DNA of 63,418 nucleotides, filler included, from Collodictyon triciliatum (taxonomy: Eukaryota), in NCBI GenBank assembly GCA_043381765.1. It is 24 parts of 24 records of this genome, joined end to end, with 100 filler letters (N's around TTAATTAATTAA, not from the genome) between each part and the next. Parts side by side here need not be neighbours in the genome. Positions count along the whole stretch, not along the records: positions 60,849 to 63,418 come from JBHJMP010008652.1; 23 more parts are not named here. One strand, given 5' to 3'. Every line of letters starts with the position of its first letter. The first letter of the stretch is position 1. Below are positions 1 through 63,418 of the stretch, piece by piece. The notes below the pieces were generated by a model. The model saw only the letters and a list, made by a program, of their open reading frames with translations, was not told the DNA's origin and ran no database searches. Position numbers and translations under genes: made by a program.

Positions 1-117
1 TATGTATGTATGTATGTATGTATGTATGTATGTATGTATGTATGTATGTATGTATGTATGTATGTATGTATGTATGTATGTATGTATGTATGTATGTATG
101 TATGTATGTATGTATGT
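1..117. repeat. (TATG)n microsatellite at contig end
   Basis: Perfect tetranucleotide tandem repeat. Confidence 0.97.
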
Positions 118-178
118 ATTTTGTTGCTTGGTTACCTTTTTCTTTGGAATCGGTCGAGCTGTTATCTAAATTTATATA

Positions 179-2361
179 GGACGGACTTGGTTCGACAAGG
201 ACAGATCTTACCGGGACAGATCTTACGCCCATGCATCGCTTTACAAACTGTTTTGTCAATCAACACAAATTAGAAGACGAGTACAACAAACATTACCTAG
301 AAACCAACAGAAAAGTCATTTTCTTCGCAGTTAAGATTTTACCCGCATTTTTGCTTACATATTACGGAACCTTCTATGGCGTTTATAATGGAAAAATGGA
401 ACATAACGGTATGAAAGCAGAAGAGTTTTTTTTACCATCGCTGTGTCCTTTTCCACCGTGCCTATCATTTTGTCTTTGGTGGCATTTGGGTTTATCATTC
501 AAGGAAAGCACGTGGTAATGTTCCTGAACTTGTCGATCATATCGTCCTTGCTTGGCTTCGTTGCAGTTGAATCCATAAAGAACGACCACTATCCAAATGA
601 AAACCCAGATTTGCGTGGATATTGTGAAATAATGCATTCCTTGAGTCCTAGATGCGTCCATGCGGCAAAAACCAGTATTTATCTCGAGCATATCAGGAAT
701 ATAACAATAAAGGATTCCTTTGTGTATATAGGGATGGGTGATTCTGAGTACTGTTTTGATACTAACTGCTATGATGAAACTTGTAAGTCTATTGGTCCAT
801 GATAAATTAAAAAACACCGAAGAACTACCATTCTCGTTTAAAATCGATTTCTTTCATTCTTTTCATGTTCTCTTTTTCCAATTCATGAAAATATTTTCCT
901 TTTGCAGTGCTCCGCCATGAAGAAATCCTGAAAGGAAAAGATAGCTATGCATTTAGCCTATTAGCGACTATGGTTCTATTTGGTGCCCTTCAACAACTAT
1001 TTCGATTACCTTACCTAAGTGTGTGTGGTCAGGGGGTTCTTCTCATCATCCTAAATACCAGCTTTACAATTGCAACAAAAAATTATGCCACACTTCAACG
1101 CAGTTTTATATTCATCATAATGTTATCTGGAGGAATCATATGCTTTGTCCATTCTGCAAAGAATGCTGACAAAGTCTCACGAAGAACATTCTTGAATGAA
1201 AGAGAGCTGCGAAAAAGGAATGAAATCCTGCGCAAAAAGCTTGAAAGCATACGAAATATGAAAAAGAAAGCATACGACCTTGATTCGCCGATTGAAACGG
1301 CCTTTGACATAATAAAAAAGTTGAGAGATAATTCAGGTTCGTGATTCATATATGCAGCAACTAATACGCATTACAATGAGTAAATTCATTCATTTTTTTT
1401 TTCCAGAGGTGTATAGCCTAATCAGCGCTGACTTGGATGGACTCACCGCTATACTGAGTGACCCGAATATATTCAATCCTGACTTCAAGAAGAAGATGGA
1501 GAATTCCAACTCTGGTTAAATCAATTTTCGCAAATATATTCATTTTGCATACGCCTTACAGTTTCATTAATCACTTCATCTTATTATTGTTATTATTCTA
1601 TTAAATGAAACTCATTCTCAAATTGTAGAGTTGGACAAAGAGACACAAAAATGGATTATGTATGAATTTGCGAAATCAAATCACGAAGGTTTAAGTAAAA
1701 CAATGTCTACCCATTCCTTGAGCGAGCGCATGGTGGCATTCTCCATTATTCCTGTGAACATGGGGTAACCAGCTTTATAAATCTTGAAAAGGAACCGCCT
1801 TGTAGCAATATATGGCTTTGAAGTGCCATGGATACTGGGTATAATAATTATTTTGACATAAAGCCACATACCAATTTTACTTATTACATAGGCACCGAAA
1901 TGAAATTGCAGAGCGTATTATTGACAAAGTGGAGTGGAATAGTCCAATTTTCGATTTGCGCAACGTCACAGATGGTAAACTATTACGAATGATAAAACTT
2001 GACTATGAAATGATTTTTTAAAATTAAAGACTTCGTTTCCAATTTTGTGTCTCCTTCATCGAAAGCGCTGTGTCAAATGTGATCAAATACATTTTCATTA
2101 TATCGTTAAATAAAAAAACATCTTACTTTCAAACTCTCGTTAATGCCACCTAATTATAGAGCACCCCCTGAGATTTTCTCTTGATTACTTGATGAGAAAG
2201 CATGGATTAGTACAAAAATTCAAGATTCCTGAACTACAATGGTCTAACTTCCTCGCCGAGCTTGAAAAAGGATATAGACAACATCCATTTCACAATGAAG
2301 TTCACGTCACAGATGTTACCTTGAATATAAATTATCTTATTCATAGACCAGTATTTGCCCA
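179..2361 (+). CDS. Membrane-anchored class I cyclic-nucleotide phosphodiesterase, partial, multi-exon
   Basis: Exon about 2160-2361 reads HPLRFSLDYLMRKHGLVQKFKIPELQWSNFLAELEKGYRQHPFHNEVHVTDVT, matching the PDEase_I start motif Y..NPYHN..HA.DV. The preceding exon has IDKVEWNSPIFDL. Upstream exons (about 179-782 and 908-1336) are multi-TM with a coiled coil. There is an apparent 1-bp frameshift in the T8 run at 426-433. Confidence 0.85.
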
Positions 2362-2586
2362 GTAAGCCACTCATTCAAAAAATTATCTGTATCTATGTTT
2401 TTTCCCACCCTGACAAGGATTAATTCCAAAATATAATGATCAGCTCTATTTCCTTTCTATCATCATATTTCCCCCCAAAAAAACAAAAACAAAAACAAAA
2501 AAACAAAAAAACAAAAACAAAAAAACAAAAACAAAAAAACAAAAACAAAAAAAAACAAAAAACAAAAAACAAAAAACAAAAAACAA

Positions 2587-2686
2587 NNNNNNNNNNNNNN
2601 NNNNNNNNNNNNNNNNNNNNNNNNNNNNNNTTAATTAATTAANNNNNNNNNNNNNNNNNNNNNNNNNNNNNNNNNNNNNNNNNNNN
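2587..2686. other. Artificial contig linker N44-TTAATTAATTAA-N44 (first of 23; the others start at 5271, 7952, 10633, 13314, 15993, 18997, 21676, 24356, 27034, 29712, 32389, 34011, 36686, 39361, 42036, 44710, 47384, 50058, 52732, 55407, 58078, 60749)
   Basis: The same 100-bp N spacer with an all-frame stop cassette recurs about every 2.68 kb, and flanking contigs usually end in simple repeats. Confidence 0.98.
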
Positions 2687-2894
2687 AGATGAAAATATCA
2701 AAATCTTATAAGGATATTTTATCTGAAAGACTGTTTGGATAAAGTTAAGGAAAACACCAAATAAAAAAGACCTGAAACAAGAAAAAAGAAGAAAAAAGAA
2801 GAAAAAAGAAGAAAAAAGAAGAAAAAAGAAGAAAAAAGAAGAAAAAAGAAGAAAAAAGAAGAAAAAAGAAGAAAAAAAGAAGAAAATTGATTAC

Positions 2895-5125
<2,231 letters not shown>

Positions 5126-5370
5126 CTAATCGTTCAAAAGGCGAAGAATCATATCGATTAAAGAAAATTTGATGATGCGGAGCATATATTTCTTGTAAAT
5201 ATAATAACAAAAACCAAAAACCAAAAACCAAAAACCAAAAACCAAAAACCAAAAACCAAAAACCAAAAACNNNNNNNNNNNNNNNNNNNNNNNNNNNNNN
5301 NNNNNNNNNNNNNNTTAATTAATTAANNNNNNNNNNNNNNNNNNNNNNNNNNNNNNNNNNNNNNNNNNNN

Positions 5371-6405
5371 GTCATATCCACTCAAGTATCTAGGCATCAT
5401 CTTCGGTCCACAATCGGATAACAAATGGACAAGCCTGGTTGAGGACATCAAGTCGAAAATATCAGTGTGGAGCAACTTTCATCTTTCGGACGTGGGGAAA
5501 GTAAGATTGTGGAACCAAGTGATGGTGTCGACTCTTATCTACAACATGAAAGGCACACTGCTGGGTCTCATGCTAAAGGGGCTGGAAGACATCTGCCGCA
5601 ACTTCATCGCTACAGAGAATCAAAAATTATAAAGCTGGAAGCAAGTCCGCACATACCAGCTACTCCCGAAACACCGCGCCCTACTTCTAAATATCTCCAA
5701 CAGAGACCTGTGTAAAAGTGCGCGCGTAGTCCATGCAGCAACGACCTCCCCAGAACGCACCATGCGCCATAGGAGACGACTCTATCGAACATACATTTGT
5801 GAAGTGCTCTCTTGCTCAAAAAGTGACAGAATCCACCCACGAGATGCTCTCTGAGCTTGATTATGCTCCCAACCGACTCAGCGCGTCTGACATCCTGTTT
5901 GGCCCATAATACCAAATGACCCACGGCTCTAGAATACTCTGGGCAGTCACAAGGGGACATATGCTGTGGTTCTTATGGAGTGTGCGTGCATTCTCTCGCT
6001 CTAATGGTTCACCCGAACGAGAAATCAATGTAGCCAGGCTTGAAAGCCTCGTACAATACAGCTTCCTGAACAGTCTGCTGAAACACACCCGCATTCTTCG
6101 CTACTCTGACCACAAGCGAGGAGAGATGTGGGAATGTGTCGTGCGATATCTCCCGCAGCACATCCAACCCCTGCTACCCACACAACCAATCAACCAGTTG
6201 GGTAGCCCACCTGACCAACTCGCTATCACTGAGTTCTTTCCGGTGCTAGCCTCTCCTCAGTAACGTCTTCCCCTACTCGCGTTTGCTCTACCATGCGCAC
6301 CCATCTCGCCCCTTTGTATGGCACAACCTCGCTGCACCTTGAATGAAGGAAGGAAGAAAATATTCTTGCTCTCCGTAAGCTTCTGAATCGTTTCATGATT
6401 TTTCA

Positions 6406-6446
<41 letters not shown>

Positions 6447-6447
6447 A
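5371..6447 (+). mobile_element. Degenerate L1/Tx1-clade non-LTR retrotransposon, 3' part of ORF2
   Basis: From 5372: YPLKYLGII...KWTSLVEDIKSKISVWSNFHLSDVGKVRLWNQVMVSTLIY (RT domain 7 and thumb), then zf-RVT-like WKQVRTYQLLPKHRALL and C..GDDSIEHTFVKC. It has stops and a frameshift, is GC-richer than host DNA, and is followed by a (TAAA)n tract at about 6406-6447. Confidence 0.85.
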
Positions 6448-6695
6448 TGAAACTACTGCATTATGGCTATGGAGTAGAGCGAAAGACATCCTGTTTTAAA
6501 TCTCACTAGTAATTACCAAAATTAGACAGAACATAGCACACCCATTTTATAAGGGATAGGATTAGAAGAAAAAAACCTCACGACTTGGACCATAAATTAG
6601 TGTGTATACTTAAAAAAGAGAAAGAATCTCAGCCTTTTGTAGTAAATGTTTATTGGTAGGGTTGCAATGTTTCAAAGAGTATATCATGTGTTGAT

Positions 6696-7768
6696 TCAGA
6701 AGTTGTGATAATCCTGATTTGACGAAGTTGGGGTGCGTATATTCGAGCAGAAATTCCAGATATTCTTGAGGATAAAGGATGCTATGCGTACATACGTCGA
6801 TGATTCGCTGACTGGATGAAATCGAGAGCTTTTTGCCTATAAAAAAACAGAAAAGGAGAGAAACAACATATTAGAAAAAATTAGTTTGTGGTTACCAGTT
6901 TTTTTTTTAAACCATATATATATGGTGATTATCACTTGGCCTAGCCACGATACTTAATGGGAGTTTTTAATTGTAAGTGATAAATAAAAGTATTAATATT
7001 AAAGACAGTAGTAATAGTAGCAGCAGAAATAGAAAAGGAATCAATAATTGAAAAGGAAAAAGGAAAAAAAATCATTCTCCTAATTGAGTTCACATGCACC
7101 TTAAGCCGGAATGCCAGATCAAATGATTCTGTTGAAACAAAATAGTTTTTTATCGATAGAGGTGTTCGCGCGGTTTGCAGCTTTTGGATGACTTCGGGTA
7201 TGGTGTGCTTTTCCCTATGCGTGACACATGAGAAACTTACAGTAACGTAGTCTTAAATGATTTTTCAGTGTTATTTAGACTTTTATCAAAGAGAAGAAAT
7301 AAAGTACTATGGTAAATTAAATTCGCAAAAATATGAGTTTAGAGTGTATTCATATGGACTTTAAAAATTTTATTACGTCGGAATTTCAAAGATAGCTTGG
7401 TTTGTGACGAGCTGCTTCATTTCACACCCTTTGAAGGTGGATAACATGAATAGGTTGATCTCATCAAATTTTTCGAGTTCAAAGATAATTTCAACCTGTA
7501 AAGTAAAATTGCTGTCAACATCTGTCATGACTTATGCATAATTACTCAAGGTAGTGCTGTTTTTCTTCTTTCTGAAATACAATTTTGCGTAGCAACAGGT
7601 TTTTTTAAAAAAAAACTTAATTTTATTCAATAATGATATATCAGTATAAAATAAACCATTATTCTTCCTCCGTATCTAGACTGGGCATTTGGAACTGACC
7701 CAACATATTCAAGGCAACCATTATGGATTATTCCAACCTTTTGATTGAGAATATCGCATTCTACCATA
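6696..7768 (-). CDS. ABC transporter subfamily A, C-terminal exons (end of NBD and regulatory domain)
   Basis: Exons read MVECDILNQKVGIIHNGCLEYVGSVPNAQSRYGG (compare ABCA SMEECEALC..LAIM..G...CLGS.QHLK.RFG) and STFKGCEMKQ...IFEIP..KHTIPEVIQKLQTARTPLSIKNYFVSTESFDLAF (compare LS.IF..LE...I.DYSVSQTTLEQVF). The last exon is uncertain. Confidence 0.7.
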
Positions 7769-7854
7769 CTACAAACATCATGTAGGTTTTGATATATCAT
7801 CGCTCCGATGAAATTAAGAAAATTGTAAACAGTGAAGTTTCGTTTTCTATTTCC

Positions 7855-7951
<97 letters not shown>

Positions 7952-8056
7952 NNNNNNNNNNNNNNNNNNNNNNNNNNNNNNNNNNNNNNNNNNNNTTAAT
8001 TAATTAANNNNNNNNNNNNNNNNNNNNNNNNNNNNNNNNNNNNNNNNNNNNAAAAT

Positions 8057-8139
<83 letters not shown>

Positions 8140-8249
8140 TAAAAAATAAATATAAAAATAAATACAAAAATAAATACAAAAATAAATACAAAATAAAAAC
8201 AATAAAAACAGAAAAATAATTGTTTCTAGCCAACGAGAAGCACGACCTG

Positions 8250-10388
8250 ATGGGAATTTTCTGTTCCAGTTTGTCTGACCAACAAAGAAACGTCACAGAC
8301 GTTGTGATCGATATTGAAAGTTATTATTTAAACAAAAAATTTAATGACAATGATATATTTCTATTATTATCATTATTGTCGTTATCATCTTCATTGTTAT
8401 TGATATTATTTGCTGTAAATTCTGGCATAATAAATTATCATATGAATGAATAGTATATATTATTCACTTGTTCGCTTGTCTCGTAATGATTTCTTCTTTC
8501 AATCTCATATCCTTTTCGTTGTTCATTCATTCCAAAAAATAATAATGTGGAATTGACAGATTCATTACCCGAGTCTCCTGAGGATAAAAAGCTGTGTGGA
8601 CGGCTTCGCTCCTTGCTAGGAAACACATCTGCTCTATTGTCTGCGTTGAATGAATACAAAGGATGTGGGGACCAAATCCGAAAGGCAGGATTACAACATC
8701 CTTCGTTAATTTATTTCCTTAGTAATATTATGACAATATTTATCAATGCATGCACAATTTTATCATTTTTCCATTTATTTACTCAATATAAATCACTTTA
8801 TGGCCAGATATTCCCCTTTTATTTTCACAAGAATAGACTTAACGTATCAGTCTATGCAAACAAATACTAGGCTTTGACCACCCCTTGCAAGGAAAATGAG
8901 GATGAGGCATGGGCTGCCGTGGTTCCTTGTGTTCTCCAACAAAAAGTTTTCTACGAGTTTTCAACAAATATTGGTAAAAAAAAAAAAAAAAAAAATAAAA
9001 AAATTCATTATCAATTTTGACTATCTTTAACGATACACGCGTATATGTAAAGCATGATGTCAAAAAAGTAACCATCTTCATTAAAAAAAAAAAAAGAATC
9101 TGCAGTAGTAGCTCTATGTCAGCATTTAATCGCTATAAAAGAATCGAATATACAACAGCATCAGGTTTTCTTTCTTTCCTTTTTGACCATTATTGTGGTT
9201 CCCTGTATTATATTTATGACGAATAAATGCATTTCAGAATAAAGAATGTCCCATCTCTAAAATATATTGAATCTATTAACTTAATTTTATACTTAAATTT
9301 TTGTGAATGTATATGTATGTATCCATCATATAGGCTGTTGTTCGTGAACTCTGTCTCCTCTTTGACTTTGTTTCTCGTTTTGATGAGGCGAAGGTAATTC
9401 ACACAGATTTAATCAAAATAGATTGAAAATAAATACACATTTACTGATTTCTTGCTGTCACCCAGATGATGTGCCCGCACATTCAGAACGACTTTTCATA
9501 CTACCGCAGAACACTCAGCAGGCACAAAAGCGGTGTATGCATTTTTTTTAATTTTTTGCTTGACATATGATTTTCTAGAATAAATTATTATTATTTTGAA
9601 AGAAAGGATAAGATAAAACCATAAGGCAATATCAACATAAACTAGTTTCCGTCAATAGCTATTTCTATACTATTTGTCTTGAATATAAATCCTTAGATTG
9701 ACCAAGAAAGCAGATTAAAGGATGAACTGACAAATAAAATATCCCTTTTCTTCGCATCACCTACTCCGGTTCTCATTAATAACCCTTTTGCAGTTTGATA
9801 TATTCATGTGCATGTAAAGATAATCATAATTGGACAAAACCTCAACTGTATTTCGATTATCAACCTCCAGATGATGAAAGTTGTGATTGACACAACACGC
9901 AGGTTTCTATTAGAAACTCGAGACGTTCTTATACCATTCACTGACTCGTTATCTACTGTTATTAACGTCCTTCAGTCCACATTACATCGGAAAAGGTTTA
10001 CTTGACCAGAAAAAAAATAATTCTCATTACTCAGTTGTGAAGAAAGAATCAAGCTGTGAAATGAAGCAAATGCTAACCAATTAATAATATTATTATTTTT
10101 AGAATCCAAGCACAAACAAACATAGATGCCGCGACGAGGTGCATGACAGTGTGTTTAATCTTGTATGACCATGTCCACCCATCTGGCGCCTTCCACCGCA
10201 CAAGCCCCGTCCAGGTAACTTTACATACGCTTTGCCGCGTTGGAAAGGGAAATATATATAATACGCCCTCATATGCGTTACAAATAAATACATGAACTGA
10301 ATGGTTCATTCTTTTTAATCAGGATTGTTGTCGTTTTGAATGGCCAAAACACATCTTGCTTAATACATGAAAACTCTTTTTTTAAACA

Positions 10389-10460
<72 letters not shown>

Positions 10461-10594
10461 CACGTGCGTGCATCGAGCTTCTCAAGCGAGCAGAGCCACC
10501 GCAGAATAGCCTCCTTAATTCCATCCGCTACACAACCATCCATATCAACGACAGCACCACGCCAAACAGCATCAAAACTCTTTTCTTGAGCTAA
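8250..10594 (+). CDS. CYRI: CYRI/FAM49 (CYFIP-related Rac1 interactor), apparently complete multi-exon gene
   Basis: MGIFCSS N-terminus (candidate myristoylation/palmitoylation); YKGCGDQIRK|ALTTP..NEDEAWAAVVP; PHIQNDFSYYRRTLSR; NKISLFFASPTP; ILYDHVHPSGAF; LLNSIRYTTIHINDSTTP; TAA stop ending at 10594. Confidence 0.93.
10386..10458. repeat. (CA)n microsatellite running into the last CYRI splice acceptor
   Basis: The CA repeat ends directly in CAG|GCA, the acceptor of the final exon. Confidence 0.9.
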
Positions 10595-10915
10595 CAAGCC
10601 TCCTCTTTTTACTACTCCATTTGGATTTTTTTNNNNNNNNNNNNNNNNNNNNNNNNNNNNNNNNNNNNNNNNNNNNTTAATTAATTAANNNNNNNNNNNN
10701 NNNNNNNNNNNNNNNNNNNNNNNNNNNNNNNNTTTTCTTTTTCTTTTTCTTTATCTTTACCTTTACCTTTACCTTTACCTTTACCTTTACCTTTACCTTT
10801 ACCTTTACCTTTACCTTTACCTTTACCTTTACCTTTACCTTTACCTTTACCTTTACCTTTACCTTTTTGCTTGTTGCTTTTTATCTTTTACTTTTCAAAC
10901 TCTCGCTTGTAATAG

Positions 10916-13168
10916 AGGGAAACATTATGGAAAATAGCATTGACGAACATCCAAGCGGGGTGAGCTTCGCCATATGGGTTTTAATCATGGTGAGATTAAC
11001 TTTGAGATATTAACGAAAGTGTAGAGAACATAGAATGGCTTTTTCTGAAACAATCCGCCTGAGACACAAACACTTGCAGATTAGTATACTCGGCTCACAA
11101 GTTGTGCAATTGGCTGGCGCAGCTGTAGGTTTGAAAATGATTACTGGACTTCCAGTGATGTACTGCTGTCTGATACTTTTGGTTGACGTCATCCCTTACA
11201 CATGTCATGGAAACACAAGATTTGCAAAGCTTGAAATAATCGTTGGTGTGTAAATTTTTTGTAGCTGAATATCCTTTTTTTTTTTTCTTCGAAATTGAGA
11301 AATGACAAAATGTATCCAAATATGATTACTAATCTAAAATATCTTGGTAACTATTGATATGAAATAACCCATCTTTTCATATGCTTCAGGATATGCTACA
11401 CTGGTTGTTGGCGTATTCATATTTAGTAATGCTTTTACCGTCCATCCGGGTGCAGAGGACATTGCTCGCGGCTTTGTTCCAGACTTCAGTCAACGCAGTA
11501 TATACATTGCAATCAGCTTGATTGGGTCTACTATTTCACCCCATTCGCTATATTTCCAGTCTTACATTATTACGGTAAGATATCACCGGAGAGCTGTTTT
11601 GAGATTTGAATTCCTATAAATGATAGCTATTTTAGCAATCGGATTCTATTTTCCGACCTTCAACTTATTAACAAATAACGATAATGGACATTAGACAAAA
11701 AACTATGACAGATTGGAATCAAAGATCAAAAAAATGTACTTGTCTAACATATTTGAATCATTTTTTGCCTGGGTTGGGTACTTCATTCTAGCCACCGTTT
11801 GTGTCATAGGCAAGCATATATTCATTTAGATTTTGCAATAGAATCCTGATATGCTGGCTATATTGATTTTTTTTTTACTTCGAAATGATATAAAATTGTT
11901 AGTATCGGCGTCAACGTATTATGATGGAACGGATCGATTTCACTGTTGTATGGAAGATGTCGCTGTTTTGTTGGAAGGACATTATAAGCAGTAATAAATA
12001 TAATATATTCGCTCCTCTGAATAGCGTATCATCTGTATCTAATGTTTATCTCCTTCATATGAACTTTCTTCATGAGCGTAAATATTTAATTTTTCGCTTT
12101 TTCACTCGGCCTGATCCATAGGCATGCTGCAAAAGTTATAATGGGTGTTATTTTGATATTAACCAGTGAAACGACAATGTCAAGATTGACTGTCACCAGC
12201 TCTGTAATCGCCAAAGTGACCTCTTACTTTTTATTCGCCCACTCACTATGCTTTTGTATGAAAATTTTTTAGTCTCATGACAACACAGTTAATTTATCTT
12301 CTTTTTTTATCAACAATGTGTGTGGATAGAATATGATATCTAGGTCGCCACAACCTTGGATTCATCATCTTTCACTTCGTGGAATGTCTCTTGTGCCTGT
12401 TCTTGTCATCGATAGTATATCTCCCGATTCGGGTCTTTTCAAGTTGGTCATATTGTGTCAGGTATGCATATAAATACATGCTTCACATTTTAATTTTATT
12501 GTCCCGAAAAAAAAATATGCATGTCGTCATTGCTCACTTGGATTTCAGGCAATGTCGACCGTCATTCTCCCAATTGTCCTGGTTCAAATCTTGAAAACAA
12601 CATCTTCCACGCCCAAAATGCAAGGGCATGCCAATAGTTTCCTGGTAAATACGATATTTTTTAATTCATTCAACAACGGCAGACCACCAGTTTCTCATAT
12701 GATTAAGATATCCGCCTCTATATATTTATAGGTCGCCACGCTCTCGTTTTTGGTCGTTTGTGCATTGGTATTTGCGAACATATATATGATATATGAAGAA
12801 ACCTACTTTATGACAGAAGGGATTAATCAGGATGTTCGGTAAACATCCTTTCTAAAAGAAAAAAATGCATATTCGCATATTAAAATTCAAAATTGTATTT
12901 ACTAATGAACTTTTACATGTTTACCTTTCCCAGAAATTTCCTTTTCTTCGTCATTGCTGTAGCTGTCGCTGTATACATTTTGTTACTTGTGTTCTTGATG
13001 TTCTATGATGTAAAGTGGGTTATCGAGTACATATTTTGTCAAAAGTTTGTGCGACGCGGGCCTCATCACGCCTACCAAGCTCGGAAAATAAGGCCAACAT
13101 CATCCCGATTTCTTGTCGTGACTGAAGACGAAGGAGATGAACTCCTTTCTCGGCGAGGGGATTTGTAG
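10916..13168 (+). CDS. Divergent NRAMP/SLC11-family membrane protein, 5'-partial
   Basis: Stitched exons give FAIWVLIMISILGSQVVQLAGAAVGL (TM3), ARGFVPDF...ISLIGSTISPHSLYFQS (TM6), ESFFAWVGYFILATVCVIVSAS (TM7), LRGMSLVPVL (TM9), ILCQAMSTVILPIVLVQILKTTSSTPKMQGHAN (TM10 and loop), and a TAG stop ending at 13168. Confidence 0.85.
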
Positions 13169-13450
13169 GCTGTAAATGGGCTGAACCGTGTCCGTACAGG
13201 GTCTAAGAACGCAGCCTTCTTTTTCTTTTTCTTTTTCTTTTTCTTTTTCTTTTTCTTTTTCTTTTTCTTTTTCTTTTTCTTTTTCTTTTTCTTTTTCTTT
13301 TTCTTTTTCTTTTNNNNNNNNNNNNNNNNNNNNNNNNNNNNNNNNNNNNNNNNNNNNTTAATTAATTAANNNNNNNNNNNNNNNNNNNNNNNNNNNNNNN
13401 NNNNNNNNNNNNNTTTTTTTTTTTTTTTTTTTTCTCTTTTATTTTTCCTT

Positions 13451-13487
<37 letters not shown>

Positions 13488-13559
13488 AGCCAATCGCATT
13501 GGTTTGGTTTAAGCAAAAAAAAAAAAAAGTTAAAAAAAATAATCAATCAATCCATCCAG

Positions 13560-15954
13560 GCGAGCTGGTTTGATAAAATTCGTTCGCCATCAAAAGGAGA
13601 GAAGGATGTTCCAAAGGAATTTGGATATTTGAGTATCCGTGTTCAATTTCTCTCAGAATGCAACACAGCAACGATTTTAGTAAGTGCCCCACACCAAACT
13701 AAGACGCAAATAATACTATCAAGAATCATGCCAAAACTCAATTATTTTTTTTTTTTTTGTTAGTCTATAAATGAGATCCCGAATGCATTCACAGCCTATC
13801 ATGACTTTGTGAAAACGTACATTCTAAATTCAATAATCTGATAACATTTGCTTTTCTTTAACTATAAAGTATATCCATGCATTTGACACCGTCTCTTTTT
13901 ACTTATGCCTTTAATATCTCCGGCTGTAGGCTTTTCACCAACCATCTTTCAGGAAGTGGTATAGGTATATTCTGATTTCGAAATATTTAAAATACATTTG
14001 TTTGCAATAATTGTCTTTGACAGAATTTTCTTCAAATTATGACTTTATGTCTTGTAATTAATCGACTTATTTTGTCAAACGATTTACTTTTCAGCATGGG
14101 CGTATGATTTTCCGAAGGAGGTGTCGGCGGTTCTAGACGAGTTTAGCGCACGTTACTGTGTCGGGACCTTTTATAGGAAATTGATACACTTTTCCATATT
14201 TGCAGACGATTTTATGGAGCGTACCAGGAATGCGAATGTGAGAATTAGTATTCAATCTGTTAATTAAATTACTCTTTGAATCGAATAAAGGATAGTATTG
14301 ATTGCACTACTATTATGTCATTGCAGCCTAGTGTTATTCTTATATAAACATATTAAAAATACCAATTTATGATAAAGATCGAGCCGGAGCTAATATACAA
14401 AGTTTCAAAACATTCCATTCGAATATTTTCTGGTTGTCAGAGCTTTGAAGTCGCGCAAGAGCACATTGAATGCTTGGAGGTATTTTTGTTTTTGTCTGAT
14501 AAAGATTAACATACATGTAAAATTTTATAGGGATATATTATTTTCTAAAACTGTCGTATCTTAAAAACAAATAGAAATTGTACCAAGTGTGCAACTCAAC
14601 AAAGTCACAGTATCCAACGACATCCGAGGTAAAAATAGGGACCTCATGAATACTTTATCAAAACGTTCTACGAAATGAGGAAGAAAAGGCCGATTATTAT
14701 ATTGTTCAAAATCACTGAATCTTATAAAAATACATACTACTAGATTTCAAAATTCAACGATATTGTAGAGAATCTTACAACTCGTTTAAGTTCGATGATA
14801 TTTAACTTTTCGTTTGTATTCACACCGAGACATACCAAGAACTTGTAAGAATTTTCTCTTTACATAGTCTTTTCTTATTCCTTATATTTCCTTCAAAGAT
14901 ATGATTTGGATTTCTGAAAGGTTAAAATAAAAATTGAAATCATTTCATTTTCTTTGGATAGCATAATATCTTGTGTAAGGCTTCTTCGATTACTGCGAGA
15001 ACATAAACAAGAAGACGATTTCATTCATATCCTAATCGAAGTAACTCATTTATCCTCTTTTTCTTATCTAAAAAAAAAGAAGAAGAAGGATTTCTCCTCA
15101 GTTTGGATTAATAAAATAAACATTTATCTTCTCAACAATTTAAATAAATAACGTAGAGGATGTCCCTTTCTTCTCATGTATTTCAATAACTAAAATATAG
15201 GAAGGAATTAAGTGGAGATATTTGCATGCTCACCAGACAAAAAGAGATGAAGTTAGTCGCCTGAGTAGCCTCGTGTAAGATTTGTTTCCATATTTTTTTC
15301 CAGGAAAAAATATAATTTTAAGAGGTCACGAAACTCAATATTATTGATATAATATCCATGACTATGTAAACACATAACTTTGATTCCATTTACAGGCGTC
15401 GTGTAGCCTTTGCTGAGTTAGAGGTGAAGTTGTCCCATGAACAATTCTTGGAAATATTTGATAAGGATTTAGGGTATAGTATTCCATATATCTATTCTGT
15501 TACATTTTTGTCATTGGTATTCTACGTTTTTCTTTTGATCAAACTCGCATTTTTTCAAGTAATTTAGTGATGTAAAAGTTTCTTACAACTAATGTCATGT
15601 AATTTGAAGAGAAAAACTAGATACCTTTACTGCTACATTAGTCTACCAGCTCATCCAAAATGATCTGCAAGAATACTTTGGGACTGTCCCAAAGGCGTCT
15701 AATCAAATATTTGATTTGTACAAATCTGTGCAAAATTTTCATGAGTACGCTCGCCCTCTAGGCCTATTAAGGTATCTATTTCTCAACAGCTTTGCCATCC
15801 ATCAGCTTTTAATACTCTTTTAACTGATCTTTGCCTTAGCAAATTTTCTCCGATCAATCTACGGATGTATTTCCAGAGGTTCATCGATGAAGAAATTATC
15901 CGACTTTCAACAGAAATGTACAAAAATATGAAAGTAGCTCTGGAAAAAGATAAG
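13560..15954 (+). CDS. Munc13/BAIAP3-like C2 plus MUN-domain protein, internal fragment
   Basis: C2 end SWFDKI...FGYLSIRVQF; VLDEFSARYCVGTFYRKL; and a MUN/MHD1-approach motif QIFDLYKSVQNF...YFQRFIDEEIIRLSTEMYKNMKVALEKDK. Many GT-AG introns with consistent phases. Confidence 0.55.
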
Positions 15955-16092
15955 GTTACCTTTTTTTTTTTTTTTTTTTTATCAACTACATGNNNNNNNN
16001 NNNNNNNNNNNNNNNNNNNNNNNNNNNNNNNNNNNNTTAATTAATTAANNNNNNNNNNNNNNNNNNNNNNNNNNNNNNNNNNNNNNNNNNNN

Positions 16093-18996
16093 TATCATTC
16101 CAAGTGCCTTGTGGACATTCAATACATGATATGTTTCCATATGAGCCGGAGTTTGAGTTGAATGTGCCTTTTGGACAAGCGTGGCATGATTTTGAGTCTT
16201 TTTTGATTCCTTCTCTTTGATAGTATCCTGATAAGCATAAACTGCATGATGCACTTCTTTCTGAGCTGTAGCTTCCATTTGGACATGAAGTACATGATGA
16301 TTGATTGAATGAGCCAGTTTTGTTGTTGAATGTACCAGCTGGACATGATGTGCATGATGCTTGACCATCTCTTTCATTCCAAGTACCTTGTGGACATTTG
16401 ATGCATGATTTATTTCCATATGAGCCAGAGTTCGAGTTGTATGTGCCTTGTGGACAAGCATAGCATGATTCCGAGTCTTTTATTATTTCTTCTTTTTGAT
16501 TGAATCCTGATGAGCATAAGCTGCATGAAGAGCTTCTTTCTGAGCTGTAGGTTCCATTTGGACATTCAATGCATGATGATTGGTTGAATGATCCAGTTTT
16601 GTTGTTGAATGTACCAGCTGGACATGATGTGCATGACGCTTGACCATCTCTTTCATTCCAAGTACCTTGTGGACATTCAATACATGATTTGTTTCCATAT
16701 GAGCCGGAGTTTGAGTTGAATGTGCCTTTTGGACAAGCGTGGCATGATTTGGAGTCTTTTGAGATGCCTTCTTTTTGATAGAATCCTGGCGAGCATAATG
16801 TGCATGAAGAGCTTCTTTCTGAGCTGTAGCTTCCATTTGAACATGAAATGCATGATGATAATTCAAATGAGCCAGTTTTATTGTTGAATGTACCAGCTGT
16901 ACAAGATGTGCATGATGCCTGACCATCTCTATCATTCCAAGTACCTTGTGGACATTCAATACACGATATGTTTCCATATGAGCCGGAGTTTGAGTTGAAT
17001 TTGCCTTTTGGACAAAAATGACATGATTGTGAGTCTTTTGTGATGCCTTCTTTTTGATAGAATCCTGATAAGCATAAGCTGCATGATGCGCTTCTTTCTG
17101 AGCTGTAGCTTCCATTCGGACATGAAATGCATGATGATTGATTGAATGAACTAGTTTGATTGTTGAATGCACCAGCTGCACATGATTTGCACGATGCTTG
17201 ACCGCCTTTACCATTCCAAGTGCCTTGTGGACATTCAATGCATGATTTGTTGCCATATGAGCCAGAGTTTGAGTTGAATGTGCCTTCTGGACAAGCGCAG
17301 CATGATTTTGAGTCTCTTGTGACGTCTTCTTTTTGATAGAATCCTGGTGGGCATAAGCTGCATGATGAGCTTCCAGCTGAATTGTAACTTCCATTCGGAC
17401 ATGAAATACATGATGACTCATTGAATGAGCCAGTTTTATTGTTGAATGTACCAGCTGGACACGGTGTGCATGATACTTGACCACCTATATTATTCCAAGT
17501 ACCTTGTGGACATTCAATACACGATTTGTTGCCATATGAGCCGTAGTTTGAGTTGAATGAGCCTTTTGGACAAGCATAGCATGAGCTTGAGTCTTTTATG
17601 ATATTTTCTTGCTGATAGAATCCTGATAAACATAGACTGCATGACGAGCTTCCAGCTGAGCTGTAGCTTCCATTTGGACATGAAATACATGATGATACGT
17701 TATATGAGCCAGTTTTGTCGTTGAATGTCCCAGCTAGACATGATGTGCACGATGCTTGACCCTCTCTGTCATTCCAAGTACCTAGTGGACACTCAATGCA
17801 TGATTTGTTTCCATATGAGCCAGAGTTTGAGTTGAATGTGCCTTCTGGACAAGCATAGCATGATTTTGAGTCTTTTATGATTTCTTCTTTTTGGTAGAAT
17901 CCTGATAAACATAAGCTACAAGATGAGCTTCCAGCTGAGCTGTAGCTTCCATTTGGACATGAAATACATGATGATACGTCCAATGAGCCAGTTTTATTGT
18001 TGAATGTACCAGCTGGACACGATGTGCACGATGCTTGGCCATCTCTATCATTCCAAGTACCTTGCGGACATTCAATACATGATGAGTTCCCATATGAGCC
18101 GGAGTTTGAATTGAATGTGCCTTTTGGACAAGCATAACATGATTTTGAGTCTTTTATTACTCCCTCTTTTTGATAGAATCCAGATGAGCATGAAAAACAT
18201 GATGCGCTTCTTTCTGAGCTGTAGCTTCCGTTTGGACATGAAATGCATGATGATTGATTGAATGAGCCAGTTTTATTGTTGAATGTACCGGCTGGACATG
18301 ATGTGCATGATGATTGACCATCTCTATCATTCCAAGTACCTTGTGGACATTCAATGCATGATTTATTTCCATATGAGCCGGAGTTTGAGTTGAATGTGCC
18401 TTTTGGACAAGCATAGCATGAGCTTGAGTCTTTTAAGATTACTTCTTTTTGATAATATCCTGATAAGCATAAGCTGCATGAAGAGCTTCTTTCTGAGCTG
18501 TAGCTTCCATTTTGACATGAAATGCATGATGATTGATTGAATGAGCCAGTTTTATTGTTGAATGTACCGGCTGGACATGATGTGCATGATGATTGACCAT
18601 CTCTATCATTCCAAGTACCTTGTGGACATTCAATACATGATTTGTTTCCATATGAGCCAGAATTTGAGTTGAATGTGCCTTCTGGACAAGCGTAGCATGA
18701 GCTTGAGAATATTTTATTATACCTTCTTCTTGATAGAATCCAGATAAGCATAAGCTGCATGAAGAGCTTCTTTCTGAGCTGTAGCTTCCATTTTGACATG
18801 AAATGCATGATGATTGATTGAATGAGCCAGTTTTATTGTTGAATGTACCGGCTGGACATGATGTGCATGATGATTGACCATCTCTATCATTCCAAGTACC
18901 TTGTGGACATTCAATACATGATTTGTTTCCATATGAGCCAGAATTTGAGTTGAATGTGCCTTCTGGACAAGCGTAGCATGAGCTTGAGTCTTTTAT
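16093..18996 (-). CDS. Cys-rich CXXC (ephrin-receptor-like/GCC2-GCC3-type) repeat protein, probably extracellular; internal fragment
   Basis: Intronless frame of about 10.4 tandem 279-bp (93-aa) units, each with five CXXC-P.G.[FYW] modules and several N-glycosylation sequons. There is a 2-bp frameshift near 18705-18730. Confidence 0.88.
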
Positions 18997-19125
18997 NNNN
19001 NNNNNNNNNNNNNNNNNNNNNNNNNNNNNNNNNNNNNNNNTTAATTAATTAANNNNNNNNNNNNNNNNNNNNNNNNNNNNNNNNNNNNNNNNNNNNAAAA
19101 AGAACAAAAAAAAGAAAAAAAAAAG

Positions 19126-19225
<100 letters not shown>

Positions 19226-19399
19226 AAAAAAAAGAACAAAAAAAAGAACAAAAAAAAGAACAAAAAAAGAACAAAAAAGAACAAAAAAAAGCATATTACT
19301 AGAAAACAATTTTAAAAGTCATGAATTCTTCGTAAATTATGGAATATTATTTGTCTAAAAAGCAATAAAAAACTTTTTCTCGAGTCTTGTTTTCTTTTG

Positions 19400-21153
19400 A
19401 GACGCATGCGTTTTAGTCTCAGTTTCCACTACGACTGAACGCAACGAAGCGACGACCTTCTCCTAATTTTTTTTTTAAGATTGAATCACATGTGTTTGAG
19501 GTTTTTTTACAAGATAAATGGATGTAAGCCAACCAGTTGACGACTATGTTCCTTATACTTTTTGGACTCTGATTTGGATGAATCTAATTGTTCAGCGATT
19601 CTGGCACTTGTCTCTCTAATCTCCTCCATTTTAAACCTAAGAATAATTCTAGAGTAAGACATAACAGATGAATTCACGCATGCCGCTGCGATGTATTCAT
19701 AATACTATTTGATTCTAGCATTAAAGAAAGGAGCTAAGCAGAATAACTTTTGTTCTGAAAGCTGCTTTTGCATCTCACGCTTCTCCCCCAAGTAGGTTGA
19801 TTCTACCGAATTTGCGTGGTCCTAATTCATCATTTAGTCAACAATATGTTAATATGAGAAAAATGCATAAGCCAAGAGGTACCTGTAATTGAGATATCTC
19901 TAGGGTGGCTTTCTGTAATGCACGTTTGCACGAACCTAAAACCCGTTTGCATTCCCAATACAATTGTTGCCAAAACTGATGGAATAAAATGACATATAGA
20001 ATATGATGTCAGTGGCAAATCATTAGTTTCATGTAAGGTATTATGGAATATAGTGGTTCTGAGACTTGCTCTTTTAAATAAAAATCTGAAAAAACATATA
20101 CAATTGATGTTGCTTGTTCATCTCCCATTACTGGAGTTGTGATGCTTTTGTATCTATCAGCATCAAAGCGCTCAGTGTCACTCGCGGGTGAGACGAAATG
20201 AACATCTTTGGTGGTTGCCTTCCCCTCAGAATTAGGGGTAACCGTATTTATAGGACGTAATTTCTAATATGTTTGAATAATAGATATATTTTGATGAAAA
20301 GAAACACAGCTATGTGGCATATACAGTAAACATGACCATGAAATACAGTTTCCTTTAATCAATTTTCTCAGGAATAGCAATACAGACGGAATTTTCAGGA
20401 GTGGCCAAAATGTTCTCAGTATTCAAGTCTTTTGATTCATCTGCAAAGGTCACTGTTGGCCTTTTCGAAGGGGACGTTCGTCTCAGTTGCAATTCTAATC
20501 GGACAATTTCCTGCTCAAGGCTGGCTATAGCTTCGATTTGTGCCTTCGATACTTTAGACCATTCATTCTAATTGAGAGTTGGACCGATTGTTTTTTTTTT
20601 TTTTTTTTTAAAAAAAAAGTGTCAACCATACAATACTTAGATTTTAAAAATTAAGCGAGAAAAGAAAAGCAGTAAAAGCGGAGCTTTCTAAAATAACTAT
20701 AATGTAAGTTGAACACTCAAATGTAGTCACTATCGCAAGAATATTTGGAACCATATCGAATAAAAAAACCGAATTATTCTGTAGATATAAACACAATAAA
20801 GATGTTACGGAACTACTAGAACAGATTTAGAGTTTGTACACATCTCATGAATTACCTGTCTAAATGGTGTTTGAGACGGAGCTTCACCAGATGGACTGAA
20901 CGACAAAAACAACTGTGCTCTTCTTTCTGGTGTAAGAGTGGATAGATACCTGCCAGGTTTTTGTTGAAAACGAGTCTTATTATTCTAGTTTTTATTTCAC
21001 ATCACGTATAAAGTCAATTTTTTTTTGGTCAGTATATTATCTACAGTTGAATACATGTAAAGAACTTAAGGCTAACAAGGCAAATAAAAAAGTGTTCGAC
21101 ATGGGTCGCATTAGCCTTTACGTTTGGTAGTCACTCTGGTTCGAATCATCCAT
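19400..21153 (-). CDS. Hypothetical S/T-P-rich protein with a short coiled coil, multi-exon
   Basis: Spliceable frames MDDSNQSDYQTYLSTLTPERRAQL..., AIASLEQEIVRLELQLRRTSPSKRPTVTF and DVHFVSPASD. No family recognised and boundaries are approximate. Confidence 0.35.
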
Positions 21154-21577
21154 GGCAAACTCGATCCCGTCCTTACGCCCTACAGAAGCAAATCATTTAA
21201 ACTCTTCTCAATTGAAGCAAAGCGGTCAAAGAACTCAATCGCGCTCCATACATTTTCGTTTGGTTATTTCACACCTTTCTGCAGCGTCCCTCTATCACAA
21301 TATCTTTTCCTGTGAAACTACTTCGCGCGCAGAACGAAACGCTACACAATGATGATAGGTAGTTTTTCGACATACTCTTATTCTATCTCCTTTATTCGCT
21401 ACTCATAATCCTTCCTCCCTTCCTTTCCCTATTCACTTTCTTGTGCATGCCCCTATGTTTTCTTTTTTTTTTCTGGCGTATCGCGTTTGGCTAGCTTATC
21501 CACAGGAACTAAAATCAAAACGAAAAAAAACGAAAAAAACGAAAAAAACGAAAAAAACGAAAAAAACGAAAAAAACG

Positions 21578-21675
<98 letters not shown>

Positions 21676-22406
21676 NNNNNNNNNNNNNNNNNNNNNNNNN
21701 NNNNNNNNNNNNNNNNNNNTTAATTAATTAANNNNNNNNNNNNNNNNNNNNNNNNNNNNNNNNNNNNNNNNNNNNTGTTTTGTTTTGTTTTGTTTTGTTT
21801 TGTTTTGTTTTGTTTTGTTTTGTTTTGTTTTGTTTTGTTTTGTTTTGTTTTGTTTTGTTTTGTTTTGTTTGTTTGGTTTGTTTTGTTTGTTTGGTTTGTT
21901 TTGTTTGTTTTGTTTGTTTTGTTTGTTTTGTTTGTTTTGTTTGCTATTTTCACCTATGAAGTCATAATACGTGAGTTCGTGACGGCCAAGGTTTCGACGG
22001 ATTTGGCAGCAAAACTCAGAGCAGACTGGATTATTCGTTCAGACCAACAACCGGGTCAAAACACCCAAATCATTCTTCCACATATAGAATACGATAATAA
22101 TTCACATTATTAATTAGTAGTTTGTATATAAATTTTATATGCTTAGTTTAGTAAATTATTCTTTATAAAAAATTATATACAAAACTGGATTTCGACTCTC
22201 ATTCGACTTTTCAAAAATTCAAAAATTCAAAAATTCAAATGGCTCCCAACCCAAAGGAAAAAAGCTAAAGCGCGCTTGGCAAGCCATAAACCCCAACCGG
22301 CGAATCGCATCAATCTTATTGCTATCATCGAATCTTGCTCACTCTATCCCACATATTAATTTATTTAATTATATTTTTTCTGTTTATTATAATTCTACAA
22401 TATTCA

Positions 22407-23102
22407 ATGGCACTCACCCATTCGCAAACCCTCCAGCTTCTCATCTTCGACTCAGCCGACCAAGAAATGAACTCCCTTGTTTCAAATCCCACCAAACAAA
22501 ACACGACAAACGGTCTCCTTAGGGCAGAGCCGAAGCAACTATCTTCAAAGGTCTGCATTTTGTGTATTCCCCTTCAAAAGCATTCATATAACAACATCTA
22601 TTTATACTCATTCCCATTCTCAACTATCGCGCGATGAAGTCACGTGCATAGTTTCCAGCATCAATAGAGTTTCTCACTTGTACAAAAAAAAAAAAAATGC
22701 GTGAAATCAGGTTTTGGCCGACATATGTCTTTCGACCAAAGATGCCCATTCTTTATCCTCTGCATTCCACTCGCAGGATGACAGAGAAAACAACCCAAAC
22801 TGTGCCAATTGCGAGTCAGAGACAAAGTCTACTTTTTCCACGGGCTCGTCAAAGACGGTGACTGATTTGCGAGGACGAAATCCACTTTCCTGTTACGAAT
22901 CTCAGTCCGCCTCTGCTTTGCAAAAGACGCCTGTTTCGCGAGCCTCTTCCAACAGGCGCAAAAGCGTCGTTTTGTCTTCTGGAGTCCGCGTCGCCAAGAC
23001 AAAAGCACCGGTTGTTGCTGTGAGGAAAGTGTCGAGCACTGCCCGCTCTGCATCGTCGCTGGGTAAATAATCTAACGATTATTGATATTGTCATGCAATT
23101 GC

Positions 23103-23187
<85 letters not shown>

Positions 23188-24355
23188 TCAATTTATATTG
23201 CTTGTACCAATCGTAATAATTATATACGTGAACTTTCATTTTGTGTGTTTTAGAATGTGCTATCATCATTTTATCATCATCTTTCTTTGTGGTATTTAGT
23301 CTAACTTTTTGTAGCGTTTAATTGCCTTTTGGGACATTGTTCATATATCTGCTTCATTTATATTAGTGTTCTTTCTCGACTTTTACCCTATGCAATACTT
23401 TTAATATTTGGTCTCATTTGAAATTCGCAGTAAACGAACCAATTCATACTTTTATTTCTCCACACCAGGATTCACCAAACCGATATCAAAGACATCGGCC
23501 AATCAAACATCTTCTGCGATGAAAGACCCTTTTGCTGCTTTGGTTCCTCCGTTCTTATCATCGAAGTCAAAGTTCGATTACAAGGTTACAAGTTTGAAAA
23601 GGAATATGCATTCTCGCGCACAGAAAAATTGACACAATGCGAATACGAAACGTATCTAAAATATATTTGTATAATGTTCTAAAAATGATTGAAATATATA
23701 TCGAATATAACAAACCTCTCGTATCAAAGTACTCAAACGTTCATTAATATCTGTTGTGTTGTATCCCACAGCAGAGCACAAAATATGTTTCTTCACATTT
23801 CATTTTTTTTATGAACAAGGGTCGCTATGGTGAATTGGAAATGTATGCAGAAAAGTTGCGCCTTCGATTGATTGCGTATCTGTCTGCCGATACAAAAACT
23901 GATTCCCTTCCAATCGAAACCCTTCGAGCAGGTTACAAACTGACTCCGAATTAAATATGTAATTGCATTGCGATTGATATCTTCACGCGCAAACATTGTT
24001 GCTTGTCATCTCTAATAAACCTTTTTTTCTGTATGATTAAAATATTATCATATCCCTATGTGACATTACGGAATGGCCTTTTATTTCATGGCTCGTTATC
24101 GCAGAGTTGCAGGTAAATTCAACCTCATAATATCAATGAAAAATGGCCTTAATTCGACCCTGTTTCGCTTTGCCCGGCCACAAAAGCGTCGCTGTTTTTG
24201 TCCCTTCCTTTCGTTTCGTAAAAATCCCAAACGTCATCGTCTTACTTAAGCTTTATCATTTTGCCGCAGCTTTCTAAAGAATCGCATGCCTATCAAATGG
24301 AAGAATTACAAAAGGCCCTTTCAAAGGAGAAAGAAGGAAGCTATTTCACTTCCAT
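22407..24355 (+). CDS. Basic disordered N-terminus plus coiled coil; possible kinesin-14 (Ncd/KIFC1-like) tail
   Basis: A K/R/S-rich exon (22711-23062) is followed by the spliced junction KSKFDYK|GRYGELEMYAEKLR, resembling the Ncd/HSET neck-of-tail motif (YDFKARFHDL / WDLKGQL). No motor domain is present in the contig. Confidence 0.35.
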
Positions 24356-24694
24356 NNNNNNNNNNNNNNNNNNNNNNNNNNNNNNNNNNNNNNNNNNNNT
24401 TAATTAATTAANNNNNNNNNNNNNNNNNNNNNNNNNNNNNNNNNNNNNNNNNNNNATAATGAATCCATTCTTTTTTGTTATATATTTTTCATTTTCATTT
24501 GTTTATTTGTTTATTTGTTTATTTGTTTATTTGTTTATTTGTTTATTTGTTTATTTGTTTATTTGTTTATTTGTTTATTTGTTTATTTGTTTATTTGTTT
24601 ATTTGTTTATTTATCATTAAAAAAATTGACATTGCATATATAACCCATCAATATTGGTGAATAATACAAGCTTTCATCAAAGTCAACAAAATAC

Positions 24695-26892
24695 CTTTCT
24701 GACTTTCGAAATTTGAAATAAGCCTTCTCGCCTAATGCCAAAACGATTTCATTGCCTCTTAATTGACAAATTGAGATATACATCTAGCCACAAAAAATCA
24801 CTGCGAAGGAATGAATTAAAAGTGCAGTAAATGGTCAAATAACTAACAGCATTTTCCTCGGTGAAAAGAGTTCTGCAGAAGGGAGAAGATAACGATTGTA
24901 AAATTGATATTCTTTCCACTGGGTGGTCTGCAATTGTTAATCAATTGTTTGATTTTTTTAGAGAAAAGTTTATGGGAAAAAAAATTATCCAAATTGCAGC
25001 GAGAATTTTTCAATTAAATGCTTCAGATAAATATACGAATTTAAAGTAAAGGATACTTTCCAATAGGTCATTTTGATGAAAATTAAAAGCTGCTTCTATC
25101 TGATGGACAACAGAGGAAGCCTATACCATTTGATTTTATATTGAACTATAACGAAATTTCAATGTCATTGGCCAATCCTGTTGATCATGCTTATGCTATA
25201 ACTAAAAATAATTTACACGGGGTTTTTTTTCAGAAAAGAAAACCGCTTTGTGAACCATGATTTATACCGCAAATAATTTTGCTTTTGAAAAGAGGTCTTT
25301 TGCGTGCTCCATCTTCTGTTTCCATGTTGATATAAGTATTTCACAGTTATCAACCGGGCTGATAGATGGAGAGTTCATAGATTCGGGTGGTGTAATGAAG
25401 TGCTATTAATGTATATATAGAAGCATGGATTCAACAATCTCATTTTTTTCAGTTTCATTATTAATTTTCATTAGAAATTAAAAAAAAAATAAAGATATTT
25501 TTCTAGTGGCGCTTTGATTAACAAAACAAAAACTGCGATTCATTTTATTTATTTAATTTTTTAAACTAATTAAAAGAAATACCAAATCTCCAGAGTAAGG
25601 CATTGGGTGGAATAGGTGTTCCTTTTCGGGTGTGCTTCCCTCTGTGGGGGTGTAAAACATATCACTTGTTCCGTCTGATGAGTCGACTAGGATACGGATT
25701 GGAGTGGATACACTGTGCCTCTCGACATCCACAAAACTGTGAATTTCAGGGTTTTACTGATTCATCTGGTTTTATTTTGCTTGTGTTTTAAATACATACA
25801 AACGTGTTTTCTTGATTCTTCTTATAAATCGATAGCCGTTTCAATTGTAATATATTATCTGGTATGTAATTTTTGTTATATATCGCTGTTATCATTTTAT
25901 AGGTCTATGACATTAGCATATGACTAGTAAATGAACCTGAAAGTCCTAGTAGAATTTATTTTCCTGGCATCTGCTGCCTGCAAAAGAATTTTGATAATTT
26001 AAAGTGTCTACTATTTTCTCCTCAAGAATCGGGTATGCTTGTTTTACTTTAATTTTACACAATGATTTTGATAGAGAAGAAGAAGAAGAAGAAGAAGAAG
26101 AAGAAGAAGAAGAAGAAGAAGAAGAAGAAGAAGAAGAAGAAGAAGAAGAAGAAGAAGAAGAAGAAGAAGAAGAAGAAGAATGGTACCCGTATCCTTAAAG
26201 AAAATATGTATGTGATGTAAAATCCAACGAAGCACCAGAAAAGACTTGAAGATAGTATGAGCACGGAGACTGCTGAAAAAATCCTGTTCATTTTCTTAAA
26301 TTGATTAATGAACTACATCACATATCGTTATTCTTTACTCTTTTATATTTAGTTTTTGCCGCTGTAGGATATCATAATATTCATTTATATATCCCACCAT
26401 CTCTCATAGTCAAATAGACACACTTTGGCTATTATATAAAGAATCATGAATCCAAGAGAAACCTAAACAATACAGAATGTAAACATCAGCATTTCGTTGC
26501 TGAATTTCGCAATAATGATTATAGTCGGTTTTTAAATCACATTAATATACCAGATGAAAGCGTCTCCATCGTTCACTGAAGTAAACATATCCCCACAACA
26601 GAGACATACTCCGAACGAACACTAAACCCTAATAAAATTGTATTGTTTTATTCATTATAGGATCGTGAAAGGAATTCCTACTAGTTGTTATACAACGCGC
26701 GTGGCAGGACTTTATATATGTATTTTCACGTTCAATTATGAAGCACTATACGAGGATATCGACGAGTGAACTGTGGAATTCAAAAGCAAGCCATTCATCG
26801 TTAACTTTATCCGTGTCTCCTTTGTAAAGCACCATCATATACGGAGCCACGAAAAGGAGAACATCGAAAATAAGCACGACTAGACTGCTTTC
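24695..26892 (-). CDS. STARD3: STARD3/MLN64-like protein: MENTAL domain, FFAT-like linker and probable approach to a START domain; partial
   Basis: Exons give FEFHSSLVDIL|GLVFVRSMSLLWGYVYF...RFHL|VSLGFMILYIIAKVCLF (compare YNFKTSFFDIFVLAFFRFSGLLLGY...AFLIVKVIL), followed by DMFYTPTE and HFITPPES (compare QFYSPPES). Confidence 0.7.
26075..26180. repeat. (GAA)n microsatellite inside an intron of the STARD3-like gene
   Basis: Perfect trinucleotide run just after the minus-strand donor. Confidence 0.95.
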
Positions 26893-27133
26893 CTGTATGC
26901 ATATATCCGTAAATATTCATATCGTGTGTCTTGTTGTTTGTTGTTTGTTGTTTGTTGTTTGTTGTTTGTTGTTTGTTGTTTGTTGTTTGTTGTTTGTTGT
27001 TTGTTGTTTGTTGTTTGTTGTTTGTTGTTTGTTNNNNNNNNNNNNNNNNNNNNNNNNNNNNNNNNNNNNNNNNNNNNTTAATTAATTAANNNNNNNNNNN
27101 NNNNNNNNNNNNNNNNNNNNNNNNNNNNNNNNN

Positions 27134-28570
27134 CAAATTGTTTCTGAAGGAGATTCCATACTTTGAAGCTTCTATCTTCGCTGCAGGTCACTAGAAACTC
27201 GTCCTTTTTGGCGCCAAACGCAGCGCATGTGATTCTTCGTTCATGACCTTTGAGAGGGATAATATGCTTTTTTTGTCTAAAAATATGAATCAGATTGATT
27301 TGTAGCGAGATATAGACAGATAAAGACTTTTCACTCCCAGAGTTTTGGATTAAGAAACATATAACAAGGAATTCAATACCAATGAAAAGAATATTCTGAC
27401 GGATAAATAAATCAATTTTTTTTTAAAAAAAATAAATACAAGGTCTACCGAAACTTGAAAGATGTCAAACGTATTATCAGCGGCCAGACCGACCAGGGTT
27501 CCGGTTGGGTCGAATGTTATGAAGGATGCATCAACATAGTCCCGTGAAATGGGATGCAATTGTGTATCAACTTTGTAAACAATAAAAACAAAAACAATAA
27601 TAATTATAGAAAAGAAATCAAATTGTTGGATGATACTGTGTTTTCTATGAAAAAAACTCTAAATTAACAAAAGAAAATAGAAAATGCTCATAAGATAACA
27701 TAATATAACTAAGCATAACAAACGTGTGTCTGGGGTTCAGAGTATATCCCAAAGCAGCATTACGTCCTTTATAACAGCACACATTTGAAACAACTTCTAT
27801 GACTAAGCGTTTGAATTACAGATAATTAATTATAAATTGTAGATAATTGATCATATATACTGGTTTATATATTGTTGATCTTTCCTAACGGGATTATCGA
27901 TTCCCGAATTCAAAAAGATGTGGAGCAAAGTTGAAGCATAAAGCGTCGGCTGAGCGTTGATGCGCACTTAGTTAAGTAACCGGCGAAGATTGCATACGTA
28001 TGAGCGATTCGGTGTTATTCACAACAACGGTATGAAACCTCTAAAAATTGTATTTTATTGCCGAGATTATTCGACATGCAGAAAGGAAAGCATAATATGA
28101 ATAATTTCATGTAATTCAGATATCAATGCGGATGCGTAATTAAGCTGGTTAGAAGGACAAACGGACAACAAAAAAAAAAAAAAATGGTTATGAGAAGATG
28201 ACAAACTAATAACAAAAAGAACATTGAATTAAAAAGAAAAAGAAAATTGAACTAAAGGAAAAGGAAAAGGAAAAGGAAAAGGAAAAGGAAAAGGAAAAGG
28301 AAAAGGAAAAGGTCACTGCACTTACCCATCGGAAAGGACATGTTAAGTTGCACAGCAGCAGCGCATTCTGAGGCGGGGCAGACAAGCGAAGCAGAAGCAG
28401 AGGATAGCACAGAGCCGTCGGACAGGAGGGTGGGCGTGGCTGCAGATTCTGTGTGCGTGGGAGGGTTTTAAGAGTTTGTTTATTGGGTTTTTTTCTTTGC
28501 TGTGTGTGTGTGTTGGAGGCTGTTCAGTATATCATTTCCTTTAGAGTTTTGCAATATCACAAAACAGAGA
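27134..28570 (-). pseudogene. WDR27: WDR27-like WD40 gene, copy A, with in-frame stops
   Basis: IIPLKGHERRITCAAFG..DEFLVTCSEDRSFKVWNL matches WDR27 (GH...ISASEDRGFKVWD). The exon at about 27860-28040 has in-frame TAA/TAG stops around LSAHQRSADALCF. Confidence 0.65.
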
Positions 28571-29376
28571 AACGAATTGCCGAAAAAGGAAAGGTCGATG
28601 CAGGCGAAATAATTCGTCTGCCACATATCCACTGCAGCCCTTAAGTTTAGTCTGTTTATACTGAGAATTATTAAATCGGTGTAAATTGTGTAAGTACATA
28701 TATTGCATCATCTGTATGAAATTAATACTGTATCCAAGCGGTTAGAAAGTTGGTATGATATATATCCCACATTTGTATAATTCTTATGAATTCATTTCCA
28801 ATTTTATATAATTTTCATGTAAAATCCATTATGCAAATGTGGATAGAATCTGTCACTTGGTTTTTTCAATCTGGTATTTTTGTCAAAGACTTAATCCGTT
28901 CTCTGGTTTCCGTTGGGTTCGCAATCCTCCGAAGCCGAAAAACAACACTCTCGACGGCAAAGATATCTTCCGTGGTTTGGGCATCCTACCACTCTCGAGG
29001 AATACCTGCAGCACTTTCTGTGCCTAAACTTGTTCTCGAAGATGCTCTATTGCGATTGAGAGGGTTGGTAAATAAACAAGAAGAAAAAGCTCGCGCTGTC
29101 AACTAATCATGTTTGTACCAAGCAAGCAGCGTTAAGAATGGGTGATGCTTCCCCGCCAACAAATGCCAGGTCGTTTTTTATGTATGGTTTGTTTTTATTA
29201 TTTTAAGAGCACTTGGACAAATATTTTGTGGCAACATACAAACATACAAACATACATACACACATACACACATACACATACATACACATACACACATACA
29301 TACACAGCAGAAAACACATAATGATAAACAATTGCATTTTTTTTTTGGAAATATAAGCATATGTTAAATAAACAAT

Positions 29377-29711
29377 TAGTCCAGCTGGCATGGGACAGCG
29401 TCTGACCTGCGCGAACGTGGTTCGAACCCCACAGGGTGCGCGGTGTGTGTGATTCCGGCCCTGTATCGCGCATTCCCTGAGCCCTCCTCCTGTGCCCTCA
29501 GTTATACCCAATCCAGGGCAGCCGGGTGTGCTTCGCCGGACAACGGAGCACACCCCACAACTTTCGAAGAAAATGACGTCACCAGAAGAGTGCTTCCATG
29601 GAGAGGAATGAGATTCCATATCTACGCCGAGCTTCGACCCCACAAAAACACACCCCACAGAATTGTCCCCCCTCTATTCCACGTCTGCCCTTCTTGGAAA
29701 ACCCCCCATGC
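29377..29711 (+). mobile_element. tRNA-derived head (Pol III A/B boxes) plus GC-rich structured body; candidate SINE or retroelement 5' end
   Basis: A-box TAGTCCAGCTGG at 29377-29388, D-stem GTCC/GGAC, and B-box GGTTCGAACCC at 29419-29429. The acceptor stem is not formed. A 12-bp hairpin lies downstream at 29524-29555. Confidence 0.5.
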
Positions 29712-29811
29712 NNNNNNNNNNNNNNNNNNNNNNNNNNNNNNNNNNNNNNNNNNNNTTAATTAATTAANNNNNNNNNNNNNNNNNNNNNNNNNNNNNNNNN
29801 NNNNNNNNNNN

Positions 29812-32388
29812 CGGGTCCCCAGAAAAATTAACTGCTGAAGATATTGCCGATATAATAAACGTGACAGCTTGTCTCTGACATTGAGGTACGATGTTTTCAA
29901 TTCATCTTTTTCATTTTATTAATACGAAAAAAATGCGACACTAGTTTTCCACTGATTTTTTCTGCAAAAGGCTAGGCGATGTCTTGTTCGAAATGATTTG
30001 GTAGAAGATGAATTAAACCATACCTTGAAATATATATCAACACCGTCCTTTAAAAGTACTTCCTGTGCTGTTTCAGCAAGTCTATCGACAGCCATCGTAA
30101 CCGTGTAATTGGGCTGGATGAATGTCATTTGGAAATTCATGTGATTTTCTGTAGTGGACTTATAGGGCTATGGGAGATAGAAATAAGAAAGTGTGGTATC
30201 AGCAACCCTTCCATTATTGATATTAGTCTAAAGTGTAATACAAACAAATTAAACTACATCCAAAAGCGAATTAGTAAAGCACATAAACAAGTAAATAAAT
30301 GATAAATCATCCAACGATATTGGCTTTGATTTCGTGCTTGATTCTTACCATTATGAGGAATTCCTTCAAAAATTGTCTATTATATCCTCCCCACTTTCCA
30401 AGAATTGAAAAAACTTGCTGGTGTCGGTGGTGATGTTCTGGACGAAGGTGTTTCCATAGTGCAGTCATTAGCTCAGCTTGGACTGGCTGGATGTATGGTT
30501 CCAGATACTTGCCCACCATATTATCTATGAAAAGCTCCAAGGTACGGAGGCCTTGGAGAGCCTAATTTGCGTATGTAAGATAGAGTAAAAACATATTTTA
30601 TTCTTCTATATATTTACTGAGTAATACCAATAACGTGTATATTGAATGGAAAAAAAGGAATCTTTTGTTTTTCTTCGGTAGCGATTGTGGAATTACCAAA
30701 TCATTATCTGACTGTAGAGCTGCAACGAGCGGTTTCATTATATACTGGAGGTATGGAAGCAAATTGCTCAATCGCACGGGGACAGTAAGACACAGCTCAA
30801 CAATCAAGTGCTTCAGTGCGGGTTGTTGAACAGTCATATGGAGTCGATTGAGGCTCTCCAAGAAAGCTAAAAATAACATCATATTAAATGAGTACTTATA
30901 TAGTTCAATATGTGATAAGAGTTGGCTCGTGAAAGGTTGTATATGAAAAAAAAAAATACTTGGCAACAGAGGAATGAACTCTCTCAATAGGTTGTCAAAT
31001 TTACAACTTCCTGTGCTCCTAAATAGTGATCTTAAAAGTTGAAAATAATTGGTCGGGTCCTGTGGTAAGTTTAACTGTTTCAGTGGCACATTCTTCCTCT
31101 AGAATTCCTTCAGAAGAAGGAGAAATCTTCGACTAAATTCGCCAATATATAAAGCAAATTGAGGTGTATCAACCTTAACTTCTGTGCTATGGGTCAAACA
31201 TCCGATAATGATTGTATTCAAGTGCTGTTGGAGCATTGACTCATTCTCAGAGTAAAGTCCAACAGAACCAAATACTAACTTAAAAAGACGTAGAACTATT
31301 CCTGACTGAATCTTATCTGAAGTATCAAGAAGCCTATTGCACAAGTAAAGTGACATACCGTTAAATATAAATATATCAATTCAATTTTTCCAAGATTTCT
31401 TTTTAAAAATTCGTGTAAAAGAAAAAGGAAACAGAAAAAGAAACTTACTTCAAATTATCGACCAAATAGTTAAGCAAGATTTCGACAAGGCTCTTTGAGA
31501 CTGCTTGACTAGAAAAAAGATGTTGTGGAACGAGCAGCATAGTTTGATTCTCGAGCAAGATATTAAATAGGTAACCGATATGTTGATTCATTATGTCTTG
31601 AAATGTCCTAACATCAACTGCTGTGTAGATACCAGAGAATTGATCAAGCATCTAAGATTTGATTTCGAAAATATTTGCCCCAATAAGAAAGAATATGGGT
31701 AAAGTGTAAAATCAAACCATGCTATAACTCAAACATAATAAAAAAAATTTTAAAAAAAAAGCATAAATCGAATTCATCGTTTTTTTCCCATTTCATAATT
31801 ATTAATAATAGCAACCTCCTTCTCTTCACTTTGAAGCGTTGTTTTATCATTCAAAGTGTAAAGGCTCAAACACTTCAAACCATGCACAAAAAGGCGAGAT
31901 AAAATCGAGCTCTCCTCGGCTGACAAGGGTTGCTTTGTGTTACCAGAGAGACTTGCGGGCTTTGAGATGGCATGAGTATAAAAAAGTGTAATTGTGAATA
32001 TGAAAAAAAATATAAAATCCACTTATGTGATACATGAATAATTCATCAAAGGGTTAAATGTGAAACTCACATTAGAAGCATTACTGCAGAGTCCTATAGT
32101 TACAGACTTCAATCCCCAAATTGAAGATCTCAATAGCGACCGACATTCTATTTTGTATATAGTTGCGAGTTATTCAGTAGTCTAAAATAAGAGGTAAATT
32201 CTCAGCTTTTTAAATGAAGGTTTAAATAGACTTATTTCTTATTAATTATTGTGAAAAAGGAAACCTTAAATCATACAATAATACAAATATGATATGAGTA
32301 ATGAAGACAAATGAACAAAAAGAAATACCGCGTAGGGTTTCGGTGGGAGGCTCGGATATAACACCGTAGCGAATGTTCTCAACACCAA
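29812..32388 (-). CDS. TRRAP: TRRAP/Tra1 (PIKK-family SAGA/NuA4 subunit), N-terminal HEAT region, internal fragment
   Basis: LRLFKLVFGSV, NYFQLLRSLFRS, LIVELCLTVPVRLSNLLPYLQYIMKPLVAAL, and GLRTLELFIDN...ILGKWGGYNRQFL. Confidence 0.94.
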
Positions 32389-32689
32389 NNNNNNNNNNNN
32401 NNNNNNNNNNNNNNNNNNNNNNNNNNNNNNNNTTAATTAATTAANNNNNNNNNNNNNNNNNNNNNNNNNNNNNNNNNNNNNNNNNNNNTTCTTTTCCCTT
32501 TTTTTTTTCTTTTTTCTTTTTCTTTTTCTTTTTCTTTTTCTTTTTCTTTTTCTTTTTCTTTTTCTTTTTCTTTTTCTTTTTCTTTCCAAAACACAAAAAC
32601 TCCCACACAATCCGGGGTTTTCCACTGTCGTCCACATCTCATTTTTGTCCAAGAGGCGAAGGTGGTTTCCTCGGCTTTGTTTTCTCTCA

Positions 32690-33930
32690 ATAAACTGTTG
32701 AAAAGAAACCAAAAAAAAAATAGGTATGCCTTGGATGCGTCTGTTGACGGGGTTTTTCTTGGTGGTATTACCTTTCCAGGAGATCATGTATGGTAGCACC
32801 ACTGTTATTGCATGACGTTTCTTGGCTAGGTCTCTCCTTAGGGTCTCATACTTCCTCACATTCTCTTGTCCTATTTTGGCTTGGTTTCCTGGCATTCCTA
32901 CCACTACATCAATTTTGTACATGGTTTTGCGAATCTTCTTGTGGACTACAACGCCAGGTCTAATAGACGTCGTCTGAACTTCGGGATCTAAGTTACAGTC
33001 AGAGTGTACCATGGTGTATTGGTTTGCTATTACTTCTTTTATTATGTGTTTTATGAGCCTTTTGTCTGTCGAGTAATTGTATTTTAGGGTTGGGTTTTTG
33101 TGGGTGCATCGGACTACTTCGATTTGGCGACTGGTGAAGTGTGGTAGCTTAATAGTGCATGCCCCTGCTACATGGGGAAGGTTCATTTGTATCTTACAAG
33201 TGTTGCCATTTGTTATGTAATTAAATATATAAATTGACATCTTTTAAGAAGAATTACGCAGCTTCTTCACTCGGATAACTAATTCCTTTCGTAGCCCTTT
33301 GTTGGAGCCTTCCTTTTGGATGTTCTATTCCAGAGATTTGTAGAATAGGGAGTGGGGTGTTTTCTTACTTTTGCTTCTTTTTAGGTGCTGAACTTGAGCG
33401 TATTGTAGCTTCGTGTTACTTATCTTGTCGAGGTCAAGCCTCGGGTATTTAGCTGCGAGTGTTCTCTCAATTAGGGCGTTTGGGGATATTTCTTCTTTTT
33501 TTTTTCTTCATGAGGATAGCTGTTTTCCTATGGTTCATCGAGATATCACTTCGGTAGCAGTAGAACTTAATGAACAATCTTCCTGCTTTGTATTCCATGC
33601 TGGCAGGTCCCCTGTCATTTTCATTTCAGGGTAGGTAGAGTCTTTAGATGCTTGTAGATTAAAAGTGGACTTTTTCGATTCTGATGTTTCTTATTTATAA
33701 GCTCATGTCTCTGAATTCGTCCATGCTATAGTTGACAAGACATGTATGGTTGTTTAGAACTGATCGGGCAAACTCATTAATTGCTTGGAAGAGGTGTATG
33801 ACATTTAGGTTTGTTGTACATATTTTGATTCATTTTTTACATATCTTCTTGGGTCCCTGTCTTCGTCGTTTTTAGCTGTTTGGTTTCCTTGGTCTTTGTA
33901 GATTTCTAGGTATGTACGTGTCCCACCTCA
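32690..33930 (-). mobile_element. Degenerate R4/Dong-like (RLE-type) non-LTR retrotransposon, 3' half
   Basis: RT-thumb remnants TYLEI, ICTTNLNVIHLFQAINEFARSVLN and RLYLP.NENDRG with stops; a CCHC remnant C....LPHVAGAC; and RLE RP(G)VVV...KIDV...RKYETLRRDL...VLPYMISWKG. Confidence 0.82.
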
Positions 33931-34435
33931 TTCAATTTACAGGGGGGGGGGGGGGGGGGGGGGCGCGGGGTGGTGTGTTGGTTGTGCCTTTTTTAATAAC
34001 CCCACTTTTTNNNNNNNNNNNNNNNNNNNNNNNNNNNNNNNNNNNNNNNNNNNNTTAATTAATTAANNNNNNNNNNNNNNNNNNNNNNNNNNNNNNNNNN
34101 NNNNNNNNNNTTTTTTTTGTTTTTTTTTTGTTTTTTTTTTTGTTTTTTTCATGAATTTTGAAATCCCAGTTTTTAAAGAGGCTTTGAAAATTAATGGTAT
34201 GATGCAGATTCATGCTCAAAATGATCGATGAGCCACCAATCACAAAAGCGGCATGGAGAATGCAGGCATCCATCATTCTTTATGAAACAAAACTGTAGAT
34301 AACTATATCAAAAAGGACTGTTTTTTTTTGTTGCATCCTGGAATTCTTTGTGGCCATGCCCTTCCAACTCACCAATGGTGTGGGAGCTTATATTTTAGTA
34401 TTTGTACATATATTCAACCTCTCTTTTTCTATGTA

Positions 34436-36052
34436 GGCCACTTGCTTTGTGCTCTTGCCTGGTTTTTTATGGGATTACAGAAATGCTGATATAGAAACAA
34501 AAATACAGTCCTCCAGAAGGAACACGATTTTACTGTTGTGCGCCAGTGGGGTAATTTTTACCATATATGTGATTATGTTATTCTTTGTCAGAGAAACAGC
34601 TTCGTATCGTGTATGCTTATAATTGTGCATGTTTACTACTTTTCCAACACCAATATATCTAAGGTTTTGCTTGGGCTTCATTTTGGCAGTTGGATATGGA
34701 GCTTGGACGAAACATCTCTGGCCCACAGGCAATCGTTTATATTTTAGTTGATTTAGTTTATAATAAAATTTGCCTCAATCATAAAAAAAAAAACACGTAT
34801 TTGATTAAATAATAATAATGATTATAATTATAAGCCTAATTTAAATTTGTAACACAATTTATGGAAATTTTGGAAAGAGTATAAAATGCTGTAATGTTAT
34901 GGGACAGCACATATTTGGCTTGATGAATAAATTTTCATTCGCACATAAATTAGTTTGCTATTTGTGCAAGCACATCCGCTCATGTTTGTTTGTGGGAGCA
35001 TTTTATTATATAAGCTTGGATACTTGAAAGAACTCCGACTCTCAAAAGGAGAAATGATTGGCTCTTTCATGGGCTTCACTGGACTTGGGGTGAAACTTAG
35101 ACTCACAATTTTTTATAGTAGACATTTTCTGCGAGTTTATTCACTTCCCAGGCGCTTTTTTTTTCGAATATACATAAATATGTATTTAACTTTAGCGACT
35201 TTTTCTTATTTTCGATAGATAACACTGCTGGATTCAAGCAGTGGTGGCAAAGATAGCGACCAAGTGGAAGCCTCCTGGACCGGTGATATGCTTTCTTTCT
35301 TTGCTGCATCGTGCATGCTGGGTTATCTGATTGTTGGAAGCAAGGTGAAAAGAACAACAATGCATCTCTGGAATTATGTAGCCCCTGAATATCATTTGAA
35401 ACCATCGTTGTGTCATCATATTCAATCAAAAGCTTTGGCGATTTGGATATGAACATGAATTAAGTGGCGTGGACAAATGAATGAAAACTTATCCACAATC
35501 CAAACACACATATACACATCTGCAGTTGCGCAAGTGGATGCCTCTCTTTATGTATGCGCTCCCTGTAAATGTTGTTGCCATGGTTCTACTGACGGTGATA
35601 GCGTTGATTGCAGAGGATACGCGGGATAAGATAGTATTCGGATGGATGTGGACAGGGTCCTTCCTCTTGGTGGCATACCAGGCCTTTGTTCCGGGTCTCA
35701 TTGGCCACGCTGGTCTGAATCGTGCCCTTCGCGTAAGCATTGTCTTGCTTCTAAGAAAGCACAGTTTATGATGCAACAATGTGTTTTCCCGTTTTCTCTT
35801 TTACTTTTTGCTCACTCTCTCACTCACCCGCACAAAACCTTTGTTGAATCTTGTCCTCAGCATCTAGACCCCATTGTCGTCTCTGTGGCGCTCAACATGG
35901 AGCCGCTGATGGGGACTTTCATGGGTTGGGCCATCGGAGAGGAAAGCACGCCCGGGTTGTGGACCGTGTTGGGCGGAGCCATCATGATTGCCGGATGCAC
36001 AACTGTGACGCTTTCTTCTGCCCGGAGGAGCAAAGCAGAGAGCAAGAAATAA
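34436..36052 (+). CDS. DMT superfamily EamA-type transporter, 5'-partial
   Basis: LGLHFGSWIWSLDETSLAHSLLFVQAHP; GDMLSFFAASCMLGYLIVGSKLRKWMPLFMY; PGLIGHAGLNRALR|HLDPIVVSVALNMEPLMGT; TAA stop ending at 36052. Confidence 0.9.
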
Positions 36053-36989
36053 AGCGACCGCGGACTCTGTTGTTCTCTGCTTCGCTTGCAAGCCGCAAAG
36101 CGTGACTAACCAATCAGTTATATGTATGTGTGGCTGGTTCTGTATTTATCTTGATAAAAAGAAGAGGGCAACGAAAATGATTCTCTTTTTCTTTTTTTTT
36201 TTTTAAAAAATCCAATCTTTACATCGCCCCATCGCAAGTCAAGCACATTACTTGCACAGTTCCGTTGGATGGAAAGAATTCGATGTTGAAGTGGATGAAA
36301 AAGTACCAGGGAAGGCAGGAATGAATGTGAGAATGTGATATTCGAGAAGTTGGGTCTTTGGCGAGCATTTACCACAGCAACATATGGTCATGACGACATC
36401 ATGGAATAATATGATACAGTAAATGAAGCAGCAGAAAACGTCTAAATCTGTATTGGTGCATGAAGCAAAGGGATGCACATTGGATGACCTCCTGTCATAT
36501 CCGACGTTTCACCATATTGTGGCGGCGTGCCTGCGCCCCAAAAACGAAGGAATGGAAGGAGACATCTGGCTGACTCTTGCGCAAACGATGACAATGAAAC
36601 CCATCGTCAAACCTTTTTTTTTTTTTTTGACAGCTTGTTGGAATCGTGGGTTGTTATGACACTTTAAATTGTGGTTCCCCACCCANNNNNNNNNNNNNNN
36701 NNNNNNNNNNNNNNNNNNNNNNNNNNNNNTTAATTAATTAANNNNNNNNNNNNNNNNNNNNNNNNNNNNNNNNNNNNNNNNNNNNCGTTGTCTGAAAATA
36801 AAAGAAGATAAATACATTAGAGCGGAAGATGAAGTAAACCTCATAAAAAAAGACGAGAAAGAAAGTGGCATTTTGATGGAATAAACAACACAACATTTAT
36901 GCGTATAGTGAATTTGTGACCGGTTCAAATGTGAATATGAACACACATATATGAATACATGAAAATTACAAAGTCTGGTCAACAGCAAA

Positions 36990-39212
36990 TATACTTTCGT
37001 CTTCTCCGTTATGGTGTGGTGTTTGGTCTGCAGCGACAGATAGGAAATGAAGGGAAAGAATGTGACAGTCCACCTCGGGGTTTGGGAGAAAAATATTCCT
37101 CTGCAGGAATTGATTATGCCATTTGTTTCCAGGGAGGAACGCTCGATATCACGACAGGCCCAGAGTCCGCTTGGTCGTCCATTTCTTTGGAAAGCTTGGC
37201 TGAAAATCATGCATGTAAGTTCAATTCACAGAGAAAGTGACCTCCATGACCGTTGCTGGGTCTAGCTTGTAGAATCTGAGCTAGATGCACAAAATGAAAT
37301 TCCTTCGTTATGAATTCTCCATAGCAACGACTTGAATATTGACAAAATTGTATTCTATAGCATGATTGTGGTTGAGTTGATTGGCATTTCATCCAAAGAG
37401 AGGGAAGTATGAAACATAAAAGAGCTATGAATGGAGATTGAAAGTGGATTATTATAATTACTATTATTATTATTAATCAAGTCTGAAACAAGCATAACAG
37501 AGCAAACAGAAAAACTCAGTGTATATATGAAACCTTTCCGTCTGCTGAGCTCACCACAAATCGCTCATTGTCTGGGTCAATAGCCAAGGACAACAACAGC
37601 GATGTGGACAGAATACCACTTTGGCAAACAAGCTGTTTCTGAAGGAGATTCCATACTTTGAAGCTTCCATCTTCCCTGCAGATCACTACAAACTCGTCCT
37701 TTTTGCCGCCAAACGCAGCGCATGTGATTCTTCGTTCATGAACCTCAAGAGGGATAATAGGCTTGTTTGTCTAAAAATATGAATCAGATTGATTTGTAGC
37801 AAGATATAGACAGATAAAGACTTTTCACTCCCTGAGTTTTGAATTGATAAACATATAACAAGGAATTCAATACCAATAAAAAGAATATTCTGACGGATAA
37901 ATAAATCAATTTTTTTTTTAAAGAATAATTACAAGGTCTACCGAAACTTGAAAGATGTCAAAAGTATTATCAGCGGCCAGTCCGACAAAGGTTCCGGTTG
38001 GGTCGCATGTTATGAAGGATGCATCACCACAATCCCGTGAAATGGGGTGCAATTGTGTATCAACTTTGTAAACAATAAAACAATAATGATAGAAAAGAAA
38101 TCAAAATTTTGATGATACTGTATTTTCTATGAAAAAAAAACTCTAAATGAACATAAGAAAATGGGATAAGGTTCATAAGATAACATAACATAATTAATCA
38201 TAACAAACGTGTATCTGGGGTTCGGAGAATATCCCAAATCAGCATTACGTCCTTTGAAACAGTACACATTTGAAACGACTAATCATAATCCAAATAAAAT
38301 CTATATGGCTAAACGTTTGAATTACATATAATTAATTATAAATTGTAGGCAATGTGTCATATATACTGGTTTATATGTTTTTGATATTGTCTAACAGGAT
38401 TATAGATTACCGAATCCAAAAAGATGTGGAGCCAGATTGAAGCATAAGTGTTGAGTGGGCGTTGATGCGCACTAAGTGACAGGCTAGGATTGCATGCGTA
38501 TGAGTGATTCAGTGTTAATCACAACAACAGTATGAAACTTTTAAAAATTGTATTTTATTGCCGAGATTAATCGACATGCAGAAAGGAAAGCATAAATATG
38601 AATAATTTCATGTAATTCGGATATCAATGCAGAAGCGTAATTAAGCTGGTTAGAAGGACAAACGGACTACATAAAAAAATTGTCATGACATGATGACGAA
38701 CTCATAATAAAAGAAAATTGAAATAAAAAAAGAAAAGAAAAGAAAAGAAAAGAAAAGAAAAGAAGAAAAAGAAGAAAAAGAAGATTAACTAAAGAAAAAC
38801 TAAAGAAAAAGAAAAAGGAAATCGAAAACGAAAACGAAAAGTAAAACGAAAACGAAAAGAAAAAGGAAATGAAAACGAAAAGAGAAATAGGGAAAGGAAA
38901 AGGAAAAGGACAACCAAAAAAGAAAAAGGAAAAGGAAAGGAGAGGAAAAGGTCACCCCACTTACCTAATGGGAAGGACGTGTTAAGTCGCACAACAGCAG
39001 CGCACTCTGAGGCGGGGCAGACGAGCGAAGCAGAAGCATAGGATAGCACAGAGCCGTCGGACCGGATAATGGGCGTGGCTGCAGATTCTGTGTGCGTGGG
39101 TGGGTTTTAAGGGTTTGTTCATTGGGATTTTTCTTTGGTGTTTGTGCGTGTGTGTTGGAGGCTGTTCAGTATATTATTTGCTTTAGAGTTTGCATGATCA
39201 CAATAACAGAGA
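36990..39212 (-). pseudogene. WDR27: WDR27-like WD40 gene, copy B, with stops and a frameshift
   Basis: FKVWNLLQKQLVCQSGILSTSLLLSLAIDPDNERFVVSSADGK matches WDR27 (FKVWD...SSVLSAYPLLSLFID...VTGCADG). GH is changed to VH and SEDR to REDG; there is an in-frame TAA at 37114-37116 and a TAG/frameshift near 38470-38490. Colinear with 27134-28570, including introns. Confidence 0.7.
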
Positions 39213-40095
39213 AGCCCTTTGGTTTTGCACAAAAACCACACGTATGGCAACCAAGCCTCAACTTGACGACGAGAATGTGGTCTACGAGCACTACCGGACG
39301 CGACGGGTGGAGCGAGCAGCGGGGCTGCAGGAGAAGGGACTCTACCCGGCCGGCTGTGTGNNNNNNNNNNNNNNNNNNNNNNNNNNNNNNNNNNNNNNNN
39401 NNNNTTAATTAATTAANNNNNNNNNNNNNNNNNNNNNNNNNNNNNNNNNNNNNNNNNNNNTCTTTTTCTTTTTCTTTTTCTTTTTCTTTTTCTTTTTCTT
39501 TTTCTTTTTCTTTTTCTTTTTCTTTTTCTTTTTCTTTTTCTTTTTCTTTTTCTTTTTGGTACATATTTACTTAGCTCTGATAATATGCGAGTGCTATGAG
39601 TCACATTATATATGGTTGTATCAGATATCTCGGTTGCATAATCGGTGGTGCCCCAAAGTCCCAATCAGATATATCTCAAGTAATATTTCCAGGTTTTACT
39701 GTCATCTTGGTTTTAATTAGTCCATAAAGTTGACAACCATTAATCTAAATGAAACAATGCAATAGGCAACAAATGTTTCTGATGTGACAATAAGGAAGAT
39801 ATTTAAAGAAATGCTCAGCGTAATTTAAGAATCGTTTCAAAAAAAAAAAAACACACACACAATATGTTCAAAATCCTTTCATATGATTCTATCTCTGATT
39901 GCTCAATAAGTGGCTATTCGTCTAGTACTCAAAGGACTTGGTGGACTCGTCATATCAATCACATCAAATATTTCGAAACTACCAACAAAGACCTTGTATT
40001 TACTAATCTGTTTGTCAATTTTAGTTGTCTTAAAGAAGGTGAAAAAATAGTATTATATTTTCATAAACTCATCCACTACCATTTGCCTTTTAATA

Positions 40096-40494
40096 GTTCA
40101 AGCAATAAGCTTTGCAGTTGCCCAATCCAGTAGCCAAACTCAAAAGAGAAAGCTTATGTACGACTTTGTAGATGTTAAACAACCCCACCACGATTCCCAA
40201 AAAGAGGTTATTTGTCCAAATTCCGAAGGAAAAACAACCCCTGGACCTGCTTGTTTAGACTTCTCCCCTGTTCATTCACCCCCAAAATCAAATTTACCTT
40301 ATATTGTCAAGTTATCTAGCAGTCCTGTCAGTATTCAATATGACGGAAAAACCTCGCCAATTGCACCTTTAAAATCCTATATGCCTTCACCCCCATTTGT
40401 TTATTCGAAAAATGGTTCGCAACAAGTTTTTTGTATATCCCGTTCGCCTGTTCAGTCCCCTTCTTCACAAAAATCATCTCCGCTTCAAATAACG
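40096..40494 (+). CDS. Hypothetical Ser/Pro-rich exon
   Basis: Open frame with many SP sites, bounded by AG and GTAATC. No family recognised. Confidence 0.3.
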
Positions 40495-41669
40495 GTAATC
40501 ACGGTCTTTTTCTGCCCTGTTTAAGTTTGAAAGATGACCTTAGATGTGTATTTCAAACTTTAATTATTTTTTTCTATTGGTTGGTTGTGTAAACTTATTT
40601 GTATAAACTCTGAAGTATAATTATATTTTCTTCTCAATAACAAAAAAAAAAAAATAATTACTATCCAAATCAAGCCTCCCATCATAGCCAAAGGAATGTC
40701 ACCATCCAAATCATGTATGATTTCCGAAACCAAAATCTCATACTGATGGGTGTGAGGCACCAAGTATCAGCAAAATGGCATTGGCATAAACTATGTTAGT
40801 CTTTTCGGGTGATTACTAATGTATTTTAATCGAAAAAAAAAGTCGTAGAGATTGTCAAACACAACTCAAATAGAGAGCCAACAGAGAAGCCATGTGGAAA
40901 ATTATCATGTGACTTAACAACGAAGTTTGATGAAAACGTGAATAACTTTAGTAGTACGGTAGTTAGAGATGTATATTGATTTTTTTTCCCTTTATTCGAT
41001 TCAAAGATATATGCATATTGATTTAATTCTGGTGATAAACCCTTGATGCATAGAAAAATAATCGATAAGGCAATTGCAATTATACAAATGAGTTTCTTGC
41101 AACTTATCCCAATTAATATTAAAACTGTTAGGTGTCCCCCCAGAATTTGAGACAGATGACATTAGAGGGAATTGAATTTTTATCACACTTGAAGGAAAAT
41201 GGAGAATAAAATAAGAAATATGTGTAGCATCACTATCTCAGCCTGGTTGTCTTTTTTCTGCTCACGTCTCTTCATCTTTTGTCTCTGGTTTTATTTTGGC
41301 TCATTGTATTCAAAGTAGACAGTTTCATAATAATCCGCCTAGCAATTATGCAAAGCATGTTTGTATTTGAGCTATTTTTCTATTTGGTCTGTATTTGCAA
41401 GTTCATGAGGCTAGGGGTTCAACCCCAGACTGCTGGCTGCCATATTTGAAGATAATAGCACTTTGTCCATGGCGAATATAATATCCAAGTCATGGTGAAA
41501 GTTCAATGCGTTTTCTTGTTATCAATTATTTCAAATGCGATAAAAAAAAAAAACACTCTTTGTTTTCTATTAGTGAAAGTGTACTGAGCAATTGATTTCC
41601 TCGTTTCCTCTCATTTCCCTTCTTTTATTTGGTAATTGTGTATCAACCTTTCCTTGAGAAAAAAAAGAC

Positions 41670-41940
41670 AGCAGGAAAGCCTAATTAAATGTTGGAGAGC
41701 CTAGCGAATGGGATAGCAGAAACTGTCCTGTCGCAGCAGAGAGCCGTCTCCAAAATCACTGTATCTGTAGAAAAACCGCAAGTTAGCCTCATGAAACCAC
41801 TCCACCTGCTTCTTGTGTGCACTTTACATCTCATATCCCACATCTCACATCACACATCACATTCACAGGTTAAGTTCAGTGGTGTTTTGGACAGCGTTGG
41901 GGTGGAAATCACGCGCCACTCAAAGGAAGTCTCACCCGAA
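41670..41940 (+). pseudogene. folB: Dihydroneopterin aldolase (FolB) C-terminal fragment
   Basis: GKPN*MLESLANGIAETVL...KITVSVEKPQ|VKFSGVLDSVGVEITR matches the FolB C-terminus. There is an in-frame TAA at 41686-41688, and no N-terminal exons were found upstream. Confidence 0.6.
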
Positions 41941-42266
41941 CAAACAAACAAACAAACAAACAAACAAACAAACAAACAAACAAACAAACAAACAAACAAA
42001 CAAACAAACAAACAAACAAACAAACAAACAAACAANNNNNNNNNNNNNNNNNNNNNNNNNNNNNNNNNNNNNNNNNNNNTTAATTAATTAANNNNNNNNN
42101 NNNNNNNNNNNNNNNNNNNNNNNNNNNNNNNNNNNATGATTACTATTATGATTACTATTATGATTACTATTATGATTACTATTATGATTACTATTATGAT
42201 TACTATTATGATTACTATTATGATTACTATTATGATTCTGAATAACTTCAATTAAGATGCTTCAAG

Positions 42267-43615
42267 GTAGGATAACAGGAAGAATTTTCCATTCATTGAT
42301 TAACACCCCCAAGAAGAGCTCGAGATGTAAACATCAGTCCAATCAATAATACATCTGGTTATCATATCAAAGTCTAGAATCACATACAGACTTACTTAAC
42401 TATGAAATGAAACAAAAATCAAAAAGTGTAGTATTAGATCAAATTGATTTTTAGATGCACTGTTAACCCATGGACTGAGTTCAAGGAAACTTGCCGACTC
42501 CCCAGTATGTCGATACCATTCATTTTTGCGAAAAAATAATCTGGAAAAATAGATGAAGAATAGGCAATGCTCATAATACATAAAAAAAAAACTTATATTT
42601 TCTCATTCTTTGGTTATCTATTATTTATACATTATCCCATTTTGCAATCCCAAAAGCCACCTGATCAAGTTTTCCCTGCGTTGGTGGCCTTTCTAAAGGA
42701 TTCTGTCATAGTGGCACATAATGCAAAATTTGATACATCCTTTCTTCTGTATGGCTTGATTGATTACTCGGTGAAATATGTGCCAATACAACTTGATTGT
42801 TGCTTTTCTTATTTTCTCTTTCCTCTTTTTTTGAAAATAATTAGTTTCCAATTAAGAAAAAGAAAGCTGCTGAACATCAAAATCTATATATACTGAACTG
42901 CAGATCAGAAATGAAACTTGCTGGGATTCACCAGTCTTATCCAATGAAATATTTCTGTACAATGAGCTTCTTTCAGAAGGTTTGCAATATTTGAATGATA
43001 AATAAAAAATAATCTTATCTGTACATTTTCCCATATCAATACAATAATCGAGAAACCCGTAACAACGATTGCATTCTTTTTCCTTTTTTTTTTTTTTCCT
43101 TAACAATTGCATTCTCTTTAATATGTGTCGCCCCAATATAAACGATTTGTCTTTTTCAAAAAAAAATGTTATTAGAAGGTTTTTGGTTGATATTTTTATA
43201 AATAACTTATTATATTCAGAACCACAAAGTCAAATACACCCTCAAGGGACTATGTGATGCATATGGAGTCTCCCAATACATAAATAACAGCGATAATAAA
43301 GTTTGAACTGCTTTTCTGTTCATATATGATGCCTTCCTTTCAAATATGCAATGCCACTGAGAGTGTTGGCAAATATTCGAATCCAAACATAATCACCTAT
43401 GAAGCAATCTTTTTCCAAGTTATTTCATAAGAAAACGTGTGTTTCCTGACATCCGTTTAGTGTGACGTTCTGCTAACATCATCATATTTTTACTTTACTA
43501 GCTCAAATTGCACGATGCGGCAAATGACTCATATATGCTCGCCATGGTGATGGAGAAGTATCTTTCCACAGATGAGGGACTTCAGGCGAAACCCTCCATA
43601 ACAACAGCAAACTGA
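42267..43615 (+). CDS. DEDDh 3'-5' exonuclease, DnaQ/Pol III epsilon-like; 5'-partial
   Basis: RITGRIFHSLIN, ALLTHGLS, ExoII VIVAHNAKFDTSFL, KYFCTMSFF, YTLKGLCDAYG and ExoIII LHDAAND; TGA stop ending at 43615. Confidence 0.85.
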
Positions 43616-44809
43616 ATTTTATTTTTGCATTCACATTCACACACCCTATTCTCTTTTTCATTTTTTTTTCTTTATCTCCACTCTTCCAAAACAAGAGAAA
43701 ATAATAAATCCCTTGTCTTCCAATTCTGCGCTGAATAATATTTCCTGCTCGACGAACGGAGCAATCTCCCCATAGAATGTAAAATACTACATATCCAATT
43801 TTCGATTGTTCTTGTGAGGTTGTTTTTCTTTGTTTTTCCTCTCGCTGGTTTCATTATGTCATTTTTGGTTTGGTTTGGTTTGGTGAAACCTTTCAATGAA
43901 GCGATTGATTGTCTCTCATTTCAATCCGCCTAAATTTGGTAATGCGACGAAAGGAGAAATCCGTTGAATATGTGATTGGACAGAAGTGTAAATCATAAGA
44001 TATGGTTCTCAAGAAGGAAGCGCAGTGATATATCTATATATACATTATTGAGTATTGTATACTCACATATATTCGTTATTGATCAAGATATATCAATAAT
44101 TTTTTTAAATTAATATATAAAATAATTTCCAGATATGTATATTAAACGAGTTCAAAGGTTTGATTTTTATGGATATAGATTAACCTGAATATACACCAAT
44201 CATATCCAAGAAAGTCGATTGATTCGGCAACTTTCATCGAAACACACTTTATGAACAGGTCTTCAATTCCACTTTGCCATGAGCACACGCCCTAAAACAG
44301 CGTTTCTTTCTAAGACGAGACCTGGTTCTTGGCTGCGGGGTTCCTGCCACTAGCGCCCAGCCCAGCCTCCTACTTTTTCCTCAGAATTATTGCAAGCCAG
44401 CAGGAAGCTCAGTTTCTGCAGAGAAATCTATCTGCCTCCACCCCACCCAGACTTGCATGTCCGGCCGAGGCCTGGTTGGATGGGACACTGTACTCGTTCT
44501 TTTCGACTAGAAAAATGAAAACAGCACTAAGAAAGCAGCAACAAGAAACAAAAAACAAAAAACAAAAAACAAAAAACAAAAAACAAAAAACAAAAAACAA
44601 AAAACAAAAAACAAAACAAAAAACAAAAAACAAAAAACAAAAAACAAAAAACAAAAAACAAAAAACAAAAAACAAAAAACAAAAAACAAAAAACAAAAAA
44701 CAAAAAAAANNNNNNNNNNNNNNNNNNNNNNNNNNNNNNNNNNNNNNNNNNNNTTAATTAATTAANNNNNNNNNNNNNNNNNNNNNNNNNNNNNNNNNNN
44801 NNNNNNNNN

Positions 44810-44873
<64 letters not shown>

Positions 44874-45029
44874 AAAAAAACAAAAAAACAAAAAACAAAA
44901 AAACAAAAAACAAATAACAAAAAACAAATAACAAAAAAACAAAAAAACAAAAAAACAAAAAACAAAAAAACAAAAAAACAAAAAAAACAACCCATCAGAG
45001 CAGACCGTACAGCACCGCAAAGCTCGCCC

Positions 45030-46620
45030 ATGGGCAAACTCGACTACGATCTCATGGCAGAAGGATGGCTCGGCTTCGACTGGATACTCCGAATCAACAA
45101 CGAGCACGACTACCTGATCTCAAGGCCGATCGCAGGGCCGAACTCCACACCGCACCGATCCAAGATACTCGGCGAGTCCGTCGCCCTGACTTTTACGATT
45201 CACAACCGCTCGCTGGTCAGGAATCGCGATGCGTGCTCTGTGGATGCTGCGGGCGAGACGACAAACGCATTGCCACTCGAAGGCGGGGAAACGTCGGGGC
45301 AAAGCTACCTGCAGATGCTGCTTCAGATCCGCTCCAGAGTTCCGAGCCAGCGCAATGCGGAAGGGATTCATGTCGGGAGCAGAGTCTATGCTTATCCGAC
45401 AGAGCCCGTGTTGATGGAGATATATGCATATCGTCCTAACGTCGAGCAGCTTGTCAAAAGCTGCACTGTCACTGTGAAGCAGGCCAATGCAGACCTTGGG
45501 GACTTTGGGTTTTGGTTGGGCCGGAGCGAGTCTCTGGTTTGTGCTTATATCCACAAACACGAGGTGATTCAAAGTATGAATGGCTCATCCTTTTCAAGCC
45601 TTTTTGAGTTTGTTGATATGAAGCATGTAGTGGCCGAAAAGGTTAGTCTGATACATTTATTGATTGATATATATCTTTGCGAATGTCTTATCTTGTAGTT
45701 GTTATGCAGGATAGACATTTCCTGACTATGTTCTGATTATCAGATGATTGCATCACTCCTTTTTTTTTCTTCTCATTTTTTTTAAAATAAAAGTTAATCA
45801 AATGCAGGCTTTCCACTCCCATATTTCGCTATACAACCCGATGGATGGCTCTCTATTACACTCCTCTAGCGCTGCATCCAGCGTTCGTATACTGCCCAGA
45901 GTCTCAAAGCTGTCCATTTCATATGTTTTCCCACAAGGAGTTGCTGTTTCTCGAGGCGACACGGTCGTTATGAACTTTGTATTAACCGTCTTTCCGGATT
46001 CAGGAAAGTCCCGTGTTGTTCAAGCATTCAGCAAAAGCTGGAAGGGGTCCACATCAGTTTCCTTGATGGATGGCTTCATCACTGTTAAAATTCTCGCTGG
46101 AGCTATACCAGACAACAAATTAAGCATTACAAATATCAACATAGACTTTTTGCTCCCAGATTCACCACTGACATATAGTGAACCTCGTTACTCTGTATTC
46201 CGGCAACACAATCAGTCCTCCATGGAACAAGTTTTGCAACTTTTAGATTCAGAGAACCATTCTTTCCTTAATTCAGGGAACCAATACGAGACTCCAATGG
46301 ATTTTGATGACAACAGCGATAGTAGCGACCCTGGCCCAGATGGAAACGAACTTAGTCTGGCTACGCGAATATCCTGTAAGTTGTCGCATCTAGTCATCAT
46401 GACTTAAAAAAAAGAAAGAAAAAGCGGACCATCTTCTTCAATCGTGCTACTTGGTTATGCATTCCTTCTGAATATTTTTCCGTTATATATAAAATTGTAT
46501 TTGATCCATATCGCACAGTATTTCGGATGCGCTCTCGGCACGGAGACAATTGAATCCATCGCAAGGCTCTCAAGTGGTTTGGGATTCAAAGTAGATGATG
46601 AACCCCCTTTTCATCTGATA
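45030..46620 (+). CDS. Hypothetical protein, multi-exon
   Basis: Two open frames of about 200 codons (45030-45641 and about 45793-46375) and a short third exon, with GC-richer coding-like composition. No family recognised. Confidence 0.5.
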
Positions 46621-47275
46621 ATCGTACAAAAGAAAAAAAATTCGGGACTGACGGCCTACTTTGTTTTCTCTGTTAAATTTGAAATCTAATCTATAATCCA
46701 TACGCGCAGAATAAATAATAATCTCCAAGGCTTTGTTTGTTTCTTTGGTTCTTTGATTCCTTGTTTGCGTGGGACAAATTCCCAAAGGTTAATCTATTTT
46801 TAAACCAAGCAATGCGAAAAAAGTGGTGATACCTTGGATACTAGCGGACCATGTTTACCAATCTTTCGATAGGTATACCCTTTCTTGTAAGTAATAATTC
46901 AATATCAAGAAAATGCACACACCTTCCACTGACAAAAGGTGGGCACAAAGCCGACGTTACCGCGCTTCTTATACCGTAAACTTTTTATTGTATACAAAAG
47001 ATCGAGATGAGAGAGCGTTGGAAACGTCTATCTGCTCTTTTGTGGAAAGAAAAATGAGTTTGAGATTCACCATTTATAGACTTATGGACTGAATAATCAT
47101 AGAAACCCTCTTAAAAAAATGAGCGAGATTCGGTTATCCTCCTTCTCCGCCCAGATCATCCTGTCTCTTGGGGCGTGTGGATACTGAAAGAAATGCCGAA
47201 AGAAACGCTGGGGGAAATGAGAAAAGATAAAGAAAAGAAAAAGAAAAAAAAAGAAAAAGAAAAAAAAAGAAAAAG

Positions 47276-47383
<108 letters not shown>

Positions 47384-47483
47384 NNNNNNNNNNNNNNNNN
47401 NNNNNNNNNNNNNNNNNNNNNNNNNNNTTAATTAATTAANNNNNNNNNNNNNNNNNNNNNNNNNNNNNNNNNNNNNNNNNNNN

Positions 47484-47577
<94 letters not shown>

Positions 47578-47902
47578 TTCAAACTTTCTCCCAGCAAGAC
47601 AATATACCAGGCTCAGAGACTCGCATCTTACACAAATTGAAAGCAATAATAATATTATCATTAGTTTTTGTTATAAAAAAGGTAATTTCCGTTAGCTTTT
47701 CTAGTCGGCATTCCATCTGTGTTTTTATTTCATTTGAACAAACGTTATAACATCCAAAAGTGGGTAATGAATTATTCTTCACATGTAGACATATTCAAAT
47801 CAAACAATAAGGCACTATCAATTAATGTTGTATCATTAACTTCATAATAAATAGTTAATGATACAACAATTAAAAAAAAATTTTTTTTGCACAATTTTAA
47901 TT

Positions 47903-49722
<1,820 letters not shown>

Positions 49723-49963
49723 GATTCTGATACAGTGACAGAGAAGATAGGATTCTTCAGTTTTGCAGAGTTGATGTGATGTCTGTCAGCCTCAATAGGT
49801 CTTTTACTCTCCAAGTGTTGGAAATGTAGACTATTTCCTCGATCTCTTACACAAAATTGTTGTCACTTCCTGACTCAAACCCTTTCAAAGAATAGGAGAT
49901 GAAAACCATGTGAATATAGTTACAGTTTCCATTTATTAGTTTGTTTTATATGATTTTTAAATA

Positions 49964-50057
<94 letters not shown>

Positions 50058-50350
50058 NNNNNNNNNNNNNNNNNNNNNNNNNNNNNNNNNNNNNNNNNNN
50101 NTTAATTAATTAANNNNNNNNNNNNNNNNNNNNNNNNNNNNNNNNNNNNNNNNNNNNAAAAACCCAAAAAACCCAAAAAACCCAAAAAACCCAAAAAACC
50201 CAAAAAACCCAAAAAACCCAAAAAACCCAAAAAACCCAAAAAACCTCAAAAAACCTCAAAAAACCTCAAAAAACCTCAAAAAACCTCAAAAAACCTCAAA
50301 AAACCTCAAAAAACCCCAATCAAAATTCAAGAACAAAATAAAAGACATAC

Positions 50351-51105
50351 CGAAATCCGTGACCAATAAACTGAATGAAAACAGCGCTGGAATGAACGTG
50401 AAGGAGCAGCACAGCGCGATGATAGTTATTCTACCCACACAGAAAAGCGGAGTAGTCTCATGGACAGTGAAATGAAATCCCAATGCGCCTATAGAAAAAA
50501 GGAGGAGAAAAACAAAGACTAAAATAATCCATCCTGCTGCGTACGCCCGGATGTGAAAACATTCTGGGCAGTTATGCGAGGCCATTTGCTACGGACTATG
50601 TGGATAGCGCGCACATACTCACGCAAACCAAGACTCAACAACCAGCCACCCATTCCTGATAATAGGCTGGATGACATCATACAAATCTCTTTCCTCAACA
50701 GCTTCCTTCGCCACCTGCACGTTCTCTACTACTCAGACCCTGTGAGGAGGGACATGTGGAAAGAGGCTGAGAAAGATTTTCAACCTCGCCTTGTATCTCT
50801 CATGCAAACACAAGACTCAGACCACAGGCCAAACCGCAGGATGCAATTCCTGATTACCGACTGCTTCTCCGCCACCCGGCCAATAAGTAGCATCCATGCA
50901 AACAATGGCTGGCGAACCAAAAGCTAAAGCCAACCGACATGTTTCGCAAATGGAAACAATATATCATCGCCAATGAAAATCTGGGCGATCATCTACCTTA
51001 TAGCGATACTCATCTATATCACAATTAGGAGTCCAATATATATAATGTCCACTTTCATATCAATAGTGTTTATTCTTGCTTGAGAAAACAGCCATGGACG
51101 GAGCA
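50351..51105 (-). pseudogene. Disrupted multi-pass membrane protein exon
   Basis: A hydrophobic frame ...VRQPLFAWMLLIGRAYAAGWIILVFVFLLLFSIG...LLVTDF is restored when the L1 fragment is removed. The upstream part has TAG stops. Confidence 0.45.
50551..50879 (+). mobile_element. Internal fragment of L1-clade ORF2 C-terminus flanked by a CCCGG direct repeat
   Basis: KTFWAVMRGHLLRTMWIARTYSR...IQISFLNSFLRHLHVLYYSD..RRDMW aligns with the 5916-6263 ORF (RILWAVTRGHMLWFLWSVRAFSR...VQYSFLNSLLKHTRILRYSD..RGEMW). CCCGG occurs at 50546-50550 and 50875-50879. Confidence 0.75.
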
Positions 51106-54100
51106 AAGCAATTACAACAAACAATCATCATTTTAAAAAATAGCTCTGTTACAGTCTCTTAGACACAAACACGAAACAATAAATGGGAGAACATCAAAAT
51201 ATATAGGCAGTTTCAATGTTTCGTAACTTTGATGCTCACTTTGACTGGTAAAATGATAAGCGAGGTTCTTCAACAAAACACAGCCCATTCATTAGATATT
51301 TTTTTTATTTAAAAAATATAACAAGCGGATGGAGTGGACTGCTCTTGGATAAGATGTTCTGAGGCAAAGGGACTAGTAGGGTTTATGTCTCCTTGCACAA
51401 GAAGCATCAGTAAGGGGTGGACTAGTCGGGTACGTAGTGTGGCACACGCAGCCACACGCAGCCACACGCAACCGTGGCCAACACACATAATACCCAGAAA
51501 AGAAGTAGCATTACCTCCGCGTCTGATTAAGTAAAAAAAAAAAAAAACATCACTCCGTTTGTATGAGAGGAAACTCGTGGGGGAGTGTCATCAAAAATAA
51601 ATTATTCCGATCTAGACTCGAGAAATCGAGATCTGAATACATTACCAACAACCCAATTATACCAATCAGTCAAAGGCCTTCCCAGTCGAGTGTGTGGTGC
51701 GCAGGTTGGGTGGAAATCATTCAGAAATATCTTTTTTTCTTTTTTCTTTTCTTTCCATTTTTATTTGAATGAACCAATTCATCTCCTTTTCATTTTTTTC
51801 TCTCTCCTATTTTTATTAATCCCCCTCTCTAATAAAGCTATAGTGTTTGCGGGAATTGAGGAAAGCAAAATAATGTGCATAATATTTGAATATGTGTCTT
51901 TGGTAATTAGATGAAACATATTAAAATTCTTTTTAGGACAGAACATAATCACACTCAAGGCATTTGACCACCTGTTGGAAGGAAAGATTCTAAGCAGATA
52001 CAACGATACTGCGTGACCGCTCCTGCGTCTGTTTCGTCCACCTGCCAAAGCAGGCTTTTCCGCTTTCCTTTTCCCCTCATTTTCATCCCTTCAGTCAAGC
52101 CCTTCCTCACATGCGAACAAATATATAAGACGCGCATCATTACCGAAAACTGTCAATCGGGGGTTCTTTCTTTCTTTTTCCTCCCCGCAATCAGTTCTAC
52201 AGGATAAGCACCAAGAGTTCAATCACGAGGGTAACCACAAACACCATTAGACATTCAGGGCACTTGCAAATAAAAGAAGCTCTTGTCTGAGGAGAAAGAT
52301 GGGAAACAACTTTAATTAAAAAATGTTATAATTCAATACCACTTTATTTCCTGTCTGCAACTCACATCGCTCAGGGCATTTTCAAAATATAGGAAAAATT
52401 ATATAAAATACAAGCTAATTATCTGAGTAGCGCGGATAAAAAAAATTTTTGAATCAAGTTGTGATTATAACCTTTTTTTATTTCACAACATTAATACAAT
52501 TTCATTATCAACCCCACTTAGATTGTTGACTTTTTAATTCGTTACAATTAATTTTTGTTCATTTTCCTTTCTCCTTTTCCTTTCTAATTGTTTTATTCCT
52601 TTTATCATCTTCATTGGTTTTTTTATATGGTAGACACACAAGAATATGCAATTAAGAAATACTTTCACCAAAATCTATTACTATTTTTCTTTGGAATATC
52701 ATCAAAAATCTCTAAATGACATAAATTAATGNNNNNNNNNNNNNNNNNNNNNNNNNNNNNNNNNNNNNNNNNNNNTTAATTAATTAANNNNNNNNNNNNN
52801 NNNNNNNNNNNNNNNNNNNNNNNNNNNNNNNACGGTTCACGCCCTTTTATTTTTTTCGATTATTATCATTCACGTATATTCATAAAATCCTTTTTATGTA
52901 TCCAAATATTTTCTTATATTTATGTTGATTTATAAGATTTATTCAGTTTATTCACCACATACAGTATGAATTCTATGATTGTTTCATATTATTAAGTCTG
53001 ATAGTGTTCAGTTTATTATGTTTGGTCAAAATATGGCAGAGTACAAGTATTAAATACGATTACAATTTAATTTCTTTATCTAATATTCATCAATTTTCTA
53101 CTAGGAACATTATCTCTGTATTGATGCACACGTAAAATACCTCAATGACTAAATTTTCAATTATAAATTACCTTTGAAACGATTGTGCTTGTAAATTTAT
53201 TAACATTCAGACCTTTGTTGCCTTTGTCATAGTAATAATTATATTTTGCATCAAAAATCTAGTACTAACCTTTGTGTAATAGACTTATTCTATTCAAAGC
53301 TCCAAAGAACCTTTATAGCACACAGTCTTAAAATCTCAATGAAATATATGATTTACATTAAACATATCACTATTAAAAGTCATAATAATAAAACAATTTT
53401 TTATCAGAGTGATTTGGTTTTGATTAGTATAGCTGGTTTTAGCTCGATGAATCATATTAATATGGTGACTGTGACAAATATGTCCTTTAAAGAGAGGTCA
53501 ATTAAAAATCACTATATTTGGGACTTATGATAGAGAATGAGATAACAATTGACATGAATCAGATAAAAAAATTCATAATAATACCGGGTGTGAATCATGA
53601 AATCTAATAGAGATGATATCCAATACTCACACAACACATTTTAATACTGCAATCAGTTGTTAATGAAATTTTACCGAATATTAGGATGTAGTTCATCTCT
53701 TGAGCCCCTATTTTGTACATAGATGGTTATTCTTCAAGGGTTAAATATTTTATATATAATATTTTATCAATAATATGGTTAACTGAAAGACAATTTGCTA
53801 AGCTATATTAAATCATAATTATAATTTCCGAACAGATACTATCGAAATCCATGTTCTAAAGGAAATATTTTTGTTTGCTCCTATGATGTTCATTCGATGT
53901 AGTCATGCGAACAGTAATTATTTTATAGTTGTATCAGAGTAAGTTATCTAAAATATGACTATTATAAAGTTATGATGTTCTGATTAATTATATGTATAAA
54001 TATGAAACGGAAACAAAAACGAATTGAATCAGTATATCTCGATGAATATGCACATTATGATAATGAATTATTAATATCCTGATTAATTTTTATTGGAATA

Positions 54101-55511
54101 TCTTGGTATTTATAGATTTTCATTTAGAGGAATATTAATATAAATGTTCAACAAGTAAAGCAATTTTTCAAAGGATACCACTGGTTCTGGTTATGAATAT
54201 TTTATGAGATTATATTTTACAATATTCAACTGATGAATAATCTATTAATACATGCACTTAAATTAATTATCGTATATCATTTCAATTTTAATGTTATTTC
54301 CATTACATATTTAATAATTAATCAATATGCCAATTCGATTAGTTCTTAAAATTACATGTCATTAACCACTTATTACTTTTAAATATCATATCATCCGCTC
54401 ATCCAATCTTGGATTGCTTAGAAAACGAGTTAAAAGTATGATATATTTTTGGTCGATTAATTAAATAATGTTTTGTGCATTAAGATGCCTTTATAAAGAG
54501 AACATGATTGAACAACCAATTTATCGATTATTTCTTTACTTTATCATATATTATATACGAAATGTGTGAAAAATATAACCAAATGATTGACATATTTTTC
54601 CTTGATGACATGTTTTATTCATAATTGTGATATACATTTAATTAATGATACGCATAACATACAACATATAGCTATTATCATACTGCATCCTTTTAAAATC
54701 GTACAAATTTTATGAATAATAATAATTATTTCTATATTTCTAATTATATGTGTGATACATTTGATTTTAAGTGCATATAATTAATTGAAAAAGTCTTGTG
54801 AAATCGTCGGCTATTTTGTTATCACAATTTATTGATTTATCACTCAGACAAACCAAACCTATTCTTCTCAAACTGAGACATATATTATCCTATCATTTAA
54901 ACTTAAACTTGATTTTTTTTCTTTATTCTCATGTCCTATTCACAATGAGGCTAATTTGCATGAGTCCCATACTTAATATTGTTTTCCGTATGTCATAAAT
55001 TGATTGATTTGTTTTTAAGGCATTTTTCATCTAATAATTGATTAGTGATTTTCCTATAAGTATCAAATCAAAATCTACTTATAATTGATACAAAAATGAC
55101 CTTGCTAAAAATATTACCGGAGACTAATGAATTTTTATCATTTTTATCAACAATACAGTTGATATCCGTTTAATTTGAGATGATGACTTTTTTGCATTTT
55201 TAATATAATTTAACTGATAAAGTCACTATATCATCAAATAAAATAGTCATGTTTATCAATGGACATGAATAAGAGTATTCATATTTTGAGAGATTTTTAT
55301 ATGAAATTTATTGAAGTTATGTGTAGATAATCTATCTATGTATTTTTGAATGAATCAATTAAAATTTAAATAGAGTGATTCAATATTAGATGTTTAAGAA
55401 AATGTGNNNNNNNNNNNNNNNNNNNNNNNNNNNNNNNNNNNNNNNNNNNNTTAATTAATTAANNNNNNNNNNNNNNNNNNNNNNNNNNNNNNNNNNNNNN
55501 NNNNNNAAAAA

Positions 55512-55561
<50 letters not shown>

Positions 55562-55673
55562 TAATAGAATAGAATAGTTGAGCGAAAGTGGGGTTAGTTA
55601 AAAAGCAAGAACAAAATTTAAACCATTTAGTGAGAGAAATGTGAAAAAAATATTGTGTATGGTTGGTACTTAC

Positions 55674-56480
55674 GCTTTTGAAAATTGTTTTTCAGGCTTG
55701 CTTAGTAGCTCTTTTCTTTTCTCTTCGATTTTGGCCTCGATGTAATCCTCAGCCGCGCTATTTCATAAAATAATAATAATTGAGTTAAGAATGGGTTGAG
55801 CAGAAGATATGAAATGATTTAATTGGTTAAGTATATGATTTTCTGTTTGTTTATAAAAAAAAAAAGGGGAGAGAAAGAGAAGAAAATATATTGCGCACAA
55901 TTTTCTTTTCATTTTACTCGTGGCATTACAATCCAGAATCAACCATTTATATTTAAAACGGACTTGGCACATTTGTGTTTGGACTGGAGAGATCAACAAA
56001 CCCTTCGCCTTCGAGGTCTTCACGCAAAGCCATCAGCTGCACTTCAATGGCACGTTTTCGCTGGTGCTCAAGAATGTCTTCATTGGGCTTTTTTGGCGGA
56101 GTTGGGCCCTTCATATCATCCTTGTCGGAATAAACCTTGTTGCTACGTACATGTATCCGATCTCGAGAGTTTAGCACCAAGTTTTGTGCTTCCAGTGTGA
56201 TTATAGCACATATTAAAGCCAGGGAAGAGACACATGGCTATCATTTATTGGGATATCGGAAAATATGCAAATCCTTTCTTTCATTTGGCCAATAGACAGA
56301 CTGAAATGAGACACATGATTGTGTAGAGAAAGGTGGTAGGGTTCTAGGAGAGAAGCCTTGAAAGAGATGTTTCAGAGGGACCTACAATTTGTCTTTAGGC
56401 CTCACAAAGCTGAGATTCTTTTGCACGAAGCCGTTAGTTCCAGAGCCACGCGGGGTGGACAAGCCGATGCCATTGTACAT
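55674..56480 (-). CDS. CWC21: Pre-mRNA splicing factor CWC21/SRRM2 N-terminus (cwf21 domain), 3'-partial
   Basis: [71 protein letters not shown]. Confidence 0.95.
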
Positions 56481-57503
56481 CCTTTCTTTCGACACCAAAA
56501 GATATTTGAGTTTTCTCGTCTGGGTCTATTGTGCGGGTGTTGTCGTGGCGGAAAGCACATAGAAAAAAAGAGAAAGAAGAGGAGAAGTGTGATGTTTGAG
56601 ACCGAGAACAAGTGAAGAGGATGAAGCAAAGGGGGAATGGTGGTAAGTGCTGTGTGCGAGACGGCTCTGTCTTGCCCAAGCTTCGTGATCACCTATGAAG
56701 TGGCTGCGGCTGGGTTGTTTTGACCTTTCAGCCCACGATCAACTCTGGCCTGAACTCCTCTTTTCAGATTCATGATTTTCTGATCAACACCACCGATCAA
56801 AACCGGTAACATTCAGTGACTTCGACCATTTGTGTATAATTAATATGGAATTTATGATATTTTGATTTAATTATGTGTAAAAAAATTATGTTATCTCATC
56901 AAATATGTATAATAAAATATATACATAGATATATCACATAACGAATCCATGTGATGGGCGCTAAAATTCTTTCCCTTCGTCTTTTGTAAATCTATTCGCG
57001 AGCTTGTGCTTCTGGCTACTATTTATTCAGATAATCCTATTTATAATCTAACTTTACCGCTATGATATAATAACAGTATCCAATCTGGATAATTTTCAAT
57101 CCTTTTCTAAAAGATAACAAAATTGTAGGAGCTACCTTCCCATCTAGGGCGATATGCGGACCGTCAATTATGTAGTAAACCCCCTGAGTTTTTTGGTTCG
57201 AGTTTCTGTGACATCCAGACACACTGAGTTTGGCCTCAGGCGCGGCGCTTTTATTTGGGAAGCGGGGAAATGAAGACAGAGACAAAAAAAAAAAAATGGA
57301 AAGGAAATAATGTCTTGGCGTTTGCCTTGCACGTAGATCAGAAAAGAAAGCAGAGTCACAAACACATCACCACCGCTGTCAACCACGCTTCTCGAAAAAC
57401 AAAAGCGAAAGAAAAACAAGACATCTCACGATGGAAAGAAAACAACAGCAAAGACAGTGAGGCAAAAGGTAATGAGAGCAGCGCCTGGTTGAGAACACCT
57501 AAT

Positions 57504-58076
57504 CTATTCATCCCAAGCAGCATCGTACTCGCTCTCGCTGCTGCTCTCGTTTCCGCGGTTTAGGTCGTTTGAAGTGAATTCCCCAAACATGTTGGCCGGA
57601 GGAGGAGGAACACAGCGAACCGAGTGTGAGATGACCGAGCATCTGTCTGCATCGTCCAAATCCACGTCTGCTTCCTCAGTCCCAAAGTCCCGCATCAGGC
57701 GCCTGTTCAAAGCAGCCGAGACAGCCGGAAGCTCGAGTTCGTCTGTCTCATCGGTCTGCGCTGGTTCATGGGCAGGTGCAACTTGCTTGTGACCTTGTGC
57801 ATTCGACCTCGAGGAGGAAATAACAGGGTCTTTACTGTCTTTTGCAGATGCTGTTTGGGTGGGCGGCTTCTGGTGCGGAGCAGGCTGCTTTGCCTGGGTG
57901 AGTCTGGTCTGACTGATGGCAGAAGGCTTCGGGAATGCTGGGGCAGTATCTGGCTGGTCGTTTTGCTTACCCAGCTTCTGAGAAGAGCCCGGGTGCGGTT
58001 GCGTGACAGGGCGAAGCTTGACGAGGAATTGGGGTTGGGGATTAGTGTCTGCGTCTATCTGCTTTTTGTTTGCAGG
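57504..58076 (-). CDS. C-terminal exon of a Pro-rich protein ending in an acidic-Trp motif; possible Arp2/3 activator
   Basis: A 190-codon frame is open to the contig edge: FLVKLRPV ... LPAVSAALNRRLMRDFGTEEADVDLDD ... PPPP ... ESSSESEYDAAWDE*. Confidence 0.55.
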   Translation of the reverse strand, partial: PANKKQIDADTNPQPQFLVKLRPVTQPHPGSSQKLGKQNDQPDTAPAFPKPSAISQTRLTQAKQPAPHQKPPTQTASAKDSKDPVISSSRSNAQGHKQVAPAHEPAQTDETDELELPAVSAALNRRLMRDFGTEEADVDLDDADRCSVISHSVRCVPPPPANMFGEFTSNDLNRGNESSSESEYDAAWDE

Positions 58077-58201
58077 TNNNNNNNNNNNNNNNNNNNNNNN
58101 NNNNNNNNNNNNNNNNNNNNNTTAATTAATTAANNNNNNNNNNNNNNNNNNNNNNNNNNNNNNNNNNNNNNNNNNNNAAAGCGAGGTATACACCATACCA
58201 A

Positions 58202-58307
<106 letters not shown>

Positions 58308-58310
58308 TAC

Positions 58311-60182
58311 CTCTTCATTTAGCTCATCAATTGTCCCAGTGTAGATAAACTCGATCAATTTTACAAAGATTTCAGGTGTTACTTCGTCTGTCACAGTGAT
58401 ATCTCTCATTTTCGGCTCACCTTTTCTCCCAAGTTGGAACCATAAATTAAATTGAGGACACCGGGCCGATAAAACAAACTTTTCCATAATATTAGGACCG
58501 AGATTAGCATTAATCAAAAAGAGAGGGAAAACTGGATGGACATTCAATTGCTCTTGTACAAAAAAAAAAAAAAAAGTTATTGTACCAAGTGTATGAAAAT
58601 ATTAGCGAAAACCTGATGTGCATATACAATGGTTGTCCCTATAGCAAATTTCACGTCTGCAAAGGCCCTTACATTCAGTATTTTTCTGAAGTCATTGTAG
58701 TGGGATGATTCTCTAACCTCTGATATATGCAAATTATATAAAAAAATTAATAGATGAAGCATAAATTTTTGTGGATTTTTTTTTCGTCATTAGACTGTTC
58801 CAGGTTACTGTGTGCAAGAAAAATTATCATGACAATAGTGAATGAAATATCACTTGGAAGAAGATCTCTCAATTCAGATAAAAGAGATGAAGACGACGTC
58901 GATGGCGCTTGAGAAGGGTCCAAAGGCCTCAGTATATTTTTCATAGGATTATTGTAGACTGTAAGAACCTGTAATGAAGTTATACAGCCCAAAGTAGGAG
59001 GAAGGAAGCTGAGTTCATTTTGATTCAGGTTGAGAACACGAAGCATAGGGATATTCCCGATGGTAGCTGGAATTGAAATCAGAGCGTTCGATTCGAGGTC
59101 CAGAATACTGAGGCTCTTGAGGCGATGCCAGAGGTCAGGTAGATAAGCCAACTGGTTCTTTTTTAAGTCTAACTCACAGAGATTAGACAAAAGACAAAAC
59201 TCGTCAGGTAAATGCTGGAGCTTATTCTCTGATAAGTCAAAGTTCTTTAGATTCCGTAGTTCCCCGATTTCAGCTGATAGATAGGCGAGCCGATTTGCAG
59301 ACGCATTGAAGACTCGAAGATTCTTGAGGTTAGATATTGAAATGGGTAACGATACTATCTCATTTGACTGAATAAAAAGCTCATGCAGCTTGGTCAGTTT
59401 GCCAAAGTCTTCGGGGAGAGCGCTCAGTCTGTTATGGTCAAGGGACAGTTTCTGGAGCTTTTGGAGGAGGCAAAAAGTGACCGGCAGTTTTTCAAGTTCA
59501 TTCTTGCTCAAAGAAAGAAAAATCAGCGACGACATATGGCCAAACTCATCGGGAAGGGTGATCAATTTGTTATCATCAAGATGAAGTTTCTGGACATCGG
59601 AAAGAAACTGGATTGACGCTGGGAGTCGGACTAGAAGATTACGCTCGAAATAGACTTCCTTGAGGGCAGATAACTGCTGAATGTCTACAGGGATTTCGCT
59701 GATCTGATTGCATGCAAAGTTCACCTTGGATAGGGTCACGATCGTAAATAGATATTCAGGGAGTGTCGAAATTTGATTTTCAGCAAGCCTATGCGATTGT
59801 AAAAAGGTTTTTTTTTAAAAAAAAAGAAAAAGAAAAAGAACTGGTAAATTAAGTGCACTCGCGTATATGTAAATATATCAGCCATGCATGTCTAGAAAGG
59901 ACAAGGGTTTAAGTTCAAACAGAAAAAAATCCAACTGAAGTATCGCATTAGGGGGTGAAGGGGTAGGTTTATTATATCATTGGGGAATGCGGCGCAAAGT
60001 TTTGGAAGAAGGAATAATTTTACGTACCAGAGAACAGAAAGGCGGGTCATCCGAGCAACTTCTGGTGGGATATGGGAAATACGGTTGTTTTGAAGAAATA
60101 TTTTGATCACGTGTGACGGAAGATTTGACGGAAAATGCGTCAGATTCTGGTTCTTTAGCTTCAAATCTTCGCTGTCTCCCAT
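58311..60182 (-). CDS. LRR (SHOC2/RSU1-type 23-aa repeats) plus BTB/POZ domain protein, 3'-partial
   Basis: About 14 LxxLxLxxNxLxxLP repeats, followed by BTB exons FADVKFAIGTTIVYAHQ|FVLSARCPQF...VTPEIFVKLIEFIYTG. Confidence 0.88.
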
Positions 60183-60848
60183 GACCGTATCTTTTTGATG
60201 TTGTGTCCTAATGCATTGATTACCAGGGAAGGAGTGTGTTTAGAGTTTGTTGCGGTCGCACAAAAGAGTTGTTGAAATTGCACGGAAAGCTTCCTTTGGT
60301 CAGATATTGCAATAAAAGGTGGCGGGTGAGTGTCAGGATAAATATGTCAATAGACTCTCGCCATTGCCGATCGTTTTTCTTTTTTGAAAGAAACACCGTT
60401 GTTGTTTGAAAATCAAGAGCTGGAAAGTGATAAAAAAAAACTGCTTAAATCTTTGAATCTTCTAAAAACCAGACTATTCACACTAGAAACGAAAAGTATA
60501 TCCGAATAAGGAGAGCCTCGTCTTAGTCAAGGCATCAGCAGCTTTGAGAATATAGTTTAGAAAAAAAGAAAAAGAAAAAGAAAAAGAAAAAGAAAAAGAA
60601 AAAGAAAAAGAAAAAGAAAAAGAAAAAGAAAACAAAAAGAAAAAGAAAAAGAAAAAGGAAAAGGAAATAGAAAAAAGAAATAAAAGAATGAAAAAAGAAA
60701 GAAAAAGAAAAAGGAAATAGAAAAAAGAAAAAAAAAGAAATAGAAAAANNNNNNNNNNNNNNNNNNNNNNNNNNNNNNNNNNNNNNNNNNNNTTAATTAA
60801 TTAANNNNNNNNNNNNNNNNNNNNNNNNNNNNNNNNNNNNNNNNNNNN

Positions 60849-63288
60849 GCTGGATATTTTCATGTCTGCCCTGGGTGAAAATCATCCGAATGTTGTGGCC
60901 TGCTATGAAATGATTGGAGACATCAGCCATGATTTGAAAGAGTATCTCTTTATTAATTATTATTACAATAATGAATTTACTCACATTATCCTAGCTTCAA
61001 GGGTGCTTTGGAGGCGTATACGAAGACGCTGGATATTCGCATGAGAACACTGGGCGAAAGACATACTGATTATGCTACTTCACTTGAGAATGTTGGCCGA
61101 ACAAACTTTGAGCTTCAAAGGTTTTTCTTTCTATTATTTTAAAAAATCGAATAATATAATAACTAATGTGCATGCATCTAGTTCTGCTATATGTGTTTAT
61201 TGCTTCCAGAAAGCAGCTGTTATCAGAAAGGAGACAAATACTATTATGCCACTGAAAGACACAAATCAAATTGACAACATTATCCGCCTCATGAAAGACA
61301 AGAAAGAGCATGAAGCCGTCGTTCAGCTTTACAGAACGCTGATTCATTTATTCAGCAACCTTTACTCCATGGATTATCTTGGGATATGGAACAGCTGTGA
61401 GGAAATCGACAAGACTTACAAGGAACTGAAGCAACATAACGAAGCAGTGGCATTCTGGACTGAGATGAGAGACAGATTTGCTGATAAACTGGGATGGATT
61501 CACACCAGAACATTAAACTCGTGCGAATACTTGTCCGTCCATTCAAAAGAAATCGGAATCAACAAAGAGCTTGTCGAGTTTACAAGAGTCAAGGAATTCA
61601 TCAGTGAAACTCTTGATGATGCAAAGATGGATGAGGAATGGAATCGTGAACAAATAATTCTATTTTTATTCAGCATTGCCTACATGTCAAAGACTGATGA
61701 GAGCAAATCAAAGGCTGCATCTGATGCAATCACACTTTTGAATTTGATGAATGTTTCTTTTGGTGGAATGGATTTATCAAACATCAAAATTCCACATGCA
61801 AATCTCAGTAACTCAATCTTTGAAGGTGCAAACTTAACTGGTGCCAACTTGGATGATGTTGATTTCACGAATTCGATGCTTGGTGATTGTGTTTTTGATA
61901 ATGCGAATATGAATAATGTAAAATTCGGAATTCCTCATGACAAATTGGAAGGTCACACAAGTGCAGTCATTAGTGTTTGCTCTATTCAAGGACCGAATGG
62001 TGAAAATTGGCTGGCATCTGGAAGAGTTGATAATACAATACGTATTTGGGATACAACCACAGGAAGCCAAATCAAAACATTAGAAGGACATACAAATGTT
62101 GTCAGGAGTGTTTGCAGTATTCAAGGACCGAATGGTGAAAATTGGCTGGCTTCTGGAAGTCTTGATAAAACAATACGTCTTTGGGATGTAGCCTCAGGAA
62201 ACCAAATCAATATATTAGAAGGTCATACAGAACCTGTCTATAGTGTTTGCAGTATTCAAGGACCGAATGGTGAAAAGTGGTTGGCTTCTGGAAGTGGTGA
62301 TAATACAATAAGTATTTGGGATGTAGCCTCAGGAAACCAAATCAATATATTAGAAGGTCATACAGAACCTGTCGATAGTGTTTGCAGTTTTCAAGGACCG
62401 AATGGTGAAAAGTGGCTGGCTTCTGGAAGTAGTGATTATACAATACGTATTTGGGATGTAGCCACAGGAAATTATATCAAAATATTAGAAGGTCATACAA
62501 ATTGGGTCAGTAGTGTTTGCAGTATTCAAGGACCGAATAGTGAAAATTGGTTGGCTTCTGGAAGTCGTGATAATGCAATACGTATTTGGGATGTAGCCAC
62601 AGGAAACCAAATCAAAACATTAAAAGGGCATACAAGTGGTGTCAGTAGTGTTTACAGTCTTCAAGTACCGAATGGTGAAAATTGGCTGGCTTCTGGAAGT
62701 TATGATGGTACAATACGTATTTGGGATATAGCCTCAGGAAACCAAATCAAAACATTAGATGGACACACATTACCTGTCAGATGTGTTTGCAGTATTCCAG
62801 TACCGAATGGTGAAAGTTGGCTGGCTTCTGGAAGTGAAGATAAAACTATACGTATTTGGGATGTAGCCTCAGGAAGTCAAACACACAGTCTGCAAAAATC
62901 AGAAGTTACCTACACTGAAGGAAAATACCTCGTCAGGAAAGAAAAGCCAGACAAAGTCATCGCAGTATTCAACAGAACAAGTGACGCGATGAGCATGATT
63001 GACACCAACAGAATCCAAGATGCAAAGACAGTCCAGATTATCGGCCCAAGAAAGCTGCAAGGTGGAAGCATCCAAATCAGAAATGTCACGGGATTGAGTC
63101 AATACAACAAATCCCTCCTTCTTTCTATCGGTGCTGCTTCCTGTGATGCGGACTTTGTTGCCTATTGTGAGCAGGGCAAGTTCACCAAGTTCCAGGCTCA
63201 AATGATTGCTGAGTGCTATGAGAATGGATGGGGTGTTGAGAAGGACACCGAGAAAGCAGCTGAGTGGAGACAGAAAGCCACAGCTTAA
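60849..63288 (+). CDS. TPR - helical - pentapeptide repeat - 7xWD40 - SEL1-like protein, 5'-partial
   Basis: KLC-type TPR exons (LGENHPNVVACY; LGERHTDYATSLENVG; introns at about 60941-60994 and 61121-61181), pentapeptide repeats ANLSN/ANLTG/ANLDD, seven 45-aa WD40 repeats at 61951-62895, and a C-terminal AECYENGWGVEKDTEKAAEW. Confidence 0.9.
61951..62895 (+). repeat. Seven near-identical 135-bp WD40-coding tandem repeats
   Basis: GH codons start at 61951, 62086, 62221, 62356, 62491, 62626 and 62761. The seventh unit diverges at its end. Confidence 0.95.
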
Positions 63289-63418
63289 CAATGTAAGTAG
63301 TATAGTAAATGCATATTAATATATGTTCGTTAACTATATTCATTTTAGATGGAGAGATTCTCTGGGTTTTTTTCAAGCAGACCTCCGCTTTTTTCCCACA
63401 AGGACGCTCCATGAAATC

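Follow-up and report, generated by a model that had tools for sequence, protein, structure and literature searches.

A contig from Collodictyon triciliatum encodes, with a probability that we put at about 60%, the sensor half of a STAND/NLR-type protein whose WD40 repeats have diversified in the manner of HET-E; the NACHT domain and the effector that would complete this protein are proposed from sequence comparison, and any immune role is hypothetical. The window (the whole stretch analysed, 63,418 nucleotides) is made of 24 short contigs of about 2.57 kb each joined by linkers, and the gene's own contig (JBHJMP010008652.1) measures 2570 nt. The region is probably the 3′ part of a spliced eukaryotic gene, formed by two short TPR exons and one exon of 2.1 kb, and the modules present appear to follow one another as KLC-type TPRs, a helical linker, a short pentapeptide beta-helix, a seven-bladed WD40 propeller and a Sel1-like tail (Table 1). 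The portion present is the rear two-thirds of the gene, the front being lost at the contig start, where the opening base already lies in an open frame; the part present has no start codon.

Table 1. Features of the truncated gene, in positions of the window
Feature	Position	Strand	Basis
Exon 1 (partial), KLC-type TPR helix	60850..60941	+	Frame open from first bases; weak TPR_12 match
Intron 1, 53 nt, GT..AG	60942..60994	+	Splice sites; frame restored across; skipped by homologue alignment
Exon 2, TPR_12-type repeat	60995..61120	+	TPR_12 below cut-off; P0020 alignment
Intron 2, 61 nt, GT..AG	61121..61181	+	Splice sites; frame restored; skipped by homologue alignment
All-helical linker (P0001 residues 1-186)	61182..61740	+	AlphaFold2; sharing with relatives
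Pentapeptide repeats	61741..61926	+	PF00805; Pentapeptide_4
Seven 135-bp WD40 units, one 7-bladed propeller	61942..62886	+	TRF, PF00400, AlphaFold2
C-terminal tail	62887..63285	+	Sel1 below cut-off; homologue conservation; Foldseek
Stop codon TAA	63286..63288	+	Ends of homologues lie only a few residues away

The domains named in the original prediction are supported unequally by profile searches: WD40 and pentapeptide repeats score above the Pfam cut-offs, whereas TPR_12 (26.7 of the 30.1 bits required) and Sel1 (25.1 of 30.7) remain below them. The TPR_12 match of exon 1 is weak (E = 0.082) and that of exon 2, also a short exon, reaches 6.2e-06. Both exons align by tblastn to the last TPR_12 region of P0020, a Diphylleia rotans transcript of 2619 aa and the one complete relative found (residues 1303-1332 on 60856-60945, 53% identity; residues 1331-1373 on 60993-61121, 58% identity), and about 1.5 repeats lie on the contig. 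Intron 2 carries insertions of 4+14 nt or of 3 nt at 61153/61155 in other samples, and one metagenome contig has 172 other letters in place of 61123-61267. The linker, modelled by AlphaFold2 as nine helices (block pLDDT ~60-88), recurs in P0019, P0020, P0021, P0062 and P0046 and is likely a degenerate TPR-like structure; its nearest Protein Atlas clusters are TPR families, with scores of at most 0.84 that have the standing of a lead. P0089 was dropped as a linker relative, being a pentapeptide-only protein with no linker match in local comparison. Just 5′ of the pentapeptide repeats lies a conserved motif, SKSKAASDAITLLN, at ~61690-61740. The repeats themselves match PF00805 at 2.2e-10 (40.3 bits, cut-off 20.2, residues 187-223), with the Pentapeptide_4 match extending to residue 248; their fold is modelled at a pLDDT of ~30, which yields no confident structure, and the module recurs in many single-stretch homologue matches. 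The first half of the tail is also poorly modelled, and its end consists of some four helices resembling Sel1 repeats (~63100-63285; block pLDDT 83-92 over the last 50 residues). The Sel1 profile (PF08238) matches the tail at 2.5e-05, the seven best Foldseek matches are all Sel1-repeat proteins (E 0.036-0.17, none at or below 0.001), and the Protein Atlas returned no usable match for it. An alternative genetic code is unneeded, as the standard code keeps the frame open and TAA coincides with the ends of the homologues.

The eukaryotic nature of the gene bears on a different account, in which a bacterial NLR gene of the NACHT-pentapeptide-WD40 type entered the assembly from a contaminating bacterium. 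Among the best sequence matches in the PDB, the WD40 domain of the bacterial protein PkwA from Thermomonospora (4.7e-64) could be cited in its favour, next to the designed propeller Tako8 (6.7e-66). Like this array, Tako8/Ika8 and PkwA are consensus-like WD40 propellers of seven or eight blades with very regular units; the former are designed and the latter is a kinase-linked bacterial propeller. The match is uninformative on function. The two GT..AG introns, backed by homology and by indels confined to introns, argue for a eukaryotic gene instead, as do its closest full-length relatives, which are eukaryotic transcripts. The G+C content of the gene region (34-35%) lies inside the range of 24-45% across the rest of the window, and eukaryotic genes, Tra1 and BTB among them, lie on adjoining contigs of the window, although these contigs may come from different organisms. 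We thus regard a bacterial contaminant as highly improbable.

In the original prediction the TPRs were taken to occupy the position of NACHT, within a rearranged domain order to which a Sel1 repeat had been appended. This reading is probably an effect of truncation, because the contig start cuts the 5′ end of the gene: the frame enters inside the TPR region, exons 1 and 2 correspond to residues 1303-1373 of P0020, and P0020 has its TPRs downstream of DUF4062 and a NACHT-like P-loop. From its N-terminus onwards, this relative has CH, DUF4062, a NACHT-like P-loop, TPR_12 repeats, the helical linker known from the present gene, pentapeptide repeats, WD40 repeats and the same kind of Sel1-like tail. 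Its N-terminal part matches CH (4.7e-11) and DUF4062 (8.1e-11) and contains a GIGKSS Walker A motif, while NACHT (25.2 bits, cut-off 26.7), nSTAND1 (24.4 bits) and NPHP3_N (23.0 bits) all score just under the Pfam cut-offs. The linker, the pentapeptide module and the tail are common to the Diphylleia rotans transcripts P0019, P0020 and P0021, and the tail, kept in these three and in P0147, is a conserved end of the family and not an odd addition. Across the linker and the pentapeptide repeats, the relatives that serve to predict the upstream part share only 34-41% of their residues with the present gene.

The assignment of the flanks to the NACHT-pentapeptide-WD40 class was borne out. In four of the four more distant relatives tested, NACHT lies upstream of the pentapeptide module (30.9, 39.4, 35.5 and 26.0 bits against the cut-off of 26.7). 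Members of this class are found in Hexamita inflata, Entomortierella beljakovae, Diphylleia rotans and metagenomes, and share with the present gene the pre-pentapeptide motif, the pentapeptide repeats and the WD40 units; unlike it, most of them are without the TPR_12 and linker insertion, and P0147 has the tail but no TPR. Within the part of the gene on the contig neither NACHT nor an effector was detected, and tblastn of five relatives against the window matched no contig besides the gene's own. JGI metagenome contigs, scanned with a single protein and with a two-sequence alignment, gave no relative and no longer contig. A search with residues 240-701 for homologues among shorter proteins returned no close fragments, the hits being generic WD40 proteins of at most 51% identity, and a search for longer homologues with residues 1-256 returned pentapeptide-only matches alone, covering 18-34% of the query. 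Judging from NACHT in the relatives and DUF4062 in P0020, what is lost at the 5′ end most likely codes for a NACHT-like P-loop NTPase behind an effector-type domain. DUF4062 is described in a recent preprint as a TIR-like NADase adjoining NACHT in TEP1, NWD1, NWD2 and NPHP3 (10.64898/2026.05.01.722283).

The same layout brings P0020 close to a set of animal proteins. According to the preprint, DUF4062 adjoins NACHT in NPHP3, NWD1/NWD2 and TEP1; P0020 likewise has DUF4062 ahead of a NACHT-like P-loop, and furthermore KLC-type TPR_12 repeats as NPHP3 does and WD40 repeats as NWD1 and TEP1 do. In contrast to these animal proteins, P0020 combines TPR and WD40 repeats with a pentapeptide beta-helix between them, starts with a CH domain and ends in a Sel1-like tail; moreover, the WD array of the present gene is homogenised and variable. 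The N-terminal features compared here are those of P0020. The likeness allows for a housekeeping scaffold of the NPHP3/NWD1/TEP1 type, in which the array would have arisen by recent internal duplication and its blades would contact different parts of one fixed partner, with no sensing of non-self. The nephrocystin-3-like DUF4062-NACHT-TPR_12 layout of P0020 speaks for such a scaffold, as does the match of P0021 to TPR_NPHP3 (2.6e-25). To our knowledge, animal DUF4062-NACHT proteins such as NPHP3 and NWD1 are not classical immune receptors, which counts against an immune reading of the present gene.

The evidence that sets a diversified sensor apart from a fixed scaffold comes from the WD40 array. 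The seven 135-bp units are real and in frame: PF00400 matches seven stretches (2.3e-69), Tandem Repeats Finder (TRF) delimits 61944-62875 with a period of 135, 6.9 copies, 86% matches, 0 indels and a score of 1276, and the frame is intact through all 945 nt. Units were cut in frame from 61942 (n = 7, 135 bp or 45 codons each). Their description as nearly identical at the DNA level was overstated, since pairs of units share 0.76-0.92 of their nucleotides; at the amino-acid level identity is 0.62-0.82, with a mean of 0.72, or 0.70-0.90, with a mean of 0.79, when five hypervariable codons are left out. The residues after GHT (SAVI, NVVR, EPVY, EPVD, NWVS, SGVS and LPVR in units 1-7) and around SG..D. 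(RVDN, SLDK, SGDN, SSDY, SRDN, SYDG and SEDK) are exactly those originally listed for all seven units, and codons 7, 8, 10, 29 and 31 carry four to seven different residues each among the seven units. The edge units diverge most (mean identity to the others 0.82 and 0.79, against 0.84-0.86 for inner units), which fits homogenisation of the array interior. This homogenisation is not a family-wide property, because in the Diphylleia relatives divergence extends over the whole of the WD units.

AlphaFold2 models residues 251-560 as a propeller with a pLDDT of 90-99 and four strands per unit. In this model the hypervariable sites map to the d-a loop or the start of strand a and to the b-c turn: strand a follows directly on codons 7 and 8 and has codon 10 as its second residue, codons 8 and 10 stand on either side of Val9, and codons 29 and 31 on either side of Asp30 in the b-c turn. 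The five codons thus fall on the modelled face that WD40 proteins use for partner binding, and are predicted to face a ligand here. In the HNWD proteins of Podospora anserina (HET-E, HET-D, HET-R), Paoletti et al. (2007, PMC1805685) place variable codons 7/9 and 25/27 on either side of conserved codons 8 and 26 and assign them to the top face, at the d-a loop and at the b-c turn. The pairs found here beside a conserved Val and Asp occupy the same loops, which upholds the likeness to HNWD. In both cases the WD40 units resemble one another in DNA, and the WD40 repeats form the C-terminal arm of a NACHT-type protein, here by homology only. The units of Podospora HNWD are 42 residues long, whereas those of the present gene have 45 and carry GPNGE.W as a conserved insertion of the a-b loop. 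Podospora units are about 85% identical, and high internal repeat conservation is defined by Dyrka et al. (2014, PMC4986451) as more than 85% amino-acid identity; both of the means given above lie below this value. Unlike Podospora HNWD, the present gene has TPRs, a pentapeptide segment and a Sel1-like tail and belongs to a non-fungal freshwater eukaryote that is uncultured, and the part present has no HET domain, in place of which the complete relative P0020 has DUF4062.

Substitutions among units are concentrated at the same five codons, where pooled pN/pS is 0.65/0.26, against 0.10/0.13 at the other 40. The five columns hold 24 of the 58 differences from the unit consensus, a concentration equalled by 1 in 100,000 random placements (permutation). 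The contrast is real but not clean, because the remaining 34 differences are scattered and pN/pS there is about 0.8; pN exceeds pS at the five codons and not elsewhere. Variable nucleotide columns outside the hypervariable codons number 14, 9 and 12 at codon positions 1, 2 and 3. The value of about 0.8 is compatible with a housekeeping scaffold, and so is the variability of positions 7, 8, 10 and 29, which are also among the most variable in the Diphylleia relatives, there without a homogenised backbone, and whose top-face variability is ordinary for WD40 repeats. The low synonymous divergence among units indicates that they share recent ancestry, and a pS of only 0.13 combined with a pN well above pS at five codons is unlike the behaviour of a fixed surface. 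The sample is small, with seven units and one partial second form. Mutagenesis of the DGR type was ruled out, as changes at the hypervariable codons affect all four consensus bases (G 15, A 11, T 10, C 3) and not adenine alone, and the 2570-nt contig contains no reverse transcriptase.

Variation between environmental samples is distributed in a similar way. Three studies yielded freshwater and sediment metagenomes that contain the gene at ~97-99% identity, and their contigs differ by 1-3% in the flanks and by 7-10% in the WD array, mostly at hypervariable sites; these comparisons rest on short-read contigs of a repeat, among which chimeras or paralogues may occur. Between the gene and a second form, P0018, 4 of 253 residues on the N-terminal side of the array are changed, as are 9 of 89 ordinary WD residues and 7 of 13 hypervariable ones (Fisher p = 6e-4 and 1.4e-6). 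Natural variants of Podospora HNWD likewise differ chiefly at the variable codons. Two natural forms were compared here, both of them partial. An array that differs more than its flanks between samples, and a second form changed mainly at hypervariable positions, count against contact with one fixed partner, and the housekeeping scaffold appears to us appreciably less probable than a diversified sensor.

The same data could be affected by assembly, if the array were a short-read mosaic of strains or paralogues, in which case the number and order of units and part of the hypervariability would not belong to one molecule. The window is indeed built of ~2.57-kb contigs, the gene's DNA occurs in metagenomes, the longest exact repeat within the array reaches 59 nt, and other assemblies break or join otherwise inside it. 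Runs X1 and X2 show in-register joints of 405 nt (three units), which short-read contigs or paralogues could mimic, and run X3 yields 58 contigs that fall into three classes of identity (≥99%, 16 contigs; 95-99%, 20; 90-95%, 22), suggesting several copies or strains. A mosaic would, on the other hand, hardly preserve the frame over 945 nt with 0 indels, nor would it direct the differences to the d-a loop and to the b-c turn. All units are distinct, so that reads longer than 59 nt can order them, and units 1, 2 and half of unit 3 recur in the independent contig P0018, where the five hypervariable positions of unit 1 are all the same as here. An assembly artefact is thus unlikely to account for the array. 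Six RNA runs contain only small shares of the gene's sequence words; in one of them, X15, contigs cover parts of the array and the tail, including one of 220 nt without differences, and none crosses an intron; DNA carry-over may explain them. Gaps in cover in X1, X2 and X15 carry no weight as absence.

If the gene encodes a diversified sensor, the variable top face would bind a partner that itself varies, whether of foreign origin or a polymorphic molecule of the cell's own, and binding would release the autoinhibition of the NTPase, upon which the protein would oligomerise and its N-terminal effector would act. New binding specificities would arise, as in HET-E/NWD of Podospora, through unequal crossing-over or gene conversion between the units and through diversifying selection. 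Fungi are documented to have NLR-type proteins whose repeat arms diversify fast (PMC1805685, PMC4986451), and a preprint reports bacterial examples; Dyrka et al. (2014, PMC4986451) report that few repeats of animals and plants (0.4-1.2%) show high internal conservation. We found no publication on the present gene family. A literature search on Diphylleia rotans NACHT proteins returned nothing; papers on NACHT with pentapeptide and WD40 repeats included, by title and abstract, none on eukaryotic proteins of such layout, and those on NLR/NACHT proteins with high internal conservation dealt, by title and start of abstract, with fungi, plants, animals (sponges, marine multicellular organisms) and bacteria, and with no protists.

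It is conceivable, though we hold it only tentatively, that a free-living freshwater eukaryote, unicellular and non-fungal, keeps a receptor of the order TIR-like (DUF4062)-NACHT-TPR-pentapeptide-WD40-Sel1, the ligand face of which has been re-tooled by repeat shuffling and positive selection. If so, a HET-E-style recognition repertoire, serving self/non-self discrimination or defence against parasites, would exist in protists, and the allelic diversity of the receptor would be directly readable from environmental metagenomes. A protist example with another domain chain (TPR, pentapeptide, WD40 and Sel1-like tail, probably with a TIR-like domain and NACHT ahead of them) would extend this route of receptor diversification to unicellular eukaryotes, and would supply a concrete, widespread environmental locus at which such diversity can be sampled.

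The window of 63,418 bases is not one locus: it consists of 24 contigs, 22 of them of 2570-2586 nt and the other two of 1522 and 2904 nt, joined by N runs around TTAATTAATTAA, which occurs 23 times against 0.08 expected by chance. Since it is a chain of separate contigs, adjacent 'genes' in it are not genomic neighbours, and since DNA of the contig carrying the WD40 gene is present in metagenomes (see below), the contigs need not share one organism. Pieces of eukaryotic genes are found on other contigs (Tra1, BTB, ABC transporter, LRR protein, Ephrin_rec_like protein), and the Tra1/TRRAP-like and ABC transporter exons show that the assembly is eukaryotic. The LRR protein has no connection with the WD40 gene, as the two are on different contigs; a second LRR-looking open frame is located upstream of it (59892-60182, minus strand), suggesting an intron. 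The BTB/POZ exon continues into a perfect (AAT)35 microsatellite (58202-58307), encoding poly-Tyr if read in that frame and probably representing intron sequence or an artefact of the contig end. Another contig finishes in ~31 copies of a hexanucleotide microsatellite, (AAAAAG)n (60561-60748), which is probably the reason why the assembly broke there. On the 2904-nt contig a frame is open from end to end (16094-18832, minus strand); the 923-residue product scanned from 16040-18808 matched 19 stretches of the cysteine-rich repeat Ephrin_rec_like (1.2e-141), as well as NCD3G and TNFR-like domains, and has the appearance of a giant surface protein made of repeats, with both ends cut off.

Features located in the window
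Feature	Position	Strand	Remarks
Contig linkers	2631, 5315, ... 60793		joins between contigs
ABC transporter membrane domain exon	2748-3143	-	8.5e-12
Tra1/TRRAP-like exons	30601-31098	-	Tra1_central 7e-32
BTB/POZ exon	58179-58601	-	1.3e-07
Leucine-rich-repeat protein	58750-59814	-	LRR_8 9.6e-32; contig preceding WD40 contig
Contig with WD40 gene	60849-63418		2570 nt, last in window
WD40 gene, intron 1	60942-60994	+	GT..AG, frame restored
WD40 gene, intron 2	61121-61181	+	GT..AG, frame restored
WD40 gene, last exon (exon 3)	61182-63285	+	then TAA

The WD40 gene is eukaryotic and its 5' end is cut by the contig start. Its reading frame is already open where the contig begins, and its stop codon falls within a few residues of the ends of homologues. 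In tblastn searches the homologue P0020 (2619 aa) aligned with residues 1303-1332 on 60856-60945, 1331-1373 on 60993-61121 and from 1384 on 61213 onward, thus skipping both introns. In other samples, length changes are located within intron 2, as insertions at 61153/61155 and in one contig that carries 172 other letters in place of 61123-61267. The gene product matches WD40 (2.3e-69) and Pentapeptide (40.3 bits, cut-off 20.2), and the matches to TPR_12 on exon 2 (26.7 bits) and to Sel1 (25.1 bits) fall under their cut-offs of 30.1 and 30.7 bits.

The original prediction was that of a protist non-self receptor in which TPRs occupy the place of NACHT and the WD40 repeats are hypervariable as in HET proteins. 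The observation behind it is confirmed and the interpretation is supported in part; the substitution of NACHT is among the points that fail. When residues 1-256 were used as query in an exhaustive HMMER search, 8969 proteins matched at E <=0.001, only 6 of them at <=1e-30; many weaker matches cover a single stretch, consisting of the pre-pentapeptide motif and pentapeptide repeats only. Both linker and pentapeptide part were matched by P0019, P0020, P0021 and P0046 (a 77-residue fragment). Among 164 proteins compared by local phmmer, the linker was found in P0018, P0019, P0020/P0164, P0021, P0046 and P0062, and the tail in P0019, P0020/P0164, P0021 and P0147; P0019, P0020, P0021, P0062 and P0147 come from the transcriptome of Diphylleia rotans (EukProt). 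P0019 carries the helical linker module twice (residues 212-315 and 367-533) and 22 WD units broken up by long low-complexity inserts. P0020, which appears complete, contains in its first 1142 residues CH (4.7e-11), DUF4062 (8.1e-11) and matches to NACHT (25.2 bits, cut-off 26.7), nSTAND1 (24.4 bits) and NPHP3_N (23.0 bits), followed by TPR_12 repeats (3.5e-40), linker, pentapeptide, 19 WD units and tail. NACHT also lies upstream in all four weaker matches examined (P0036, 30.9 bits; P0087, 39.4; P0147, 35.5; P0119, 26.0). As relatives carry NACHT upstream, its apparent replacement by TPRs is an effect of truncation. The broader class is NACHT-pentapeptide-WD40, and in one of its branches TPRs and linker have been inserted behind NACHT and ahead of the pentapeptide module. 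Named members come from Hexamita inflata and Entomortierella beljakovae, in agreement with the Mortierella-type connection proposed for the flanks. P0106 (E. beljakovae, 2924 aa) has two Walker A motifs (residues 633 and 1642) and may consist of two NACHT-pentapeptide-WD40 units fused in tandem, unless its gene model has been joined wrongly.

Tandem Repeats Finder describes the array with a period of 135 bp, 6.9 copies, 86% matches and zero indels. When in-frame units are cut from 61942, the residues originally listed for the seven units are found exactly; the units, described as 'nearly identical' at the DNA level, are similar only (DNA identity 0.76-0.92; amino-acid identity 0.62-0.82, mean 0.72). 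Divergence is highest in the two edge units, whose mean identity to the rest is 0.82 and 0.79, versus 0.84-0.86 for inner units. Codons 7, 8, 10, 29 and 31 show 4-7 different residues each among the 7 units, and pooled pN/pS is 0.65/0.26 at these codons versus 0.10/0.13 at the remaining ones. The five columns account for 24 of the 58 differences from the unit consensus, a share equalled in 1 of 100,000 random placements. The other 34 are spread over the remaining columns with pN/pS ~0.8 and no enrichment of third codon positions; strong purifying selection is not visible on the array backbone. The low synonymous divergence (pS 0.13) shows a recent common origin of the units, through duplication or conversion, beyond protein-level constraint alone. 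In the Diphylleia proteins, divergence extends over the full length of the WD units; homogenisation of units is particular to the window gene.

Exon 3 encodes 701 residues, which were modelled by AlphaFold2 on an alignment of 61 sequences (mostly generic WD40 proteins). The model has pLDDT 90-99 at residues 251-560, where each unit forms four strands (a, 9-16; b, 22-28; c, 33-37; d, 43 into the next unit, in unit numbering). In this model the d-a loop ends with codons 7 and 8, strand a has codon 10 as its second residue, and the Asp of the b-c turn lies between codons 29 and 31. According to Paoletti et al. 2007 (PMC1805685), the selected pairs 7/9 and 25/27 of Podospora HNWD repeats surround conserved positions 8 and 26 in the d-a loop and b-c turn, on the top interaction face; the predicted placement of our hypervariable codons on the top face rests on secondary structure and on this analogy. 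The window array behaves like HNWD-type repeats, but falls short of their defining internal identity of >85%. The linker is modelled as all-helical (nine helices, block pLDDT ~60-88), and the pentapeptide segment and residues 564-628 have low confidence. The tail, modelled separately from five sequences, has a mean pLDDT of 66 (block means 83-92 in the last 50 residues); in Foldseek, Sel1-repeat proteins take the first seven places (E 0.036-0.17), and no match reaches E <=0.001.

A share of 0.32-0.50 of the sampled words occurs in each of 14 DNA runs of 7 studies (freshwater, sediment and aquaculture metagenomes); one of these studies may be the source. Contigs of three DNA runs (X1-X3) from three studies were compared with the window: flank pieces differ by 1-3% (e.g. 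7/734, 18/1246 and 4/425 letters) and array pieces by 7-10% (24/347, 27/258 and 11/136). An 1851-nt X2 contig departs from unit 2 of the window and, still in register, resumes on units 5-6 (skip of 412, 7 letters between), and in a 155-nt X1 contig the body resembles unit 7 and is joined to a start resembling unit 5, going back by 405, or three units. The 58 contigs of X3 fall into three identity levels, suggesting that more than one strain or copy is present. P0018, a 392-residue protein from an 1851-nt Logan contig with a linker 98% identical to that of the window, differs at 4/253 residues before the array, 9/89 ordinary WD residues and 7/13 hypervariable ones (unit 1, 0/5; unit 2, 4/5; partial unit 3, 3/3). 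Judged from short-read repeat contigs and one partial second form, such variation, between forms that may be alleles or paralogues, is the pattern that would be expected of a diversifying recognition surface.

Literature searches found no published work on the family of this gene. Judged by homology, its architecture comes closest to the DUF4062-NACHT proteins NPHP3, NWD1 and TEP1 and to the NACHT-pentapeptide-WD40 proteins found in several protists and in a Mortierella-type fungus. A preprint (10.64898/2026.05.01.722283) summarises the STAND paradigm for APAF-1, NWD1 and TEP1 and reports DUF4062 as a TIR-like NADase. By analogy with this paradigm and with HET-E, we infer that a ligand bound on the top face of the propeller would release the NTPase, leading to oligomerisation and thereby to action of the N-terminal effector.
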